A model generated the notes under the pieces. That model was not told where the DNA came from. It saw nothing but the letters and a program-made list of their open reading frames with translations, and did not search any database. This document shows, piece by piece, positions 1 to 31,966 of a stretch of DNA of 31,966 nt; the stretch's first letter is position 1, and every line of letters begins with the position of its first letter. Source of the DNA: Verrucomicrobiota bacterium (GTDB taxonomy: Bacteria; Verrucomicrobiota; Verrucomicrobiia; Opitutales; UBA953); the NCBI GenBank assembly GCA_039796215.1, contig JBDKKH010000118.1:1-31966 (forward strand), in the 5' to 3' direction. The translations under genes and the position numbers were made by a program.

Positions 1-24
1 TCCCTCGCTCCCGAGGTACTCTGA
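1..24 (+). CDS. rplN: 50S ribosomal protein L14 (uL14), 3' end only
   Basis: Frame 1 reads SLAPEVL-stop, the conserved uL14 C-terminus, directly upstream of rplX. Confidence 0.9.
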   Translation, partial: SLAPEVL

Positions 25-29
25 ACACC

Positions 30-302
30 ATGTCCAAGACCGACATCAAGAAAGGCGACGAAGTCGTCGTCATCACCGGCGCCGAAAAGGGCAAGCGCGG
101 CAAAGTCGTCAGCTATGACCGTGCCGACGAGCGCGTCACCATCGAGGGCCTGAACCTCGTCAAGCGCCACCTCAAGCGCACCCAGGACGGGCAGGGCGGC
201 ATCACCGAGCGCGAGGCTCCGATCCACCGTTCCAACGTGATGCTCGGCTCCCTCTGGGATGCCCGTCGCGCCAAGAAGCCGGCCAAGGCCGCCAAGAAGT
301 AA
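30..302 (+). CDS. rplX: 50S ribosomal protein L24 (uL24)
   Basis: KOW motif IKKGDEVVVITGAEKGKRGKV, EAPIHRSNVML; spc operon position. Confidence 0.98.
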   Translation: MSKTDIKKGDEVVVITGAEKGKRGKVVSYDRADERVTIEGLNLVKRHLKRTQDGQGGITEREAPIHRSNVMLGSLWDARRAKKPAKAAKK

Positions 303-334
303 TCCGACGAAACCCCCCGAGAATCTACACGCAA

Positions 335-928
335 ATGGCATCCGTCCCATACCTCAAGAAGGTCTACCTCGAGAAGGTCGTCCCCGAACTCATCAAGAGC
401 CGCGGCTATAAGAACGTCCACCAGGTCCCGAACCTGAAGAAGATCGTCCTCAATTCCGCCTTCAAGGCCGAAGCCGACAAGGGCCATATGGCCGAAGTCG
501 TCAAGGACATCACCAAGCTTTCCGGCCAGAAGCCGATCATCACCAAGGCGTCCAAGTCCGTCGCGGCCTTCAAGGTCCGCGAAGGCATGCCGCTGGGTTG
601 CGTGGTCACGCTGCGCGGAGCCCGCATGTGGGAGTTCTACCTCCGCCTCACCGCCGTCGCCCTGCCGATGATCCGCGACTTCCGCGGGACCTCGAACCGC
701 CTCGACGGACGCGGCAACTACTCGCTCGGCATCGCCGACCACACCATCTTCCCGGAAACCCAGGCCGACGGTTCCCAGCGCGCCAACATCGGCATGGACG
801 TCATCATCGTGACTTCCGCCAAGACCGACGACGAAGGCCGTGAACTGCTCCGCCTCCTGGGCATGCCGTTCCGACGCTCCAGCGCCGCCGACGCGGCCGC
901 CGCCACCGCCACCGCCGCCAAGGCCTAA
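335..928 (+). CDS. rplE: 50S ribosomal protein L5 (uL5) with Ala-rich C-terminal tail
   Basis: SGQKPIITKASKSVAAFKVREGMPLG, DFRG, DGRGNYSLG, GMDV, LGMPF motifs. Confidence 0.99.
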   Translation: MASVPYLKKVYLEKVVPELIKSRGYKNVHQVPNLKKIVLNSAFKAEADKGHMAEVVKDITKLSGQKPIITKASKSVAAFKVREGMPLGCVVTLRGARMWEFYLRLTAVALPMIRDFRGTSNRLDGRGNYSLGIADHTIFPETQADGSQRANIGMDVIIVTSAKTDDEGRELLRLLGMPFRRSSAADAAAATATAAKA

Positions 929-946
929 TCCCCAACACTTACCAGC

Positions 947-1252
947 ATGGCCAAGAAGTCCGTCATTCAGCGCGCCCTCAAGCGCGACCGTCTCGTCAAG
1001 AAGCACGCCGCCAAGCGCGCCGAACTCAAAGGCATCCTCGCCGACCCCAAGGTCTCCGAGGAGGCTTTCTACGAAGCGCAGCGCAAGCTCGCCAAGCTGC
1101 CCCGCAGCTCGTCGAAGGTCCGCCAGAAGAACCGCTGTTCCATCTCCGGCCGTCCCCGTGCGTTCATCCGCAAGTTCGGCCTTTCCCGTATCACCTTCCG
1201 CGAGCTCGCGCTCAACGGCCAGATTCCCGGCGTCACCAAGGCCTCCTGGTAA
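947..1252 (+). CDS. rpsN: 30S ribosomal protein S14 (uS14), long Zn-independent type
   Basis: MAKKS...[10 protein letters not shown]...[12 protein letters not shown]...IPGVTKASW; 101 aa with a single Cys. Confidence 0.99.
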
Positions 1253-1273
1253 TCCAACACGACCCATACCACC

Positions 1274-1672
1274 ATGTCCGCTTCTACTGACACCATCGGG
1301 GATTTCCTCACCAGCATCCGCAACGCCTCGCAGGCGAACAAGGCCGCGATCACCGTCCAGTGGTCCCGCCTCCGCGAAGGCGTGGCCAAGATCCTCGTCG
1401 AGTCCGGCTACGTCGCTTCCGTCCGCAAGGCGGAGCGCGACGGCCTCCCCGTCCTCGAACTCTCCCTCAAGTACGTCGCCGGCGTCCCGGCGATCACCAG
1501 CATCGAGCGCGTCTCGACCCCTGGACGTCGTATCTACGCCGGTTACAGCTCCGTGCCCAAGGTCATCGGCGGCATGGGCGTCTCCATCCTCACCACCTCC
1601 CGCGGCGTCATGACCGATGCCGAAGCCCGTCGCCAGAAAGTCGGCGGCGAGCTTCTCGCCAAGGTCTGGTAA
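1274..1672 (+). CDS. rpsH: 30S ribosomal protein S8 (uS8)
   Basis: DTIGDFLTSIRNA, RVSTPGRRIY, ILTTSRGVMT, VGGELLAKVW. Confidence 0.99.
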   Translation: MSASTDTIGDFLTSIRNASQANKAAITVQWSRLREGVAKILVESGYVASVRKAERDGLPVLELSLKYVAGVPAITSIERVSTPGRRIYAGYSSVPKVIGGMGVSILTTSRGVMTDAEARRQKVGGELLAKVW

Positions 1673-1698
1673 CCCGCCCACCTCCAAAAAACAATTAC

Positions 1699-2235
1699 AT
1701 GAGCCGTATCGGCAAACAGCCCGTCAACATCCCCGACAAGGTGACCGTGTCCGTCAAGGACAACGTCGTCGTCGTCAAGGGCCCCAAGGGCGAACTCTCG
1801 AAACCCTTCCCCAAGGAGATCGGCGTCGTCGCCGACGCCAAGGTCGTCAACGTGAGCGATCTCACGGACAAGAAGAGCGCCGGCGCCCTCCATGGCACCA
1901 TCCGCGCGATCATCCGTAACATGGTCGAAGGCGTGGCCACCGGCTACACCAAGACCCTTCTCATCGAAGGCGTCGGCTTCAAGGCCATCCTCAAGGGCAA
2001 CGTCCTCGACCTCGCCCTCGGTTACTCGCACCCGATCCGCTACACCATCCCCGCCGGCGTCACCGTCGTCGTCACCGATGGCACCAAGCTGGTGATCTCC
2101 GGCGCCGACCGCCACATGGTCGGCCAGGTCGCTTCCACCATCAAGCTCTACAAGCCGGTCGAGCCTTACAAGGGCAAGGGTGTCCGCGTCGAAGGCGAAT
2201 ACGTCCGCCGCAAGGAAGGCAAGAAGACGGCCTAA
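1699..2235 (+). CDS. rplF: 50S ribosomal protein L6 (uL6)
   Basis: MSRIGKQPV start at ATG 1699 (ORF track over-extends to 1360); C-terminal PYKGKGVR...RRKEGK. Confidence 0.98.
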   Translation: MSRIGKQPVNIPDKVTVSVKDNVVVVKGPKGELSKPFPKEIGVVADAKVVNVSDLTDKKSAGALHGTIRAIIRNMVEGVATGYTKTLLIEGVGFKAILKGNVLDLALGYSHPIRYTIPAGVTVVVTDGTKLVISGADRHMVGQVASTIKLYKPVEPYKGKGVRVEGEYVRRKEGKKTA

Positions 2236-2258
2236 TCCGCTCGTACCGAACTCATTCC

Positions 2259-2621
2259 ATGAAACTGCAGAAGAAGAATCTCCTGGCGCAGAAGCGCCGC
2301 TGGCGCATCCGCAAGACGGTGCGCGGCACCGCGGCCCGTCCTCGTCTGGCCCTCAAGCTGACGCACCTGCACCTCTATGCGCAGGCCATCGACGACGACA
2401 AGGGCGTGACCCTCGTCTCCCTCGCCACCACCTCCAAGGACCTCCGTGGCCAGAAACTCCGTTCCAACGTCGCCGGCGCGACCGCTTTCGGCGCTGCTTT
2501 CGGCGCCAAGGCCAAAGCGGCCGGTCTCACCACCGTGGTCTTCGACCGCGCTGGCCGTCGTTACCACGGCACGGTCAAATCCTTCGCCGAAGCCGCCCGC
2601 CAGGCCGGTCTGACCTTCTAA
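2259..2621 (+). CDS. rplR: 50S ribosomal protein L18 (uL18)
   Basis: [39 protein letters not shown]. Confidence 0.98.
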
Positions 2622-2625
2622 TTTC

Positions 2626-3261
2626 ATGAGCGCAGAAAACACCTCCGCCGCGGCTCCCGCCGCCCCCGTCTCCGCTGGTCCTGGCCGTTCCGGCCCGGGC
2701 GGCGATCGTCGTGGTCCTGGTGGTCCTGGCGGCCCCGGCGGCCGTCGCAACGGTCCGGGCGGTCCCGGCCGCGGCCCTCGTCGCGATAATCGCAACGACG
2801 GACCTGCTTCCGAATACAACGACAAGGTCGTCCACATCAACCGCTGCTCGAAGGTCGTCAAAGGCGGCCGTCGCTTCAACTTCGCCGCGCTCGTCGTGGC
2901 GGGCGACGGCAAGGGACGCGTCGGCGTCGGTTACGGCAAGGCCAAGGAAGTTCCCGATGCGATCCGCAAGGGCACCGACCGCGCCCACCGCGCCCTCGTC
3001 CGCGTCAATCTCCGCGGCAACACCATCCCGCACGAAGTCATCGGCCATGCCGACGGCGGCGTCGTGATGCTGCGCCCGGCCGCTCCTGGTACCGGTCTCA
3101 TCGCCGGCGGCGGCGTCCGCGCGGTCCTCGAAGTGGCCGGCTACAAGGACGTCCTTTCCAAGTCCATGGGTTCCAATAACCCGCAGGCGATCGTCAAGGC
3201 CACCCTCGACGGTCTGTCCAAGCTCCGCACCCTCGAACAAATCAAGGCTCTCCGCGCCTAA
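2626..3261 (+). CDS. rpsE: 30S ribosomal protein S5 (uS5) with Gly/Pro/Arg-rich N-terminal extension
   Basis: [43 protein letters not shown]; [12 protein letters not shown]. Confidence 0.99.
2680..2778 (+). repeat. Imperfect Gly-Pro-Gly coding repeats inside rpsE (seven GPG units)
   Basis: ggtcct/ggcccg/ggcccc/ggtccg/ggtccc units encode [35 protein letters not shown]. Confidence 0.8.
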
Positions 3262-3276
3262 GCGGAAATCACAGAC

Positions 3277-3741
3277 ATGAAACTCGACTCCCTGCCCAAG
3301 ATCAAGGGCTCCACTCACCGCCATAAGGTCCTCGGCCGCGGCCGCGGCACCGGTCACGGCAAGACTTCCGGTCGTGGTCACAAGGGCATGAAGGCCCGCT
3401 CCGGCGGCGGCCACCGCCCCGGCTTCGAAGGCGGTCAGATGCCTCTCTACCGTCGCCTGCCTCACCGCGGCTTCAAGAACGTCAACCGCGTCGAATACGC
3501 CGTCCTCAACGTCCGCGACTTCCAGGAACTCGAAGGCAAGACCTTCGGCCTCGAGGAACTCAAGGCCGCCGGCGTCCTCCGCTCGGCCGCCCCTCTCCTC
3601 AAGATCCTCGGAACCGGCGAGCTGACTCGCGCCGTCACGGTCAAGGCCCATCGCTTCTCCAAGGAAGCCAAGGCCAAGATCGAGAAGGCCGGCGGCAAGG
3701 CCGTGCTCATCGAGTCTCCGAAGACGACCGCCGCCGAGTGA
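3277..3741 (+). CDS. rplO: 50S ribosomal protein L15 (uL15)
   Basis: GRGRGTGHGKTSGRGHKG, GFEGGQMPLYRRLPHRGF, KILGTGEL, KIEKAGG. Confidence 0.99.
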   Translation: MKLDSLPKIKGSTHRHKVLGRGRGTGHGKTSGRGHKGMKARSGGGHRPGFEGGQMPLYRRLPHRGFKNVNRVEYAVLNVRDFQELEGKTFGLEELKAAGVLRSAAPLLKILGTGELTRAVTVKAHRFSKEAKAKIEKAGGKAVLIESPKTTAAE

Positions 3742-3764
3742 GCCTCGGCTCATCTCCGACCCCG

Positions 3765-5291
3765 ATGTTCGCGGCCTTCGCCAATTGCTGGAGGATCCCT
3801 GAGCTCAGGGCCCGGCTGATCGCCACCATCGCCCTGGTGTTCGTGGCCCGTATCGGGGCGAACATCCCCTTGCCGGGCATCGACCCCAAGGACATCATGG
3901 ATTACTACCATTCGATGGCTGACAAGTCGTCGGGCGGAGTGGTCGCGATGTACAACATGTTCACGGGCGGCGCGCTCCTCAAGGGGGCCGTCTTCTCCTT
4001 GGGCATCATGCCTTACATCAGCGCCTCGATCATCATGCAGCTGATGTCGGCCGTCGTGCCGTCCATCGCCCGTCTCCAGCAGGAAGGGGAGGTCGGCCGT
4101 CAGAAGGTCGCCCAGTATTCCCGTTATCTCACCATCGTCATCGCGATCGTCCAGTCGGCGCTGCTCCTCGGCGCCTTCTGCAATCCGCAGCAGGTCGGCC
4201 AGGCCCTCGGCCTGGGCAACTTCACCGGCACGATCGTCGTCATGCAGAGCAAGACGCTCTTCGTCTGCCTCGGCGTCTGCCTCCTCACCTCGGGTTCCAT
4301 CGTGATGCTCTGGCTCGGCGAGCAGATCACCCAGCGCGGCATCGGCAACGGCACTTCGGTGCTCATCACGGTCGGCATCCTCGCCGACATCCCCGGCGCC
4401 CTCACTTCGTTCGTGGACATGACCTTCGGCGGCAAGATCGGCGCCGCCGCGGCGAACTCCCATGGCTGGGAGAAGGCCGCCGGGATGATCCTGCTCTTCG
4501 TCGCCGTGACGGCGGCCATGGTCGCCATCAACCAGGCGGTCCGCAAGATCCCGATCCAGTACGCGCAGCGCATGGTCGGCCGCAAGATGTACGGCGCTCA
4601 GACCAATTACCTTCCGCTGAAGGTGAACTACGCGGGCGTGATGCCGGTCATCTTCGCCGGAGCCATCATGAGCTTCCCGCCCATGCTGCTCAACCCGCTG
4701 AGCACTTATTTCCCGACACTGGCGTTCCTCAAGGACTGGGCCGACTTCTTCTCGCGCAACAACGCCTTCTACTACGCCGTCTACTCGCTGCTCATCTTCG
4801 GCTTCAGCTACTTCTGGATCTCGATCATGTTCCGGCCGGTGCAGATCGCCGACGACCTCAAGAAGAACAACGGTTATATCCTCGGCGTCCGTCCCGGCGA
4901 GCACACCGCGCAGTTCCTGGATTTCGTCATGACCCGCCTGACGCTCGCGGGCTCGCTCTTCCTGCTCATCATCGCGCTGATGCCCGACCTGTTCATCGTC
5001 CAGCTGAGCTTCCCGATGCGCCTGGCGACGTTCCTCGGCGGCACCGGCGGCCTCATCACCGTCGGCGTCATGCTCGACACCATGCGCCAGATCGAGACCT
5101 ATCTCCTGCAGCGCAACTACGATGGCTTCCTCAAGAAGGGACGCATCGGCGGCATCCCCGTCCCCGCGGCCAGCCTGCGCGCCGATGGCGACGGCTCCGC
5201 CCTCGGTTCGCTCGAGAAGACCTGCCTGTTCCTCTTCGTGCTCGGCCTGGTCGCCTGGGGCCTGAATCACTGGGGCGTGTTCGCGGCTTAA
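3765..5291 (+). CDS. secY: Preprotein translocase subunit SecY with C-terminal extension
   Basis: SLGIMPYISASIIMQL, GEQITQRGIGNGTS, PLKVNYAGVMPVIFA, GGTGGLITVGV. Likely start ATG 3765 (MFAAFANCWRIPELR); alternative GTG 3738. Confidence 0.98.
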   Translation: MFAAFANCWRIPELRARLIATIALVFVARIGANIPLPGIDPKDIMDYYHSMADKSSGGVVAMYNMFTGGALLKGAVFSLGIMPYISASIIMQLMSAVVPSIARLQQEGEVGRQKVAQYSRYLTIVIAIVQSALLLGAFCNPQQVGQALGLGNFTGTIVVMQSKTLFVCLGVCLLTSGSIVMLWLGEQITQRGIGNGTSVLITVGILADIPGALTSFVDMTFGGKIGAAAANSHGWEKAAGMILLFVAVTAAMVAINQAVRKIPIQYAQRMVGRKMYGAQTNYLPLKVNYAGVMPVIFAGAIMSFPPMLLNPLSTYFPTLAFLKDWADFFSRNNAFYYAVYSLLIFGFSYFWISIMFRPVQIADDLKKNNGYILGVRPGEHTAQFLDFVMTRLTLAGSLFLLIIALMPDLFIVQLSFPMRLATFLGGTGGLITVGVMLDTMRQIETYLLQRNYDGFLKKGRIGGIPVPAASLRADGDGSALGSLEKTCLFLFVLGLVAWGLNHWGVFAA

Positions 5292-5303
5292 GCTCGCTTC
5301 GGG

Positions 5304-6065
5304 ATGATCGATCTTAAGTCGGCCGAGGATGTCAGTCGCCTGCGTGCGGCCTCGGCCGCCGCTGCCCGCGTGCTTCATGACCTCGCCGGCTTGGTCGTGC
5401 CGGGCATCTCCACCGCGGGGCTTGATTCCGCCGCCCGCGGCCTCATGGCGCGGCATGGCTGCGAGAGCGCCTGTCATGGTTATGTCGTCGGCCGGCTTAC
5501 CTACCCTGGGCACGTCTGTATTTCGTTGAACGACGAGGTCGTCCACGGCATCGGCGCCCCCGACCGGATCATCCGCGAGGGAGACCTGGTCTCCTTGGAT
5601 GTCGTCGTCCGACGCGACGGCTTTATCGGCGACAATGCCCGTACCGTGATGGTAGGCGCCGTCGATCCTCGTGCCCGTCAACTCTGCCTCGACACCGAGA
5701 AATCTTTGATGGCCGGCATCGCCGCCGCCCAACCGGGCAACCGGGTAGGGGACATCTCCGCCGCTATCCAGCAGGCCCTCGCGACCGGCGGCTACGGCAT
5801 CGTCCGGGATTTCGTCGGACACGGCGTGGGGCGCAAAATGCACGAAGAGCCCCAGATTCCCAACTACGGCAAGGCCGGAACCGGACCTAAGCTTCTGCCC
5901 GGCATGGCTTTAGCCATTGAGCCCATGGTCAATCTCGGCACCCACAAGATCGTCATGGCAGCTGATGGCTGGACCGCCCGGACCGCCGACGGTAAGGTCT
6001 CCGCCCATTTTGAACACACTATCCTGGTGACCGAAAACGGCCCAGAAATCATGACTATTGTTTAA
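5304..6065 (+). CDS. map: Type I methionine aminopeptidase
   Basis: [54 protein letters not shown]. Confidence 0.98.
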
Positions 6066-6144
6066 ACCGCATTTTTTGCTTTCCAATCCCACCAGAACCA
6101 CCAAGTTCCGACCTCTTTCCCACCTTCCAAACAGCACGGACACC

Positions 6145-6525
6145 ATGCCTCGAATCCTCGGCGTAGACATTCCCAACAACAAGAAAGTAGAGATCTCTCT
6201 CCGCTACATCTATGGCATCGGCCCCTGCCGCGCCACGGAGATCTGCGATGCTCTCGGCTTCGATCCCGCCATGCGCGCTCAGAATCTTTCTGAGGAGCAG
6301 CTGAACAAGATCGTCGAGTACATCGTGCGCATGGGCTACAAGTGCGAGGGCGACCTTCGCCGCGACATCGCGCAGAACCTGAAGCGCCTCCAGGCGATCA
6401 AGTGCTACCGCGGCCTCCGTCACTTCCGCGGCCTCCCGGTCCGTGGTCAGCGTACGCGCACGAACGCCCGTACGCGCAAGGGCAAGCGCAAGACCGTCGG
6501 CGTCGCCGCGGCTCCTTCCAAGTAA
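6145..6525 (+). CDS. rpsM: 30S ribosomal protein S13 (uS13)
   Basis: [13 protein letters not shown] start at ATG 6145 (track extends to 6058); [23 protein letters not shown]. Confidence 0.99.
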
Positions 6526-6554
6526 GCCAACCTTTCTCCTAACACTATTTTACG

Positions 6555-7106
6555 ATGAGCGAAGAAGCCCCCAAGACGCCCAAGGCCAAGAAGCCGAAGG
6601 CCACCGTCGCCGCCGAAGGCGCCGCCGCCCCCGAAGTGACCGCCGCGGCGGCCGCTCCGGCCGAAGCCGCTGCTCCCGAACGAAAGGAAATCACCGCCAA
6701 GGAACTCCTCGGCGAAGAACTCGGCGAAGTGAAGGTTCGTCGCGCCAAGGGCTCGAAGAACATCACCACGGGCATCTGCCACATCCTCGCCACCTTCAAC
6801 AACACCAAGGTCACGATCACTGACGCCAACGGCAACGTGATCTCCTGGGGCAGCGCCGGTCGCCACCAGTTCCGCGGTTCGCGCAAGTCCACCGCTTACG
6901 CCGCCCAGGTCGTCTGCTCCGAGGCCGCCAAGCTGGCGATGGCCCACGGTCTCAAGGACGTCTCCGTCCGCGTCAAGGGTCCGGGCATGGGCCGCGACAG
7001 CGCCATCCGCGCCCTTCAGGTGCTCGGCCTGAACGTCACCTCGATCCTCGACACCACCCCGATCCCGCACAACGGCTGCCGCCCGCCCAAGCGCCGCCGC
7101 GTCTGA
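6555..7106 (+). CDS. rpsK: 30S ribosomal protein S11 (uS11) with long N-terminal extension
   Basis: [56 protein letters not shown]. Confidence 0.99.
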
Positions 7107-7192
7107 TCGTCCCTGCTTTCCGCATCACCGTCCGGCCATGGCAAACCGGGCGGGTCCTTCCCTCCGCCGCTTATACCAAACCATAAAACAAC

Positions 7193-7801
7193 ATGTCTCG
7201 TTACACCGGTCCCACCACGAAGCTCAACCGTCGCTTCGGTCAGAACATTTTCCCCACCTCCAAGGGTGAAGAACGCCGTCCGTACCCTCCGGGCATCCAC
7301 GGCAAGACGACCCGCCGCAAGGTCTCCGAATACGGCGTCGGCCTCAATGAGAAGCAGAAGCTCCGCATGATGTACGGCCTCACCGAGAAGCAGTTCCGCC
7401 TCTCCTTCGAGCGTGCTAAGCGCATGGGCGGCGTCGCCGGCGACAACTTCCTCCGCATCCTCGAGACCCGCCTCGACAACGTCGTCTTCCGCCTCGGCTT
7501 CGCGAACTCGCGCGCCGCGGCCCGTCAGCTCGTGGCCCACGGACATATCCGCGTCGACGGCCGCAAGGTCGACGTCGCCAGCTTCGCCACCGCGCCGGGC
7601 CAGAAGATCGAAGTCCGGGACCGCACCTCCTCGAAGCAGCTCGCCACCCGCGCCGTCGAAGAAGGCCAGGGCCGCTCGGCCCCCGCCTGGCTCGTCGTCC
7701 TTCCCGAACAGCTGAACGGTCAGATCGTCCGCGAGCCCGCCAAGGAGGAACTGCCTTCCGACGTCAACGTCCAGATCATCGTCGAATTCTACAGCCGCTG
7801 A
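7193..7801 (+). CDS. rpsD: 30S ribosomal protein S4 (uS4)
   Basis: MSRYTGP, YPPGIHG, SEYG, EKQKLR, LETRLDNVVFRLG, ARQLVAHGHI, IVEFYSR. Confidence 0.99.
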   Translation: MSRYTGPTTKLNRRFGQNIFPTSKGEERRPYPPGIHGKTTRRKVSEYGVGLNEKQKLRMMYGLTEKQFRLSFERAKRMGGVAGDNFLRILETRLDNVVFRLGFANSRAAARQLVAHGHIRVDGRKVDVASFATAPGQKIEVRDRTSSKQLATRAVEEGQGRSAPAWLVVLPEQLNGQIVREPAKEELPSDVNVQIIVEFYSR

Positions 7802-7838
7802 TCGCCGCACCGCAACCCCACCCAACGGAACCACAGAC

Positions 7839-8855
7839 ATGACCAAGCGCCTCGGACAATTCCAACGCCCCAAGACCCTCAAGAAGGAGGAGTCTTCCGC
7901 CACGCCCACCTACGCGAAGTATTTCGCCGAGCCCTTCGAGACCGGCTTCGGTCATACCATCGGGAACTCCCTGCGCCGCATCCTCCTGAGCTCCATCGAA
8001 GGCGCGGCCATCTCCTCGGTGACCATCGAGGGCGTCCAGCACGAGTTCCAGCCGATCGAAGGCGTCGTCGAAGACGTCACCGAGATCGTCCTCAACCTCA
8101 AGAAGGTCCGCATCCGCACCGAAGCCAACAAGCGCGAAGCCTTCAAGGGCACCATCGACGTCAACAAGACCGGCCCCGTGAAGGCCTCGGACATCAAGTT
8201 CGAGACCAAGGGCGCCGCCGTCACCCTCGTCAATCCTGACCAGGTCATCTGCACGCTCGATCGCAAGCGTCGCTTCTACGCCGACCTCGAGGTCACCGTC
8301 GGACGCAGCTGGGCTTCCGCCGAGGAGAACAAGAAGGCCGACCAGGCCATCGGTTCCATCCCGGTCGACTCGCTCTTCTCTCCCGTCACTCTCGTGAAGT
8401 ACTCCGTCGAGTCCACCCGCTCGGGCGACAAGACCGACTACGACAAGCTCGTCCTCGAAGTCTCGACCGACGGACGCATCACTCCCGACGAAGCCCTCAA
8501 GGAGGCCTCCGCCATCCTGCGCCACCACCTGGAAGTCTTTGACACCGTCTCCGCCGACTCCGTCGACTTCGAGACCGGCCACAAGGAGATCAGCGAAGAG
8601 ACCAACCGTCTCCGCAAGCTCCTGAACATGTCGGTCAACGAGATCGAGCTCTCCGTCCGCGCCGCCAACTGCCTCAACAACGCCAACATCAACACCGTCG
8701 GCGAACTGGCGATGAAGACCGAGCAGGAGATGCTCAAGTACCGCAACTTCGGCAAGAAGTCCCTCAACGAGATCAAGGCCAAGCTCGAGCAGCTCGGCCT
8801 CTCCCTCGGCCAGAAGATCAACGAGGGCCTCCTCGACAAGGGCGTCAACGCCTAA
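7839..8855 (+). CDS. rpoA: DNA-directed RNA polymerase subunit alpha
   Basis: EPFETGFGHTIGNSLRRILLSSIEG, GVQHEF, ELSVRAANCL, RNFGKKSLNEIK. Confidence 0.99.
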   Translation: MTKRLGQFQRPKTLKKEESSATPTYAKYFAEPFETGFGHTIGNSLRRILLSSIEGAAISSVTIEGVQHEFQPIEGVVEDVTEIVLNLKKVRIRTEANKREAFKGTIDVNKTGPVKASDIKFETKGAAVTLVNPDQVICTLDRKRRFYADLEVTVGRSWASAEENKKADQAIGSIPVDSLFSPVTLVKYSVESTRSGDKTDYDKLVLEVSTDGRITPDEALKEASAILRHHLEVFDTVSADSVDFETGHKEISEETNRLRKLLNMSVNEIELSVRAANCLNNANINTVGELAMKTEQEMLKYRNFGKKSLNEIKAKLEQLGLSLGQKINEGLLDKGVNA

Positions 8856-8876
8856 CCCTGACCGGAAACAACACTC

Positions 8877-9341
8877 ATGCGTCACCGCACCCATAATCAC
8901 GTTCTCGGCGTCAAGACGGCCCATCGCCGTTCGCTGATCGCCAACCTCGCGTCCGCGCTGTTCACCAACGCCCGCATCACCACCACGCTTTCGCGCGCCA
9001 AGGCCCTCCGTCCTTTCGCCGAAGGCCTGATCACCTACGCGAAGAAGGCCGAGCAGTCCGCCGACAAGGCCGTCAAGCTCCACTACTACCGCCTGGCCAT
9101 CGCCAAGCTGCGCAACGAAGACGCCGCCCAGCTCCTGTTCAAGGAGCGCGTGCAGCAGTTCCTCGGTCGCAACGGCGGCTACACCCGCATCTACAAGCTC
9201 GGCGCCCGCAAAGGCGACGCGGCTGAGACCGCCCTCATCGAGCTCGTCGCCAAGGATGAAAAGTCCCCGGCGATGACCCCGAAGGCCAAGACGGCCCGCA
9301 AGCCCAAGGCCAAGAAGGAAGCGGCCGCGGCTCAGGCCTAA
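8877..9341 (+). CDS. rplQ: 50S ribosomal protein L17 (bL17) with Lys/Ala-rich tail
   Basis: MRHR, ITTTLSRAKALRPFAE, RNGGYTRIYK, RKGDAAE. Confidence 0.99.
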   Translation: MRHRTHNHVLGVKTAHRRSLIANLASALFTNARITTTLSRAKALRPFAEGLITYAKKAEQSADKAVKLHYYRLAIAKLRNEDAAQLLFKERVQQFLGRNGGYTRIYKLGARKGDAAETALIELVAKDEKSPAMTPKAKTARKPKAKKEAAAAQA

Positions 9342-9363
9342 GTCCGCCGCCTAGGCTCGTACC

Positions 9364-9403
9364 CGAGACGCGTCCGCCCCCCGGCTGGCGCGTCTCGCCT
9401 TTT
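9364..9403 (+). terminator. Probable intrinsic terminator ending the alpha operon
   Basis: CGAGACGCG (9364-9372) pairs with CGCGTCTCG (9389-9397), followed by CCTTTT. Confidence 0.65.
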
Positions 9404-9420
9404 AAGACCCTTTCCCGCAC

Positions 9421-9657
9421 ATGCAGTTCCCCGTCGACCTCGGCGTCTTCCTGGCCTTCCTGGCTGGGCTGACCGTGGTCATCCTGTTCGGGCTGCAGGC
9501 GTGGTATGACCGCCGCGACGTGCTCCTGGCGGATCACCGCCGCATCAACTCCGCCTTCGCCTGCGCCCGTTGCGGCCTGACGTATGTCCGCCCCCGTCGG
9601 CGCGAAGAGGCGGTCTGCCCCGGCTGCGGCTGGAACAATGTTCGCCTCAAGTTCTAA
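9421..9657 (+). CDS. Small membrane-anchored protein with CxxC-x14-CxxC Zn-ribbon-like domain
   Basis: 78 aa; hydrophobic residues ~5-28, then CARC...CPGC; host-like codon usage; fills the gap between the terminator and guaA. Confidence 0.8.
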
Positions 9658-9676
9658 ACTCCCCCATCTTCCTCCC

Positions 9677-11233
<1,557 letters not shown>

Positions 11234-11249
11234 GCCGGGCTTTGCCCCG

Positions 11250-11279
11250 TTGACACCCCCTCCGGGCGGAAACTAAATC
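11250..11279 (+). promoter_or_regulatory. Putative sigma-70 promoter for dnaX (possibly leaderless transcript)
   Basis: Perfect TTGACA at 11250-11255; imperfect -10 (CTAAAT/TAAATC) at 11273-11279; GTG start 6-7 nt later. Confidence 0.45.
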
Positions 11280-11285
11280 GGTCCA

Positions 11286-12824
11286 GTGTCTGATCCCGGC
11301 TTCCAGGTCATCGCGCGCCGCTGGCGCCCTCGCCGCTTCGACGAACTGGTCGGGCAGGAGCATATCGTCAAGACGCTCCGCAACGCCCTCGAGACGAAGC
11401 GGCTGGCCCATGCCTACCTTTTCGTGGGGCCGCGCGGCACGGGCAAGACCACCACGGCCCGTATCCTCGCCAAAGCGCTGAACTGCGCCGGCGGGCCCAA
11501 GCCGGACTTCTCCCTGGACGACCCGGTCTGCCTCGCCATCGAGCAAGGCAGCTGCCTCGACGTGGTCGAGATCGACGCGGCCTCCAATCGTTCGATCGAA
11601 GACGCCAAGAAGATCCGCGACGAGTGCCAGTTCTCCCCCACGAGCTGCCCCTTCAAGGTCTTCATCATCGATGAAGTACACCAGCTCACCAAGGACGCCT
11701 TCAACGCGCTCCTCAAGACGCTCGAGGAGCCGCCGCCCTGGGTGAAGTTCATCCTGGCGACGACCGAGGCGGACAAGGTCCTGCCCACCATCACGTCGCG
11801 CTGCCAGCGGCTGGAATTCCATCCGATCTCGGAGGAAGTCATCGCCGCCCAGCTCGCCCGCATCGTCAAGGCCGACGGCGTCACCGCCGACCAGCATGCG
11901 CTCACGGCCATCGCCCGCCTGGCCGCCGGCGGGATGCGTGACTCCCAGTCCATCCTCGATCAGGTCATTTCTTTCTCCGGCAAGACCATCGCCGAAGCGG
12001 ACGTGCTGTCGATCTACGGCCTCGCCTCGGCCCAGCAGGTGTCCGACCTCTGCCAAGGCATCGCCGCCGGCGACGGCAAGAAAGTCCTCGGGCTCTGCGA
12101 CGCTTTCCACGCCGAGGGCCGCGACCTCCTTCGCGTGCTGGCGGACCTCCAGGTCCGCGTGCGCACGGCGACGCTCGACTCCGTCCGTTCGGGTGGCGCC
12201 TCGCCCCAGCTCGGCGCCCCGCTCGCGACCGAACAGCTCGTCCGCTTGCTGGAATGCCTCCAGGAGGGGGAGAACGGCATCCGCCAAGGCCTTTCGCCTC
12301 GCGCTAACTTCGAGGTCACGCTCCTCAAGGCGATCGAGCAAAGCCGGTCTAGGTCGATAGACCTTCTCATCAAAGACATCGCCGCCGCCGCAGCTGGTCT
12401 CCCTCGGGAGCCCGGCCAAAAAAAAATAAGGACCCCGGCGACCGCTCCGACGGAGCCTGAGGCCTCGCCGGCGACGCCGGTCGAAACGCCGGCGCCCCGC
12501 CTGCCGGCGCCCCTTCGCGTCGTCGACGTGCCGGTGGAGGACACGGTTGCGTTCGAGGAATCCCTGCCGCCGCTCGATGCCGAGGCCGCGGAAGCGGAGG
12601 CCGCGCAATCAGACCGCCGCGAGACTTTCGTCTTCCCTGACGCGGAGCTGGCCGGCCTGCCGGTCGCCGAAGTCGGCAAGACCGCCTTTCCGGGCGACAA
12701 GGAATTCCAGGAGGCCGTCGACGCGCTGCCGCCCGGCCTGAGGCAGAAGCTGAAGGATACCATCGGCGCGGATTTCACGGCTTTGCGTCCCGTCCCGGCC
12801 GGCAAGCTGCGTCGCCCGCTCTGA
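11286..12824 (+). CDS. dnaX: DNA polymerase III subunit tau/gamma
   Basis: [74 protein letters not shown]; GTG start. Confidence 0.98.
   Translation: MSDPGFQVIARRWRPRRFDELVGQEHIVKTLRNALETKRLAHAYLFVGPRGTGKTTTARILAKALNCAGGPKPDFSLDDPVCLAIEQGSCLDVVEIDAASNRSIEDAKKIRDECQFSPTSCPFKVFIIDEVHQLTKDAFNALLKTLEEPPPWVKFILATTEADKVLPTITSRCQRLEFHPISEEVIAAQLARIVKADGVTADQHALTAIARLAAGGMRDSQSILDQVISFSGKTIAEADVLSIYGLASAQQVSDLCQGIAAGDGKKVLGLCDAFHAEGRDLLRVLADLQVRVRTATLDSVRSGGASPQLGAPLATEQLVRLLECLQEGENGIRQGLSPRANFEVTLLKAIEQSRSRSIDLLIKDIAAAAAGLPREPGQKKIRTPATAPTEPEASPATPVETPAPRLPAPLRVVDVPVEDTVAFEESLPPLDAEAAEAEAAQSDRRETFVFPDAELAGLPVAEVGKTAFPGDKEFQEAVDALPPGLRQKLKDTIGADFTALRPVPAGKLRRPL
12406..12471 (+). other. Putative programmed frameshift / transcriptional slippage cassette in dnaX
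   Basis: GGGAG (12406-12410), A9 run (12418-12426), TAA in the +1 frame (12427), TGA in the -1 frame (12458), stem CCGGCGA/TCGCCGG (12435-12441/12465-12471) enclosing GCTCC/GGAGC. Confidence 0.8.
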
Positions 12825-12826
12825 CC

Positions 12827-13285
12827 GTGGACGTCGCGCGCGAGATCGGCGTCATTTCCGACACGCACGGGCGCCTGCGCGCCGAGGCCGTGCTCGCTCT
12901 GACCGGCTGCGACATGATCATCCACGCGGGGGATGTCTGCGGTCCGCTGATCATCCCTCAGCTCGCCGAAGTGGCGCCCTGCCACGCCGTCGCCGGCAAC
13001 TGCGATGACGACGACACGTTGCCGCTCACCTGCCTGCAGGTGGTCGGCGGCCTGCGTGTCCTCGTCCACCATGGGCACCTGCCGGTCGACGAAGTCACGT
13101 TCCGGCCTGATGTCGTGATCACGGGGCACACGCATATCCCCAGGATCGAACAGGAAGGCGCCCTGCTAAGGCTCAACCCGGGCAGCGCCGGCCCTCGTCG
13201 ATTTAATCTTCCCGTGACGGTCGCCCGCATTACGGTGCGGCAGGGCAGGGCGAGCGCCCGCCTCATCACCCTCGACGTCCCATGA
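12827..13285 (+). CDS. YfcE/MJ0936-family calcineurin-like metallophosphoesterase
   Basis: Motifs ISDTHG, HAGD, GNCD, HHGH, GHTH, NPGSAG; GTG start 2 nt after the dnaX stop. Confidence 0.92.
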   Translation: MDVAREIGVISDTHGRLRAEAVLALTGCDMIIHAGDVCGPLIIPQLAEVAPCHAVAGNCDDDDTLPLTCLQVVGGLRVLVHHGHLPVDEVTFRPDVVITGHTHIPRIEQEGALLRLNPGSAGPRRFNLPVTVARITVRQGRASARLITLDVP

Positions 13286-15813
13286 AGCAGCCTCTGCCCA
13301 TCGATGCTTTGCAGGACGGGCTCGTCGCCGCCTGCGGTCGCGTCCGCCGGCTGGTGCTCCGCGCGCCGACCGGTTCGGGCAAGTCCACCCGTATCCCGCA
13401 GATGCTTCTGGATCTGGACCTCGTGCAGGGGCAGATCATCGTCCTCCAGCCCCGCCGTATCGCGGCTCGTCTGCTGGCGGCCCGCATCGCCCAGGAACGC
13501 GGCGTGCGCCTCGGGGGGGAAGTCGGCTATCAGATCCGCTTCGAGCGCGTGGAGTCGGCCCAGACGAGGATCAAATTCGTGACGGAGGCCTTGCTGCTCC
13601 GTCAGATGGCTTCGGACCCGGGGCTCAAGGGCGTGGGGGCCGTGGTGTTCGATGAGTTCCATGAGCGTAACCTGCACTCCGACGTGGCCCTCGCGCTCGC
13701 GCGCCGCCTGCAGGAGACGCACCGCCCGGACCTGCTGATCATGGCGATGTCCGCGACCCTCGACACGGAAGGCGTGGCGAAGTGGCTCGGTTCGGCCGAG
13801 ACGCTGGCCGCCGACGGTCGCGCGTATCCGGTCCAGGTCGAGTACACGCACCTGCCGCGCAATTCGACCCGGCCGATCTGGGACGCCGCCGCCGAACAGG
13901 TCCGCCGTGTCCTCCGGGAGGAAGCCGAAGGCGACATCCTGGTCTTCATGCCCGGCTCCTATGAGATCATGCGGACCATCGGGGCGGTGCGCAATCTGCC
14001 GGAGTCCGGTGGCGTCGACATCCTGCCGCTCTACGGTGAGCTGCCTCCGGAAGAGCAGGACCGGGCGGTCAAGCCGAGTCCCGGGCGTAAGGTCATCGTG
14101 GCGACTAACGTCGCCGAGACCTCGCTGACCATCCCCGGGGTCCGCGCGGTGGTCGACGCCGGCCTGGCCCGCATCGCGCGCTTCGATCCGCATCGCGGGA
14201 TCGACACATTGCTCGTCGAGCCGGTCTCGCAGGCTTCCGCCGAACAGCGCGCCGGCCGCGCCGGCCGTACCGGCCCCGGCCGTTGTATCCGCCTCTGGTC
14301 GCAGACCGACCATGAAGCGCGGCCGCCGCGTGAAGTCCCCGAAATCAAGCGGGTCGACCTTTCGGAGACGATCCTGCTGCTGCTTTCGTCCGGCTGGGGC
14401 GAAGCGACGACTTTCCCTTGGTATGAGAAGCCGGATGACAAAGCCTTGCTGCGCGCGCTGACCGTCCTCGCCGATCTCGGCGCCGTCGACGCCCATGGTC
14501 GGCTCACGGCCCTCGGCCGGCGGATGTCGGTCTTCCCGGCTCATCCGCGTTACGCGCGGATGCTGCTCGCGGCGGGCGAACTCGACTGCGTCCATGAGGT
14601 CTGCCGTATCGCCGGGCTAGCCCAGGGACGGGATATCCTTTTCCGGAAGGTCGATGACCGCACCGAGAACGCCCGCGACTCGGTCGAGCAGGAAGACGGC
14701 TCCGACTTCTTCCCGCGGCTGGCGCTCCTCCGGCGCGCGGTCGAGATGAAGTTCGACGCCGACGCCTGCGATCGCTTCGGCGTTCACGGACAGGCCGCCC
14801 GGCAGGCCGATCAGGCCGCCCGGCAATTCCTTCGGCTCGCCGAAGGGCAGGGGTTGCCCGTCAGCGACCGGGTCTCCGACCCTGCCGCCGTCCGTCGTTG
14901 CCTGCTGCTGGGCTTCTCTGACCGCCTCGCGGTGAGGCTCGACGCCGGCACGCTGCGCTGCGCGCTCGTCCATGGACGCACCGGCGAACTGCGCCGGGAG
15001 TCCGCCATCCGTAACGCCAAGCTCCTGGTCGCCGCCGAGGTCGACGAGATCCAGGCGCGGGGAGGCGTCACGACCTACCTCTCCTTGGCGACCGCCGTCG
15101 AAGAGTCATGGCTGCAGGAACTTTTCCCCGCGGATTTCTCGACGGTCCGCCAAGTCCGTTACGACGCTTCGCAGCGTCGCGTGGTCACGCGCGTCGAACG
15201 CCGTTTCCGCGACCTCGTGCTTGAAGCGAAGGAGAGAGACGACGCGCCTTCCGACGCCGCCAGCCGCCTGCTCGCGGAAGAGGTCGCCGCCGGACGTCTT
15301 GAGTTGGAGCAGTGGGGCGCTCCCGTCGACGCGTGGATCCGCCGCGTCAATTTCCTCGCGAAGCACTGTCCGGAGCTGGGCATCCCTCCTTTCGATGAAG
15401 CGGCGCGGAGGATGGTCATCGAAGAAGTCTGCGCCGGCGCGGTCGCCTACCGCGATATCCGTGAACGTCCGGTCTTCGGGGTCGTCCGCGGATGGCTTTC
15501 CCACGAGCAGGCCATGGCGCTTGAGTCCTATTGCCCCGAGAAGATCGTGCTGCCGCGCAAGAAGCACCCGGCCCGGATCGAATACACGGAAGACGGGCAG
15601 GCCGAGGTCGAGGCCACGGTGCAGGAACTTTACGATTTCCCCGGCAGCAAGCTGCGCGTCTGCCTCGGCAAGGTGCCGATGGTTGTCTGCATCCAGTCGC
15701 CGGCGCGTCGCACCCAACAACGCACCACCGACCTGGACGCCTTCTGGAAGGGCTCCTACGAAGGCGTGAAGAAGGAGCTGCGCGGCCGTTACCCCAAGCA
15801 CGAATGGCGCTGA
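13282..15813 (+). CDS. hrpB: ATP-dependent helicase HrpB
   Basis: APTGSGKST, QPRRIAAR, DEFHER, MSAT, ATNVAETSLTI, QRAGRAGRTGPG; C-terminal FWKGSY...ELRGRYPKHEW typical of HrpB. Confidence 0.96.
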   Translation: MKQPLPIDALQDGLVAACGRVRRLVLRAPTGSGKSTRIPQMLLDLDLVQGQIIVLQPRRIAARLLAARIAQERGVRLGGEVGYQIRFERVESAQTRIKFVTEALLLRQMASDPGLKGVGAVVFDEFHERNLHSDVALALARRLQETHRPDLLIMAMSATLDTEGVAKWLGSAETLAADGRAYPVQVEYTHLPRNSTRPIWDAAAEQVRRVLREEAEGDILVFMPGSYEIMRTIGAVRNLPESGGVDILPLYGELPPEEQDRAVKPSPGRKVIVATNVAETSLTIPGVRAVVDAGLARIARFDPHRGIDTLLVEPVSQASAEQRAGRAGRTGPGRCIRLWSQTDHEARPPREVPEIKRVDLSETILLLLSSGWGEATTFPWYEKPDDKALLRALTVLADLGAVDAHGRLTALGRRMSVFPAHPRYARMLLAAGELDCVHEVCRIAGLAQGRDILFRKVDDRTENARDSVEQEDGSDFFPRLALLRRAVEMKFDADACDRFGVHGQAARQADQAARQFLRLAEGQGLPVSDRVSDPAAVRRCLLLGFSDRLAVRLDAGTLRCALVHGRTGELRRESAIRNAKLLVAAEVDEIQARGGVTTYLSLATAVEESWLQELFPADFSTVRQVRYDASQRRVVTRVERRFRDLVLEAKERDDAPSDAASRLLAEEVAAGRLELEQWGAPVDAWIRRVNFLAKHCPELGIPPFDEAARRMVIEEVCAGAVAYRDIRERPVFGVVRGWLSHEQAMALESYCPEKIVLPRKKHPARIEYTEDGQAEVEATVQELYDFPGSKLRVCLGKVPMVVCIQSPARRTQQRTTDLDAFWKGSYEGVKKELRGRYPKHEWR

Positions 15814-15817
15814 AAGC

Positions 15818-16498
15818 ATGAGCCCTGTCGCCTTTACCTGGTCTTCGGTCCCGATCCACGTCGTGGATTTCGAGGGCAGTCCGCGTACCGGCGTGGTCGA
15901 ATTCGGAGTGGCCACGCTGCTGGGCGGCGAAGTGGTCAGCACGTCCACGCGGCTGCACGCCCCGCGGGCGCCGATCCCGTCGATCGATACGCAGTGCCAC
16001 GGACTCGGCGCGCGGGACCTCGCGGGACTGCCGCCTTTCGAATCCGAATGGGACCATTGGGTCTCCTTGCGCCGCTCCGGACTTCTGGCGGCCCATAACG
16101 CATCCGTGGAGGCCGGCCTGCTGCGCGGCACATGGGCGCGGCCGTCGGCCGTGCCGGCCTTTGTCGGCGAAGCCACGGCCGTCGCGGAATGGGGCCCATG
16201 GGTGGACACCTGCCGGCTGGCCCGCTCATGGGCCCCCAGTCTGGGCGACTACCGGCTTTCCTCCCTGATCGCCGTCCTGCGGCTCGGACCGCGGCTCGAG
16301 GCTTTGGCCTTGGAGCATTGCCCGCCCCGACGCCGCCGTTACCACTGCGCTTTATATGACGCCCTGGCGGCGGCCTTGGTCCTGCGCGCCCTTTGCGGCC
16401 AGGATGGCCGTTCCGTCGCCCCCCTGTCACAATTAGTCCGTGACAGCCTCACCGCGTCGGCGGCTGATGACCTCATGCAAGGTGAGTTGGGGCTCTAG
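15818..16498 (+). CDS. DEDDh (DnaQ-like) 3'-5' exonuclease
   Basis: ExoI VVDFEGS, ExoII AHNASVE, VDT, ExoIII HCALYDA. Confidence 0.88.
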   Translation: MSPVAFTWSSVPIHVVDFEGSPRTGVVEFGVATLLGGEVVSTSTRLHAPRAPIPSIDTQCHGLGARDLAGLPPFESEWDHWVSLRRSGLLAAHNASVEAGLLRGTWARPSAVPAFVGEATAVAEWGPWVDTCRLARSWAPSLGDYRLSSLIAVLRLGPRLEALALEHCPPRRRRYHCALYDALAAALVLRALCGQDGRSVAPLSQLVRDSLTASAADDLMQGELGL

Positions 16499-16544
16499 TT
16501 TCCGCTTCACTCTGGCTGGTCGTCCTACCTAGATAGGGTCTCTT

Positions 16545-17546
16545 ATGGCTAACAAGTCCCCCATTCGCGTCGCCGTCACCGGCGCCGCCGGCAACATCGG
16601 TTACGCCGCCATCTTCCGTCTCGCCTCCGGCGCCGTCTTCGGCCCCGACCAGCCGGTCGCCCTCAATCTGATCGAAGTCGGGCCCGGTCTCAACGCCCTC
16701 GCCGGCGTCGTGATGGAGCTCCAGGACTGCGCCTTCCCGCTGCTGACCGACGTCGTCGCCACAGGCGACCTCAACGAGGGATTCAAGGACGCCGACTGGT
16801 GCCTGCTCATCGGCGCCGTGCCCCGTAAGGACGGCATGGAGCGCAAGGACCTGCTCGGTATCAACGGCAAGATCTTCATCGGCCAGGGCGAAGCCATCGC
16901 GCGCAGCGCCAAGAAGTCCGTCAAGGTCCTCGTCGTCGGCAATCCCTGCAACACCAACGCCCTCATCGCCCTGCGTTCCGCCGGCAACCTGCCCGCCGAG
17001 AACTTCTTCGCCATGACCCGCCTCGACGAGAACCGCGCCAAGTCGCAGCTCGCCGGCAAGGCCGGCGCGCACAACTCCGTCGTCAAGAACGTCGCCATCT
17101 GGGGCAATCACTCCTCGACGCAGTATCCGGACTTCACCAACGCCACCATCGCCGGCCGGCCCGCCGCCCAGGTCATCACCGACCACGCTTGGCTCAAGGA
17201 GACTTTTGTCCCCGACGTCCAGAAGCGCGGCGCCGCCGTCATCAAGGCCCGCGGCGCCTCGTCGGCCGCCTCGGCCGCCAACGCCGCGCTCGACACCCTG
17301 CGCAGCCTGCACTTCCCGACCCCGGCTGGCGACTGGCACTCCGTCGCCGTCCTGTCCAAGGGCGAGTACGGCATCGCGCCGGGCATCATGTTCGGTTACC
17401 CGATCCGCACCAAGGCCGATGGCTCTTGGGAGATCGTGCAGGGACTCCCGCTAGACGCCTTCTCCAAGGAAAAGATCGCGATCACCGAGAAGGAACTGCT
17501 CGAAGAGCGCGCCACCGCTTCGGAAGCCCTCGGCCTGAAGCTCTGA
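16545..17546 (+). CDS. mdh: Malate dehydrogenase (MDH type 2 family)
   Basis: [62 protein letters not shown]. Confidence 0.98.
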
Positions 17547-17560
17547 AGCCGGCCGGATGA

Positions 17561-17602
17561 CATGAAAGGCGGCAAGGGGAAATCCTTGCCGCCTTTTTCA
17601 TG
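17561..17602. terminator. Bidirectional intrinsic terminator between convergent mdh and the DUF362-like gene
   Basis: AAAGGCGGCAAGG-G[GAAA]T-CCTTGCCGCCTTT: long perfect stem, GNRA loop, T-tract on + and A-tract giving a U-tract on -. Confidence 0.9.
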
Positions 17603-17650
17603 CCTTGCGTACGCGGCGCGCGCCGCTCGGCCGGATATCTCGCCGGACGA

Positions 17651-18652
17651 TCAGGGCGCGGCGAGACGGACCAGCGTGATGTCGGCCGGTCGGCAGGTGC
17701 CGAGGCGGATTTCGCCCGCATTCGCGGCGCTGAAGATCGGCGGCTCAGGATGGATCGTGGCGATGCCGCTGGCCTTCCGGCCGGCGTTGATCTTCTGCAG
17801 TCCGATGAAGTCGATGATGACGGGGTTGGCGCTGCCGAGCAGCGTCTTCTCCGAGCGACACCAGCCGGCGTCGAATCCCGGTCCCCCGAGCACCTGGAAG
17901 CGCTCGAGCGAAAGCAAGGTGAGGACGTTGCGTCTGGCGAGTTTCGGGATCGCGCAGACTTCCACCGCGGCCTTGGAGGCGTTGAACGGGTTGTCCAGGA
18001 AACGTTCGGCGTTCGCCATGTTGCCCAAGGAGGCGGCGGCCATCGCGCCGTGGACGCCGAGGGACTTGCTGTCGCTGAGCACCGGCAGGTTGATCCAGAA
18101 GTCCACCTCGTCGATGAGAGTCTTGGGCAGGACGCTTACCCGGGCATCGCCCCAAGGCACGTTCTGCGCGCCGGGCCGAGGCATGACCTGGTTCTCATAG
18201 CGCAGCTGAGTTTCGGCGGCCCAGGCCGGAGCGAGGCTCTCCCACGCCAGGACCGGGAAGCCTTCGAATTGTTGCCGCTCCGTCGAAAGCGGCGGCAGGA
18301 AACCCGCCTGACGCAGGCTTTCAGGTTTGGCGTCGCAGAGCGTGATGGTCTGCTGGGCGAAGCCGCGCCGTATCAACGCCGCGGTGATGGCGCGCACCAG
18401 CGGCTTCGGGGTGGATAGGCCGGCGCCGCCTTCGGATGAGAGCTTGAGGCCGCAACGGCGGAGTTCCGAGGGGCGGAGGAAGACGCCGGTCCGTGCTTCG
18501 AATTCGGACAGGGTCTTCTCGATGGCCGGGGCGTAATCTCGGTCCTCGAAGCCGGCGAGCTTCTGCTCGATGAGCAGGAGCTTGGGGTCGGTGGCGCCGG
18601 ACAGCACGGCGGAGCCGAGTGCTAACCAGGCGAAGGCGGCGAAGAAGCGCAT
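17651..18652 (-). CDS. Exported DUF362-like protein (divergent)
   Basis: N-terminal signal-like MRFFAAFAWLALGSAVLS; segments GLKLS...STPKPLVRAITAALIRRG and DFWINLPVLSD...GVHGAM resemble the DUF362 pattern. Family call by recall only. Confidence 0.65.
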   Translation of the reverse strand: MRFFAAFAWLALGSAVLSGATDPKLLLIEQKLAGFEDRDYAPAIEKTLSEFEARTGVFLRPSELRRCGLKLSSEGGAGLSTPKPLVRAITAALIRRGFAQQTITLCDAKPESLRQAGFLPPLSTERQQFEGFPVLAWESLAPAWAAETQLRYENQVMPRPGAQNVPWGDARVSVLPKTLIDEVDFWINLPVLSDSKSLGVHGAMAAASLGNMANAERFLDNPFNASKAAVEVCAIPKLARRNVLTLLSLERFQVLGGPGFDAGWCRSEKTLLGSANPVIIDFIGLQKINAGRKASGIATIHPEPPIFSAANAGEIRLGTCRPADITLVRLAAP

Positions 18653-18700
18653 GGGGTCATCTTCCGCCCGAAGGCACGCCTCCGCAAGCCGCTGTTTTGT

Positions 18701-18728
18701 TTGCGAACATCGGGCGAGGTCCCATCGT
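18701..18728 (+). promoter_or_regulatory. Putative sigma-70 promoter giving a leaderless MFS mRNA
   Basis: TTGCGA (18701-18706), 16 bp, CATCGT (18723-18728), ATG exactly 7 nt later. Confidence 0.45.
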
Positions 18729-18735
18729 GGCTTGC

Positions 18736-20082
18736 ATGTCCGCCCCTGCAGTCCTCCCCCAGCGTCGCATCCTCGGACTCATCTTCCTCACGGTCTTCAT
18801 GGATATCGTGGGATTCAGCATCATCATTCCGCTGTTTCCGCATCTGCTGGACCATTACATCCGTAACGAAGGCGCGGTCGGGACGCTGATCGGGGCCCTT
18901 AACGGTGTCGCGGAGTGGATGGGCGGAGACACGGTCTTCAAGAAAACGGTGCTGTTCGGCGGCCTGCTCAGCACGCTCTACTCCCTCCTGCAGTTCATCT
19001 TCTCGCCCATCTGGGGGGCGATGTCGGACCGTCTCGGTCGCCGCCGCATCCTGACCATCACGCTGGCGGGCAACGCCTTGTCCTACCTCCTCTGGATCTT
19101 CGCCGCGCAATTCTGGGTGGTCGTCGTGACTCGGCTCATCTCGGGCATGCTGGCCGGCAATATCGCGGTCGCGAGCGCGGCCGCCGCCGACATCACCGAT
19201 GAGAAAGAGCGGACCAAAGGCATGGCGGTGGTCGGCGTGGCCATCGGTCTCGGCTTCGTCTTCGGGCCCGTCATCGGCGGCTTGGCGGCGGGCGTCCGTT
19301 TCACCTACGAAGCCACGACCGGTTCGTTCGGCCTCAATCCTTTCTCCGTCCCGGCCGCGATCGCCGCGGCGATGGCGCTGCTCAACTACCTGTTGGTGGC
19401 CCGATACTTCCCGGAGACCCTGCCGGCGGAGCGCCGCGCGCTCGCCGACGCCAAGAGGCCTTCCGTCTTCGACCTGGCGACCGTCCGATCTTCCGCCGTC
19501 CGGCGGACTTCGTTCGCCAACCTGGTCTACCAGGTCGCCTTCACCGGGATGGAGAACACCATCGTCTTCCTGACCCTGGCGCTGTTCGCCTACAGTCCTC
19601 GCGACAACGCCTGGCTTTTTCTTTTCAACGGGGCGTGCATGATCTTCGCCCAAGGGCTCGCCCGCCAGTTGGTGAAGCGCCTCGGACAGCGCAAGGTCGT
19701 GATGCTGGGGATGAGCATCGCCGCCGGAGCTTTCCTCTGGGTGGCGCAGATCCCGCCGACGCTGGCGGCGGACGGCGATGGCGCGAAGACGTCTTTCTAT
19801 CTCGGGCTCGGCCTGATTTCTTTCGCGACGGGCCTGATCCTGCCGAGCGTATCGGCGCTCGTCTCGCTCTACTCCGACGCCTCGGAGCAGGGCCGCAATC
19901 TCGGCATCCTGCGTTCCGCCGGTTCGCTGGCCCGGGTGATCGGACCGGTCACGGCGGCGCTGCTCTATTTCCGCTTCGGGTCCCATTTCTGGGTCTACCT
20001 AGGCGGAGCGCTGCTGATGCTGCCCGCGATCTGGGTCGTCCGCGGTCTTCCTGACCCCGAACTCGCCCGGACCGACGCCTGA
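18736..20082 (+). CDS. MFS transporter, DHA1/TetA-like family
   Basis: IFLTVFMDIVGFSIIIP, motif A GAMSDRLGRRRIL, motif C GLGFVFGPVIGG, ~12 hydrophobic segments. Start ATG 18736. Confidence 0.93.
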   Translation: MSAPAVLPQRRILGLIFLTVFMDIVGFSIIIPLFPHLLDHYIRNEGAVGTLIGALNGVAEWMGGDTVFKKTVLFGGLLSTLYSLLQFIFSPIWGAMSDRLGRRRILTITLAGNALSYLLWIFAAQFWVVVVTRLISGMLAGNIAVASAAAADITDEKERTKGMAVVGVAIGLGFVFGPVIGGLAAGVRFTYEATTGSFGLNPFSVPAAIAAAMALLNYLLVARYFPETLPAERRALADAKRPSVFDLATVRSSAVRRTSFANLVYQVAFTGMENTIVFLTLALFAYSPRDNAWLFLFNGACMIFAQGLARQLVKRLGQRKVVMLGMSIAAGAFLWVAQIPPTLAADGDGAKTSFYLGLGLISFATGLILPSVSALVSLYSDASEQGRNLGILRSAGSLARVIGPVTAALLYFRFGSHFWVYLGGALLMLPAIWVVRGLPDPELARTDA

Positions 20083-20089
20083 GCGCTCC

Positions 20090-21433
20090 CTAGCCTCCGG
20101 CGATTTCCCGGCCCAGGGCGTCTCCTCCGCGGATGGCGTGCATCAGCGAGATGCCGCCGCGGAAGGCGCCATGGAAGCGCAGGCCGGGGTGCGCGGCTTC
20201 GGCGCGCGCCAGCGCCTCTTCGCGTCGTCCTTGGCCTCCGTCGTATTGCGGGATGGCCGGATCCCAACGTTGGATCCACTCCTTGCGCGGCGCCGAACGG
20301 ATGCCGAGCGTCTCGGACAGCTCCCGGTCCACGAGCACGCGGAGTTCGGCGTCCGTCCGACGCGCGAGTTCCGGTCGGCGGGCTCCGCCGATGAAACAGC
20401 AGAGCAGCACCGCGTCGTCAGGCGCGCGCTCCGGCAGGACCGAGGACGGGAACAGGCAGCCGAGCACCTCGCGGCCTTCGCCGCCGGGCGTCAGGTAGCC
20501 GAAGCCATCGAGGGCATGGGGTACGTCGGCGCGCGCGTAGCCGCGGGCCACGACCGTGACGGGCGGCGCGGAGCCATGTTCCCATGCCCGGAGCATGGGC
20601 GCGACGGTCTCGTCGAAAGGAAGCGATGCCCATTGCCAGGAGGGAGCCGTCACCACGAGGTGGCGGGCCGTGGCGCCTTCCTCTGAGCCGTCGGCGCCCC
20701 GCCATGCGACCTGCCAGCCATGTCGGTCGCGCCGCAGCGAGGTCGTCACGCAGCCCAGCCGGAGCGACTCCGCTCTCAGCGGCGCGGCCATCGCCTCGGC
20801 CAGCTGCTGCATCCCCTGCGGAAAGCCCACGACCTGACGCGCGGCGCGCGGTCCCCGCAGAAGGCCGCGCAGCACCGAACCGTAGGTTGCTTCCATCGCC
20901 TGCACCTTGGGGAAGCAGGCCGACATCACGAGTCTCGACGGATCGCCGGCATGCACGCCCGAGACGACGGGGTCCATCAGCATCGCGGCCGCTTCGGCGC
21001 CGAAACGGCGCGTCGCGAAAGCTTCGACGGTTTCGCCCGGAGCGCCTCCGCGGCGCACGAAAGGTTCAGCCAGGAGCCGCAGCCGGCCGCGCCAGCTCAG
21101 GAGGTCGGAAGCGAAGAGCGAGAGCGGATTCGCGCCGAGCCCATGCAGCTTGCCGCGGGCGAAGATGAAGCGCCGGGCGGCCCGCATGTCCGCGGACTGC
21201 ACGTGTTCGGACAGGCCGTAGGCGGCCAGCAAGGCGGCGTCTTCCGGCCCCTCGAGCTGGAGCGTGTTCGGGCCGGTCTCGACGAGCCAGCCGTCATCCC
21301 GTACGGTCCGGATCGAACCTCCGACGCGCTTCGACGGTTCGATGACGCGCGTCGCGGCGCCGCGCCGGGTCATGGCGTTGGCGACGGCCAGGCCGGCGGG
21401 TCCGGCCCCGAGGATGACCGCGTCGAGCAACAT
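20090..21433 (-). CDS. hemG: FAD-dependent protoporphyrinogen/coproporphyrinogen oxidase (HemY-type)
   Basis: ILGAGPAGL FAD motif, VGGSIRT, ETGPNT, DPVVSGVHAGDP, FGYL, LGCLFPSSV, AIPQY. Start ATG 21433 (alternative 21457); the track over-extends to 21949. Confidence 0.92.
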   Translation of the reverse strand: MLLDAVILGAGPAGLAVANAMTRRGAATRVIEPSKRVGGSIRTVRDDGWLVETGPNTLQLEGPEDAALLAAYGLSEHVQSADMRAARRFIFARGKLHGLGANPLSLFASDLLSWRGRLRLLAEPFVRRGGAPGETVEAFATRRFGAEAAAMLMDPVVSGVHAGDPSRLVMSACFPKVQAMEATYGSVLRGLLRGPRAARQVVGFPQGMQQLAEAMAAPLRAESLRLGCVTTSLRRDRHGWQVAWRGADGSEEGATARHLVVTAPSWQWASLPFDETVAPMLRAWEHGSAPPVTVVARGYARADVPHALDGFGYLTPGGEGREVLGCLFPSSVLPERAPDDAVLLCCFIGGARRPELARRTDAELRVLVDRELSETLGIRSAPRKEWIQRWDPAIPQYDGGQGRREEALARAEAAHPGLRFHGAFRGGISLMHAIRGGDALGREIAGG

Positions 21434-21497
21434 GCGGGTATACCTAACTTGAATCATTGGGTTGGCAACCCTCCGTCCGCTCGGCTGTCTGGGTCGT

Positions 21498-22502
21498 ATG
21501 AGGCTATTTGTCTTCCTTCTGCCGTTCGCATGCCTGGCCGATACCGTGACGATGAAGGACGGCACGTTCTTGCGCGGACGCATCGAACGTGTCGCGGACG
21601 GGGTGCTCGAGATGAGGGCGCCTTCCCTCGGGGCGGATAACCTGCTCCGGCTCGAACTCGCGCAGGTCGAGGCCTTCGTGACCGATGAGGAGGTGGCCGT
21701 TAGCGTGGGCGGGGGCGTCTCGAAGGGGGTCGCCTCTTCGTCGGCGGGGCATGTGGTCGTCCGCGGTGGTGCCGAGGTGAACAAGCTGGGTCCCGGTCTG
21801 GAGCTTTGGCGCGACCCGATGTTGCGTCCCTCGGAGGCGGGTGCGCGGCGGCAATGGGTCACGCAGGCCGATGCGGATGTCTCCGGTCGCAGCGGCGTCG
21901 TCGCCGGGTCGGGCCTCAGTGTCGGCTTCTCGGCCAAGGGAGTGATCAAGGCCGATACCGTTCAAGCCGGCCTGCGCTTCATGCGCGCCGAGGCCGCCGA
22001 CCAGATCTCCGCCGACGACTTGCACGCCACGTTATCGTACGAGACCAATCCGACGGACGTCGTCTACTGGTATCTCCGCACCGACACCGGCTACGATAAC
22101 GCCCGGCAGATCGACTTCTTTTCGGTCAACGCCGGCGGGGTCGGCTTCCGTCTGCACACCGACGCCAAGGGGAAGGTCGACGCCCGCGCCGGCCTAGGGC
22201 ACCGGTTCGAGCTGTTTTCCGGTGATCAAGACGACCGTTCCGCCCCTTCGGCCGACTTCGGACTCGTGCTCAACCGTGACCTGGGCTGGGCCGCATGGGA
22301 TACCTCCTTGAACTTCGTCCCTTCTTTTCAGGTGACGGGCGATTATTATGTCCGGCACGAGAGCGGGCTGACGATCCTCCGCAACACCGGCCCCCTTTCC
22401 TTGCGGGTTGGGGTCGCCAACGACTTCCGCTCCAAACCCTTACCGTCCCAGGCTAAAGCCGACACGGCGTACTTCCTTCGGACGACCTATGTGTGGAAGT
22501 GA
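21498..22502 (+). CDS. DUF481/YdiY-like outer-membrane beta-barrel protein
   Basis: Signal peptide MRLFVFLLPFACLA, N-terminal DTVTMKDG..LRG domain, amphipathic beta strands, aromatic C-terminus (TTYVWK). Confidence 0.75.
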   Translation: MRLFVFLLPFACLADTVTMKDGTFLRGRIERVADGVLEMRAPSLGADNLLRLELAQVEAFVTDEEVAVSVGGGVSKGVASSSAGHVVVRGGAEVNKLGPGLELWRDPMLRPSEAGARRQWVTQADADVSGRSGVVAGSGLSVGFSAKGVIKADTVQAGLRFMRAEAADQISADDLHATLSYETNPTDVVYWYLRTDTGYDNARQIDFFSVNAGGVGFRLHTDAKGKVDARAGLGHRFELFSGDQDDRSAPSADFGLVLNRDLGWAAWDTSLNFVPSFQVTGDYYVRHESGLTILRNTGPLSLRVGVANDFRSKPLPSQAKADTAYFLRTTYVWK

Positions 22503-22514
22503 GCAGGGTAGGTT

Positions 22515-22550
22515 TGTCTAAAAATAGACATAATTGACTAAAAACAGGCA
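22515..22550. promoter_or_regulatory. Two phased palindromic enhancer-binding-protein sites
   Basis: TGTCTAAAAATAGACA (22515-22530, perfect TGTCTA/TAGACA) and TGACTAAAAACAGGCA (22535-22550), 20 bp apart, upstream of a -24/-12 promoter. Confidence 0.75.
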
Positions 22551-22582
22551 ATACCCCTTGTGAATGGTTACCTGTTGAACCG

Positions 22583-22598
22583 TGGCACAAGGGATGCT
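22583..22598 (+). promoter_or_regulatory. Sigma-54 (RpoN) -24/-12 promoter of glnA
   Basis: TGGCAC-AAGGGA-TGCT with exact GG-N10-GC spacing, 41 nt upstream of the glnA ATG. Confidence 0.85.
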
Positions 22599-22639
22599 TT
22601 CAGTTTGTTCGTAATTAACCACTTTTACACCCCCCATCC

Positions 22640-24799
<2,160 letters not shown>

Positions 24800-24822
24800 G
24801 CCCTCGCGGCTTCGCCGAGCTC

Positions 24823-24853
24823 ATGGGCCGAACCTCCGGGTTCGGCCCATTTT
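24823..24853 (+). terminator. Intrinsic terminator of glnA
   Basis: ATGGGCCGAACC-TCCG-GGTTCGGCCCAT (12-bp perfect stem, UNCG loop) followed by TTTG. Confidence 0.85.
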
Positions 24854-24880
24854 GTTGGCGTTCGTGCCGGCGGAGCCCGC

Positions 24881-24914
24881 CAAAGCAGAAGGCCCGTCTG
24901 CATGACGGGCCTTC
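24881..24914 (-). terminator. Probable intrinsic terminator of rpsU
   Basis: GAAGGCCCGTC-TGCAT-GACGGGCCTTC (24888-24914); on the - strand the stem ends in TTC and is followed by TGCTTTG. Confidence 0.7.
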
Positions 24915-24938
24915 GGTCTCAGGGTCTGCGGACGACGC

Positions 24939-25139
24939 TCAGGCGTTGTCCCACTTCTTGCGCAGGTAGGCGCCGAAGTTCTTGACCTTCTTCTTGCGAC
25001 GACGGCGTTCGGCCGGCTTCTCAAAGCCGCGCTTGGCACGGGCGTCTTTGATGATGCCTTCGCGATCGATCTTCTTCTTGAGGCGGCGGAGAGCCTTGTC
25101 GACGGTCTCGCCTTTGCGAATCTTGATTTCTACGGACAT
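24939..25139 (-). CDS. rpsU: 30S ribosomal protein S21 (bS21)
   Basis: 66 aa MSVEIKIRKGETVDKALRRLKKKIDREGIIKDARAKRGFEKPAERRRRKKK..., from the internal ATG of the 24939..25607 track ORF. Confidence 0.96.
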   Translation of the reverse strand: MSVEIKIRKGETVDKALRRLKKKIDREGIIKDARAKRGFEKPAERRRRKKKVKNFGAYLRKKWDNA

Positions 25140-25158
25140 GTGAGCGTTTGGAGGGTCG

Positions 25159-25187
25159 AAAGAACAAGGGGGGAGGCCATTCGTCAA
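25159..25187 (-). promoter_or_regulatory. Possible sigma-70 promoter for rpsU
   Basis: On the - strand TTGACG, 17 bp, then TTCTTT (weak -10). A TACAAT hexamer also lies further upstream (25204-25209). Confidence 0.3.
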
Positions 25188-25292
25188 CCCCGAAACCTCA
25201 AGGATTGTAACCGTGAATAAGTGGCCCTCCTGGCGGGCACTAGACGCTTGCGGCAGGGGGAGGGGAGGGCAATCGTCCCTGCTCACCCCTCG

Positions 25293-29045
<3,753 letters not shown>

Positions 29046-29051
29046 GGTCGC

Positions 29052-29079
29052 TTGCAAAAGGAGGGAGGCGGGTTAGGCT
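29052..29079 (+). promoter_or_regulatory. Putative sigma-70 promoter for the HtrA gene
   Basis: TTGCAA (29052-29057), 16 bp, TAGGCT (29074-29079); ATG at 29089. Confidence 0.45.
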
Positions 29080-29088
29080 GTGGCCGTC

Positions 29089-30198
29089 ATGCTCCGTCAA
29101 CTCTCCGCGCTTGTCCTCTTGCCGGCTTTGGCGCTCGCCGGCGTAACCTTCGAGACCGACCCGAGGCCGGTCGACCGGGCCGCGCCCGGGGCGAGTTATG
29201 CGGACATGCTCGCCCGCATCATGCCCGCCGTCGTGAGCATCCGGACGGCCGAAGTCATCCCCGCGTCGGTGCTCAACCGTTATCGCGGGCGGATCAATCC
29301 CGACAAGGTCATGCAGGACGAGAAGACCGGGGAGGTTCTCCTGCCGATGGGTCTGGGCTCCGGCACCATCATCCATCCGTCCGGTTACGTCATCACGAAT
29401 CGCCACGTCGTGCTGGCGGAGGACCGTCGCAGCGTGGCCAAGACGGTCATCGTCCAGCTGGCCGACCGACGTGAATTCCGCGCCAAGGTGCTCGGCGTGG
29501 ATGCGGGGACGGATATCGCCGTCTTGAAGATCGAAGGCGAAGGGCTGCCCTTCGCGCGTTTCACCGATAGCGAGAAGGCCAGGGTGGGCGACGTGGTCTT
29601 CGCCATCGGCAATCCTCTCGACGCCGGCATGACGGTGACTTCCGGCATCGTCTCCGCGCTGAGTCGTTCCGGTAAACTGGGCATGGGGATGGCCTTCGAG
29701 GACTTCATCCAGACCGACGCGGCGATCAATCCGGGCAACAGCGGCGGACCTTTGATTGATTTCCAAGGGCGTCTCCTAGGGATGAACACCGCCATCAAAT
29801 CCGGCACCGGCGGCAGCGTCGGCCTGGGTTATGCCATCCCCGCCAACCTCATCCTCTCAGTGGCCAGCGACCTGGCCAAGGACGGGCGCGTCGTGCGCGG
29901 ACTCATCGGAGTCCAGGGCGAGGACATCTCGGTCGCCGAGTCGGCCAAGCTGTCGATCGGCAAGGCCGGCGCCGTACGTCTGACCGCCGTGAGCGACGGG
30001 ATGCCGGCGGCCAAGGCCGGCCTCCGCGAGGGGGATGTCATCGTGGGGCTTGATGGCAAGCCGATCGATAACTGGAACGACCTGCGACTGGCCATCTCGC
30101 GCCGCCGACCGGGCGAGGTGCTCACCTTGAATTATCTTCGCGACGGGCGAGGCGCGCTGGCGCGTGTCGCCGTGGCGGAGCGTCCGGCGGACCGTTGA
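29089..30198 (+). CDS. HtrA/DegP-family periplasmic serine protease, single PDZ domain
   Basis: Signal peptide; GLGSGTII, TNRHVV (His), TDIAVLK (Asp), QTDAAINPGNSGGPL (Ser), one C-terminal PDZ. Start ATG 29089 or GTG 29080. Confidence 0.95.
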   Translation: MLRQLSALVLLPALALAGVTFETDPRPVDRAAPGASYADMLARIMPAVVSIRTAEVIPASVLNRYRGRINPDKVMQDEKTGEVLLPMGLGSGTIIHPSGYVITNRHVVLAEDRRSVAKTVIVQLADRREFRAKVLGVDAGTDIAVLKIEGEGLPFARFTDSEKARVGDVVFAIGNPLDAGMTVTSGIVSALSRSGKLGMGMAFEDFIQTDAAINPGNSGGPLIDFQGRLLGMNTAIKSGTGGSVGLGYAIPANLILSVASDLAKDGRVVRGLIGVQGEDISVAESAKLSIGKAGAVRLTAVSDGMPAAKAGLREGDVIVGLDGKPIDNWNDLRLAISRRRPGEVLTLNYLRDGRGALARVAVAERPADR

Positions 30199-30201
30199 GC
30201 G

Positions 30202-30975
30202 ATGGGCGCGCTGTCCACCATTCGCAACCTGACGGGCGGCCGGCTTCCGCCGTTGACGAGGACCGCCCTGCTCAGCGCTTTTTGCGTCTTCGTCCTGGCG
30301 CTTCTGCTTTTCGCCCCTGGTGCCACCCCGCAGCCGTCGGCTCAGCCCTTGATGAGCACCGTCCGGCTCGTCCCTGCGGGGGACGTGCGGACGGAGAGCG
30401 TCATCCTGCTGGACTCCTCGGCGGTCTATATTCCGCAGCGAGCGAAAGCCGAAGGGGTAGGGCAGGGGAGGTTTGGTCAACCCGAAGATGCCCCTTTCGA
30501 GCGTCCCTCCCCGGTGCTGCAATTCGATCCGGCCCGCCCTTTGAGCCTCGGATCTGGCCTTCAAATACCGGTTCAGAACATCCCCGCGCCCGCTCAGGCC
30601 ATCCCTTTGGCGAGCCAAGACCCCTTTGCCACCTTCGGAATGAGGTCATTCCGAGACGCAGCCATCGATTCCCGTGCCGGATTTTACGAGTTATACCCTC
30701 AAGGTGGGGCTAGTAAGCCCATTATTAATGGGAAAATAGCCCACTTTTATGAATTAAATAGCAAAAATAACATTACAACCCCCACGAGCCTTGTTTTTGA
30801 AGGAAATTTTGAGTGCCTTCTGACGGTAGACACACTGGGCAAAGCCCCCTTGGGGGCCATCTTGAGGCGTAGCGGCAGCTCGGACTTAGATGCGACGATT
30901 ATCCGATGGGCTGCCGGGGTGCCTTGGGGGCAGAAACTCGCCCCTGGGCAGTACCGCTTGATCGTCGGCCCTTGA
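30202..30975 (+). CDS. Hypothetical membrane-anchored protein, possibly TonB-C-like
   Basis: 257-aa ORF 3 nt after the protease stop; one TM segment, Pro-rich linker, C-terminal alpha/beta segment ending GQYRLIVGP. Confidence 0.7.
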   Translation: MGALSTIRNLTGGRLPPLTRTALLSAFCVFVLALLLFAPGATPQPSAQPLMSTVRLVPAGDVRTESVILLDSSAVYIPQRAKAEGVGQGRFGQPEDAPFERPSPVLQFDPARPLSLGSGLQIPVQNIPAPAQAIPLASQDPFATFGMRSFRDAAIDSRAGFYELYPQGGASKPIINGKIAHFYELNSKNNITTPTSLVFEGNFECLLTVDTLGKAPLGAILRRSGSSDLDATIIRWAAGVPWGQKLAPGQYRLIVGP

Positions 30976-31013
30976 GCCCCCAAAGGGGGTGTAAAACCCT
31001 TGCAAAAATCCGC

Positions 31014-31042
31014 TTGACGATGGGGTTTTGGATGGTCATTCA
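31014..31042 (+). promoter_or_regulatory. Possible promoter of the tRNA-Thr-tuf unit
   Basis: TTGACG at 31014-31019 preceded by an A-rich tract; -10 only weak (CATTCA at 17 bp). Confidence 0.35.
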
Positions 31043-31079
31043 AACCCTTCCCTTCGCGTCTTAAGTACGTCGACGGTTC

Positions 31080-31155
31080 GCCCCTGTAGCTCAGTTGGCA
31101 GAGCGCGTCCTTGGTAAGGACGAGGTCGCTGGTTCAAATCCAGTCGGGGGCTCCA
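31080..31155 (+). tRNA. tRNA-Thr (GGT)
   Basis: 76 nt; acceptor GCCCCTG/CGGGGGC, D-arm GCTC/GAGC, anticodon stem CGTCC/GGACG with loop TT-GGT-AA, T-loop GGTTCAAATCC, encoded CCA. Confidence 0.98.
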
Positions 31156-31202
31156 CCACTTTCCACACACCAAACCTAACCACCTCCTCACCACCAAAAA
31201 CC

Positions 31203-31966
31203 ATGGCCAAAGAGAAGTTCAATCGCACCAAGCCTCACGTCAACGTCGGTACCATCGGTCACATTGACCATGGCAAATCGACCACCACCGCGGCCATCGT
31301 TGCCGTGCAGGCTCGCAAGGGCCTGGCCGAGACCAAGTCCTACGCCGAAATCACCAAGGGCGGTACCGTCCGCGACGCCACGAAGACCGTGACCATCGCC
31401 GCCTCGCACGTCGAGTACGAGTCCGTCAACCGCCACTACGCCCACGTCGACTGCCCGGGCCACGCTGACTTCGTCAAGAACATGATCACCGGCGCCGCCC
31501 AGATGGACGGTGCGATCCTCGTCGTCTCCGCCGCCGACGGCGTCATGCCCCAGACCAAGGAGCACATCCTCCTCGCCCGCCAGGTCGGCGTGCCGAAGAT
31601 CGTCGTCTGGCTCAACAAGGTCGACCTCTCCGAGCCTGACCTCATCGACCTCGTCGAGATGGAAGTCCGCGACCTCCTCAACAAGTACCAGTACGACGGC
31701 GACAACGCCAAGATCGTCCGTGGTTCCGCCACCGCCGCTCTCGAGGCCAAGCCCGAAGGCGAACAGGCCATCCAGAACCTCCTCGACGCTCTCGACGCCG
31801 AGATCCCTGAGCCGAAGCGCGAAACCGACAAGCCTTTCATGATGTCCGTCGAAGACGTCTTCTCCATCACCGGTCGTGGCACCGTCGCCACCGGTCGTAT
31901 CGAGCGCGGCGTCATCAAGGTCGGCGAAGAAATCGAAATCGTCGGTCTCCGCGACACCCTCAAGAC
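31203..31966 (+). CDS. tuf: Elongation factor Tu, 5' part (runs off the window; absent from the ORF track)
   Basis: [85 protein letters not shown]. Confidence 0.99.

Follow-up and report, generated by a model that had tools for sequence, protein, structure and literature searches.

A conserved A9 recoding site in the dnaX gene of an Opitutales genus, located at the gamma/tau boundary and probably acting by transcriptional slippage

The dnaX gene of this Verrucomicrobiota bacterium carries a run of nine A residues that is a real, selected recoding site at the gamma/tau boundary. Constraint over an upstream hairpin, the run and the stop codon that abuts the run acts at the nucleotide level. Judging from sequence comparisons, we put at about three in four the probability that the site is a programmed transcriptional slippage site of the Thermus type, which would produce gamma from the same gene that encodes tau. 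The gene lies on the forward strand of the window, by which we mean the whole stretch of DNA analysed, 31,966 nt in length.

The dnaX gene and its three reading frames

The identity of the gene is established by two NCBIfam profiles, NF004046 (405 bits) and TIGR02397 (381 bits), both past their cut-offs, and its product has Pfam matches to DNA_pol3_delta2, DNAX_ATPase_lid and DNA_pol3_gamma3. Domain III occupies residues 236-352 in the Pfam assignment, and the A9 run, at codons 378-380, falls just past it; the placement of the site after the collar domain, where gamma should end, was proposed in the initial annotation and agrees with these boundaries. The reading frames and signals at the site are the following:

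11286..12824, forward strand: dnaX, full-length tau frame, with a GTG start and 512 aa (open reading frame list, translation and profile matches)
11286..12429, forward strand: predicted gamma, codons 1-380 (...PGQKK) and then TAA, which would need an A8 or A11 mRNA (+1 frame)
12418..12426, forward strand: slippage-prone A9 run (CAA AAA AAA A), from the sequence, a genome-wide homopolymer count and conservation
12427..12429, forward strand: TAA of the +1 frame, overlapping ATA, a rare isoleucine codon, in the tau frame; all genomes of the genus have TAA or TAG here
12430..12824, forward strand: tau-only C-terminal region of ~131 aa, made up of a Pro/Ala-rich linker and, after it, a conserved tail (translation)
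12458..12460, forward strand: TGA of the -1 frame, closing a 391-aa product (...QKKNKDPGDRSDGA) that would require either a message with A10 or a -1 shift by the ribosome

Three-frame translation shows that the +1 frame ends in ...AKKK* at the TAA adjoining the run, which predicts a product of ~380 aa beside the 512-aa tau, as had been suggested. The -1 frame ends in ...KKNKDPGDRSDGA*, that is, NKDPGDRSDGA, at the TGA 11 codons past the run. The positions and frames first reported for the site (A9 at 12418-12426, read CAA AAA AAA ATA AGG in the dnaX frame, with the +1 TAA at 12427 and the -1 TGA at 12458) are exact in both the sequence and the translations. Past the run, tau stays in frame for 132 codons, and the window gene is therefore not of the type in which dnaX is split into two ORFs. 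The tau-only tail gave no Pfam matches, at a cut-off as loose as E = 10.

The run also contains the slippery heptamer A_AAA_AAA (12419-12425), in phase with the dnaX frame. The assembly has a G+C content of ~66%, and its codon usage is skewed toward AAG for lysine (84%, with AAA at 15.6%) and CAG for glutamine (86%, with CAA at 13.8%), while ATA makes up 1.2% of isoleucine codons. Under this usage the four codons at the run have a joint probability of ~4e-5, which bears out the earlier remark that the run goes against the codon preference of the genome. It is the sole A/T homopolymer of at least 9 in the 1.61-Mb assembly, which holds three of length 8. Because base composition alone would be expected to give ~0.26 runs of at least 9 genome-wide, the evidence lies in the position and conservation of the run and not in its existence. 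An assembly error, which the initial annotation had named as a possible source of the run length, is ruled out by independent contigs from DNA runs and by more than 60 assemblies: A9 is present in DNA contigs of the same species from X23 and from X25, a separate study, and 62 of the 64 unique genomes from the genus have it too.

Conservation of the run and its flanking stops

We gathered dnaX loci from the genus, order, class and phylum, and sorted them on two measures, the length of the run and how far away the next stop lies in each frame; L071, whose contig ends inside the run, and L104, which is in another register, were excluded from alignment A1. Within the genus, where dnaX proteins are 70-90% identical, 62 of 64 unique genomes have a run of exactly A9, an immediately adjoining TAA or TAG, and tau in frame, and the remaining two assemblies read A10 (L076) and A11 (L074). 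The DNA directly 3' of the run varies freely and fast among members of the genus. The +1 stop adjoining the run is invariant (62/62 genomes), whereas the distance of the -1 stop from the run ranges from 6 to 292 codons: it is at most 40 codons off in 56 of the 62 genomes and 66-292 codons off in the other 6. Conservation of the run and of its out-of-frame stops among orthologues had been proposed as a check of the site, and it holds for the run and for the +1 stop, though not for the -1 stop. At the nucleotide level, third-position diversity over codons 322-333, which comprise the hairpin and the run, falls to 0.131, where the gene as a whole averages 0.46, and none of 310 upstream windows goes below 0.279.

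Beyond the genus, runs of A9-A13 are present at the same codon, 323-337 codons past the Walker A motif, in all 47 genomes sampled from other Opitutales families. In most of these the zero frame closes 4-5 codons past the run, and a two-ORF layout is found in 37-40 of the 47. The tau tail lies in the -1 frame in 27 of them, in the +1 frame in 10 and in frame in 7. A run of at least 9 at the dnaX site was found in 0 of 15 genomes from other orders of the class and in 15 of 40 from other classes of the phylum.

These distributions bear on whether the run recodes at all. It could be an incidental feature of a lysine-rich linker, or a tract that varies in phase at the DNA level, with tau alone being made; the A10 and A11 assemblies (L076 and L074) would fit such a reading, as they indicate either that the length can vary in DNA or that these two were mis-assembled. 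Yet 62 of 64 genomes have kept A9 and its stop in the face of 84% AAG and 1.2% ATA usage, synonymous variation at the site is the lowest in the gene, and the run is retained across the order even where the gene is thereby split. We regard the absence of recoding as highly improbable.

The same distributions speak to the level at which recoding takes place. Sister lineages keep the run but continue tau beyond it in either the -1 or the +1 frame, which argues for transcriptional realignment and against ribosomal frameshifting, both shift directions at one site being the criterion that Antonov et al. used for transcriptional realignment (PMC3711429). We take this switching of the tau frame within one order as strong comparative evidence for slippage at RNA polymerase. 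The combination of an invariant +1 stop, which A8 and A11 mRNAs would reach, with a drifting -1 stop likewise favours slippage over a -1 shift.

Signals upstream and downstream of the run

Three elements flanking the run were considered as possible stimulators:

12393..12416, forward strand: conserved hairpin of 5+4 bp, interrupted by a 1x1 internal loop and capped by a CUCG loop, ending 1 nt 5' of the A run
12406..12410, forward strand: GGGAG, in the codons CGG GAG (R-E); G12407-G12410 make up the 3' side of the inner hairpin stem
12435..12484, forward strand: GC-rich predicted stem-loops, judged to be no feature

The initial annotation had described a complete recoding cassette with hallmarks of both ribosomal frameshifting and transcriptional slippage. 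The recoding site stands, and the reading as a complete cassette is not supported. In an E. coli-type -1 ribosomal frameshift, A_AAA_AAA would act together with GGGAG, paired to the anti-Shine-Dalgarno sequence, and with a downstream stem-loop, and translation would end at the TGA at 12458 to give a 391-aa gamma. The window gene does share with E. coli dnaX the gene itself, the logic of its products, an in-phase A-rich heptamer and an upstream GGGAG, which ends 8 nt 5' of the heptamer; a 16S 3' end with the anti-Shine-Dalgarno sequence CCUCC is present in the assembly, and the -1 stop is near (at most 40 codons) in most of the genus, as given above. A stem-loop is indeed predicted from ~12435, but the 12427-12486 fold (MFE -25.2 kcal/mol) has z = -0.64 against dinucleotide shuffles, and the downstream 60 nt of 61 unique orthologues have a mean z of -0.34 and differ in structure. 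With neither excess stability nor a common structure in the 61 orthologues, the downstream stem-loop was rejected as a frameshift stimulator.

GGGAG, for its part, is present at 12406-12410 as first reported and is conserved in the genus, but other run-bearing Opitutales families lack it, reading GAAGAAGCC, GAGGATGCC and the like at this place. We consider it unlikely to be an internal Shine-Dalgarno sequence: it is limited to the genus, where the R-E codons and the arm of the hairpin account for it, and no Shine-Dalgarno peak was seen ahead of start codons in this genome. The earlier impression of an organism little given to Shine-Dalgarno use thus holds, even though its 16S has CCUCC. The site further departs from that of E. 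coli, which combines A_AAA_AAG with an internal Shine-Dalgarno sequence and a 3' stem-loop, in having A_AAA_AAA, no conserved 3' stem-loop, a GGGAG that is unconserved beyond the genus, an unconserved -1 stop and two genome-encoded tRNA-Lys species (anticodons UUU and CUU). The heptamer A_AAA_AAA is far less shift-prone than A_AAA_AAG in E. coli (PMC5009743). Taken with the -1 stops that lie 66-292 codons off in 6 genomes beside an invariant +1 stop, and with the occurrence of tau in either frame among sister lineages, these differences make a -1 ribosomal frameshift unlikely.

The upstream hairpin (GCUGG-U-CUCC [CUCG] GGAG-C-CCGGC, 12393-12416) has a different standing. Folding predicts it in 61 of 61 unique sequences of the genus and also in dnaX genes of other families in which A9 is followed directly by TAA or TAG (L027, L089, L091, L093 and L094). 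In a 17-sequence alignment, 90.6% of cells are compatible with its pairing, compared with 14-58% in slid controls. One pair changes from G-C to A-U in at least two lineages, a mismatch has become A-U or C-G in further lineages, and double changes occur at 2 pairs. The covariation score was matched by 1 of 500 shuffles, for sequences that are related and not independent and in a region that is coding. We consider the covariation evidence modest, and the lineages sharing the hairpin may be one clade. The stability of the hairpin is ordinary for this GC content (z ~ +0.4), and it overlaps conserved codons (AGLPREPG). Folding of poly-A dnaX sites elsewhere in the phylum gave no hairpin at the same distance from the run. 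As a general feature of poly-A dnaX sites the hairpin found no support, since hairpins in the two-ORF Opitutales and in other classes are variable or distant, with z near 0; the claim is therefore restricted to genes of the type in which A9 directly precedes TAA or TAG.

The position of the hairpin is informative about where it could act. Its end lies 4-7 nt before the P-site codon, which would place it inside a ribosome that decodes the run, where it would be kept unfolded. The distance from the hairpin to the RNA 3' end is 9-10 nt, a spacing that would match the extent of the RNA:DNA hybrid within RNA polymerase and, by analogy, the geometry of an intrinsic terminator. The hairpin may be regarded as a candidate nascent-RNA stimulator of slippage.

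As a counterpoint to slippage, ribosomes too can change frame or slide along a run of A's, and A_AAA_AAA has the right phase for a -1 shift. Ribosome sliding on lysine-encoding poly-A is established, and nine A's are short for efficient sliding. A ribosomal +1 or -2 shift, or sliding on poly-A, could in principle proceed without dedicated stimulators and end at the abutting TAA; this would account for the fact that the invariant stop is the +1-frame stop, and ribosomal realignment on A runs is documented (PMC5009743). Such a reading has to accommodate the shortness of the A9 run, leaves unexplained a hairpin that lies directly upstream and would be unfolded in the decoding ribosome, and sits poorly with an RNA contig, described below, that points at the RNA level. 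We hold it to be very unlikely.

Transcriptional slippage and its precedents

In the favoured reading, that of transcriptional slippage, RNA polymerase on the A9 run would form a 9-bp rA:dT hybrid able to realign, giving mRNAs of varied run length. Messages with A9 (or A12) would be translated into full-length tau of 512 aa; in those with A8 or A11 the abutting TAA would come into frame, for a gamma of 380-381 aa with the C-terminus ...GQKK(K); and A10 messages would yield the 391-aa variant, terminated by the TGA at 12458. Gamma would retain the three clamp-loader domains and lose the tau-only tail. The hairpin would be placed at the upstream edge of an all-A:T hybrid of 9-10 bp, as in an intrinsic terminator; it would probably lift the slippage rate and may bias it toward the loss of one A. 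We infer that the slip takes place at transcription, that the hairpin has a role in it, and that both proteins exist, in some ratio.

The evidence from two metatranscriptome runs and several metagenome runs takes the form of assembled contigs. In RNA run X2, the sole contig spanning the site (835 nt, depth ~7, with one other mismatch) reads A8, and RNA run X1 gave a contig with A9. X2 is an RT-PCR library from a sample that has no matched DNA run, and its A8 could also stem from slippage of reverse transcriptase or during PCR, or from a strain with a genomic A8; we treat it as a hint only of slippage at the RNA level. The A8 contig fits the invariant +1 stop, since an A8 message would lead into the abutting TAA and give the 380-aa gamma.

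Transcriptional slippage in dnaX has been shown for Thermus thermophilus (Larsen et al. 2000 PNAS 97:1683, via PMC1088944, PMC5009743), where RNA polymerase makes messages of variable run length and A9 with nearby stops in both other frames yields ~50% gamma (PMC1088944; PMC5009743). The window gene resembles it in having a sense-strand A9 at the gamma/tau boundary with tau in one ORF, close stops in both other frames, and a GC-rich genome that otherwise avoids such runs. It differs in belonging to another phylum and in that slippage here is predicted; its run is found some three-quarters of the way along the gene, compared with seven-eighths in T. thermophilus, its stop directly abuts the run, and a conserved hairpin is predicted 1 nt ahead of the run.

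Another known parallel is the 'reversed' dnaX with two ORFs. Antonov, Coakley, Atkins, Baranov and Borodovsky (2013; NAR 41:6514, PMC3711429) reported two-ORF A10 dnaX genes in 12 genera, and their Supplementary Figure S3 lists Coraliomargarita akajimensis, a member of the Opitutales (PMC3711429). The statement in the initial annotation that such a site was undescribed in this lineage is, given this A10 dnaX, only narrowly true. The window gene and the two-ORF genes have the gene, the codon position, the order and the predicted mechanism in common. They differ in which product depends on recoding: in the two-ORF genes tau needs it, whereas in the window gene tau is in frame and gamma would need the slip, the state of the window genus being single-ORF A9-TAA as opposed to two-ORF A10. 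The phenomenon as such is already established, and predicted for Opitutales. The present analysis adds that A9-TAA is strictly fixed across the genus, that the in-frame product has switched within the order, and that the +1 and -1 stops differ in their conservation; it also adds a conserved hairpin next to the run and a first hint from RNA.

A precedent for the hairpin comes from the Roseiflexus IS630 transposase, for which a nascent-RNA stem-loop is described that stimulates slippage, with forward realignment, that is, nucleotide loss (PMC5009743). In both cases the slippage motif is immediately preceded by a stem-loop located at the edge of the RNA:DNA hybrid, and forward realignment matches the invariant +1 stop and the A8 RNA contig of the window gene. 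The Roseiflexus motif is heteropolymeric (U5C4) and belongs to a mobile element, whereas in the window the motif is a homopolymer, the gene is chromosomal and essential, and the hairpin is a candidate stimulator. On this model, of a three-part cassette made up of hairpin, A9 run and abutting stop, the hairpin would drive efficient A9-to-A8 slippage, and most gamma would be translated from A8 messages, with termination at the abutting TAA; we offer this as a tentative proposal, possible but on balance doubtful. If true, an essential gene of the chromosome would be subject to transcriptional slippage stimulated by a stem-loop. To our knowledge, such stimulation has so far been shown only for the Roseiflexus insertion sequence.

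Together, these comparisons point to a conserved natural case in which gamma and tau would both come from a single gene via poly-A slippage, in a common freshwater lineage of Verrucomicrobiota. Within one order, the same run has seen repeated switches of the tau frame (0, -1 and +1). For annotation, the two-ORF relatives are prone to being mis-called as pseudogenes or truncated genes. Few signals that set slippage efficiency are known, and the adjacent hairpin offers a testable lead on how it may be set.

Gene neighbourhood and Shine-Dalgarno use

In the window, dnaX is preceded by guaA and followed, after a gap of 2 nt, by a Metallophos_2 phosphoesterase gene that itself overlaps an HrpB-type DEAH helicase gene by 4 nt:

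9584-11233, guaA, upstream of dnaX
12827-13285, Metallophos_2 phosphoesterase gene, directly after dnaX
13282-15813, HrpB-type DEAH helicase gene

The usual genes at this position, ybaB-recR, are missing after dnaX (12827-15813). Across the window's own genome assembly, a scan of 833 long ORFs, with starts called crudely as the first ATG of each ORF, found no peak of SD-like motifs ahead of start codons; their frequency was flat at 1-2% per position from -60 to -4. Despite the absent peak, the 16S 3' end (assembly contig C159, 29875-29925) carries the canonical GGATCACCTCCTT.

Strain diversity and length of the A run

In the metagenomic DNA run X25, summed contig depth reaches ~700 across ~60 nt at the hairpin and A run (window 12376-12443), versus ~145-165 on either side, and loose contig ends within this interval run into downstream sequences of other genus members. 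The depth peak and loose ends therefore indicate many co-occurring strains that are identical at the hairpin and run and diverge right after. Within the genus, two assemblies carry longer dnaX runs that leave tau out of frame: A11 in L074 (SYID01000205) and A10 in L076 (DKND01000007, UBA7397). Either the run length really varies in the DNA, as it does in phase variation, or the homopolymer was mis-assembled.

Tau frame and linker C runs in relatives

For three dnaX loci of other Opitutales with a two-ORF arrangement (L089, L104 and L102), neither alternative frame meets a stop until 79-166 codons past the run, and the tau frame is therefore assignable only by aligning tails. Some other Verrucomicrobiota dnaX genes, without an A run, have long stretches of C in the Pro-rich linker that follows domain III. 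Five loci (L136, L138, L150, L153 and L176) carry C8-C10 there; the linker of a sixth, L182, carries C16 and C34, and its contig ends at that point. Such C runs in dnaX linkers may likewise be slippage-prone or tend to break assemblies.
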